This document shows, one piece after another, positions 1 to 64,000 of a stretch of 64,000 bases of DNA. The stretch lies in contig OX597818.1 of the NCBI GenBank assembly GCA_951406725.2, positions 6,014,001 to 6,078,000 on the forward strand, given 5' to 3'. Made by a program: the position numbers and the translations under genes. This stretch comes from Octopus vulgaris. Taxonomy: Eukaryota. Each line of letters begins with the position of its first letter. The first letter of the stretch is position 1. The notes below the pieces were generated by a model, which saw nothing but the letters and a program-made list of their open reading frames with translations, searched no databases and had not been told where the DNA came from.

Positions 1-1290
1 TTGTAAATTCTGTCTTGATAGTCCCTATCCACATTGCATCCCTTTTATGCACCACATTGTTTCCTCATAATCTGCTCCAGACCACCTTGGCTTGATTTGC
101 ATCAGGAGCAGTATTATCCCCATTGTGTCCTTCTAACGTTCGGAAGAATTGCTTCGGGTTAGTTTTGAACAATCTGTTCTCCTCAAAATGCTTATTTCTG
201 TTCACAAATCTTCTGATCTTCTGGCATTTTGCCATGACCTTCTATTTCAACTGTTCTATTACTGCATCAAACCCGTTCTTCCGCATTTTATATTTCTTCT
301 CAAATTTTTCCCGGCCGGTCTTTCTTCCCCATTTTTCCAGTTTCCATTTAACCGTTGGTAATTTTTTTCTAGATCTTACCTTGCCCGCATTATGTCCCTT
401 TCAATGCGTTGTTTCCACCATGGTTCTTTTGCTCCGCCATTTTTTGTTCTCTTAAATTGTAATTTCTCCTCATCAGGTACTGCAATAGCTCGGAAAAGAT
501 GCCTTGTTTATGTCATGTCCCCCATCTGGATGTATGGTATGACAGTATTTATATTTTGTGTTACTTTATTTATCATACTACTATCTACCCTTCTCATATC
601 CATGGGAATTTTTTCTTCTAGTGCATTCACCAAGTCGGTGATTCATCTTTGAATTTCAAGCAATTCATTTTCTAGTTGGTTTAGTTTCAGAGTTCACTGT
701 ATAACGTTCCTGTTCCTTATCCTTAAGAGCCATATCACTATTCTCCTGTCTTTCCTGTCTATTCTTCTCCCTGCTTTCAACTCCTACCTTTTTGTATTCA
801 ACTCCGACCATCCTTTGTAGCCTATCCGCAGGGTCTCTCAGACTCTTACTAATCCGAGATATTTCTAATCCAGTTAAGTAACCTTTCCTCCTAAATACGC
901 TCACTTGGTTCATTAGTTTCTTTTCTGACATTGGACACATGTCCTTTTCCATCCAAAAGTTCAAGGTACATCGTCCTACTCCGAGACTTCTTTCCAAATT
1001 TGCTCTTTCATGACATTCAATAAATGCATCGTTCTCTTCCTTCGTCCACTCACGTCTGTTTTTGCGCACACCATGTATGATCTGTTGTGACATAAACGAC
1101 CGTCCGAGGCCAGATCACTGCTCCTGATGCGGGCGATTTCGGACGTGCCGGGCGAGGAACCTTCACCATGATCGGCTATAGCCTCATTCTCGCCGCTAAT
1201 TCTTTCCTTGTGTTGCATCATGATTTGATGAGTCGTTCGTGGGGTTTCCACGAGAGTTGTTATTGAGATCGCGTCTCTCTCTTCCTTTCT
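1..1290 (-). mobile_element. 5' part of a decayed R4/Dong-clade non-LTR retrotransposon; the RT would lie left of the window
   Basis: Minus-strand translation gives a Myb-like start RREWTKEENDAFIEC...EKKLMNQVSVFRRKGYL, then KEPWWKQRIERDI, IEQLK*KVMAKCQKIRRF...ENRLFKTNPKQFFRTL and VWSRLWGNNVVHKRDAMWI. These match the pre-RT motifs of R4/Dong ORFs. Stops and frameshifts are present. Confidence 0.75.
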
Positions 1291-1359
1291 TTAATTGTAT
1301 ATACACGTGCACATCTATGTACATACACATATACATTCATAACGTGCTTGCATTTTGTC

Positions 1360-1407
1360 GCCTTCATATTATTATTATTGTTGTTGTTGTTTTATTATTA
1401 TTATTTT

Positions 1408-1440
<33 letters not shown>

Positions 1441-1505
1441 CACTGCCACCACCACCGCCGCCACCACAACCCCCCACTACTACTACTACTACTACTACTA
1501 CTAGT
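1360..1505. repeat. Compound trinucleotide microsatellite (TAT/TTG/TAC/CAC)n
   Basis: Directly visible; it explains the poly-L/P/T/Y/H ORFs here. Confidence 0.95.
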
Positions 1506-1904
1506 ATTATCATCACTAAGTGAACAGCCCACGGCGTCAAAATGACGCTGGGAATAAAAATACTTGAAGCCCAGTATATCTATCCTGACTACCCGTCTCA
1601 TAAGAATAGACCAGGCACATGCATCACAACCATATGTACTCAACATAGAGAACTTATAACAAGATAAATAGAGTAGAAATATGAAGGTGAGGCCCAATCA
1701 AAATTTTCGTGAGTTCTAGTAGCCGAACCCGCTCAAAAGATCTATAAATAATGTTTGTATGAGGACGATAAATGAAATACTCATGTTTCCAGGAATGGAT
1801 TATTCAAAGGCCAAACTATCTTATCCTTGTTTTTCATTTCTCAGTACAAGATATTGTCCCGCTCCTAGATCCCAAGGAACCTGCATCCATCATCATCCGG
1901 GTCT

Positions 1905-2050
1905 ACCAGTGTTTTAGTTTCCGTCTACCATATTTACTCACAAGGCTTTGGTCAGCCCGAGGTTATAATGGTAGTTACTTACCCAAGTACAACGCATTTG
2001 GCCTGAACCAGGAAACATGTGGCTGGGAAGTAAAGTTCTTACCATACATA
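1905..2050 (-). mobile_element. Decayed tRNA-derived SINE head, same family as 38722-38877
   Basis: agtttccgtctacc...ctcacaaggctttggtc...cccaag...tgaaccaggaa aligns by eye to 38735-38875. Confidence 0.75.
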
Positions 2051-2084
2051 TATAGATGTGTCTTTCAGTCTCTCTATAACTATA

Positions 2085-2390
2085 TGTATGTCTATGTATG
2101 TATGTATGTATGTATGTATGTATGTATGTATGTATGTATGTATGTATGTACGTATGTATGTACGTATGTATGCATCTATGTATGTGTGTATGTGTGTATG
2201 TATGTATGTATATATGTATCTATCTATATATTTATTTATCTATGTAGCTAGCTAGCTAGCTAACTATATACGTACATGCATGCATATATACATACATACA
2301 TACATGCATGAATGCATGCATACATACAGATATACATACATATATACATACATTCATACATACATATATACATACATACGTACATACAAA
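2085..2390. repeat. (TATG)n followed by (CATA)n around a (CTAG)n centre
   Basis: Directly visible; the two tracts are reverse complements of each other. Confidence 0.9.
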
Positions 2391-3950
2391 CATGCATTCT
2401 TACTCCTATGTTTACAAAAATATATATCATACAACACAAAATCATAATTTTAGAACAAAAACTGATACGAAATGATTTTCATAGACATCAACAACCTTTC
2501 AGTTGGACAAATGGAAACTAAAATGTATATAATTGTTGATTTAATGCCTCTTCGATATTGGAAACAAAGAACTTTTAGTAGAAACAAAAAAGTACCGTCA
2601 TTAAATATTCATTCAATATAATTGCCAGACAAAGCGAGAGACATCTTCTAATTGCAAACCAAAACTACGATAAATGAAAGACTAGAGTGAATTATCCAAA
2701 CAGCGATTCTATCAAATCCACTTTACTGGTATTTAGCTATATTTAAATGTTCATTGCTTCTTTCTTAAACAAAATCTCGGATTATTTTACTAAAATCCAT
2801 TTATTCTTAAATTTTCTATAATGATTGCATTCCGAACATTTATTATTCGTTGATGAACCTTAGATTGCTAGTAAAACGATCATCCTACAAATGATGTGTA
2901 ACTAATGACTCAACTACAATATAAATTGAAAATCTTGATTGCAATAATTACAAAGATATAAATTTTAACCTACTTATGATACTCATCAAAATAATTCAAT
3001 TAAAATTAAACCCCGAATTGAAAAAAAAGCTAAAATCTGAAATGTGGTGCCATGTTTGTTTGCGCTTATTGAAAGTAAAACAAAGAAATAGGTACTTAAG
3101 AGAAGAAAGTAAAATACGTTAGAATTCGTTTATTTTTTCAAAAGAGATAATAAATACTACAGTACATAATACTGAAAATACAATGGACGTGCCAGATTGT
3201 CTGCGCTAATATTGTTTGCAGTGCAACTTAAAAGTCGCCACAACCTCCCACACGGAGAATATAACATGACAAAAATAACTGGAAGCATATAGCTTCTTGT
3301 ATAATCGTTGATTCTTCGAAAGACGGTAAAAGGTTTACATCAAAAATAATCAGACATACCAAAAACATCACTAAAAAGTCAAGAGTATATAAGTTTGTAT
3401 GAAGAAAATTGATACATAACTAATTTCTAAGTACAGATATAAGGGAGGAAGAGAAAAATAACAAACATTTGAAAAACAGCCAATAAAATTCGGACTAACG
3501 GGAGCAGGGACAATTTTGACGAATAGTAAACAACCAAAAGACAACACTGCAGTTATGCGCTCTTGTATCGAGCAGATCAATTCAAATGCATGAGCGTCGG
3601 TCATTCATAACACATTTTTTCAGATAGGATTTCAGTGAAAATGCTTTAAGAAAATCAGTATTGAAGACTAAAACATATTTCGATACATAAAAATGATTGG
3701 AATTTAATATGGAATTAAATCATATCACAAAGTAACAGCAGTGTGTAGGGAGATCAACGAGACTAGAATCAGAGAAATATGAAGTTCCTATGGTAATCAG
3801 GGTGTAGTGTTGGTAAAGTGATTAAGGAGAGGTAGCAAGAACGTGGGAAGAAAGTGGGGAACAAGATGAGCGTCCAAGAGAGGAGGGAATTCACTCGGCT
3901 AGGATCAAACTGAGGTAACCACGTGAGCATATAACATATATGATTCACAA

Positions 3951-4350
3951 AGGCGGCGAGCTGGCAGAAACGTTAGCACGCCGGGCGAAATGCTTAGCGG
4001 TATTTCGTCTGCCGTTACGTTCTGAGTTTAAATTACGCCGAGATCGGCTTTGCCTTTCATCCTATCGGGGTCGATTAAATAAGTACCAGTTACGCACTGG
4101 GGTCGATATAACCGACTTAATCTGTTTGTATGTCCTTGTTCGTCCCCTCTATGTTTAGCCCCTTGTGGGTAGTAATGAAATAGGTATTTATTCTGTCTTT
4201 ACGTTCTGAATTCAAATTCCACTGTGATCGAATTTGCCTTTCATTCTTTCGGGATCGATAAATTAATTACCAGTTGCGTACTGGGGTCGATCTAATAGAC
4301 TGGTTCCTCCCCCTAAAAATTCCGGGATATATGCTTAGAGTAGAAAATAA
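3951..4350 (+). mobile_element. tRNA-derived SINE with an internally duplicated body (dimer-like)
   Basis: Head ggcggcgagctggcagaaacgttagc. The body ttgcctttcatcc..cggggtcgat..aagtaccagttacgcactggggtcgat occurs twice (about 4010-4120 and 4185-4300). Related copies lie at 6445-6545, 25232-25680 and 26070-26230. Confidence 0.85.
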
Positions 4351-4619
4351 TATATATGATTCACAATTGTGTAAAACACACACACACATACACAGAGGGA
4401 AGTGAAGGAAAAAAATAGCAAGGTGCATTCGTTTGACTCTCAAGAGCATTGAAAGGCATACACACGCGCTCGCTCATACGCACATATATCTGCGCACACA
4501 TCCAACAATCATACACACTCATGCTTGCGCACACACACTTCAGCCAGGTCACTGTTATTTGTCTTGGCACAGTTACTTCCAACCATTCCGTTTCGGTCAA
4601 TTCAGTTTGTGCAACCGTT

Positions 4620-4810
4620 AACCCAGACAGATCCTCTTTGTGTTTTTGCTCTCTCCTGTTTTTCCTTTTCATTCTATTCTTCAGAAGAGCGTAGGCCAGA
4701 TACGTCAAAGATTCTTCCATTTTATGTCGGCGTTAAACTAATACACCTTGTTTCTTATTCCCTCTCCTGTCTCTATTTTTCATTTTTTGTACTCTTTTTA
4801 GTTATAATAC
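4620..4810 (+). mobile_element. Decayed PLE 3' terminus with a relic hammerhead, family of 21359-21394
   Basis: gaagagcgtaggcc..tacgtcaaagat..actaatacacc resembles the terminus at 21.3 kb (reverse complement) and 35.55 kb. Confidence 0.5.
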
Positions 4811-5967
4811 GAAAGTAATTTAAATGTAAAGAAAGGCGAGAAATGACAAACGCAATTACATACAGGTAAAGCAGTTTTAGTTCATGAGATATAAAAGATG
4901 TATGTTTACAAAAACGTGTGAACATGAAAATGAAATATTTATATAAACTCATTTCTTCAGGGACATTATAGACAGAAGCATCATTAAAATGTAATGAAAT
5001 AAGGAATAAACAATAAAAACATGACTATAGAGAATCACAAGTGATATGAAATACGGTACAGAGAAGATCCATGTCGTGTCGCTGCGAAAAAGAAACAGCT
5101 ATGCCAGTGCTTGTTTTGTAATTGTAGACACCCACAAATGTCCCTCAGATGACAAAAATAAGTAGCCTATATTTTTAAATAATCATTGAAATGATTTTCT
5201 GCTGGTGTTTTCAGTAAATATACATCAGTGTTGTAGCGACGGTATACCAAAATTTATTTCTCTTTTAGTGACATAGTAACTTACTCTTCTGCTCCAAAAC
5301 CGCTTCGCCTGTAGCCGGTTCCTTTAAAAATGGCCGTAAAATTTCCGTTCTACTTCTCGTCTTGTTTTGCCTTGGTGTGTCTGTTTGGCTGTTGATAGAT
5401 GTATAGAATGTATCATTGCTCCAAGTCATTGGGATCGACGATGTGGCTGATTTTTCCGTCCTTCTGTAAAGTAATAATTGGTGATGTTCTGTCATTGAAC
5501 CAGCTCTCTAACTTGTTTCGTGTGCTGCGGTGGAGTAATCTCTTCTATTTTCCCCTAAGTATCACTACTAGTTATGATCAGAAAATATCGTAGCTTGACT
5601 CTTTTGTCAGTTCTTTGAACTGAGTACCAGATGACCTGGCCCCCGTTTCCAAGGTTTTCACCAGCGGTGCTTGGAAAGAGCAAACACTTCAGGAAATTCT
5701 TTCTCCATTTCAAATTCTGCGGGCTTTCTTTCAATGTTATCTTTTTTTTCTGGCAAAAAAAAAAATTAAACGTATTTTGCTTAGCAACGCCAATATTATT
5801 TCCATCCCTTCCAAATAAACAAATGAGCACAACTGTGAAACAGACTTGTAGTCTGAAAGAGACACTTGCCAACTATTAGCCATTTTTGAGAGTTCAGAAC
5901 TCACTATCTGATTATACACTGCGGCTTAATGGTTTTTCCGCCATCATTGAAGTTTAATTTAAACTAA

Positions 5968-6054
<87 letters not shown>

Positions 6055-6444
6055 AATATTCATAGCATACAGTAACGAAGATGCAGCGTGATAGCTGGCC
6101 GAACAGGTACAATATATATAGTTCATATATGTTTGTATCACAATACTTGAGATAGCAAATTTTTTCTGCAGTCCCAAGTACGTTAGCACAAACATATATG
6201 ACATACATAGTATACATTTTCGCATCATAGTTCCTGATTACTATGCATACAAGCATACAAGATGCAAGTTTTGCCTCGAAAGATGAATATAATTGTATTT
6301 CCACACGTTTGCTGCTCTTTTTGATCCTTAGAATGAGTCGTGCTAGAGGCGAGCACTAAGGCTACAAAAAGAAGTAAAAGAAATTTATCCCTTAAGCAAA
6401 TTCAGTCGCTAATTCTGCCTACCGACAAATGTTCTACTGGCTTT

Positions 6445-6545
6445 AAGGTCTCAGTTCAATTTTAGTCCCCTTTGAGGATTGATAAAATAGGTACCAGTTG
6501 AGAACTCGGGTCGATGCAATTGAGTAATCCCCACCCACCAAACCA
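6445..6545 (+). mobile_element. SINE body fragment, family of 3951-4350
   Basis: gataaaataggtaccagttgagaactcgggtcgatgcaattga. Confidence 0.6.
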
Positions 6546-7927
6546 CGTCTTTTGCCTATAATAGAGTGGATTATTATAATCCAATATTTTTCTACGTATT
6601 TTGCTATAACATAAGCAAATGATTTTCCATATATATATTTTTTTTCGCGAATGTTCATTTATTGAACACACTTCTTTAAATATTTTGTGTGCTCTTTGAT
6701 ATAATTTTCTTTTTATTAATAAGAAACGACATGCTTATAGGATATTTTGGCCAGACAGAAAAAAAGTAGTTTTTCTCCAAAAAGACCATCAGTTGTAGCT
6801 GACAATCTCTTGATAAATATCCTATTTACAACTACGTTAATCACGACACTGTCATTTTCTTTTCTGCAGAAACGAGGCATTTAGATGGCAGTAAAAGTTA
6901 ATGCCTCCTATTTTGATTGAGTGACAAAACTGAGATTCTTTGATTTATAATATTTTCAATAAAACTCTGTTTAGAGCCAGAAAGGCACGTTCCAAAATAT
7001 AACTGCAATACAAGTTGGATAAATTATAATAGAATACTAAAGGCAGGATGAATATAGCGATTCATTGAAGTTCAAAATCCTCACAAACTATTACTCTGTG
7101 TTTCCTGTAGCCAATCATCAAAAATAAATGTACTTGGAACAGTATAATTGTTCATAAATGTTTATAAATAAATGGTGCACTGATAATTTGGTATATCCTC
7201 AAATAAGCATCTAAAGCTTATCAGATAAGAAGTTATGACATTTTGGAATTCATGGAACCTTTTATACTGTACAGTTGATTGTTGGTGAAAAAACAATATA
7301 AACATTAATAATGCGTAAAATGAAGTTGATTCATTCGACATTGGTACTTGGTAACAGTTATAGTATTTGCATCAAAAGAAAAACTTCAAACAAGGGTGGT
7401 TCTTGAAATCTAGATTTTAAAAAGAGACCATAAAAGCTACCAGTCATACAATTATTTTTCCATGTACGAATGAGTACTACAAATGAATAAAATTCTCATT
7501 TAGAAAGCGAGTGCAAATTTATGCAATTACTCTGCACAAAGAGCTTCTCACACATTTCCATTGACCGTACGGTGGTCGCTCGTAGTAGTTCTGGAATTCC
7601 TTGCCGAGCAAACTGCACAAATAATATATTGATAGTGATCAGATTTTATGCTGTACACCCTTCATCAAATCGACGTTGACTGAACAGGTGCACGGTGTAT
7701 CGCACGCCAGGTATAGAAATCATCATAGAAGAACGTGAGCCTAACGCTTAGGCCATGCATCTTTACGACATCTCCATTAAAAGCCTTATTTAAACATCAG
7801 GACTCTCAGCTATGACCCTAGTGCTAGAAGCCTGTCTACTAACAATCAGTACTACAACAGATATAATTAAATGACAAATATATCTTTAATGCTACTACAA
7901 CTGCTGCCACACCAAAAACAACAAAAT

Positions 7928-7980
<53 letters not shown>

Positions 7981-8479
7981 GCTGCTGCTGCTCTGCTGCT
8001 GGTACTACAACTACTACTACTATTCTGTTGCTTCAAAGACAACAATTGTGTATGTGTGTATGTATATAACTACACACACACACACACACAAATACATATA
8101 TAAAGCAATGGAGTTAGTATTACTGACTAGCATTAATTTTCATGCGAAATTAGTATGCCAATCTAATGCCACTCAATTGTGGTTGGAATGATATCTCCTC
8201 TGTCAGTAAATAGATAATGTCATTTGACACAAGTTTCTATCAATGCTGGTGCTCCCTACACACTTCGTCACTGTTTAGTGACGGTGAATTATTTCCTTTT
8301 TGATTTTGAATTGCGTCTAGTCATCTTAATTATATATATATATATATATATATAATTAAGATATCTTATGGATAAAGTATTTTCTAATTTACCTGTCAAT
8401 TACACTTACGAACCTGGTTATGGGAATGAGCTATACTAGATCCAACTAATCAAATTGTTCATAAACTCAATAACTTCTT

Positions 8480-8710
8480 CAAAAGTTAACAGATACATTA
8501 GCAATAGCTTTTCGATCAATTGACAACAGTTGATCAAAAGCAGGTTGTTCAATACCTCTTCAATTTCTGAACAAACATAAATCCACTGGAATTCCACCGA
8601 ATAACTTGACACTAAAACTGGGTGCTCCCATTATGTTGCTTAGGAATCCTAACTAATCTAAACTGTGTAATGGAACTCGCTTAATTGTTGCTTCCATGAA
8701 ACCCCATGGT
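8480..8710 (+). pseudogene. Helitron-type PIF1 helicase fragment
   Basis: 8585-8707 reads [40 protein letters not shown], the PPHxLxLKxGxPIMLLRN..LCNGTRL motif of Helitron RepHel helicases. It is preceded by frameshifted RSID..VQYP.FLN. It is absent from the ORF track. Confidence 0.85.
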
Positions 8711-8824
8711 TTGTAAAGAACGTGAGGTCTTATGCAAGAGCAAGCAAACCGCCTCAATTTGCATGATTTCCACGAACTTTCTATCTTTCAAATTATTCAC
8801 GAATGATCCAATAATCGTTTCCTT

Positions 8825-9990
8825 ATGTGTCATAAATGTTTCTTAGATACTTCAGAGGTATTTGTTATATCTGAACTTGCAAGAGGTAAATCAGCATTAG
8901 AGAAATCTAAAATAACTGGCAGGTATTACCAAATTGTCAAAAGTTTTGTTCCAGCTTCTACGAAGATACATAAGCGAGCCGACAAAAGTCAGTCGGGGCT
9001 GTTTCGCAACGTTCTCTGCCATGAATTCAGCGTGAAGCTGTAAAGTAGGCAGGTATTACAAGTGGAGAATCTTTCAAATGCATTGGCGCAGCAACTGCGT
9101 TCAGAGGTACCGGATGTCTTGTGAAAACGGTCGCTAAAAAAGTGACATAAGTTTAAAAGCCTTCTTTAAACAAAATACACATGCAAAATCGTCTGAAACG
9201 AGCAGAAGATAATACGAAGATTGACTTTTCAAAAGCTTTCCTTACGGACGAATCTCATGCTACCCTTGATGGGCCTGATGGTTGGATTAAGAAATGGGTT
9301 GTAAATGAGCAAGATCGTCATCACTGTTTAAGACGCCAACAAGGAGAGGAGCATCAAATTTGAGCAGATATTATTGAACGAATTAGCGTTGATCCTTGGA
9401 AAGTACCTAACTGTGTTAAAATGACTTCGGATGCTTAAATAATCTTTCTGATGGACTACCTTGAACCTTAGTTAATAAAGCAAAGAATCACCTTGAAGAT
9501 AATCATAATATTCATGGAAAATAATGCGCCGTCGCACTCAGCGAAGAAAAATACAGAGTATCTACAACAATTAAGCTTCTGCAGACCTCGGACGATGAGG
9601 TGGCTCGTCTGTTCTTTCAACTTAAACTCAACAGAAAATTTGTGGTGTATTCTAAAAGGACGAGTTTACAAGAATGGACACCCATTTAGGAGTAAGGATG
9701 AACTATGCCAAGCAATAGTCGATATATCCCGTGGTATAACGTCAGAGGACATCCAGAAATTAGCATGTCCCTTGGACCAGCACCTTTTACAGCTAATTTC
9801 AAACAAACGCTCTGTATGCCTTACTGACCAGCTCACTTACCATTCAGACCGCTGTTTATTTGTTTATTTCTATTTCTTTCATGTTTATGATTAACTGTTC
9901 ATTTCAGTATGTATATGAAGCAATTAAATCGGTATTTTCTGGCTTATAAACGTTTTAATTATACCTCGCTAACAATTCGTAACAGTGTAC
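8825..9990 (+). mobile_element. Decayed Tc1-like DD37E (TRT-family) transposon
   Basis: HTH-like region at 8825-9043, then FLTDESHATLDGPDGW (first D), then FMENNAPSH...NLNSTENLW with 37 residues between the mutated second D and the E. The element ends in ...aacagtgTA at 9981-9989. Confidence 0.8.
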
Positions 9991-10129
9991 ATTTGAACAT
10001 TTTGTAAATGGCCATAGTTTGTGTGTTGTTTTACAGAAATTCACGTTTGTTACACACCACGTGCATATAAATGTTGTCATCATTCTGTTGAATTCAAACA
10101 AGATATCTTTAAATAAAATAAGAAAAAGT

Positions 10130-10505
10130 GTTACGTCGTTAATAATGTGAAACGCAGTCTATATGAACATATGTCAGTTCATACATACCGGTCAGTATAT
10201 GAACTCAAAAGACGGGAAAATATTTACAAATTCAAATTTTAACTGCAAAAGCAGAAATTTAATTTATTGCATCAAATGCCCGAACTGCGAAGAGATATAT
10301 ATTGCTCAGACTGGAAAAGCATTATCGAACGTTCATGTATGCAGCGACAGCGAGTTAGTGAAACTGATGCCGATCAGATCTCTTTAAGCAACACTCAGAC
10401 AACAAATTTAAAAAATTCCCATTGTACATACTACACAAATCAAGTGAAGGTAAAAGAAAAATCAGAGAAAAGAATTTCATTGACAAATTCAAACCCGTTT
10501 TAAAT
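10130..10505 (+). mobile_element. PLE GIY-YIG endonuclease remnant, Neptune-like
   Basis: NICQFIH...NSNFNCKSRNLIYCIKCPNCEEIYIAQTG and a terminal FIDKFKPVLN in another frame. Confidence 0.75.
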
Positions 10506-11258
10506 GGACATTTATGGTAACGGTGATAATTTTAAAGATGACGATGATAGTAATAATAACAATAATAAAGATGATGTTGTTAATAAAGATGGTAAGCATG
10601 GTATCAGCGTTGACGCCCTTGAAATATAAAAAATTCTGGACTAGTAACAATAGTATTCAATCAAAACAGGAAAACAGGAATGCCGTTTACAACATTACAA
10701 AATATAGCCAAACAATTATTCCTTTAGGTGCTGTGAAAGTAAAGAGTAAATGACATGCTTACCAAACCGTGACTTCTAAGCCACATACTGATTGGTTGAA
10801 ATAGAGTTAGAACCTATTTAGCACACTCACCAAACCATGATATGTAAGCCACATAATGATTGGTCAAAACATACTTCGTAAGATTCAGGCTGCCGGATCC
10901 CATCGGAGGGTATGTAAAGGAAAAATTTAACCATTTCAATACAGTTGTCAATTTTGGAACACGATTGTCACTTAATAAATCTGATGATTGCGTAACACAT
11001 GAAGGTAATACTTTATTTCAATACTGTAAAATTTTAAAAATTGCAAATAATATAACATTAAGATCAGACTCAGTTGGAATTTCAATGATTAATATATATG
11101 TGGATGTGTGTATGTTTATGTGTGTGTTTTTTGTGTATGCATGCGTGTGTATGTGTATGTGGGTGAGTGAGTGTGTATGATAGGTAATTACATATGTATA
11201 ACAGATGCAGTAAGCGAGCATAATTGTTACCTTGGCAGACCAAATACATAGTATACGA

Positions 11259-11349
<91 letters not shown>

Positions 11350-11454
11350 CATAAAGCATACACAGACATACTCCTTTTGTAAGTTATGAAGGTGTTCAGT
11401 ACCATTTATTCGTTATACGGCAATGCGCTACTGAAGATAAGTGACCTGGTCTGT

Positions 11455-11493
<39 letters not shown>

Positions 11494-12823
11494 CATAATA
11501 CGAAGCCATTCAGTGTATATCAATTGCTTTCTGATGTAGAATACACAAATGAGCTAGGCCTACGCAAATAGATTATATGCATGTGCTACCATCACCTATT
11601 TTTACAATTCACATAAAGACACTCCTTGATATTTCACATCAAACAAAGCATTAGAATAAGATGTCTCATATGAGCATCCTCTAATATGTTTATGCATTTT
11701 CAACCGACTTATGCTAAGTTTCATACATTTTCAATTCAGTAGCAATATTAACGTGATACACCAGGTTTTCTTCTGTCAGGTGCTGGAAACAAATAACTGA
11801 TACGTTAAAAAAAACATTAGTATGCAACTAGCTGTACCCATTCATAGCACTGGTACATTGCACACAAAATAATATACTACAATATTATCTTAGTAAGTTA
11901 TCTAGAATACTGTAAATAATTTCATACGACTAGATTCTAAATAACAAAGATGCATAAATTTGATATAACATGTGCAAATGTGTTTTTAAGTTTAAATATT
12001 GCAGAGAATTTTAAAGTTTCTGTAAACTTTCTGCTAATCTCTTATAAGTGGAAATCAAAGCAGTTTAAATATTTTTATATATATAGTTCATGCAGAAAAC
12101 GTAATTAAATTATTCTATCATGTAAATGGCTTTCGGCTATGTAAATAAACAAGTTACGTGAATTTCTATATTTTCTAGGAAGGCACGACCAATAAAAACA
12201 AAAGTAGATATCAATAAAATAAAATAATTATGTTATAAGTTGCGATTTTTTTCTTCCATGTATATTCTAGGAAATGCAGTCAAAAATATAAAAGTGTCTT
12301 CTTTCTATGGTAATCTTAATGTTTAACAGAAAGATTATTAACTATCTGTTATACTTGAAATATACTATCATTTTTGCTCTTGGTAATGGCTATGACATAT
12401 TCGAAATAACTTTGCAGTATTGTTGTGATATTGATGTTTCGCAACAAATGTTGATGATATAATTATTGCCGATATTTTGTTCGTAAAATTTGTTAGCTAT
12501 TTGATGTTTGGCTTCTATAGTTTCCTAATGTAAGTGTTGTTCCTGATCTTCATTCTATTGTAACTATTTTGGATTACACTTTAGTGAATTTGCAGTTCGT
12601 TTTCCTTCCTATAAGTTATATTTCGTGCACCTTACGCACACACATGAATACATAATACATACATACATGCATGCATACATACATAGATACATATATACAT
12701 ACATACATACATATATACATGCATGCATGCATACATACATAGATACATACATACATACATTCATTCATACATACATTCATACATACATACATACATACAT
12801 ACATACATACATACATACATACA

Positions 12824-12856
<33 letters not shown>

Positions 12857-13599
12857 TAATATATCTGAGCAGGTTCAGACGGAAATATGCTTGTCACTGT
12901 ACTGCATATTATAGGAGAATAATTTCTTTTTACGCCGACAGTGTAATTGACACGCGCGGCTCATTAGCACGCAGGACTCTGACTCTATGAGACCTGTGTT
13001 TCGACATGCTTTGTCTCGTCAGACAGAAACAACCGGATGTTTGAGCCTTAACAAAGTTACCCTCTTTGTTTATGCTTTTAGAGAAGGAAACTTTTGTTGA
13101 TTGATGCTTAAACTTTCCAGGCAATAACTAATCATTATTTGTACTCTGTATTGTAAGTTCTGGAACAATGACTCGCATATATAATCATAATAAATAACTT
13201 CTGAAGCAAAATTCATTCAGGCTCCAATAAATGGGTGCTTCTTGCTGACAAGACCGGTGTCCCAGAATTTCATATGGCAATGAATTAAGTGCTTTGAACA
13301 CATTGGCGTGGTGTACAATGTGGTGTACACTACAGCAGCCAACATTTCTTAAGTTGTTTAAATGTATTAAGAATAATCATGGGAATAATCTTCCAGATCT
13401 CGCCGTACACACACACACACACCCACACACACTCACACGTGCGCGCACACACACGTACATGCACATATGCATACAGACACACAGAGCTTTAGGAAGTGAA
13501 GCTTAATTTGGTTACATTTTAAAATATATATTTTGGGGTATTATATTACAGTAGATTATACAGAAGTTATTACCAATTTTGCAGTGCACACATAATTTT

Positions 13600-13925
13600 C
13601 ATCGGTGATTGGATACCTTTGACGAATAAGGTTTCATCCTGTTAGTCAAAAGAGTTGTCAACAGTAGATATGGCGACGTCATCACTCCAATTCTTTCTCA
13701 GCCAAAGTTATTTATTTGTTGGTGAATACATAGATGATAGTTAGATGGGATCAAATCAGAAGAATTGGAAGGATGATCAACTAGTTCAAAGCTACCACCT
13801 CGCACAGCTGCAAGGAAAACCAAGGCTGTATGTCCTGCAGCATTTTCATGATGAAAGAAGACTACTTTCGTCAGTTTTCCGGTGCATTTGGTCTTGAGAG
13901 CCATTCGTAACTGCCTTGGCAAGTT
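13600..13925 (-). mobile_element. Mariner transposase C-terminal remnant
   Basis: FFHHENAAGH...FELVDHPSNSSDLIPSNYHL (compare HHDNAPAH..HPPYSPDLAPSDYHLF), followed by SDDVAISTVDNSFD*QDETLFVKGI. Confidence 0.8.
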
Positions 13926-14992
13926 GGTATATAAATGATATATAGAGCGTTCCTATTTTGGAGCAAATTTTTATCCATTGACTAGTTAACCCTCTCTACA
14001 TAATTCTGAATTCATAAACCCATTATCAATATAGTTTCAGACAATGAAGAATGTAATTTCGATAATCTAACAAAAGTAAGTCGAAAAAGTTTAAATAGGA
14101 AAGTTCTACATTTAAAAAAAATCATATTATAAGAGATCATTCGAAGAACCTATTGACTTTTGAAAATTGATGTAACAATTTATTCATTATTTACTTAATA
14201 TACCTCTGTTTAAGCAAATAAATAAAAACAGAAAGAAAGTAGTTACTAAGATATTTTCCTTCCTTTTATCACATCGGATACGTCGAGAGCAACTTACAAG
14301 AGAATATAAAACAAATACTGTGTGAGGACATCGGAAGACACGCTCTCATATGCTGCTACATAAAACTCATTCACATACACACAACACAAACACTTACAAA
14401 TACACATACAAACACATACACAACTATTGTTTGTTTACTTCTCGAAATATAAACAAATTCTATTTTTCTAAATACCAGAATACATGTATGTAAATTAATA
14501 AAAACAAAAAAACAAATAGTGATTAGAGTTTGCCCTAAAACGAATCCTAAAGTGAAATCTAAAGAAAAGAAAATCTGCACTATATTATGATAAACTCAAC
14601 ATATAAACAGATGAATTTTAGCTATGCATCTTTATTTAATGATACATTGAAAGAGGTTTAAGATCAAAAGAATAATAGAAATGATCAAAATATTCAGTTT
14701 TAAAACAAATAGAATAGTCAAGTTTAATTCTTTTTTTCATGTTCTCGGGCAAAATAATGTTGATACACACAACAAAACTTACTAAAAGCTTTCTAAACTA
14801 GTATAAATATATCAGAAGTAGAAACATGCTGGTAACGAAATTGTTTATTGATACCATCATACATATTCTCCATTAATATTTTTCCAAAATATTATTTAAT
14901 AATCAAACACCAAATCATATATGTCGTATTCATAGGATACCCATATGCAAACAAATTTCTCCCACATCTATGCACACACAAAATTATATGCA

Positions 14993-15052
<60 letters not shown>

Positions 15053-16559
15053 GATAGATAGATAGATATATAGATAGATAGATATATGTACATAAATATA
15101 TATATCTACGAATATGTGTGTGTATGCGGATAGATTGATTGTGAGGGAGAGAGTGCCATGAGGCCAACATATATTTAATCTGATTCAAAAGGAATTGGAA
15201 TCATGCAACTAAAATATAATATCTATCCCAATATTTTGATACATTATAACGTCATTAGATGCTTGATTGGAATTAAAATGTTGTCACGTTATCATCTAAC
15301 AAACTGTCGCCTTTTAGGAAAGAAAATAGATTTGTCAACATATTTATGTTGCTATTATATATAAATATAGGTGGGTTATAAGTAGACTGAAAATATATCG
15401 GAAAATCCCTGTGGGCGCAGTTTCTTTATTCTCTTTCGCAGCATTTGCAAAACAAGAAATGTTGCTGCTGGTCTAACAAATATGAAGCTAAATTGGGTGG
15501 ACATTGATTTCTCAAGTACAATATTGCTGTAGGCATTTTATCTGATCGTTAGTATAGGAATCTAAACAAACGGCGAGGAAAACAGATTTAAATACTAGCA
15601 AAGAAGTATCCGAGCTTCGAGTCTTTGTTTGAGACCATTATCTTTAATATGGTGCCTTCCAGCGATTTTCCGAGATGGCTCGTAAGAATGAGATAGTGCT
15701 CTTTATATTAGAGATCAGCATCACGAAGTGCAACTTTTCCGTAGGGGATGTACTGTAAAAGTGCTCAGCAGTGTCATTATATTGAAGATATATTAAGGTA
15801 ATTGCAATATATGAATTAATTAAAGATTTTAAGAAACCCATTAGAATATCTTGCAGGAGGAAAAGACATGAAAATGGTGAGATACGTGAATACAGATATA
15901 TCTTCATTCATTTAGCAGACCGAACCACTACTATTACACACATATATATATTACACACACACACACACACATGCATATATATATACCCACAATCAAGCAC
16001 ACACACATACACACACATACACACACACATATATATATATATATATATTTATATAAAGAAAGAAAGAGAGTAATGGAAATTTTGTTTGAATAGTATAACA
16101 AAACCATTATACGACTCAACATCCGTATATGCTTATCACAAAATAGACTGTGCATTCAGTCACATTCTTTGTGGTATAGACACACACTAGCATAATACAA
16201 ATAACAAAATAATTTGAGATAAATAACAAAAATCACTGATGATTTACACGAATACGAAGTGTATTAATGTAATGAACAGCCAAGGGCACATTTAAATATT
16301 CAAGAAAAGTAACGAACAACAATAACATGAATGAATTGATTGCCTAAGTGTGTGAGTGAGTGTGTGAATTCATGTATATATGTATTTTTAGAGACACAGA
16401 AACTCAAATATAGCCTTTTCAATAAGACACGATACAGCAATGTCAACATTTTTCAATGATTTTCCAAATGCCGATTTAAATATCGAAGGTTTTTTACTGT
16501 TACTGTGGCTCCTAGAAGTACTGCTATTTCTGTTGACACTGCTGTTTCTGCTGATACTG

Positions 16560-16885
16560 CTGCAGCTGATGATGATGATAATGAGGATAAGGATGAGGAT
16601 GATGATTGTGGTGATGACGACGACGACGATGATGATGATAATGATGGTGATCTTGATAATGTTATCAGAAATAGTACTGTTGAAAATATTAAATGTGATA
16701 GAGATGTTGATGATCATATTCATGATGTTGTTCAGGATTAAAATTATTAGGGCTGTTAAGGTCACGATTACCGCGAAGAAGACGATGATGATAAAGATAA
16801 TGATGATGATGATGAAGCAGAGGAAAAAGAAGGAGGAGGATGATGAGAAGAAGAAGGCTGACTATGAAGAAATAATAATACAGCT
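16560..16885. repeat. Degenerate (GAT/GAC/GAG/AAG)n low-complexity tract
   Basis: Directly visible; produces the poly-M/D ORFs. Confidence 0.85.
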
Positions 16886-17169
16886 GTGAAATCTTACATG
16901 CATTAATCTATACTATAGTTTGTCCGGGTAAACTGAAATCAGGCTGTTTAAAGAAAACTTCAATGTAACTTGTAGCGATTTCTCTTCAAAAGATACAAAA
17001 TTTTGCATCGTGCTCTCTTATAGTTCCAATAGAAAAAAAAAAAAGGTTTAGCTCCCAATGACATTCATAATTATGTTTGTTACATTAGATGATGGTGTTC
17101 CACTTTTATCATCAGTATCAAAATGAAAAACTGAATTTTGTTGGTAAAAGGGGAATTTTGAATATAACC

Positions 17170-17546
<377 letters not shown>

Positions 17547-17547
17547 T

Positions 17548-17619
<72 letters not shown>

Positions 17620-17628
<9 letters not shown>

Positions 17629-17748
17629 ATGCAATGTCCCGTACATCCCCTAATATTGAGGCCGTCACCTTCTCTGCAGATGAAACGACCTTGGCCTTCT
17701 TTGGAGCGAGTGAAGGTGTTACCATTGCATGAATTGTTTCTTTGTCTA
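17620..17748 (-). repeat. Near-perfect inverted duplicate of 17310-17438
   Basis: About 125 bp reverse complement with one visible mismatch (ccaatg vs ccaagg); the spacer is (TA)n(GA)n(GATA)n. Confidence 0.9.
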
Positions 17749-17858
17749 TATATATATATATATAAATATATATATATACATGTATATATATGTGTATATA
17801 TGTAGATATATGTACATACATATATATATGCATATATATATATATATGCATATATATG

Positions 17859-17889
<31 letters not shown>

Positions 17890-17917
17890 TCATATATATA
17901 TATATATATATATATAC

Positions 17918-17952
<35 letters not shown>

Positions 17953-17984
17953 TCATATATATGCAGATCATATCCATTTGATAG

Positions 17985-18375
17985 AATCGCCTGTCAGAGT
18001 AATTGTGCAGTATGTTCGACAAATCCACACGTAAATTGTAAAACCAAGGGCACTGTATACGAGATTAAGTGCCAGGAGGGAGCTTGCGCGACTAACCCAG
18101 AGTCATACATAGGTGGGGCTTCTAGAAGCATCAATGATAGGTTCAAAGAACACCTGGACAACTACATTGAAAGGAAGCCAAACTCCATCTTCCACCAACA
18201 TGCTGTAGACTGCCACAAGGGATCCTTAGGGAAACTTAATTTGAACATCCTATCAACACATCCCACCGATGCAATGTTGAGACAGGTCACAGACGCTGTT
18301 TGTATACAAGAATACAAACCTACTCTCAACCGAAAGTCCGAATGGAGTAACATCCAGATCCCATTCAGAAGGACT
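17985..18375 (+). mobile_element. GIY-YIG endonuclease of a PLE (RQxxEAVxI..LNxKSEW type), 5'-truncated
   Basis: [34 protein letters not shown], a frameshift, then [39 protein letters not shown]. It lies between TA-rich and (CT)n tracts. Confidence 0.7.
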
Positions 18376-18386
18376 ATTCTATAACC

Positions 18387-18454
<68 letters not shown>

Positions 18455-19369
18455 TGTAATCTTTACATACAGGTTGCAATGCGTATGTGCAGTTATATAT
18501 AACGGTATGAGCGTACGTTGTTTGATACGTACAGTTGCACTTAGGCGTTGTATCCATTTACGGTTAGACGATGATGAGAGGAACAAACACACACCCACAC
18601 ACACATATATATATATATATATGTGTGTGCGTCTATACAAACAAATATGTGAATATGTATACAACCTTCAACAAAGTAACAGTCATGTACACAACTTGGA
18701 CGGACACATGCCAGTACACGGACATACGTTCACATACACATACACATGTACACACTCTCACAGACACGTCGGCCCATTCTCCAAGACACTCACATACATA
18801 CGTAGCACATGAGTACAAACATACATACATACCTACGTATGGGCATACACACGTACATACGCACGTACATGTACGCACACACATACATGGGCACATGCAT
18901 ACGTGCGCGTATACATACATACGCATATGTGTACGTATGTACATACACGCATACATACACACATACATACATACATACATACGCACATACATACATACAT
19001 ACGCTCAATAGTAAAACAAAAGTTCTGTGATATAGAGATAAAGATCTGTTAATAGGTTTTAGGGTATAGTTTTGGGAGTAAGCGTCGTAAATCACCTCCA
19101 AGCTTCGGCCAGAGGTAGTTGAAATTTGATAGCATTGTGATGAGTGGTCACTCTACATCCATCCATCGCTATAGGTTTATAGCTTTGTGTTTATAGAGTG
19201 TATGTGCGTGCATATACACACACATACATATATACATACATACATACATACATACATACATACATGCATACACAGGCGTATGTACGTACATGCATACGTA
19301 CATACATACATACACAAAGGTATGCATACATACACACATACATACGTACATATATATGACGAACTAACT

Positions 19370-19584
19370 GTTACTTTCTCTGATGCAGCACGGATTTTTG
19401 TCAGTGAACAGGTCGCGGATTTTAGCGACGAAATTATTTTGACAAATTAAACTTAAATGTTGAAGTGAATCGAACGGCTTTTGTGTGTTTCTTAAATGGC
19501 TTATAAACACCTTCCACGCTGCAATTGTTTTCGTTTCAGCACACGATCTCAGATCAAATTACTTGCTATGCGAGTACATCTCCG

Positions 19585-19588
<4 letters not shown>
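19370..19588 (+). mobile_element. About 200-bp non-coding PLE-terminus-like repeat (copy A) ending in (AT)n
   Basis: Homologous to 20762-20960 (minus) and 20962-21072 (plus); contains a hammerhead-like fold. Confidence 0.7.
19397..19446 (+). ncRNA. Minimal type I hammerhead-like motif with a G3:C8 core
   Basis: Stem I tttgtca/tgacaaa; core GTGAACA plus an extra G; stem II gtcgc/gcgac; GAAA-ttat-TT. Confidence 0.55.
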
Positions 19589-19670
<82 letters not shown>

Positions 19671-20727
19671 GTAGGAGTGATTGCACAAAAAGTACTTAAC
19701 ACTATTTGAAATATTTTTTGACTCTGTTCAGTGCAAGAGCCCGCCTCTTCTAAACAATCCAAAGCCTGAAAGAGACGAGCCTGTGTTAGGGGCCTGTGAA
19801 ACCTGAAATCGTGTGTTTTTATGTATCATTGTATGTATGTATGCATGTATGTACGTACGTATGTATCTATGTATGCGCGCGCGTACGTATGTACATGTAT
19901 TTGTATATTTGTTATTCAGGAGAATATCCTTTAAAGTAAGTCGGTTTTCTGAAATCTTTTAACGAATTACCCTGAGCCAATGGATGAATCTAGGAGTGTA
20001 CACTGTGTCAAGAAGATGCGATAGCCATATAAATACTACTTATATCACCAGTAATATTTTTCTGATGATATCCATATCAAAACTTCAAAAACTTAACTTT
20101 TGTATAAAATTTTACCAATTTGCTCCCTGATGCCAGCGTGTAGAATAGAAGTTGGAAATGATGAACATTTCATTGAGTTACTGAAAGAATTTAATTCGTC
20201 TTAAGCTAACATGATTTAATTTAGACATCACAACAAGTATGATATATTTGTAACATGCCATTTTGCCTTGCAGAAACTGAAGCTATGCTCATGTAGTATC
20301 GAACAAAACAGTCAATTTATCTGTTTACTCTATATCCAAGGTTGCAATTAATGCGCTAATAATATCTCTTTATCTGAAAGTCTACTATATCTAAAATGAT
20401 GTTTAACAAACTTCAAATAGTTATTTTTATTTACTGTAATGGAAATAAATTTCGTAATTAGTGTAAAATATTGCGTAATTGTATACTACTTGGCCCATAA
20501 TGACAGCATGAATGTACCGTCATAATACATCTATTTATTCAGTGTAATTTGTACTTTATTTAAAATAATACGTCTATGTTTTCAGAAGCAGACATGAACG
20601 CTCATCAGAAAAATGTACATTAAGCGTCATATGCGCATATATTGGAGCACATTAGTCAGGAGTCAAGTTTGATTATAAATTATACTTCTTTTTTTAAAGT
20701 GAAATTTCGTATTCTTAATACTTACAT

Positions 20728-20761
<34 letters not shown>

Positions 20762-20765
<4 letters not shown>

Positions 20766-21072
20766 CGGGGATGTACTTGCATAGCAACTGTCTTGATCTG
20801 AGGTCGTGTGCTGAAGCAAGAACAGAAGCAGCGTGGAAGGTGCTTATAAGCTATTTAAAAACACACACGCAAAAACCATTAGATTGAGTTCAACATTTAA
20901 ATTTAATTTGTGTCAAAATATTTACGTCGCTTTGAAACCGCGACCTGTTGACTAACACAAAAGTTTTGCCAGCGAAAAGGTTGCGGTCTCAAAGCGACGA
21001 ATATATTTTGACACAAATTAAATTTAAATGTTGAAATTAATATAACGGTTTTTGTTTGTGTTTTTTTTAATA
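20762..21072. mobile_element. Inverted pair (copies B and C) of the 19370-19588 family
   Basis: 20762-20960 (minus) is joined to 20962-21072 (plus). Shared gcgacg..tattttgacacaaattaaatttaaatgttgaa. Flanked by (TA)n and (TCTA)n. Confidence 0.75.
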
Positions 21073-21093
21073 TATACATATATATAGAATTGC

Positions 21094-21220
<127 letters not shown>

Positions 21221-21233
21221 CCTACCTACCTAC

Positions 21234-21272
<39 letters not shown>

Positions 21273-21296
21273 ATCATCTATCTATCTATATATATA

Positions 21297-22470
21297 TTGG
21301 GAGAGTTTACGAAAAAAACAAAAGATGTATTAGTATAAAGCTGAGGAATACAAAAAGTCTTTTACGCTTCGAGCCTACGCTCGTCTACAGAAAGGGACAC
21401 GGAAAAAAACAAGGAGAGAAAAAAAAGTGTGTAGTGGCTAACGATCTATCACGGCGACTGCCGGACAGAAGGGTCACACAGGAGTGCGAAGAAGTGGGGG
21501 AGATAACAAAGTAAAGATGTCCCCAATAGGAAGGTGCGTGAGTGTATAAGAGAGTATATATGTGCGTGTGAAAGAGGGCTGGTGGTCTGGACGTGTGCAT
21601 GTATGTATGTATAGGTGTGAAAATGTGGGGATGGGAATTGCTTAGTGCTGGTGTGTGGGTCGTGTGTCGTGATGTGATGTGTGATGTTATATGGTGTAGT
21701 GTGGTGTGATGTTGTTGGGAGGTGGGGAGGCGAGAGTGGGGAAAGCACGGGTGGGGTGTGGGTTCGGCTGAGGGCTGGAGTATAGTTGGGGTATGTGGGT
21801 AGGTCGATGATGGGTGCCGGGGATGAGGATGGTGTTGGAGAGGTAAGGGCAAGTGCGAAAGCCTGGGCGGGAGCAGGGGAACAAGCCAGGCTGGGAGTTA
21901 GAGTTGGGGAAGCTGTGGACCAAGAGGTCTCATAGGTTGTGGGCTCATTTGAAGGAGGGAGGGGTTGGTTAGGGAAGATGTGAAGTGGACGGATCGGACT
22001 GGAGATGCCGGAAAGCTCGGAGAATGGTGCGTTGGAGAGGTAAGTTGGTGGGGTGGTAGGTGAAGGGAAAAAAGAGGCGGGAGACTGTAGGACGGGTTCG
22101 GGGAGAAGAAAGCAGATGCACGCTCCACGGAGCGTGCTCTGGCAAGGGCGGTATGGATAGTGGTGAGGAGATATCCACGTAGGATGAAGTGGTGAACCAT
22201 GAGTTGAGACTGAGTCTCAAAGTCATGGTCGTCACTACAGAGCCTGCGTAGACCGAATAATTGGAACTGGAAATCGTGGTGTGTTTGGGGTGGGAGTAGG
22301 AGAAGTTGAGGTATGAGTGTGAGTCTGTGTTTGTAGTGGATGAAGCTGGTCACAGTGGAATGATGAATGCTGACCGAAATGTCCAGAAAGGAAACAAATG
22401 TGTCAGAGATAGTGCAGGAGAAATGGAGGGCAGGATGGAAAGATTTGACAAAATAGAGGAAGGAGTCTAG
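21297..22470 (-). mobile_element. 5'-truncated, internally deleted Neptune-like PLE
   Basis: RT/thumb VSFLDISVSI..IHYK..LRRLCSDDHDF..FILRGY..ALARA, then PFTYHPTNLPLQRTIL and linker LFPCSRPGFRTCPY. No GIY-YIG seen. Both ends lie in TA-rich tracts, with a hammerhead near the 3' end. Confidence 0.8.
21359..21394 (-). ncRNA. Variant or decayed minimal hammerhead
   Basis: Reverse complement cttt CTGTAGA c gagc-gtag-gctc GAAG cg TA aaag. Stems I and II are intact; A6 is U and A15.1 is G. Confidence 0.5.
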
Positions 22471-22501
<31 letters not shown>

Positions 22502-22549
22502 TTACGAATCCATGTACGCACACACACACACATATATATATATATGTTG

Positions 22550-22933
22550 CGTGGCCCTCCGTCGGTTACTACGACGACAAGGGTTCCACTTGATCCGATC
22601 AACGGAACAGCCTGCTCGTGATATTAACGTGCACGTGGCTGAGCACTCCGCAGACACATGTACCCATAAAGTAGCCTCGGGGAGATTCAGCGTGACACAG
22701 TATGTGACGAGGCTGGCCTGTGGAAATACACGCACAGCAAAAACAAGAAGAAACATAGAGAGAAAGTTGTGGGGAAAGATTACAGAAGGGGTCACCACCG
22801 CTCCCTGCCGAAGCTTCGTAGAGGTTTAAGTGTTTTCGCTCAATAAACATATAAAACGCCCGGTCTGTGAATCGAAACTGCAATCCTACTACCACGAATG
22901 CGTTACTCGAACCACTGAGCCACTGCGCCTCCA
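22550..22933 (-). mobile_element. tRNA-derived SINE, separate family
   Basis: Minus-strand head ggaggcgcagtggctcagtggt (A-box) ... gtttcgattc (B-box). The body ttgatccgatcaacggaacagcctgctcgtga has a decayed relative at about 30480-30550. Confidence 0.75.
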
Positions 22934-22969
22934 CATATATATCTATATACCTATACGCATGAAGTTACA

Positions 22970-23023
<54 letters not shown>

Positions 23024-23024
23024 C

Positions 23025-23099
<75 letters not shown>

Positions 23100-23271
23100 A
23101 TATATGTCTATATGTATGTATATATATATATACATATATATATATAGGGAGAGAGAGAAAGAGAGAGAGAGAGATGCAACTGTATGCATATATTTATGAA
23201 TGTATATATGTGTATGTATATATTGATATATACATATTTATATGTGTGTGTATATATATATTTATGAATGA

Positions 23272-23314
<43 letters not shown>

Positions 23315-23583
23315 TATATATTCATATTCATATGTATAAACAGAACAGCATACATATATACGTAAAAATATATAAAATTATATAAATATGAGTGTGCGTG
23401 CGCGTATATATATGTTTACGTTATATATATATACTTACACAATCGTTCATGCATATATACGTAAAAAATTTCACTCACAAAATCAGATATATTGCAATAT
23501 TCTATAGATCCAAGACTGAAAGCTGCGTTGTCTCTGGGGAATATGTAGGATTCCATTGAATATACGCATATATATATATATAC

Positions 23584-23634
<51 letters not shown>

Positions 23635-23779
23635 ATGTTATGGATAGCTAATTTATGTGTATTTTTATGTTGGCACAAACTCAGCTGAAATGGTGATAGA
23701 CATATCTGTGTCTCACTGAGCTGGAATTCTTACATTTGTAGTTTGTTTATAGCTGCGTATGTATGTATGCATGTATGAA

Positions 23780-23835
<56 letters not shown>

Positions 23836-24699
23836 GGTATGTATGTATGTTTGCATCTATGTATGTATGCGATTGTGTATAAATATACGCTTATATACGT
23901 TTATATATAATACTCTATACTTAGATATAATTACTCACTCTCCAAGGAGTTAAAGCTATATACTCTTTCTTTCCTCATAAATGCCATGACTGTTCTAATA
24001 TTTCCTGCGTCTGCATCGTTAATGTCATCAAACTATGTACTTAGAAAAAATCTACTTATTTTCTTATTAATAAAAATGGGCATGCAATGTTTTCACCACG
24101 CTGCAAATATTCCCTTAAGGGTTCATATTTTTTTACCTCAAATTCTCAACCATAAATGTCACTATATATGGGGAGCATGCAACAACTGATATTTATAATC
24201 AATAATGATATTAACACAAACATGAATCAGTTTGTCTTATTTTGTTCAATTTTCCATCTATTTCACTTTCGTGAATTGAAAAAAATAGATCGAAAAGTAA
24301 TGCATGGAATCTAATCTAGGCACGCTTAACAATCATTAAGCAAAAAATAGTTTGTAATTAAACTCCACACTTATATATCGCAGTTTAATATACATAGGTT
24401 ATAGAAAGAAAGAACAACAATTACAGAGGAAAGAAGTAGTATGTTGAAGATACATAGCAGTGTCAGAGAAATTCCTGTTGATATTCCCTTAGCTGTGCTG
24501 CTTTATGATCTACAATTCAATGTTATCTCGTGTGAGGTTGTCTTATTTCACTCCACCTTGGGTTTATTTTAATATTTTTAAGAGTACAGAAGAAGGTAAT
24601 TTAATTAAGTCAATGGTAATAAAATTTCATCTCATGTCTTACTTGCAAGATATTCTAAGGTTTTTGTGTTCAGAATCTTAATGGTTTTATCTTCTATAT

Positions 24700-25070
24700 T
24701 ATACTTGTTTCAGTCATTAGACTGTGGTTATGCTGGAACAAATGCTTCAAGAGTTCATAGTCGAATGAATCCACCAAGGATTTATTTTGTCGGCGGTCTC
24801 TCGCAGCCGGGTCGCTGAGTTACGGGAACCTAAACACACCATCACCAGTTGTCATAGCGTTGGTGGTGGACAGAGATTTTTGTATATATATATATATATA
24901 TATATTTAGGACGGATTCTTTTCAGTTTCCGTCTACCAAATCTACACACAAGACTTTTGTTCAACCGAGGATATAGTAGAAGATACTTGCACAAGGTGTT
25001 GTGCTGTGGGACCGAACCCGGAATCCTGTGGTTTGGAAGCAAGCCTCTTAATATAGAGCCATGCCCGTGA
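24700..25070 (-). mobile_element. Full-length diverged SINE with an internal (TA)n tract
   Basis: Same head + (TA)n + tail layout as 38432-38877. Confidence 0.8.
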
Positions 25071-25121
25071 CTGTATTTATAAGCAGATTTATTATGAAAT
25101 AAAAGTATTTATAAAATGTAT

Positions 25122-25226
<105 letters not shown>

Positions 25227-25231
25227 ATTAT

Positions 25232-25680
25232 AAGGCAGTCAGCTGGCAGAATCGTTAGCATGCCCGGTAATATGCCTAGCGGCATTTCGTCCGTCTTAGC
25301 CTTCAAAGTTCAAAATCGGACGAAGTCAACTTTATATTTCATCCTTTCAAGGCGATAAAATAAGAACCATTGTGGTTGATGTAATCGATTAACCCCATCC
25401 ACGATAAATGCTGACCATGTGCCAAAGTTTGAAACCAAAATTTATAGCAACTATAAGGCTGCCCAGCTAGCAAAATTGTTAGCACGCCGGGTAAGATAAC
25501 AAGCGGCATTTCGTCCATCTTTACATTCTGGGTTCCAATTCAGCCGAAATCAACTTTGACTTTCATCATTTCGGGCGCAATGAAATAAATACTAGTTGAA
25601 TACTGGTGTGATATAATCGACTATCCTTCTCACCTGAAATTGCTGGCCTTGTGTCAAAATTTGAAGCCAATGTGTACATG
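25232..25680 (+). mobile_element. Two tandem diverged SINE copies, family of 3951-4350
   Basis: Heads at about 25232 (ggcagtcagctggcagaatcgttagc) and 25457 (ggctgcccagctagcaaaattgttagc). Confidence 0.8.
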
Positions 25681-27537
25681 GAATATTCCATTTCAATAAA
25701 TTTGTAATAGAGTTATCATGCATTAATGGCTAAATTGTTGTAAAGGGTAATAGGATTTGTTAAAAAAATTTTGGCATTTTACCATCATTCATCGATAAAG
25801 TACCTCAAAGTTACTGATGTTCATTTAAAGATGAAATAGAATGTCAGTTTGAATTTAGACTGTAAATAGATTTTTTTAATATTCGCATGCATTTTTCTGT
25901 GCTTATATTATCTTTTCATTTAATGTGTAATATTATTTACTTTTACTTCTGAAAAAACAAGAATTATGGTAATCAAAACATTACCTGTCTGCGATTCGAT
26001 TACTCACTTTAAATAATAATTTTAAAATTGTTCATACGTTAGCGTCGTAATCGTTTGCGCATCTGTCAAAATGGACAATCGTTATGCATTGTCTCTTTAT
26101 GTTCCAAGTTCAAATCATTTCATTCATGTGTTGTCGATAAAAAAAAAATGCATTAGTTAAGAACTTGAGTCGATGAAATCGAATATATCCTTCTTTGAAT
26201 CTTGAGTCCATGACACTTTGCTGGAAATCAATTTTGTTACGTTGTTTTGATTGAAAAACCAAATTTCTGAATAGTATGTGTCAGCGATTTACTTTTGGGT
26301 TCATATTTTTTCTATAATAATAATTTTACTGGTGCCAAGAATGTTAAATCCTTTCAAAATTAATTTTTATCAAATTACAAAATGCAACATTTTTAAATAA
26401 GGAATTTGTGTAAATACAACCTGTGGATGATGGACAAAATGACGTGCAGGGATTTAGTTGCAAACTTATATAATATATCTATAGTACCTTTACTCTATAT
26501 ATTAGCTTCACATTTGAAGGAAGATATGCTAGTGACATATTTGGCCTGATTGAAATAAATTCATCATCGAATCGAAGAAAAATATTGTTTAGTACTTATT
26601 GTAAATCATTTCCCATTTTTGATCATTTTCCGAAAATATTTTGTAACACATTTTACAATGGTGTGTTTACAAACAAGTTTAATATAAGAAATCCCATTTT
26701 AGTCAACGGAAAAATTGCATACGTAAATTTTGTCTATAAGTACGTTGAACACTGGTTACATACATTGACGGTCTTTATAAATGAACACCTTCACAATCTC
26801 CAATTTCCTCGAAATAGTGTTACAGCATTATGCTCTTCACAAATTTCCTAAAAGTGATTTCAGTTTAGTTAGCGTTTCATTAGTCTCCTTTTACATGTTT
26901 TTCAAAATGTGATAACATCCGGCCCCATATATTGATATCTCATATAAACAGCTATAATAATATAGTTTAATCAATGAGTTTGTAGAATAATATTGCAAAT
27001 AACTAATTTTATGCGGCATTTTATTGTATTATAATAAAATGCCAAATTATAATTTATCAAGCGCCACTGACAGTGAGGTAATGATATCATAGAAACACAT
27101 CATCGTTTTCTTTCACGCCACTGAGTTACCCCGTTGTCGATATATGTTCCCCTTAGTAACTATACTAAATTGAATCGGTGTTATGTATTACATGACATTG
27201 AAGCACTTTACTTAACACATCTTAATTAAAAATACAGAAGCGCTGAAACACATCAATCGAAGAAACATGAACATCGGCTTTGACAAGCATGTTATTCTAA
27301 GTCGCACGTTGGAAACTGTGAATGGCGTAATACACAATAAATATAAACATAGAGAAAAACCTATCTTTCACTGTGAAGCTGCATAAAGATGATTGGTCTA
27401 AAGCACTTAGATACTGACACCCCTCTCTACTGTTACACCCCGACGATTGTATGTATGTGAATGCATATACATACATATACATGTATATATATATATACAT
27501 ATACAATATATACATATACATGTATATATATACATAT

Positions 27538-27580
<43 letters not shown>

Positions 27581-27642
27581 ATATATATACATATATATAT
27601 ATAGGTTATAAAATGAGATAGGGGTTGAAAATTCAACCCACC

Positions 27643-27679
<37 letters not shown>

Positions 27680-29140
27680 AATTAGAGATAAAACCACTAT
27701 TATGCAAATCAAACAGTGAAAAACATAAACCAAAACATAGAAATAAAATTAATTAATATAATATACAAAAGATATAAAATATAAAATTCAAAATTTAAAT
27801 TATTTAAATTTAAAGTTAAATTTTTTTTTAAATTTAATTTATTAATTTATACTTATAAATTTATATATATATATATTTATTTATTATTTTTATTTTTATT
27901 ATTATTTTAATTTTTTTTTAGATATAAACTATCAAGAAGTATTCAAAAGTTTAATATAAGATGAAATGTAAAACCACTACGATCGTTTCGTGCCCATAAC
28001 CTAATTCGAATAACAATAATTAATTTAAATTCAATTAATAATTCGAATTATGATTATACTCAATCTTCAGGTTAATGATAATACTTAAATAAATAATCAA
28101 ATATATTTACACAATATTTTTTAAGAAATAAATAAAATAATAATTTTTCTTATAAAAAAACTCTATCATCAAACTAGAAACTTTAACGATTATGATTATG
28201 TCATACAATCGATTATAATGTTAAATATTAATTTTTAAGTATTAATTTGTACTGTAAGAAACCCACAAATAATCTAATCCCAGTTATAGTCAATATCTAA
28301 TTACCTAAATATTTAACAAAAAAAATCACTATTCATATTATTAAATTTAATTTCAAGTCAAATAATTATATAATATTTGAATAATAACTAAATTATCAAT
28401 GAATATATATAAATGTATATAGATATAATAATTAAGATCTAAAATTATCACTATCAATAAATATATATGCACGTATAATAAAGACCTAATAAACTAATTA
28501 TTCATTATTACTTACAAATATATTAAAATAATAAAGATGAAAAGCTAACTGTAAACAAACAAACAATCTTAAAAGAACGTTATAACTAATTAAGGATCCA
28601 TATATCTCGTTGGCTAATTAACAACTTACAAAAACCGTATAGTTAAGAACTAAAATGAAATAATAAAATACTTAATGAAATAATCAATCCGTAGTTATAT
28701 AGTATCCAATAAATACTACGAATATATTTATCAATGGAAAAAATATTACTACCAATTATCAATTGAAAAAAGCAATAGATAAGTTATAATAACAATTATA
28801 AAATATTTAAAATAACTATCAACAAATATAGTTATTTAAGACTAAAATTTATGCTATCAATACATGTATATACATGAAACCTAACTTTAAAAAAAAACTC
28901 GTATAACTGTTAACGATCTAAATATTTCTTTGGCTAAGTAAAGTCTTACGAATAAACGTAGAGTTAAAATCTAATAATTATATAGAAAAAACTACGATAA
29001 CTAAATCATTACATAACAATCAGTATTTATATAAAATACAACATTATACAATAAGTCTTATTAAAATATTTAAATTTTAAAATTTTTAAATCTTAAATAT
29101 AAATATATACTTAGCTTTGCGAGGTTTTGTGATATATAAA
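27680..29140 (-). mobile_element. Extremely AT-rich non-coding segment between (TA)n tracts carrying a hammerhead; probable PLE 3' UTR/pLTR
   Basis: Bounded by (TA)n on both sides, no credible ORF, hammerhead at 27972-28075. Confidence 0.5.
27972..28075 (-). ncRNA. Type I hammerhead motif with a long stem II
   Basis: Reverse complement aac CTGAAGA [about 70-nt hairpin with taattcgaat/attcgaatta] GAAA cgatcg TA gtggtt. Stem III is the palindrome ACGATCGT; stem I is weak. Confidence 0.6.
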
Positions 29141-31504
29141 TATATATATATATATATATACACAAATACATACATACACATACAAATACATATATGCATA
29201 CATACTTATATATCAATACACGCAGATAACGCACAGACACTGGCACCGACGTAGATGTGTGTATGTATGTGAATAATGCCTGTTTATTTAGATTCTTAAC
29301 TGAAATCATGTATACATAAATATATACGCGAGTTAGTTTCTATGAACCTGATATTTTACTTTCAAGTGTACGTTGAAATATAGTATATAATATTTAGGTA
29401 TACATGCAATCATCTTTATATACATATAACTAAACCGTACGTAACTATGGTGTAAAATATTTATGCATAAGGATATATGTAATGAATTTTTCTCTGCAAA
29501 CAAATATCCCCAAACTTACAAAATAAATTCTGATCGGATTCTCATTCATACTACAGGATTTTGGTTAGATTGCACGGCAGATAAAAAGAAAATAATGTGT
29601 AGAAAGAAAATTAGCTAAATATATATCCTGGCAGTTACATATTGATTTTGCTATTTGCACCAAATTCTGAAATGCAGTTGTTCTGTTTTCGTCAATAATG
29701 TTTCATATTGTATCCAATTGCTGGTTATGCGTTGCATTTATAACAGTGAATGCATTTGCCGTGTTGTTCCAAACAGCAAGCCATCAATCAATACAACGAT
29801 AACTGAAGTTTTAAGTGGAATGCATATTTCCGGCGGGTATGGAATAGCGTCATGCTAAGTGCTAATAAATATATCCAACAAGATCCGGGATATTCTACAT
29901 CGCATGTAGGTATCCAGATAAAAAGACAAATTATAATGAATTCTAGATTCAAAACGAAAATAGTATCAATCAGCTGAATATAGGAACTATATGACAGATA
30001 CCACACAGCGGCATGAAACACTACAAGGAAATGTACTATTCTCTGGTGTTATTCCAATTGAGTGTCACGTATTCATTTATTCATTTGTTCGTGTATACCG
30101 GGCTTCATGTGGAAATATCATTTTATATAAATCCTAAACGTCCGCTGCCTAACTTTCGACATACACACATGAGCACAAACACATATATTTATATCTGGAA
30201 AGAGAAAGATTGTGAGAGAAATATAGTAAACTGGACTGTCAACTAACAAATTACTATAATACACGTGTTTCATTGAAAATAATATTTCATTGTGAATCCT
30301 AGATCGGTCCTTACTTTGTCTGAATTATTATGCCAGTAAAAATTTCTGAAGAAATGAAGATCTAGGAAACTCAGCTGGCCGAGAACATACTTCCTAGGAA
30401 CACATGTAAAACGACGCACTATAGTAATCTGTGAATAATCAATTCATAAAAATCTAGAAAACAACAGCCAACAATAGCTGGGTTGCAATGACAAGTGTTC
30501 CAGTTGATCCGAACAACCGAATAGGTTGCTGGTGAAATTAAAGTGGCTAAACAAATACGCGTATCTTTAAAGTAGTTCTCAGGAAGATTTATGCTTACGT
30601 ACAATATGACAGGGCTGCCCCTTTAAATTAGTCGAACATATGACATTTTGTTCGTGAGCTGATTACCCCAACCACTATGACACATGCCTTCACTCTATAA
30701 AACTAGAATGCGCAATTAAGCCATTATCGTTACTGAAAGACTTGTAAGAATGAAATTATTTGCGATTAAATTATTTATAAATCAACTCTTCTGTTTTGTC
30801 TTTCTAGATCTTTTTCTTTTTAATTAACTATGTAGACCAGTGAAAAGGAACTTTAAATCAAATATACATGTTCTTTCCAGAAACTTTTATTTCGATATAT
30901 AATGTTTGAAGTGACCGTGAAGTTGCGATTAGACATCAGTAGCTGCGCGCATATAAAGAGAACAACGAACTTAAGTTTATGAAAAGTAACATTCAGTAAT
31001 TAACTCAATATTTTATATTTCTCTCGCTTTTTTACCCGTGAGCCACAACGTGTTTTCTCGCCATATAAGGGGCTTCATCTTAAATAAGTGTAATAGCTGT
31101 GTGATAATGTTTAGAATTCCAATCATGTAACGGGAATGGTTATCTAAATTCTCAGTGGAGAGTAAGTTAATTACTGATAGTTTTAAAACAAACCCTTTTG
31201 TGCCATTACATTGAAACTGGAAATGAAAAACAAAAACAAAAACAAAAACAAATCACTCTAATCATTTCACAGCTGAATTCAAATAAAAAAGAAAGTACTG
31301 TATCTATTGTAAATTTAACTTTTCATACATGCGTGTTTTGAAGATATCTTCAAAAATATTATTTTACAACTTACACGGTTTTTCTTACAGGTTATTTAAA
31401 TTAAGTTCATTTTAATGAATAAATTGAGTATTGGTGTCTCTGGTTGTTGTTGTTGCTCTAATTAGGAGTAACTCTAGTTATTTGTAATAACTATCATTTT
31501 ATTT

Positions 31505-31955
31505 TTTGCTTGGCTTCACTGACGAAGATTTGAAAGGCTGTTGCCACGTCGTCTGTCCGCTCGTTCGTGGCTGGTAAGGCCGAGGTGGGATTGACATACC
31601 TGATTGCAATGAGGACAGAGGTATGATGGTCCAGGGTCTGATGATGCAGCAACATTATTTTTTCGCCTCTGACGTTTGTTTTCAAGAAAGCTACTATGAA
31701 AGATCTGAAAGGAGGAAACGGCATCGGTGTTGGTATGGCGCCAAACAGCACGGTCAGCTGCTAGAGTGGATCACTCTCATAATCAATGTCACAAACGCTA
31801 AAGGACTGCTTCAGGTAGTCCTTGTAACACTTCTTTGGTGACCCCCCCTCCTGTTGCGGTGGCCGGTCGTGAGCTCACTGTACCTGGTGAGTGGTGATTA
31901 TTCATCCTATCAACGTGTCCTTCCGAACGTAGTCGCGTATTGAGTATTGACATGC
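31505..31955 (-). mobile_element. 3' end of an RTE-clade LINE
   Basis: SELTTGHRNR..GSPKKCYKDYLKQSFSVCDID..STLAADRAVWR..ENKRQRRK..YLCPHCNQVCQSHLGLTSHER, the RTE C-terminus with a C2H2-like finger, followed by an A-rich tail. Confidence 0.85.
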
Positions 31956-34900
31956 AAATTATACACCTGTTTACACATTTTTGTTAGTACACTAAAATCA
32001 TTTCGAATATTGATCGTATGGAAGTTTCTTTGCATTGTAATATATTTTCATTAAATGCTAACTTTATAGAAAGGATTCCTGCTGAAACATTTTTAAAGTG
32101 TATTACCATGTTTTAGAAAGAAGTGTCTGGGAGTGTGAAAATAGTATATAAAACAGATGAGCGGAAGATTTTACGTGAAAATGAAATTTATATTTATAAT
32201 TTAGAAGAACAATAGCTAACCCATATAACTACAGATATGTATACATCTGTTGAAAGTACTTTATATTTCTTTAGCACTTTTATTTTAATGCTACTAATAA
32301 TCTCCCCTATAGATTCGAATTTTTCACTGGAAAATAATTCTCGTCTGTCTGAAATAAGGTAATGGCAACCGGCTCATCAGTACTGAAAAAAAAAAACAGT
32401 ATGGAAATATAGGCACCAATATTATCACATCTATAAATATAGGTAAAAATATATTTGAATAGAATTCGTAAATATGGCTCACTATACATAAAAGGCTGGT
32501 AGGGGCTCAAATCTTGCAATACCAACGTAAAGCAGCCTGGTCAGATGAACAAATATTCAATGATTGCCTTTGAGTTTTATTGTTAGTGATTGTGAAATTG
32601 AATGTGAGAGCAAAGAAAAAAAATGTTTGGAAATGATATTCCAACCCTGCTGGTTTCAGTGATATTCTCAACCTGAAATAAGTGGCATCAAAGTATTTCA
32701 TGAGAGGATTCTTAATCCAGGATATAAACAGAAAATTTGCGATTACATGCCATGTCATGTGTCTTTGCAATGTCTTGTACGAATTATGCTGCAAATTAGC
32801 ATACTTGATGTTACATGATTTGCCATCAGAAAGTGCAGACTGATAAGAGATTGTCCTGAAATTCAGTTCGATAATTTGTAACTTGGTCCTGCGAAAACTA
32901 GTTCTATTGATTCCTAAAATATCTACCCGGCTTTCTGTTGTTTTCTACCATAACAACAAACCTGCTGTTAGTAATGTTCGTCAGTAGGATCATTTACTAT
33001 CATATTTTCTTATGTAAGTTTTGGTGAAGGTTCTAGCATTCGATTCCAGTTAAGGTTCAATGAAATAGCTGCAGACAATTAATTAAACTTGAACGTCGAA
33101 GAAAATTTCTGAAGCTTATTTTGTACTTTCAATAATTCAGTGTCGAGCTAATACTGGCTAAAATCTATATGGACCACATTTAAGTACCAGGTGGCAGGGT
33201 TGCGGTTTGGCGTCCGATTAGGTTATAAAACAGTCTTGTTTATCGGTGAAGCGATAACGAGCATAGGCTAAAATGATGGCTTCTACAGAGTTACCTGGAA
33301 AGTGTGCCTGTCTAAAATAACCTTTATCAGGTATGTTCGAATTACAATTAATCTCTTTGCAATTACAGCTTTGAATGAAGAGAATGCGGAGCTTGTGGAT
33401 CTGACGGTTGTTATCATCTGTTATGTTGCCAAGCCTCATAGTATTTTATCATGCAGGAGATGCGCTGGGTGGTACGTCATACCTTTCTTTATATAGAAGA
33501 GTTGAATTGACTTACTCAACAAAGTACACTCGGACATCCTGGTCTTCTATAAAATATATTTGGTCTAATCATTCAGAAGGACATTCTGCCATGGGACTGT
33601 GGACAACATCATGATATATTAAGCTTTGGAAACGGTAGGAGTTCGGGACTTTCCGCCGACAGATACCGGGTTGATTATAATGCAGAAAAATTCTTCGTGA
33701 TATGTTCGAACATTGGTGGTGTGTGAAATGCGGATGCATAAATACGAATAGACACATTAGGACATAGAGGAAATACGAATAAAAATGCACACTCGTTTAT
33801 TATAGGACGGAACCGAAGATACGGCGAATGGATTGTCAACCTGTGCCTTTAAATCGGAGAAAAGCGTTCGGAGGAGCCTTTCAGCAGCATTAGGACATCT
33901 AGATCTGTTGAATACTGTTAATTTGACCCAATGTCCTACTAATTTTATTTAACGGCCAGCAATTTTGAGACATTGAAGAGTTAGAAGCCACAGATAATTT
34001 CAATTCGAAATATGAAGAGCAATAATTAATATAAGACATTTTGTTCAACACTCTAAGGATTCTGAAATTCCTTTCCGCCATAATAAAGATATTGTTTTTG
34101 TTGTTGTCATTGGTGTTCTTGTTATTGCAGTTGCTGCTGCGGTTGTTGTTCTTTTTAATACTACAAATTCTATTACTGTCGTTTCTGTTGAACGTGTTGC
34201 TTTGTTTACACGCGTTGTGTCATACGTCACCCAGAGATCTCAACTAATAGCGTATTGGATATAATTTTATGGGAGTTAAGATCAGCAATGATAGATTGTA
34301 AAGGAAATAAAACAGAATCTGAGAAAAATTTATAACATTTCAGTTTTGAAAGAGAGTCATGTATTTAAGAGCGTCATTTAGCATTGCCCCCAAAGCTCCG
34401 ATACAGTTGTTGTTTTTAGATGCTATAATTTTGAGGCCTGTGTAGAAATTGAGGTCTTTGCATTTAGTTAAATTTTCGAATGCTTTAAGAGAAGCGTTGC
34501 AGTCTGCTCGGATTATCATACGTATGGGCAGACATATTTTGTTAACGTAATTTTTTTCACCAAAATATTTTTCTATTGACTTGAAAAGCACGATCAGTTT
34601 CAATATTTAAGCATCAAAGAACGGTGATATCTTTATTTTCTACTACTTTAGCAAACTTATGTTCCCCCTTGTTTTTCCATTTCTAAAGAAGATATGGAAT
34701 AATATATGTCTAGTTATTTGATCCATTTATTTCGTGACTGGTTAGTATAAATAATTGCTGAGTAATCAATATTTAATCTTACAGTAATGTTTTATGTTTT
34801 GTAGTCTGCGTTCTGTGCGTACTTTTTTATTTCTTTCCAACAAAAAATCCACGATCCTATTCCCACACGCGTGCACACACGCACACACATACACAAAAAA

Positions 34901-35544
34901 CACACACAGAAACACACACACACCTATAGACACACACACGCACATACTTGCATGCAGACATCCCACATACGAACACACACACGTGTGTGTGGACTTGGGT
35001 ATAACATAGGACAAAGAGAGGGTGAGAAAGAGAGAATATGCAGAAAATATCTCTGTATAGTCAGTTGAACAAATCATCGGCTACGAATGTCATATTTAGA
35101 TCCGTTACATATACCATTATTAAATATGGTTGGACGGGAATACAAAGTATATATAGTAGAAACGTTGAAAGTTATTGTTAATAATTACTATTGTAAGCTA
35201 TTTGTGTGTTTCATCAAAGCTTTCCCTATTGTCCTTATAAAATCGTCCCTAGTAAACAATAAACTATCATATCAAAATCTCCCAAGTGGTTTCAGCGAGA
35301 CATGTTGCTGACCACTTTCTGACATTACGCTCATGTTAACCTGGTAACATTCTAAAAATAAACAACAGTACTGATGGAACGAGTCAAAAGACAATATAAT
35401 GTCCTTCAGAAACATGTGACTGCTATTAGCATTGATTAATAGTGAATATGATTTTTAATCATCGAAAGAAAAATATTCTGATCGACAATTTTTATCGCAC
35501 ATCACATTGAAATATTTCACAGAATTTCTGATTAAGGATATTGG

Positions 35545-35675
35545 GTTTTCTGTCGATGAGCGTAGGCTCAAGCCGACAAAGACTTTTGCATTTTTGCCGT
35601 GCATCACACCAATAAACCTACCTGTTATTCCCTCACTTGTCTTCGTCTTTTGTTTTCTGTAAATTTGAACTATAC
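35545..35675 (+). mobile_element. Decayed PLE terminus with a relic hammerhead, family of 21359-21394
   Basis: tttt CTGTCGA t gagc-gtag-gctc aagccgac aaagac. Confidence 0.5.
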
Positions 35676-35819
35676 ACCCACCACACACAAACACACACAG
35701 ATATATATTCACAGACACACATGCACACACACAAAGGCATACACACATGTATATACATATATATTATACACACACACATACATGTACAAACATATATATA
35801 TATATATTGAGAGAGAGAG

Positions 35820-37562
35820 AGGGAGGTACAACGACAACAACATGTGTGACAACAACAACAATAACAACACAGACGACAACAACAACGCGAACAACACTAA
35901 CAGCAGCAACAACAACAACAACAACAAAAATGAATGCACGAACACAAGCAATAGATACAAACACAAAAACATAAACAGAGAAAAAAATCGTATACAACAG
36001 CAACAACAACAATTATAGGGGAAATGGACACACAAACACACACACAGATAATCATAGTCACAAGGACACGAAATAAATTGTGTCATGGGAGTCACGATGG
36101 AGAATAAAGTTGAATGCAACAGAATTCTTGGACAGGGAGTCAGTAGACTTGAAACAGAAAACACTTGTAGGAGCAAAAATAACAACCACAACAGAGGGAA
36201 TGACAGGGACCAACACTAATACGAACAACACATACACCAGAAACAGGAACAATGAGAATATCACTAGCGATAATCAGAATGATAGCAATAATGGTAATGG
36301 TAGGAATAACAGTAATAGCAATAATAGTGGTAGTAGTAGTGGTGGTGGTGGTGGTAACAGTAAAAGTAGTAATGATAGTAGTAGTGATAGTTATGGTGGT
36401 AATAGTAATTATAGTAGCAGTGGTGGTAATGATAGTGGTAATGGTGGCAATAGTGGTGATAATAATAGTGGGGTTGATGATGGGAGCAGTAACGACAGAA
36501 ATAGTAATAACGATAATGAAGGTCCATTAACATGTATACCCACCCCTTTGACACTCAATTCTCCAACATATGTGACAAATCTTATAACATGAGCCGGATT
36601 TATCCAACAACATTACCCTTCAACAAAAGGGTCTACATCCCAAGACATACTAATGACGATATGGAAGCACAGTTCACTATAGCTAGGACCAGACTTAGAA
36701 AGATTTTAGAACTATACACTAAGAGACAGAGACAGAATAAGACAGAGGCCCAACAACTCGGGATTAAACCTGCATGTGGCCTACATAAGCTCATTCAGCG
36801 CACGAGGAACAGAGAGGTGGTATGCCTTCCCACAGATAAGTCCGGCAGGTTGTCAATAGACAGCTTACCGAACTACATCCAGGCAATGCAGCCTCATATC
36901 GCCAATACGAAAGTAACAACTTTACAGGCGCATGTGGAGAGAGAAAAGGTCCTCAACGCCCACATGATGATGTGGACAATTGTTCTGGGTCCCCAGAAAC
37001 GCACAGCTAACAATTTCCAAGTCTGGAACAACGATATCCCGGCACTGTATGGACTTCGCAAGGACCATAAAGTAACCACTGACCCTATAGCAGGACCACC
37101 AACAAGACCAGTCTGTAGAGCGAATATCACTAGCAAATACAGAATCTCCTACTTCCTCTCAATGATCATACGCTGTTTGTGACAGCACGGAAGATCTCCT
37201 CAGCAGGATCAATGATTGTAACAACACTTGCGACCTGACAGGATGTATGGTGGGTAGCATGGATATGATATCCCTATACCCATCGATCGACGTGGATTTT
37301 GCGGTTGAGAAGTGCATGGAGATGATCAAGGTGGAGTTCCGCAATGTCAACACAGAGGAACTGACCTCCTACTTAGACTGACATGTGACAATGAATACCT
37401 AGATAAACATAATCTTAGTTTCTACCCCAATAGACGTTTAAGAGGTAGACCACCCACAATTACTTCTATCGCTAGGAAGACCCACATAGAGAGATGGAGC
37501 GGACAGACCAGAGCCATACGGAGACCCGCAAATGTCCATCAGGTAAAGAAAATGATCGCACA
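35820..37562 (+). mobile_element. Partial PLE-like RT element of unassigned clade, with an Asn/Ser/Gly low-complexity N-terminal region
   Basis: GLHKLIQR..VVCLPTDKSG..PALYGLRKDHK..GPPTRPVC..ISYFLSMII, then frameshifted VCDSTEDLL..VGSMDMISLYPSID (RT motif A). It breaks off before the YxDD motif. Confidence 0.75.
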
Positions 37563-38431
37563 TTAATAACTTTTCTGAGCCATAGCTCATATCTTGTGCA
37601 AACAGAAGTTGAACAATATGGAAAAGGTTCAAAACGGTTGCACAGAGTTTTTCCTTCTGTACCAGCCAAAAGTCATAAGCGTGAAATTGAGCTTCGAACA
37701 CAACGATGGCAACAGATAATAGAATATTATGGGACATATTTTGATGAATAAAAAGTTTTCGTATGTAATTTGTTAGAACTATCAAAGTCTGGGATACGGA
37801 TATTTTGACTCAACCTGGTATATTCGGCCACTTAGAATAAAGTACTCAGAATCTGAGAGTAAACACCGTAATAAAAATATAGTAACGGATTATGGATTAA
37901 ATATCTTATGAATACACACATGCTGCACGCACATATCACGAACACACACACACTACACACATACTACACACACTACAGATACACACAGTACACAGACTCA
38001 CATAAGCATACGCAAAGTCAAACACACACATACACACACGTCTAAGCGATTAAGTGTATGTAAACAAAAAAACTCCTTTATAACATTATCATATATCATT
38101 ACTCGTCGACAAGTGGTCTTGGAGAGATTTCATATTAGAGAGAGTTGGTTCGCACGTGCGCAAAACATCTGAGTAGGGTGACGTAGAATTCTGTGCAGAT
38201 AATTAATTTTTGTCTACCACTGCTGAAATATTGGAATGTGTATGCGTGTGTATGCACACACGCGTGCTCGTGCTCATCGAATATTTATCTACGGGTGTGA
38301 CGGTTAGTTTTGGTGAAGTCTACCGTATACGTATACATATATAGATACATGTATATTTACCTAGATATGTATATACATGCATACAACCACATATATATGT
38401 ACACATGAATACAAACACACACACATATATA

Positions 38432-38653
38432 CTTTTTACTCTTTTACTTGTTTCAGTCATATGACTGCGGCCATGCTAGAGCACCGCCTTTTTAGTCGAG
38501 CAAATTGACCCCGGGACTTATACTTTGTAAGCCCAGTACTTATTCTATTGGTCTCTTTCGCCGAACCGATAAGTGACGGGGACGTAAACACACCAGCATC
38601 GGTTGTCAAGCAATGCTAGGGGGACAAACACAGACACACAAACATATACACAC

Positions 38654-38718
<65 letters not shown>

Positions 38719-38877
38719 TATACGACAGGCTTCTTTCAGTTTCCGTCTACCAAATCCACTCACAAGGCATTGGTCGGCCCGGGTTTATAGCAGAAGACAC
38801 TTGCCCAAGATGCCACGCAGTGGGACTGAACCCGGAACTATGTGGTTGGTAAGTAAGCTACTTACCACACAGCCACT
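38432..38877 (-). mobile_element. Well-preserved tRNA-derived SINE (CORE-like block, stem-loop 3' tail) with internal (TA)n/(TG)n
   Basis: Head agtggctgtgtggtaag..ggttcagtccc; tcttgggcaagt block; microsatellite at 38630-38722; tail catggccgcagtca.atgactgaaacaagtaaaagagtaaaa. Tail-only copies at 42645-42822, 47575-47637, 62210-62350 and 63620-63742. Confidence 0.85.
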
Positions 38878-39083
38878 TTTACAAAAAGCTGACGAAGAAC
38901 AATTGCTTGCCTGGCTAAATGTCATTTCCGAAAGCAAGGAATGTTGTACATTCCAGCTTTTACCAGCCCCATAATCTACCCATAATTAGTTATCTTACTC
39001 CAATATATTATATATTTATATATAATTGTATATATAAGCATACATATATACATATATATACATACACATGCATACATATATAC

Positions 39084-39133
<50 letters not shown>

Positions 39134-39827
39134 TGTCACAGTGTACAGTATACAATTTATATATTGTCACAGTATACTCTATGTGGGCGTTTTTTCTTTT
39201 TCTTTTCTTTTTTCTTTCTTCTTTCTTCTTTTTTCTTATTTTCTTTTTTTCTTCTTCTCTTTTTTCTTTTTTCTTTTTTCTTTTTCTTTCTTTTCTTTTT
39301 TCTTCTCTTCTCTTTCCTTTTCTTTTCTTTGCTCCACAAAATTCCTTCAGCCTTTAGAAGTCATAACATAGCAGTTTTGTGAAGAGAACAGTAATGTGGC
39401 AAATACCTTATAATATAGCATGAAATTATACCCACCTCATTGTGGATTAACCATGGATAAATTCATCGTCTGTGAGTATGAAATACCTCCTCATATCTCT
39501 GGAAATTTACACCTACACTATGGATGGATTAAACTTCTCTGTGAAGCTAGTAAGCTTTTTTAAAACCTGTGATAAGACTGTGCATCATCATTAAAGAACT
39601 TTGGAAGTCTGTTTGCAACCTGAATCTGCTTTTAATGAAATTATCTCCAATACTTCATGAGTGTAGCCTCACCCACTAAGATGTTTGGAGAACTCATGTG
39701 TATTTTAGCTGATGAGTACGGGACACTTTTATCTGCTGCAATATTTGCAACTTTTAATAAAGCCTGTCTTTGTATGAAACAATTGTACTAAAAACTAATC
39801 CATTCTTGTTGCTTCTTTTCTCGTTTA

Positions 39828-39874
<47 letters not shown>

Positions 39875-40547
39875 GCACATACGCATACATATATACGTTC
39901 GCATATAAGTTTGCATTATATGATTCTCATATTGTCTTAAAACGTTGTATTACCATATTTAATTCTTGAATTAGACTGGCGTATTATCTATTGAATTCAT
40001 TTAGAATTTCCAGTACAAAAACGCATATTTTTGCAGCAAAAATTATATAATAATTTGATCTTATGTGTTGTCTGGCATAATCTGTACTCTCTACTAACAG
40101 TTTTCCCTCTTTAAATTAAGATTTGCTATTTTATCTGATATGAAGTCATTTTTATTTCGCAATTTAAGAGAATCATTGAAGAATGTGTTTATTCTTTACA
40201 AATCCCATGCTCGGTTTGGCACATTTTGCTGTCACAATGTAAAATTCTATCATGGCTGCCATTGCTACAATATAAAATAACCACTCAAAATACCCACATA
40301 TGCCAGATCATCCTCGTCGTTATAGTTTTCTTCTATCTCACCACCGTCGCATATTTAGCCGTCATTACCAACGCCATCGACATTATGATCTTCGAAAACT
40401 GGTTAATTCTGATGTGAAATTCTCTTTTACAAAAAGCTGACGAAGAACAATTGCTTGCCTGGCTAAATGTCATTTCCGAAAGCAAGGAATGTTGTACATT
40501 CCAGCTTTTACCAGCCCCATAATCTTCCCATAATTAGTTATCTTACT
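38876..40547 (+). repeat. 124-bp direct duplication (38876-38999 and 40424-40547)
   Basis: cttttacaaaaagctgacgaag...gttatcttact occurs twice with one mismatch (ctaccc vs cttccc). Confidence 0.95.
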
Positions 40548-42644
40548 TTCTGCATTTTGCAGACTGTGCAATCGCATCTCATTCATTGACTTTCCGGTCC
40601 GTCTTCATTTTCTGCACGCACACTCAATCATAGAAAGGCAATTGGACAGACTTGTCTGAAATAGCTCATTTTCCTCTACGCTGACTGTTTATCTTATAGT
40701 TGCACAATCAATGATTTAGCATGGGACATTCACTTGAGAATATTTATGACACATTCATTCTTCTCTATCTCTCACATGTTCACGAATGAATGACTAAATT
40801 TAGGCGACAGTCAATTTTGCTACAATTACGATTTGAAATCTGAATCCCATTAGAGAAACGATTACGATGTGTTGGAGTTTCTCGAGTGTTAGCTCCTAAA
40901 TATCGCAGTAGATTTTTTTTATGCAAATGCAGAATACTTTGATTCTTAGCGATAAATTACTAGATGATCTTTGACGGCGATATATATATATGCGTGTTGT
41001 GTTTGTGTATGCATATATATGTGCACATTTAAGTTCATGTGTGTAGATGTGTAAGTGCATATATACATACATATACATACATACATACAAATATATATAC
41101 TTATAGGCATACATATTTGTGTATGTGTGTAGCATCTTTGCATACGGTAATCGGTGAAATCTACTTTACAATTGATTCAGAGAAAAAGAGAATGTTATTA
41201 TTTTAGTACTTACTTCTATAAGTTTAGTCGGCTAGGCTTTTAAGCCAGTTTATTTCTTCTGTGATTATGATAGATTTATATTCATTATAGACATTTGGTC
41301 TGCTTAAATGATGTCACAATACTCAGTCTTTTGCATGGACAGACAAAGAGAAGGTTGCCATCCTTTAGGAGAGGAATATACGGGAAAACAAGAGTATATA
41401 ACATTAGTGTGTCGAGTAATATTTCATATAAAAATAGAAAGTCTATAAGGTTGACGTATTTAACTTAATATGCAGCACTACATTTCAAACTCATTTTCTG
41501 AAGCCTAAATTAATATTTTAATAAATTGCTTAAGTTTGAACCCACATATAAATATATGATAAAGATTGCCTTTAATTCGTCATTATCCTTGTCTACATTA
41601 ACTAACGTGTCCGTCTCATTTAAGACTACATCGTTTGATTATCTGGTAACTTTGCTGGCCATCTTAAACGCCTTTCTAAGTAATAGTAACTAATTTCTGC
41701 AAAATACACAAAAGCCATTAGTTTGAAGTGATTAATTATTTCCCTTATTGTCGATTTATTCCATGGTACCTATTTAAAGAAATATGGCGTGTAAAGAAAT
41801 ACTGGGAGTAACGTAAACAGTAATTAAAAAATATACGTCAGATGGCATTGTTCTGTGAAATTCCTTTCCACACTCTTACAAATATGCATATTAAATACAT
41901 TAATTATTAAAAAATAGCATGGCTTAAGCATCTCCCAATCTGAAGGCTACACATTTACTTCCTTTGCAAAAAATTCTCTTGTAGTTAGCAAATCTTTTTC
42001 ATTATCTTCCAACCATGGAAATTGTCTTCCCGCTTGGCTTCAGATATGAACTCTCGAAATCGATTAAATATGCCTGAAAACCATCTCTTACTTTCTAAGA
42101 GACTCAGTACTATATATGAATATGACATCTGTGCAAAGAGAGTACCAGACGTTTCAATAAATATTACACGCGGTCCTTCTCAACCACTTCGGTTCTCTCA
42201 TAGACACTTTGTTTTTCTCTATTCAGGGATATACCCCTACTTTTAGAAATCTCTAAGGTACAACCCATTTGAAAGAATATAAATCAGACTCTGATAATCA
42301 CCATCTTAACGCATTCAATTCCTACATCTCAAATTTGATGAAGTGAGTCTCCGGCAACAATGTTCTATACGTCATCGATTTCTCTTCCATTACCGGGCAC
42401 CCGTGCTTTTTAAATAAAGCACGGTCTAAGGTAGAACTACTGTATGATACTTCCGCACCAATACTCTTCAAATAAGCTTGCTTATTGGATATATCCATAT
42501 GTTGTCTGATTCGTGATTTCTTTATATTGGCCCCATAGCAGTGTTTGTTGTTAGAACTCTCTTTCTGCTCCACTATCTCAAGTTTGGTGTTCTTCAAAAT
42601 TCAGGAGACTTGGTACGTATTTTCTTTTATACTCTTACATCTTG

Positions 42645-42822
42645 ATACTGGTGTGTTTATGTCCACGTCACTTAGCGGTTCGGCAATAGAGACCGATAAA
42701 ATAAGTACTGGGCTTACAAAATAATAAGTCCCGGGGTCGAGTTCCTCGATTAAATGCGGTGCTCCAGCATGGCCGCAGTCAAATGACTGAAACAAGTAAA
42801 AGAGTAAAAGAGTAAGAGAGTT
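42645..42822 (+). mobile_element. SINE 3' half, family of 38432-38877
   Basis: Reverse complement of 38432-38600; ends gtaaaagagtaaaagagtaagagag. Confidence 0.85.
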
Positions 42823-42915
42823 ACTTCTTAAATAATATTTGTTGCCAAATGATATATATATCTATATCTATCTATCTATATGTATGTATATATATATCTA
42901 TATATATATATGTAT

Positions 42916-44060
42916 AAGGGTGAAAAGGAACACACGAGTTGATATATATGAAAAAACAAGTAAAAAATAGAAAATGCTAAAATAATTTTATAGTGAACAT
43001 TTCAGTACCGGTTTCGGTCATTTTGAGACCTTTTCAACTGTAACGATTAAATAATTAAATTTAGAAAAATTAGAAGAAAAGTTTTTTTAAAAGAATATTT
43101 CTATAGTAGTGTTCAGATTTAAGTGGCATTCTGCCTTTCGCTGACTCCCTTGTTTGCACTTGTGTGTTCGAGGTAGTTGTGAGTTCTTGGTAGGGTAGTA
43201 GAGGGAAGGCTGGTGAGGAAAGGGGGGTTGGAGAATCTGGGAGTGCCCTGATGGTCGTATTTTGAATGGTCAGTGGCGGCTGGCAGTCTCAGTTCAATTC
43301 AGGAGAATATTTATATTGACAGGCTTGTTTATAGAATTAGCGTAGGTGTTATACTAAAAAACATTAGTGACAAACTTAAGGGGTAGGGGGTGGAGAAGAA
43401 GAAGAAGAAAAAGAAGAAGAAGAAGAAGAAGAAGAAGGAGAAGGAGAAGGAGAAGATGACGATGATGGTGATGGTGGTGATGATTATGACGATGATGATG
43501 ATAACGATGATGATGAAGAAGAAGAAGAAGAAGAAGAAGGAGGAGAAGGAGAAGATGGTGGTGATGATGGTGGCGATGATGATGACGCCGATGATGATGA
43601 TAACGATGATGATGAAGAAGAAGAGGAAGAAGAAGAAGAAGAAAAAAACAGAGGAGGGAGAATATGAATGGGTGTAAATATAGCTATGAAGGGGCTGATT
43701 AGTAATGGATTCTATGGAGTGTAGTATTTGTGTGTGTATATATATTTTTATCTTTTATTCTAAAGTTGAGGTATATTAATTGTTTGTCGTAGACCCGTTA
43801 AGAAGTGGCTTGTATTTTGTAATACAAGAACTCACAACTACCTCGAACACACAAGTGCAAACAAGGGAGTCAGCGAAAGGCAGAATGCCACTTAAATCTG
43901 AACACTACTATAGAAATATTCTTTTAAAAAAACTTTTCTTCTAATTTTTCTAAATTTAATTATTTAATCGTTACAGTTGAAAAGGTCTCAAAATGACCGA
44001 AACCGGTACTGAAATGTTCACTATAAAATTATTTTAGCATTTTCTATTTTTTACTTGTTT

Positions 44061-44072
<12 letters not shown>
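42916..44072 (-). mobile_element. Severely 5'-truncated PLE with an inverted pLTR, inserted in (TA)n
   Basis: Arms 42942-43189 and 43825-44072 look identical. The minus strand retains only ITKYKPLLNGS (end of GIY-YIG) plus the 3' UTR with (CTT)/(CAT) repeats. Confidence 0.85.
43971..44014 (+). ncRNA. Minimal hammerhead with a U3:A8 core; mirror copy at about 43000-43043 on the minus strand
   Basis: ttacag TTGAAAA ggtc-tcaaaat-gacc GAAA ccgg TA ctgaaa; stem III is the palindrome ACCGGT. Confidence 0.75.
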
Positions 44073-44105
<33 letters not shown>

Positions 44106-46930
44106 TGATTGCCTTATGATGGGCGATTTTGTCAACAATTCTACTACACCAGGTTAAGTAACATATATTACAGACGATTAATGAAAGACGGTGACCCATG
44201 TACTGATGCATTCATTTTCATATGCAATAGCATTAATTTTTGGTGTGTTGCAAAATATATATTTGCAGACATCGAACGATATTAAATGCATGCGCCCACA
44301 TACTCAGACATAAGGCTGCAAGAAGATAAAACCACTTATAATGTATTTTTGTATTGTTTCGGATAATTATGAAGTAAACAGTGATTCAAAAATTATAAAA
44401 TGTTCTATCATGCAGAGAAAATAAAGATTTCATTTTTGTAGAACAAAGCAGGTTGAATGTCTAGACAAGAATGTACCATCATTTGGAGATAGTTGTTTAT
44501 CATCGATTTATTTAAAAGTCGTTAACAACTTAAGTACTGAATATTACAACATATGGATACTGTTATAAATATCACAATATCTAGTGTAAATTAATGCAAT
44601 TTTGAATTTCACGTAATTACAGCAGAATGAGAACCGTAAGATAGCAGTAAAAAATTGAAATATATTAGCGTATTTTCTATCTATTTATCTCTTAATCTAA
44701 TTATATATATCTGTTTACATCAAGTATGTAGACATATGTATAAATAACTACTAGTCATTTAGTAATCTAACTATTAATCACTTATTAAAAATTACAAAGT
44801 TCATAATTGTGTTTTATGTCAATATAAAGATATAAGGTAATATCTGTAAGTAGTTATTTATGTACAATATGAAATCAAGCGAAATGGTATTAAGGCGTCG
44901 CCTTTATTTGATTCACAGAATAATGAGTGACAAGATAATTGTAAGTATACGTAGTACAGAAAAAATAAATAGAACATATGAACGGTATGAAGCACTGCCG
45001 TAAAGGTTAAGTTTGTGATAATGAGAAATTCATGACATTTATAGCATAATATTATTTTTATCCAGATTATTTCTCAAGTGCATTTAATCGTGACAGAAAT
45101 GACACAAAGCATAACGTTGTTGAAAAACACAGCCAAATTTTGTTCAAAATTCATTAAAATGTTTACATGATTAGCAACAATATTTATAAAATCATTGACG
45201 TCGAAAACAATGCAATTTCATACTGTATGTATTCAATCGCTAGTGATTTAATGGCGCAAAGCAGCAAGGTCATTTTTTAGCAATACGCCTTCATTAATTA
45301 TTTTAATTGCTATGTATATATATTGTTTACTGCATTTCTGCCAATCCTTAGGCGTGAAATTTTAAATTTATTTTTCAGACTACAAGAGTGAAAATTTTGA
45401 TAAGAAAGAAGACAAATATTATTTGCAATGCCATTATTTAAATCAATTAACAACAAAATACAAGATGTTGATACAATCTACAATCTGACCAACAAAACTG
45501 TGTACTATATTTAGTTGCACCATGTTTATATCCTAGGTTTAAAAATGTTCAAGTGATTTCTTCTTTTCCGGTAATTTCGTGGTCGGAAATATAAAATAAT
45601 TACATAAAGGCAAATGCAGTATGCGGATATATATATATATATATCCGTAAGCAACGAATAAGAAAGTGAGAAACCACCAAGTCATTGCTGGATGAATAAT
45701 TTCTTTTGATATTTGAGGCCGTTCATACAACACAGATTGTTTCATTCAAAAGCGTGCAACTACTCAATCGTTATTTGAATGCTACTAGAAGTTTGCAGTC
45801 ATTTTTGATAGCATGAATGCAAACGAGATGTCAAAAGAGATTCGTATTGAAACAGATAACTTCAAAACAAAAGGAATTACATTATTCATTATTTTCTTTA
45901 TGTTGCATGCCTTACTAGTTGTAACAATTTTCTATTCCACCAAATTACGTATAAATATATTGTCGAATATGGAATATTACTGCATAGCTTTGCAATTTTT
46001 CAAACACATTCACATACATACCTTAGATATACACTCTAACCAAGGCTTCAATCTAGCTAAAACATATTTACATGTTTTTGCCAGCGTTTACAACGATCCA
46101 TCCGTTCTTTAAACGTGTGTACCAGAATATTCTTCAAGAAAAGGATGAGAGATGACCAAATTTATTTACTAAGACCAGTATTGTTGCGTTTATTGATATG
46201 TCTAAATGTAATGTTTAGATATTCTTTTCGACAACTGAGACGATGAGCTACCTATATAAAAAAGACATCAGAATCCGAAGTAATTTTATATTTCTAGTCT
46301 TAGAATTACTTCTAAGGAAACGAATACGATTCGAATTTATATCAGAAATATTAATATTGTTGTTATTTTTGTTCTTCGCAGCAGACTGCTGCTATGAATT
46401 TATAAAGAAATATACACAACATCTAAGAGTATATTTTATCCCTGTGAAGAGATTGTGTTCAGAAAATGGAATTTAATATTCAATTAATTTCATAGTGTAT
46501 AACAGAAACAGCTGTAAGGGTAATGGTCGATTTGTTGCTGATTATAAACTCTTATTAAGTATAAAATCTCCATTTTCATCTTTTCTTCCTTTGCATGAAT
46601 ATAAACTACAGTTTATATAACACCTATTATTTTAAGGAATTCACTTCCTCAAAAAATATTGGGTATTGAACCAGTATTTCCTTGGGTGTCACCAATGCAC
46701 ACATACCGTATACACGTATAAATAACTGTATATGGAGCTTGTATCAATATAGGTATGTTCGTACCAGTGTATGATAGGAAAAAGGATCGGAAAAAAATGA
46801 AATAGGAAGCGTTATTGCAGAGAGCTACGGAGGGAGATTTGGTCGAGGTAATTCAAAATTACAGAAGGTTTAAAAGGGCTAAATGGTATACTGATGGATA
46901 CTGTACTCTCGTTCGTAGAAGAGTAAATTC

Positions 46931-46975
46931 AGAATATCGCGCATCAGTCAAATATAGACTGATGCGCGATATTCT
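46931..46975. repeat. Perfect 19-bp-arm hairpin
   Basis: agaatatcgcgcatcagtc aaatata gactgatgcgcgatattct. Confidence 0.95.
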
Positions 46976-48049
46976 TGGTGACACATAAATTATCAAAAGC
47001 AGAGGAGGCAGGGCACCTGCAGCTGCATAGTTTTATAGCGGGTGCTAAAAGGCAATTTTCTCACCCTGATTGTAACAGGGCATTATAGGGATCATATATT
47101 CTAGATTTATGAGGTGCAGTGCTAGTAATTGTGAGAGAGCTATTCGAAGAACATAATTTATAGTGTCTGTCATATCTGATGACATTATGTCCGCTATTCC
47201 TTATTTTGGTAAACAGCGTTGCCTGATCTTTGGACCGGAAGCGATTAATGAACGGTGTACTTGATCTAGTCTGCTCCAGGTTGAGGGTTAGAAGAAGTTG
47301 TTTGGCAGCAGCAGTTGCGAGTTAACTAGGGCTCTATTTATGTTATTACCGCTACTCACATCCGGATTCAGTATTTCTCTAATGTTAAAGCAACGAATAA
47401 TTCCGGCATGAGCGGTCTCATATAAATGAACACGAGAAAGGAGGAATGAAGAAGCATAACAAGTGGTATCACTTTAGAACGTTATGACTACATACAGACA
47501 ACTTGAATTATATGGATGGATGTAATAAGTTCGATTATGTGTGCATGTATGTAGCAACATATAGGTATACTATTTAAGGTGGTGCCCCAGTATGGCCGCA
47601 CTCAAGTGACTGAAACAAGTAAAAGAATAAAAGAATACTATTAATGGGATGGAACTTTGTAAACGGCATTCGCTATTTTGTAAATATTAAAATAGATATT
47701 GCCTACCTATAAAAGCTGATTTATTGTCCGCAGAAAATCTTCATTTGCGGCAAGATATCGATCATTCAAAATTGTGTTACAATATAATTTTAAGCTTTGT
47801 TAGACCGGCCTCATTTCAAGTGCAGCGTTTTTTTAAAAATAATTAACTGCTGAAAGTAGGGAATCTGAAAATATACATATTCAGTTCCCAAACCTCATCT
47901 ACAAATACTATCCTATATATCGATACTCAACCCTTAGAAACAATGAAGTATACAACACTATTATGCACAATCTACTTACGTTTATTAGGGACCCAATTGT
48001 GAACCACTTTCTGCAATCACAGAAATTCGTTAAAATAAAACACAAACCA

Positions 48050-48500
48050 GATCAATAGAAGAAATAGCGACAAATTCGAAGTTATACTCAATAAAAATGT
48101 AACCAATATGTAAAAGATGAAGGTGAACCATGCACCAGCCTACTGGAAAGGTAGGAATTCCACTTCAAACAAGGAGAGAGATTCAAAATTAAGACTAATT
48201 TCTCTTGTGCATCCGAAAATTTAATTCTTGCGATAACTTGTTCAGGATGTGGACACAACTATATAGGTAAAACTAAAATGTTCCCTAGAAAAGGAACGAC
48301 ACTTCATAAGTAGCAGATTCGTTTCCCAAGATATAGATACTATTGAGCGAACACATGTGTTTGGGGAATCTCAAACAAGACTTCACGGTTTCCACCCCAC
48401 TAACAGTGCAAGGAAACGATCTCTATACAACAACCATCAAATAAAGACAATATATTTATTGAAAAATACAAACGGCACCGGAATACGAACACTATTATGT
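48050..48500 (+). mobile_element. Decayed GIY-YIG endonuclease related to the 57153-57683 Neptune-like ORF
   Basis: EFHFKQGERFKIKTNFSCASENLILAITCSGCGHNYIGKTK versus EFILEQGHQFTIRTNFTCASENLIYVITCAGCNRQYIGHTK. Confidence 0.8.
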
Positions 48501-48928
48501 AAATATTTAGTTACATGAACGAATATTATTTCATTATTTTAATTAATGAATTTTTAACTTCGTAATATAAATATTATATATTTACATACTTCCAAAAATG
48601 TACACCCCTCGCCCTACCCCTGTCTCGAAAAATAGCAATCACGAATTAAATCCCATTAGATGTATTTACATGCTGGTTCCTTTACGAACAAAATTCAATG
48701 TAATCAACTTGGGCTACAAACAACATGGAATATAACTTTCTTGAAATACTACTAAATTACAATTTTTTCACCATATTCACAAGCAGGATTATCAAAACAC
48801 GAAACCGGAATTCTATTTAAGTATCATGTCCTATAAAGTATATAAAAATATATAAATTGTCTGCATTTTCCTACAATTCACCTTACGCGGAGAACCTCTT
48901 CACAAAGCTCTTTACGACAGACATAAAC

Positions 48929-48967
<39 letters not shown>

Positions 48968-48969
<2 letters not shown>

Positions 48970-49362
48970 GCTGAATAAGGGAATAAGTGCTATAGAGAGA
49001 CCATAATTAAGTTCCAGGTTCGATAATTTTGCGAATAAGGGGTTCAAACGTTGGTTCTACGTCAGCGTGTGTATATAAGTACTTTTTGCGTAATAACATA
49101 AGAAACCAAGGCTGTATAGATATTAGAGCATTTATATATAGACCTTCTATCTATAAATGCTCTAATATCTATACAGCCTTGGTTTGTTTATCTTATTACA
49201 CAAACAATTCTTATATACACACGCTGACATAGAACCAAATTTGAACGCTTTATTCCCAATACTACCGAATCTGGAACTTAACTATGGTCTGTCTATAGCA
49301 CTTATTCAGCATTACCTGACACCTTTGGGTCTCAATGAGACCATTATCTCTTATCACCTCAA

Positions 49363-49365
<3 letters not shown>
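48968..49365. repeat. About 345-bp fold-back element between two (TA)n tracts
   Basis: Arms 48968-49142 and 49146-49313. The inner 34 bp or so are perfect and the outer parts are diverged. About 50 bp of unpaired extension lies on the right. Confidence 0.85.
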
Positions 49366-49416
<51 letters not shown>

Positions 49417-51107
49417 TAAAAACGGTAAGATAACTAAAGAAAGAAAGAGACCTCAATATTATGTAAATAGAGGAAATTTATCTATAAAATAATGTGTTAC
49501 ATTACTCAATAGTCAAGACAAAACTCTGAGTTTCAGATGCTGAAGTGGAAATCCACAACACCATCTCTTCGGTTATCTGGCTATCTGAAAAATGCTATGA
49601 AAAAATACCGTTATATAAAGGGAAGTTACAGTATTATAATTCTGCTCGCGACCCACGTGCCTACTTATACGTCACTATGAAAACGTATCTTCACTCGCAT
49701 TTTTCGCCAAATATATACGCATATATATACAACCTCATACACACACATGCGTACCATAAAAGTTCATACATACGTCTATATACGCACAAACACAAGAAAA
49801 ACCATGGTTAAAGATGTATACAAAGCATAAAAACCACGTACATATACGGATAAGACCTTATGGACTCATACACACACACACGTCCATATATGTACATACC
49901 CGCACATATTTATATACGCATACATACGCACGCATATACAAAAATTGAATATACATATGTCCCCCTCCCCCCAAAAAAAATTTGAAACATACTAAATAAA
50001 AACGTCTATATATATATATGTGCATTCTTATGCCCGCACACACGTACATATCTAAAAACTGCCCACTCATACATATTCACACACGTGTACAAATGAAACT
50101 ACATACACGTCTATATAGGCACAGGAAGAAATGCAGGATAGAAAAGTAGAGAAAAAATTATTATGTGTGAAAATATAAAAATATATGATAAAAGGTATAA
50201 TGGGACATAACATGTTCTATCTGTTTTCTTTAGGGGACCAAAAACGTAACAAAAATTTAGTCACATATGGGCATGATCCGAAAAGTTATGTTCTTGAGTT
50301 TAGACATGTCCAAGCTGCTTTTCCAGATAAGCCATCTCTCCATCTCGCATAGACCGCACCTTCCGCTGCCGTTGGTATAGGGCTTACATTTGGCCAAAAT
50401 CTTCCAATGTATGTTATATTCGACACCTTTATCTTTTAAAGACCAAATATGATTAGATAATTGTGTCGCTTTTCTTTTGTTCCAGTGCCTAAAACTCAAG
50501 GTGTGGTTATAGAACATGGACTTGAAATTACCCTCTGTAAGGCCCACGTATTTCTTCGTCGAAACGGTGTCTTTAGTGGTTATAGAGTCTACGGTAACTT
50601 CATAGATGATGGTCTCGGACATTCAAGCTCCATTTAGCGAGCACAATTTTTTATTCCCGCATGAACAGCTGCCCTCCTGCTGTGTTTTTTGTGTGTCATG
50701 CTTGATTATATTTTTTAAATTGGTAGTAGAACTAAAACTAATTTTTAAGTTGTGTTTATTGAAGAGATTCCCACAAGTATGGTCAACTGGAAAATGTCTA
50801 TCTATCAGTGTTAAGAAATATCTACCTATATTGAAGGTCACCTCGGGTGAGTAAGGGGGTGTAAACCGGATGATCTTCCCATTTCTATTTTTCCTCTTCT
50901 TTACTGTTGGGCTAGTAACAGGTGTATATTTTATTTTTTCGCTAAAACCACTATCTTTTAAAGCCTTATTATAAACTGGGGCAACGCTATTAAAAATGTC
51001 CTTATCAGAGGAGAGGCCAGAAATTCTCTCACCAATATTTTTAACTAAAATTTTAGGAAAAATAGAAATGGGAAGATCATCCGGTTTACACCCCTTACTC
51101 ACCCGAG

Positions 51108-51692
51108 GTGACCTTCAATATAGGTAGATATTTCTTAACACTGATAGATAGACATTTTCCAGTTGACCATACTTGTGGGAATCTCTTCAATAAACACAAC
51201 TTAAAAATTAGTTTTAGTTCTACTACCAATTTAAAAAATATAATCAAGCATGACACACAAAAAACACAGCAGGAGGGCAGCTGTTCATGCGGGAATAAAA
51301 ACTTGTGCCCGCTAAATGGAGCTTGCATGTCCGAGACCATCATCTATGAAGCTACCATAGACTCTATAACCACTAAAGACACCGTTTCGACGAAGAAATA
51401 CGTGGGCCTTACAGAGGGTAATTTCAAGTCCATGTTCAATAACCATACCTTGAGTTTTAGGCACTGGAACAAAAGAAAAGCGACACAATTATCTAATCAT
51501 ATTTGGTCTTTAAAAGATAAAGGTGTCGAATATAACATACATTGGAAGATTTTGGCCAAATGTAAGCCCTATACCAACGGCAGCGGAAGGTGCGGTCTAT
51601 GCGAGATGGAGAGATGGCTTATCTGGAAAAGCAGCTTGGACATGTCTAAACTCAAGAACATAACTTTTCGGATCATGCCCATATGTGACTAA
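51108..51692 (+). pseudogene. GIY-YIG endonuclease region of the inverted arm
   Basis: 194-aa ORF that mirrors 50257-50844; there is no RT upstream on this strand. Confidence 0.8.
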
Positions 51693-52373
51693 ATTTTTGT
51701 TACGTTTTTGGTCCCCTAAAGAAAACAGATAGAACATGTTATGTCCCATTATACCTTTTATCATATATTTTTATATTTTCACACATAATAATTTTTTCTC
51801 TACTTTTCTATCCTGCATTTCTTCCTGTGCCTATATAGACGTGTATATAGTTTCATTTGTACACGTGTGTGAATATGTATGAGTGGGCAGTTTTTAGATA
51901 TGTACGTGTGTGCGGGCATAAGAATGCACATATATATATATAGACGTTTTTATTTAGTATGTTTCAAATTTTTTTTTTGGGAGGGGGACATATGTATATT
52001 CAATTTTTGTATATGCTTGCGTATGTATGCGTATATAAATATGTGCGGGTATGTACATATATGGACGTGTGTGTGTGTATGAGTCCATAAGGTCTTATCC
52101 GTATATGTACGTGGTTTTTATGCTTTGTATACATCTTTAACCATGGTTTTTCTTGTGTTTGTGCGTATATAGACGTATGTATGAACTTTTACAGTACGCA
52201 TGTGTGTGTATGAGGTTGTATATATATGCGTATATATTTGGTGAAAAATGCGAGTGAAGATGTGTACGTTTTCATAGTGACGTATAAGTAGGCACGTGGG
52301 TCGCGAGCAGAATTATAATACTGTAATTTCCCTTTATATAACGTTATTTTTTCATAGCGTTTTTCAGATAGCC

Positions 52374-52436
52374 AGATAACCGAAGAGATGGTGTTGTGGA
52401 TTTCCACTTCGGCATCTGAAACTCAGGGTTTTATCT
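52374..52436 (+). ncRNA. Type I hammerhead with a C4 variant core; mirror copy 49516-49578 on the minus strand
   Basis: agataa CCGAAGA gatg..gtgg-attt-ccac..catc t GAAA ctc a g(a/g)g TT tt(a/g)tct. Stem I is 6 bp; stem III is near-palindromic ACTC-A-GAGT in the left copy. Confidence 0.65.
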
Positions 52437-52459
52437 TGACTATTGAGTAATGTAACATG

Positions 52460-52506
<47 letters not shown>

Positions 52507-52775
52507 CACGTACAATATTTTATAAATATATATATAATTATAAAAAGCGGTCGGCTTTCTACATCACCACGAACCGTAAGAAATAAATGGGATACTCCTT
52601 TTTACCATCTTAAAATCTCCGAGATTGGTACACTTTATTGGAGGCAAGCAAAAGTACAATAATGCATCAATATTTTGTATTTTGTAAAAATTACCTATAA
52701 GGTCTTTATTTCCGCTATGGCTACCTGGTAAAATTATTATTAAATTTACACTATATTATTAGAATTAATATTTGA

Positions 52776-52810
<35 letters not shown>

Positions 52811-52871
52811 CCTATACACACACATACAGTTGTAAGTAAACTCATATCTGTTCATACATACATAAACATAT

Positions 52872-52916
<45 letters not shown>

Positions 52917-52998
52917 GGTCCCGGGTTGAGTCGGGGTTAACCACAGTAAATAAGGTACTCAATACATAGCAGAGTAAATTAATTTATTTTATAGAAGG

Positions 52999-53049
52999 AG
53001 CTTCTACAGGACTAGAACTGTTTCATTCAAAAGAAATCATCAGGAAGCT
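52999..53049 (-). ncRNA. Canonical-core type I hammerhead
   Basis: Reverse complement of 61486-61536. Confidence 0.8.
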
Positions 53050-53288
53050 AGGTAACAAGAATAGTTTTGACATTTATACATTTAGGCAGGTTTAAAGGGG
53101 TGGTGGTGGGGGACTTTTTGGGGTATTCATGGCGCAAACTATCATTCTTAGGGGAGTGGTCAAAGGAATTAGTGATAAAGTAGATAAAAGAATAAATAGA
53201 ATAATAGGGTTTTAGGTAAATAAGGAGACTCTCACTTATACACATATATACACATATATATACACGTACACACACACGCACATATATA

Positions 53289-53376
<88 letters not shown>

Positions 53377-54458
53377 TAGACATACATACACATATCCATA
53401 TACACATGTACATATGCACCCATTTACATACATCTACGTACACACCGATACCCATACTCATACATACACTCATATCCCTACACACATATATCTAACAATA
53501 AATATAAATAGAAATAGAAATACAAATATAAAGGGGGATATACACCCCCATACATACACGCTCATATATCTATACATACCCACACTTTGACTTCGACCCA
53601 ACAGGCCAGCTCTCCCAAGGGAGCTAGCTTAGCCGGCCTAAAGACACCATTTATTGCTCCTTTCCCTTCCTTTCTATCTTTCTTCACACAAACTCACACA
53701 CGCACACACACACACACACGCACACTCATACACATACACAAACGCACGTGTTATATTCATACATACATAAGTGTACCGACTTTCACACAAACGTACACAT
53801 AACTATGTACACACAAAAAAACCACATACGCACGCACATACCTACATATACATACACATATATACTTACACCAGTCATATACAAACCTACATACACATAC
53901 ATCCATATATCTATACATATACATACACATATATATACACATGCACATACCAATACACATACGCATATCTACGCACATACAGGCACACACATCTATCTAC
54001 ATATATAAAAAAAGAAACCCAACAAGTCCATACATATACACACATACACATACATACATACATATATATACACGTATATATACTCACACATATATACACA
54101 TATATACACATACACCTATATACACATATATATATACACCAACACACATACGCATACATAAATGTATACATATGTATATACATATGCATACACATACACA
54201 CACACGCGCGCATCTATTTATACATAAACACATACATGTATACAAACATATACATATATACATACATGCATACTCGAATAATAAATATAGGTATATATAT
54301 ACGTGCAATTACCTATCATACAGACGGATACATACATATAAACATATAAACATACACATATATACCTATTTACACATATGTATATATACATACATACATA
54401 CATACACATACACATAAAACTACATACCTACATATACATAAACACACCGGCGTACATG

Positions 54459-54519
<61 letters not shown>

Positions 54520-54523
<4 letters not shown>

Positions 54524-54826
54524 ACACCCTTCGGTCATGAATGACCATGGGTTTGCACCTAGAGAGTTACCCTCCTAGACACAAGTCTGGGCAAGGTTGT
54601 TTATGGAAGGCTAGCAGTCGCCCATGCATACCAGCCTCCCCTCTCCACGCCACCAGTGTTATCCAAGGGAAAGGCAAAGGCCGATACAGCTTGGCACCAG
54701 TGACGTCGCAACTCATTTCTACAGCTGAGTGAACTGGAGCAACGTGAAATAAAGTGCCTTGCTCGAGAACACAACACGCAGCCCGGTCCGGGATTCGAGC
54801 TCACAACCTCACGATCGTAAGCTCGA
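54520..54826 (-). mobile_element. tRNA-derived SINE nested in (TA)n within the PLE 3' UTR
   Basis: B-box-like gagctcgaatccc, then tgtgttctcgagcaaggcacttta; 3' stem-loop ggtcattcatgacc; (TA)n on both sides. Confidence 0.75.
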
Positions 54827-55205
54827 CATATATATATATATATATATATATATCCACATACATGCACATACACATACATACACATACACACACATATACA
54901 TACATATACATGTATGTAAATACACGCACACATACATATATACACACACATATACACATACACATATATATATATATATATACATATATACACACATGTA
55001 TATATATATATATACATACACATACACATACCTATACATACACACACATCTACATACACATACATATACATCCGTACGCACACCCTTATACATACATACA
55101 TCCACACCGAGGTATACAGGCATATACACACATACACATACACACACACATACACACATATATATACATACATATACATATACATACACATACATATATA
55201 CATAC

Positions 55206-55286
<81 letters not shown>

Positions 55287-55929
55287 CATATATACACACA
55301 AACATACACGTGCGCGCATACCTACATATACATACACACATAAACTTACACCAGTCATATACATAACTACATACCCATACATCCATATATCTATACATAT
55401 ACATACACGTATATATACACAAGCACATACTAAAACACACGCACACACATCTATCTACATATATAAAAAACCCAACAAGTCCATACATGTACACACATAC
55501 ACATACATACATGCATATACACATATATACCCATACACATATACACATACATACGCATACACATGTATATATATACATATATACACATACATATACATAC
55601 ACACATACATACACATACACACACACACGTGCATCTATATATACACACGCGCATCCTTATATACATAAATACATACATGCATACAAACATATACATATAT
55701 ACATACATGCATACTCAAATAATAAATAATAAATAATAAATAATAAATATATATACATACAGTTACCCATTATACAGACAGATACATACATATAAACATA
55801 CACATATATACCTATTTACACATATGTATATATACACATACATACATACACATACACATAATTCTACATACCTGCATATACATAAACACACAAGCGTACA
55901 CATATATATATATATACATACATACATAT

Positions 55930-55966
<37 letters not shown>

Positions 55967-56015
55967 AAAAATGAAGTTCGAAAATGCTGCTATATTATAC
56001 AATATTTAATTTTTA

Positions 56016-56076
56016 TATATACATTATAACATGTTTCAGTTCCTGAAATGAACCTTATCAAAAAAAGTTGTATATA
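56016..56076 (-). ncRNA. Minimal hammerhead with a U3:A8 core
   Basis: TTGATAA ggttc-atttcag-gaact GAAA catg TT. Stem III is the palindrome ACATGT; distal stem I is tatataca/tgtatata. Confidence 0.65.
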
Positions 56077-56398
56077 AAAAAAGACAGCTCATGCCGTCAA
56101 ACACAAGAATTTCATTTACAATACACAACGGAGTCAGACATCTTAAAGTTCATATATAGTTTGAAGTAAGTTCATTCATGCTATATGTTCAAAGTGTTCG
56201 ATGCAGTGGCCCACGGTGGCGGTACGTATTCAATATAAAAAACAGATCAAAGTGGTGGAAAGCAGTCAATACAGAAGATTGATGTTCCCGAAAGAGCGAG
56301 GAATTCATTTTTACCTTGAGCAATTGTGATGACCCATGGTGGGTGTTCGCTGGGTGATTCTGGTGAGTCTTGTGAATTGTTCGGGTTTTATAATGCCT

Positions 56399-56980
56399 GT
56401 TAGGTGGTCAGTCCAGCGTAGCGTGACGTCATCAACGTTTTGACCAATCGTTTCGTTAGGTGGCTTTAGTCAAGCAGAACGGGACGTCATCAACATTCTG
56501 ACCAATCGTGACCTATCGCTGTATTATAACTGCCTCTTGTCTGTATCCTGTTTTGACCAGTCGTTTCGTTAGGTGGCTTAGTCAAGCAGAACGGGACGTC
56601 GTCAAGATTCTGACCAATCACGACTTATAGCTGTATTAGATCTGCCCCTTTTCGTTAGGTGGCTTAGTCAAGCAGAACGGGATGTCATCAACATTCTGAC
56701 CAATCGTGACCTATCTCTGTATTATAACTGCCTCTTGTCTGTATCCTGTTTTGACCAGTCGTTTCGTTAGGTGGCTTAGTCAAGCAGAACGGGACGTCAT
56801 CAAGATTCGGCCCAATCACGACTTATAGCTGCATTAGATCTGCCCCCTGTCTGTTTCTTGTTAGGTGACTAGTCAAGCAGAAAAGGACGTCATCAATATT
56901 CTGACTAATCTCTGCCCCCTGTTTGTATCCTGTCCATTCTAGCAGAACTAGACGTCATCAACGTGTTGACCAATCAGAAT
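56399..56980. repeat. Tandem array of 7 units carrying GACGTCATCAA and CCAATC motifs
   Basis: Unit starts (gttaggtg) at 56399, 56455, 56568, 56654, 56766 and 56860, plus a partial unit at 56941. Confidence 0.9.
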
Positions 56981-57152
56981 CGGGTCTGACCCTTAGCTGT
57001 ATCGTATGTGGTCAGTCCATCAGGGTCAGATTTGCACGAAAAAATTGTTTTCCTTTTTTACTAAGGCATATTTCCGTCAGTGCGAGTGACTATTTAAGGT
57101 AGCGGCCGTGGTGGAATTTTGCTTCTCCTTTTCGGAGGACTTAACTTTTGTT

Positions 57153-59449
57153 TTAGTATTCCTGGCCCAGGGTGTTTAAACTTGGTCTAAATTTTTTTAT
57201 GAAATACAGTTCTTTATTTTGGCGTTGTGTGAAGGTTGCGTTGTCACTGAATTTATAGAGCGGGTTAGTTGTAAATTTCGGATTTACATTTCCAGCACAT
57301 CTATCTATGTGTCCGCTGACCGGTATTTTGCGGTAATCAGGGTTTCTAATTTGCGATTTATGCACCGCCATCCTGTTACGTAAGCTATTTTTTGTATGGC
57401 CTATATACTGCCTATTGCAGCCTGCGCATGTTATGACGTAAATTAAGTTTTCTGATGCGCAGGTGAAGTTTGTTCTAATGGTGAACTGGTGGCCTTGTTC
57501 CAGTATAAATTCTGATCCTTCTTTCAAGATGACACAGATTCCGCAGTTGGGCCTTCCACATTTTCTAACTGCTGGTTTTGTGGTTGATGTTGAGTGCAGT
57601 GTAGCTTGGGTTAAAATCCTTTTCAAGGATTTTGGTTGCCGTTTACTTTTAATGATGGTGTGTGTTTCGAGGATCCGGTTCATCTTTGGGTCTCCCTTTA
57701 GTAGGGCTGTGCTTTGTAGTATGGTGTTGAAGGCCTCATTGTTGAGTGGGTTGTGTGTAGAGATGTAGGGAAGAGTTTTAATTGTTCTTTCTTTTTTGGT
57801 TTTGTTTGTCTCAGGTCTTCTTTACTTAATTTAAGTACCCGTTGGATTGCACTGTCTATTAGGGGCTGTGGATAGTTTCTATTTGTGAGTGTGGTTCTAA
57901 GTTCCTGGAGACGTGTGTGTCGGGTGTTTGTGTCTGATATTATGGTGCAAATCCTTCTAGCTATACAAAAAGGGACATTCATTCTAGTGTGTCGTGGGTC
58001 GCATGAATCAAAGGGTAGGTACTGTTTAGAGTCTGTCGGTTTATAGTAGATATCTGTCTCTATTGTGTTGCCGGTTTTCTTAATGAGGATGTCTAAAAAT
58101 GGTAATTCTTTTTCGTTGTGGTCCATCGTGAATTGTATATTGTCATTTATTCCATTTAATAGTATTTTAAATTGCTCAAGTTTCTCTATACCTTTGTCCC
58201 AGATGATGAAACAGTCATCGAGGTATCTTTACCAGTTGTTATGGATATAGGTGGCGAAGGTGTTTCCATATTTCTCGAGTGTTATCCGGTATAGTATTTT
58301 CTCGAGGTATCCCATCACTAGGTTGGCAAAAGATGGTGCAGTACGCGTGCCCATCGCTGTTCCCGATCTTTGTCTGTAGAAATCATTGTCAAAAATAAAA
58401 TAATTGTTCTCTAAAATGAATCTAAGTCCTTCTATTATAAGGTCTTTGTTTATGCGAGTTGGGAGTTCAAAGGGGTAGTTATTCAGCCAGAAGGTGATCG
58501 CTTCTATTCCTAGGTTGTGAGGGATGTTAGAATAAAGATTAACTACGTTGAATGATACTGGAAGGGTTTTCTCATTGACTGTTTTAGGGAGGTGGTTGAG
58601 CATATCTATATCGTCTCTTACGTAGCTTTTGATGTGTTTTAGGAAAGGTTTAAGAAGTGTGTCTAAGAAATTGATGAGGCGGTGAGTTTCACATGCTGGC
58701 CCTGCTATTATCGGTCTTAGTTTAAGATCTTTTGTTGAAGGGATTTTGATGAGTGTGTCGGTGGATGTTTTGCACGTTTCTCTAATTATTTGGCTTTTGT
58801 GTACCTTAGGGATACCATAGAACAAACTCGATTTGCATTTGAAGTTAGTGATGTATTCATACTCCTTGTTCGTGAGTCCTTCTTGGTGTGTGTTGATTAA
58901 TGTCCTAAGGTTATGCATTATTTTTTGCTGATTATACTGTTGGGCCCTTTCATAATACGTTTCATCTCTTAATAGGGATAGCACTAAATTTTTATAATCG
59001 TTTGTATTCATTATTACTATCGCGTTGCCCTTATCTGCCTCCTTAATTGTTATTGTTTTGTCTTCTCTTAGTTTGATGAGGTCGTGCCATTCTCTTTTGT
59101 TGAAGTTAGGGCTGTGTTTTTGTTTCTTGATGAATTGAAACGGGAAATTAGTTATGTAGTCACAATAGCGGTCTAAGGCTTTATTCTTTCCCTTGGTGGG
59201 GGTGTAATTGCTCTTGTTTCTAGCTATTGAGTCCTCCTCTATTTGTTTGTCTTGAAATGCCTCGGTGAGTCTTAGTTTTCTGCAAAATTCCGAAATATCA
59301 TCTTTCATTTCATAGTAATTAGAACGTTGTGGGGTAGGTTTAAATTTAAGTCCTTTGGAGAGTATGCTTATTTCGTTAGGTGTAAGTTCTTTGTTTGAGA
59401 GATTGATTATCTTAATTACCTGAGGTTTCTTTTGTTTGTCCTTTGCCAT
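57153..59449 (-). pseudogene. PLE RT-endonuclease ORF with one nonsense codon and one frameshift
   Basis: The TAA at 58229-58231 sits directly before RYLDD in the same frame as 57698-58126. A frameshift near 57780 joins LPYISTHNP..KMNRILETH. Confidence 0.88.
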
Positions 59450-61207
59450 CGTGTGTACCTGTTCTTGTGTGTAAGGTCTAAAAAATGGTTGGTGTAGTTA
59501 TGTTCAAAGCTACTATTTATCTGTCTCTTATCTGTCTCTTATCTGTCTATTTATCTGTGGATATATATATATCCACACACATACATATACACATACACAT
59601 ACACATACATATACACGCACGTAAATACACGCACTCACATACATGCGTATATTCCTACTAACACCCATACATTTCTATACATATATACAATACATATATA
59701 CAAGTGTACACATACTATATGTGAATAGTCTTAGGAGAAAAGGTAATTGGGGGTGCTGGGGGAACGGTGGGGGTGGGGGGTTTGTGGGTGGGGTGTCGTC
59801 AATCGGGTTGTCGGGTGGGTCTGTAGTTTTTGTAGTTTGCATAAATTTTATGCATGCAATTTGGGGAGTGTTCCGAGATCTTGTTGAGGAGGGGGCCTTT
59901 GGCGAACAAGATCTCCAGGCTCTCAGAAATGCAAAGGTCACAGCAGGTATGGCCTCCTGTGTACGAACGCGCCCTCTGTAGTAGTCTCCACTTGATCTTG
60001 AAGGGTATGGAGTTCCTTTTAAGGTACCAGATGTGGGCGGCGAGGGTAGTTTGGTTGGATTTGTCAGGTCGCCGGAACGAATGTGTGTGGGCGTACCAAC
60101 GAGTCTTAAAGCTGTTTGACGTCATTCCGATGTACGATTTTCTTTTATCATCGGGGCCTGATCGTACCTCGCATGTGTAGACGAGGTCCTTCTGTAGGCA
60201 GTTGTTGTTGAGGGGGCAAGTGGTTTTATCAGGGCAGTTAAAATTGCTATCGGATGTTGGATGGGCCTCGGAAAAGTAGATTTATTAAGTTTTTTCACGT
60301 TATTGTTGGCTAGGTTCCTGGCTAGATTGGGCGTGGTAGAGTAGGAGAGTCTAATGGTGTTCTTATTTAGGATTGTATAGTACTTATGTTGGGTGGGGAA
60401 GTGTTTCTGTAGGAGAGTGAAGAAGATTTTAGCTACAGGTGTAGCGACCTCACGGTTGAAGGGGGGATTGTACCAGCTAATGTGTCTTCGCCTATTTTTC
60501 CTGGGTTGGCGTGGGGCTATGCTAGTATAGGTGATCTTATCTTTAAAGCCACTGCGGGCCAGGGCTTCGTTGTAATAGGGGGCTGCGGCATTAAAGATAT
60601 CTTCAGTAGCGGACAGGCTAGATATTCTAATTGAGACACTTTTTACTAGGTTGTCTAATATATTTTTGGGGTGGTTGGAATTAATGTCTATATATCTAAG
60701 GGATTCATTTGGTTTGTGGTACGGGTAATAAAGTGAGGTTTTTAAGTCGAGGGTAACGTCAAGAAAGTTAGCTTTGGTTAAGTTGGATTCTAAGGTAATC
60801 CTAAGGCCTAAGTTTTTTAAAAAAGTGTAAAGGTTTTTCCGGAACCCATCCGTGGTCCTGGGGTTTATTTTGTGGAGGCCGGCTAAGCTAGCTCCCTTGG
60901 GAGAGCTGGCCTGTTGGGTCGAGGTCAAAGTGTGGGTATGTATAGATATATGAGCGTGTATGTATGGGGGTGTATATCCCCCTTTATATTTGTATTTGTA
61001 TTTATATTTATATTTATTTTTAGATATATGTGTGTAGGGATATGAGTGTATGTATGAGTATGGGTATCGGTGTGTACGTAGATGTATGTAAATAGGTGCA
61101 TATGTACATGTGTATATGGATATGTGTGTGTATGTGTATGTATATGTGTATGTGTATATATATAAATATATATATATATATATGTGTGTGTGTGTATATA
61201 TATATAT

Positions 61208-61263
<56 letters not shown>

Positions 61264-61485
61264 TTGTACGTGTATATATATGTGTATATATGTGTATAAG
61301 TGAGAGTCTCCTTATTTACCTAAAACCCTATTATTCTATTTATTCTTTTATCTACTTTATCACTAATTCCTTTGACCACTCCCCTAAGAATGATAGTTTG
61401 CGCCATGCTTACCCCAAAAAGTCCCCCACCATCACCCCTTTAAACCTGCCTAAATGTATAAATGCCAAAACTATTCTTGTTACCT

Positions 61486-61536
61486 AGCTTCCTGATGATT
61501 TCTTTTGAATGAAACAGTTCTAGTCCTGTAGAAGCT
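61486..61536 (+). ncRNA. Canonical-core type I hammerhead
   Basis: agcttc CTGATGA t-ttc-tttt-gaa-t GAAA cag-ttctagtc-ctg TA gaagct; predicted cleavage after GUA at 61530. Confidence 0.82.
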
Positions 61537-61542
61537 CCTTCT

Positions 61543-61582
<40 letters not shown>

Positions 61583-62841
61583 TAGGCACACGTAGTACAT
61601 ATATATATGTATATATACATGTATATATGTACCTATATATATAGACTTATATCAATATGTATGCATATATTTTTGTATTTATTTAGTATTTGTCATTCAC
61701 TTAAATCTGATTATACATTACAGCAAATATAGTGTTTAAATGTCATAATTGTAGTCTACAGAATGATATTTCTATAAAATACTGACCATAGAATGTCTGA
61801 GAAATCCCAACGTAAATGTCAACAACATGATTCAAAATGGTGTGTGAAAGGGTTTCTCTTTTGGATCGTTTCCCATTCAGACGCCCGTCATGCTGTATTT
61901 GAAAGCATAATATTGGCTCGAAAGCATTTTGTATAAGAGATAATCGAGTACGTTTTTTTAACATTTCCGATCACACCATAATTTGCCAAATGTCATATCG
62001 CCTTTTTCTATTGAGAATTTTCCTTAACTTTAGCAATGATTCAATGACTATATAACATAGAAATTATCTAGGATTCAATCCCCTTTTATGGGAAATGTGG
62101 AATAATCCTTTCCATAATCTGAGCCAGGTTGTATGTGGAAAATCTTTTCGATATCCATTTCAGATGTGCATGTGATAAATCTTATTTTCCTTAATCTTTC
62201 GTTTTTTCCAGTGATGACTGCAGTCATGCTGGGGCACCGCCTTGTATAAGTGTAATCAAACGTATCTACCCCAATAAACCAAATAACTTTTTGTCTAACT
62301 GCTTTAGTTATGGGAACTGAAACACACCAGCAGGGGTAATCAGTCGGTAGTGGGGAACAAATGAAGACACGTAGATATCTACAAATATATATATATGTGT
62401 GTGTGTGTCTGTGTGTGTGTGCGTGTGTGTATGCTTCACATATGAGAGAGAGAAGTAAAACAAGGGACAATTTATTCCTAACCACGAAGCTCGTCTCCTG
62501 TAAATGTCAATATAAACCTCCAGTTGATTTTTCGTTCTATTCTGATCCCATGAATATTGTGTTTTTATATAGAGGTGTGTTGTCATCGGAGAATTACATT
62601 TTATTTGATTAATTCATTTTATCTATGATACCTTATTCTTTTCTCCTTGTATACTTTATTTTATTGCTTATATGAGAAGAAATCTTCATCATATATTATT
62701 TCCTTATGGGGACGCATATTACGCTACAATTACCAAAAATGTATGATCTGCCAATAATAAAAGAGATACCTTTTGAAAATTCAACTGAGGAGACGCATAT
62801 GCAATAATACTATAATGCAACACAATTGTTTATACAGCATC

Positions 62842-62886
62842 TTACCTAAAAGTTACCGGGAACGATGGTCGAAACGATCGTAGTGA
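62842..62886 (+). ncRNA. Decayed hammerhead relic related to 27972-28075
   Basis: Shares GAAACGATCGTAGTG; stem I ttac/gtga; the first core is eroded to CTAAAAG. Confidence 0.4.
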
Positions 62887-64000
62887 TTATGAATTAAACA
62901 TCTCTTAAATTCCTCTTCCTTTCTCTCATATTTTCTATTGTCTATGAAAGTAAATCCAGTGTTGTATATATCCATAATGTTCTTGACATCAGGTAGCCGA
63001 ATACTATGAATCGGCTTTAAACAGCATACTACAATGTGTATACCCGCATATACAATTATCAATTATATGTATATATACGAATTCATCATATATGACAAGT
63101 AGATCCAAATATCATTTACAAGTATTTCAAAAAATACAGAGTATTAGACAACAAAAATACGGATGGACAAAATCACATTTTAATTGGCGAATTCACCACA
63201 AAAAAGCTGACGGTAGGCTCTGCTGTATCGACACAATTTGATTGCAAATATCATTCAATTAATATATCCGAAACAAAACATGTTAACTCAACGTTTTCAA
63301 GGTGATCTGAAATTCTTTAAATTCAAAGTGAACTTAGAAAATATCTCCTGTACAGAAATGAATACAAACAGAACGTAAAGAAGAAATATAATGTGAGAAA
63401 AGCATTTTTTGCATTCGACTCTTATTGATGCCAGTGGATAACGACAGAATATAAAAAAATATACGTATGAATTCTAATTTTCGACAATTAGAAACAGAAA
63501 TTGTACGACACGAAAGTTATTTATGTATCTGATAAATATGATAGACACTTTTAGAAGAAATTTATGCTTATTATATAATAGTAAGAGAACAATAGAATAA
63601 GAATAAGAACAGCAAAAGAGAACGATAGAATAAGTACTAGGCTTACAGAGAATAAGTTCTGGGTTCGATTCGTTCGACTAACGGTGGTACCCTAGTATGG
63701 CTGCAGTCAAATGACTGAAACAATTAAAAGAACAAAAGAATAAATGTATATACTCAACTAAACACACTCACACGCAGGCGCGCACGCACACACACACAGA
63801 AACACACACACATATAGATGGAGAGATAGAGAGATAAATATTGATGCATGATATATATATTTTTCAAAGCTCTATTCCAAAGTAATTGTATTTACTTAAC
63901 TTTTCAAATGTTTTTACACAATTGTTGTAATCATTATTTATCAAGGTAAGTTTTTACGACATGGTTTGGTCGCTCGATTTAAACACTCCGAACACTTGGA

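Follow-up and report, generated by a model that had tools for sequence, protein, structure and literature searches.

The locus at positions 19,370 to 21,072 of the window (the whole 64,000-nucleotide stretch of Octopus vulgaris contig OX597818.1 analysed here) raises the question of what three short related repeats with a hammerhead-like fold and an unusual G3:C8 core pair represent. Based on alignment, translation and genome-wide comparison, the three copies, A, B and C, are end pieces of an ORF-bearing, endonuclease-containing (EN+) Penelope-like element (PLE) with a C-terminal GIY-YIG endonuclease. In our main reading, to which we assign a probability of about 0.72, they are decayed pLTR pieces of this element, and their motif is likely an inherited minimal hammerhead ribozyme (min-HHR) flipped to G3:C8 and predicted to be slow-cutting at best.

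Copy A is a pLTR unit on the forward strand (19381..19586) that comprises the 5' boundary, the hammerhead, the ORF start and the tail, with 19381 as its position +1. Its minimal type I hammerhead motif (19397..19446, +), recognized from the sequence, the family state and homologs, contains all the parts drawn in the first-pass annotation: a 7-bp stem I (19397-19403/19440-19446), GTGAACA at 19404-19410 (G3 at 19404, C8 at 19409), an extra G at 19411, a 5-bp stem II (19412-19416/19425-19429) and GAAA at 19430-19433, with a predicted cut at 19439/19440. The palindrome of its stem III is broken by a private change at 19434. Copy B (20762..20961, reverse strand) is an older-subfamily pLTR with a tail, and copy C (20962..21066, +) is its tail-less, shorter inverted partner, as the annotation of the two as an inverted pair had implied. 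Alignment confirms that the three copies are related and lie where they had been placed (B versus A, 81% identity over 198 nt; C versus A, 79% over 103 nt), and their 3' ends visibly run into (TA)n. Copy B was said to keep both letters of the core pair, which it does, yet its core is damaged by G5>C and A13>U, and that of copy C by U4>C, C8>A and A15.1>U. Fold z-scores are -3.0 for A, -3.0 for B and +0.5 for C. Private changes in each of A, B and C depart from the features that define a PLE minimal hammerhead; a relaxed hammerhead descriptor matched 0 of the 3 window copies, and an Rfam scan of 18000-22500 at E<=10 returned microsatellite-driven matches only and no hammerhead. The window copies themselves, all three damaged, are likely inert.

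Copies B and C form the usual head-to-head pair of PLE stubs. Since the copies nearest to B elsewhere are 87% identical to it, the pair is an older insertion of the family of A, and B retains the ORF frame from the ATG without indels. An assignment of B and C to the 53%-identical sister family described below was rejected: the sister has its own unrelated end, and B and C belong to an older subfamily of A. Two further repeats were observed in the window. Inverted 174-nt arms, 94% complementary, surround (TA)n/(ATAG)n at 17311-17747, directly upstream of the truncated PLE, and are an unrelated fold-back or MITE-like insertion; a tandem array with nested periods of 86, 112 and 198 nt occupies 56425-56910.

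The copies had been described as lacking an ORF and A as a solo copy, and both descriptions are overturned by the surrounding sequence. A 5'-truncated PLE ORF (17960..18384, +; 140 codons plus stop, beginning beside (TA)n) was identified by translation, Pfam and tblastn upstream of copy A. The translation of 17962-18381 runs from a zinc-finger-like CxxC linker into the end of a C-terminal GIY-YIG endonuclease, and the fragment is 92% identical to residues 860-999 of the ORF of locus L076 (tblastn). The Pfam GIY-YIG match has an E value of 0.011 in the window and 4.5e-5 in a longer copy (L032), and the domain exceeds the curated cut-off in longer copies. The ORF is followed by a 3' UTR of about 1 kb (18385..19380, +) that contains (CT)n and (ATAC)n tracts as well as a unique block at 19004-19205. 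This block precedes the A unit, collinear with it, in all 20 loci returned, one of them the window, and the coding segment with the endonuclease lies farther upstream in 14 of 17 rows (two of which are the window). From 17960 to about 19590, the window is collinear at 90% identity with a full-length natural PLE copy (L078), which spans about 4.46 kb in the order unit-ORF-UTR-unit. Copy A closes with 91 nt (19496..19586, +) that hold the opening 30 codons of the PLE ORF: the ATG at window position 19496 starts a frame that, in L122 and L124, continues into that ORF. The optional tail corresponds to about 19530-19586. The search for copies attached to a PLE ORF that the annotation had suggested is therefore positive, with the endonuclease upstream of the unit and the ORF start inside it.

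The longest open frame, of 1025 aa (L076), carries reverse transcriptase (RT) motifs followed by the endonuclease. A YxDD-type motif is present in all 32 aligned proteins, RVT_1 matches 6 of the 32, and the best match in a search of solved structures is an RT (E 2.6e-4). The element protein has 221 homologs at E<=1e-20, the nearest named one being annotated from Octopus vulgaris, whose 2.8-Gb genome is rich in microsatellites. No copy intact from ATG to stop was seen among the long open frames and the near-identical young copies. Two defining features of EN+ PLEs are present, namely RT and C-terminal GIY-YIG in a single ORF and a pLTR partial tandem that overlaps the ORF start. We compared the protein with the Nematis and Neptune clades, which likewise have a C-terminal endonuclease, a CxxC linker, a CCHH motif and (TA)n targeting (PMC8557442); the short CxxC-x7-C spacing, compared by eye, also resembles the Nematis row (PMC8557442 Fig S2). 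In contrast, the RT3-RT4 spacer of these clades is about 60 aa, versus 128-132 aa in 31 of our 32 proteins, and their DKG motif here reads DKS (PMC8557442 Fig S1). The linker is thus Nematis-like, yet the spacer is about 130 rather than about 60 aa, and for this reason we assign no named clade; the comparison uses the aligned rows and motifs of the PMC8557442 figures. Because insertions in the fingers are tied to N-terminal-endonuclease PLEs in PMC8557442, an element combining a C-terminal endonuclease with a spacer of insertion-in-fingers size (L076:3471-6545, -) may belong to an unnamed clade. The same clade is represented elsewhere in the window by a decayed fragment from within an RT (36535-37563, +; 42% identical to the L076 ORF); it resembles the sister family, and no pLTR was seen after it.

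The family is abundant in the genome. A search with copy A gave 58 matches, the best at 97-100% identity (40 candidates scored of 468), many of which carry part of a second copy, inverted, at their 5' end. A 33-nt pattern taken from downstream of the motif matches exactly at 3,778 sites, its reversed control at none. The first 100 of these sites, all on C1, served as an unselected sample. Of the sampled copies, 52 are accompanied by an inverted upstream partner, 23 are long, reaching into the 3' UTR, and the other 25 are solo. The 3' ends fall into two groups, at or before +165 (44 copies) and at or after +195 (56 copies), and (TA)n is found at the 3' end in 72. Among the 25 solos, 6 lie between target duplications of 9-14 bp, and two of these 6 probably represent one duplicated locus. 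This architecture matches the PLE features given in section 6 of PMC8557442 and in PMC3846280; the EN+ hallmark of an inverted 5' partner with an optional one-sided tail is present, the tail being longer than the published 30-40 bp.

Across the family, the motif consists of a 7-bp stem I, GTGAACA, the extra G, a 5-bp stem II, GAAA, the palindrome AATATT and U17, so that the consensus retains GTGAACA/GAAA and stems I and II. An exact 21-mer spanning the 5' core (G3 to C8) has 5,645 matches in the genome against 0 for the reversed control, a lower bound for the family in which inverted partners are counted separately. Versions of the 21-mer without G3 number 176, the first 100 of which include no C3:G8, and G3 is combined with a non-C8 letter in 349 matches. 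Among copies not chosen by their core letters, 201 of 208 have G:C at 3:8. The G3:C8 pair is fixed across the family, in line with the swapped core that the first-pass annotation had proposed for it. The canonical C3:G8 core pair is lacking, yet Watson-Crick pairing at 3:8 is kept and the family state otherwise agrees with a PLE minimal hammerhead: type I, an extra nucleotide at 9/10.1, G10.1:C11.1, GAAA, a palindromic stem III and an NUH site, with an undamaged natural example in locus L077. The extra nucleotide after A9, which had been likened to the CChMVd viroid hammerhead, is standard in PLE minimal hammerheads as well (PMC4209133) and is not peculiar to the viroid.

Variation was surveyed in 249 copies, including 20 loci picked for G8, with a shared variant defined as one found in at least 5% of copies. 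Such variants occur at 4 of 8 sites in loop II, 4 of 12 in the leader, 5 of 49 in the spacer and 9 of 84 in the ORF, versus 0 of 18 sites in the core, stem III and H17 when the picked G8 loci are set aside. Stem II has one shared variant, at a CpG site, and stem I has two, a deletion in a T-run and an A>G change after which a wobble pair remains. Compared with the loops, the core is therefore clearly the more constant, whereas any difference from the plain spacer is not clear. No compensatory changes in stems I and II were found among the 249 copies; identity within the family, at 86-100%, is too shallow to reveal them.

A sister family in the same genome, with about 53-57% protein identity, has a motif in the same place, with C3:G8, C9, the extra G, a 6-bp stem II and U17 or C17. 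Members of this sister (L084/L083) are young, with many open frames of 1310-1312 aa and a long Asn-rich N-terminal insert. Scanning of metagenome contigs yielded 11 related loci. A descriptor that allows any Watson-Crick 3:8 pair, and that was written after motifs had been seen, matched 4 of the 11, all on the sense strand and 90-141 nt after the ORF match, with 0 matches in 100 shuffled sets; L136 and L138 have C3:G8, L137 and L140 have U3:A8. The other 7 loci gave no match with this descriptor, some of them being without the 3' region and two (L142 and L143) being degenerate by eye. Taking motif positions from the descriptor output, the 3:8 pair is Watson-Crick in all six families with a called motif (C:G in three, U:A in two, G:C in one), the second pair of stem II occurs in all four Watson-Crick forms, and UGA, GAA, G10.1:C11.1 and a non-G letter at 17 are constant. 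U17 is also common in the PLE hammerheads of the Hydra clade (File S2 of PMC8557442), and natural U3:A8 hammerheads have been reported (PMC3088659). It is mainly because of the relatives' motifs and the stem II covariation that we consider the octopus motif a true hammerhead homolog, in which pairing rather than identity is kept at 3:8. The hammerhead identity advanced for copy A is thus supported by the family state and by homologs, and the family motif is likely a hammerhead descended from the usual self-cutting motif of PLEs with its core pair flipped, cutting itself being a prediction from sequence. Since position 9 is C in the sister family and in L137, the core does drift within the clade. 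In L136 (4973-5020), the hammerhead has C3:G8 and a swapped U15.1:A16.1 pair within its palindromic stem III.

Where the inserted copies begin bears on which RNA was copied. In the sample of 100, 24 copies have 5' ends upstream of -5, 45 end at -5..+4 around 19381, 17 at +5..+25, 9 at +26..+55, 2 at +56..+62, and 3 beyond. The predicted cut falls about 59 nt after the +1 boundary, and a cut product would begin at +60, where no peak of 5' ends is found among these 100 copies; the genomic ends thus do not cluster at 19439/19440, where the annotation had suggested looking for them in RNA. Because the 5' ends peak at +1 and not at the cut site, the copied RNA likely started at +1 and the template was likely mostly uncut. 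The +1 position (19381) is likely the transcription start. In 12 of 20 short copies whose start is intact, the letter before +1 is G, which suggests a copied cap; this G lies inside the target duplication in three copies, and microhomology with the partner can explain several cases. Directly ahead of +3, at 19362-19383 (consensus in L032), lies a sequence that resembles a 3' splice site, with a branch-point-like ACTAAC, a pyrimidine tract and YAG, and it overlaps an initiator-like TCAG. Introns occur in PLE pLTRs. An origin of the +1 boundary as a splice junction is disfavoured, since only one constant letter precedes the boundary, and the apparent TG before +3 in the best matches to A is an artefact, produced by the private change that the window carries at 19381.

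By analogy with the anole Poseidon element (PMC11167929), a probably capped RNA would start at +1 (19381) and the element protein would nick AT-rich DNA. Reverse transcription would then start within the first codons, at either of two sites, leaving a tail or no tail, and would proceed as far as +1, often folding back to produce the inverted partner. Most of the RNA copied in this way would be uncut; the hammerhead would need a dimer or the help of protein to work and would probably trim tandem or read-through transcripts rather than define insertion ends. We infer a slow ribozyme that depends on dimers or protein and plays a side role, because anole Poseidon shows the same logic (PMC11167929): in PAc, the element of Anolis carolinensis, internal initiation at two sites gives the tail, and the hammerhead is protein-assisted.

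Losses of the core pair may bear on the question of activity. In the first 100 of the 349 non-C8 matches, G8 was found 41 times by hand count, compared with 25 of 100 changes to G for a control cytosine in the same ACA context and 11 of 100 for a control cytosine in stem I (102 matches in all); the C8 and control patterns are not strictly matched, and sequence context can explain part of the difference. The excess of C8>G would fit, as weak evidence, a template pool depleted of cut RNAs. Twenty fetched G8 loci are scattered over old and young subfamilies and one inverted pair is discordant, and an ancestral intermediate subfamily of G3/G8 copies was rejected for this reason. A stronger version of our reading is that G3:C8 forms an active, selected ribozyme, throttled by its dependence on dimers or protein and sparing the capped RNA, in an unnamed clade that uses C:G, U:A and G:C, with C8>G as the footprint of cutting. 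We offer this version tentatively, as a possibility with the odds against it.

The main rival sees in the motif a relic hammerhead that has lost catalysis and persists as a folded signal for protein binding, as a promoter or for template switching, with G3:C8 as tolerated drift in a PLE for which cutting is no longer necessary. The cut site without a peak of 5' ends is what such a relic would give, and position 9 and stem III do vary among relatives. Published work points the same way: the rate drops about 1e5-fold in G8C and is restored by C3G in part only (PMC8495972), Naiads flourish with no canonical hammerheads (PMC8557442), and insertion in vitro is unaffected by hammerhead mutants (PMC11167929). 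Drift alone sits poorly with Watson-Crick pairing at 3:8 in six of six families, with the accompanying retention of UGA, GAA, G10.1:C11.1 and non-G17, and with subfamily changes that avoid the core, and we hold a dead relic to be unlikely.

A separate non-autonomous family, retrozyme- or SINE-like and multiplying through cut, circular RNA, is far less probable and largely refuted. Such a family might be suspected from the 77 of 100 copies that are short with a common 5' boundary, and a preprint derives animal retrozymes from PLE pLTRs (10.64898/2026.07.22.740005). However, the ends are found at +1 and at +150/+206 instead of the cut site, the subfamily letters of the short copies are also those of the long ones, and the ORF start lies inside the unit. 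Nor do the copies form the head-to-tail arrays of retrozymes: among the first 100 matches, neighbours on the same strand are never less than about 890 nt apart, which also answers the annotation's call for tandem copies. Its alternative of a retrozyme-like or solo-pLTR family therefore stands for the pLTR part, whereas the non-coding, retrozyme-like part falls with the attached ORF and the missing arrays. A MITE with a chance hammerhead resemblance, which the annotation had named as its own refutation, has inverted arms and target-site duplications in its favour, but is refuted by arms that are unequal head-to-head partial copies and are absent in 25 of 100, by duplications varying from 9 to 14 bp, by a unit that runs on into the RT-GIY-YIG ORF, and by homologous motifs that covary.

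What is new, on our main reading of decayed pLTR pieces with an inherited hammerhead, is the natural, fixed G3:C8 pair; in its architecture the element is a typical PLE, and its copies in the window are damaged. Fixed beside C3:G8 and U3:A8 relatives, this pair gives evolutionary support to a 3:8 pair known from mutants. Hammerhead searches rely on CUGANGA or U3:A8 and miss G3:C8 families, and for that reason some PLEs may be wrongly scored as lacking hammerheads. If the throttled ribozyme is real, it would let full-length capped RNA survive long enough for copying. This family, whose inserted copies apparently come from uncut RNA, also offers a ready test of the role of PLE hammerheads. In the literature accessible to us, we found no natural G3:C8 hammerhead and engineered uses only (PMC11167929, PMC8495972, PMC3884650); earlier reports may exist.

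Among the closest known systems are the min-HHRs of PLE pLTRs (PMC4209133), which share the pLTR position, type I, the extra nucleotide at 9/10.1 and G10.1:C11.1, as well as a palindromic stem III that requires dimers and an occurrence mostly as lone copies or opposite-strand pairs from truncated PLEs. The core pair differs, since the accessible text of PMC4209133 gives C3:G8, and U3:A8 in Schistosoma, and no G3:C8, whereas the octopus family has G:C; the Schistosoma min-HHRs also have a stem I of 4-5 bp and a stem II of 7-8 bp, versus 7 and 5 bp here. The animal non-LTR retrozymes (10.64898/2026.07.22.740005) are similar as short, high-copy type I hammerhead units related to PLE pLTRs. Unlike them, the octopus units are without tandem arrays, have a non-canonical core, are attached to an ORF, and end at +1 and at the tail. 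Also close is the anole Poseidon PAc (PMC11167929), with RT and C-terminal GIY-YIG, a pLTR overlapping the ORF start, AT-rich targets, a tail between two 3' ends, and no RNA ends seen at the cut site. Its tail is 30-40 nt, compared with about 57 nt here, and its hammerhead lies over the start codon, whereas the octopus cut site is 56 nt before the ATG. The C3G/G8C mutant of PAc has the same core pair as the octopus family and is partly active, cleavage being dispensable for insertion in vitro (PMC11167929); the swap that was engineered in PAc is natural and fixed in the octopus.
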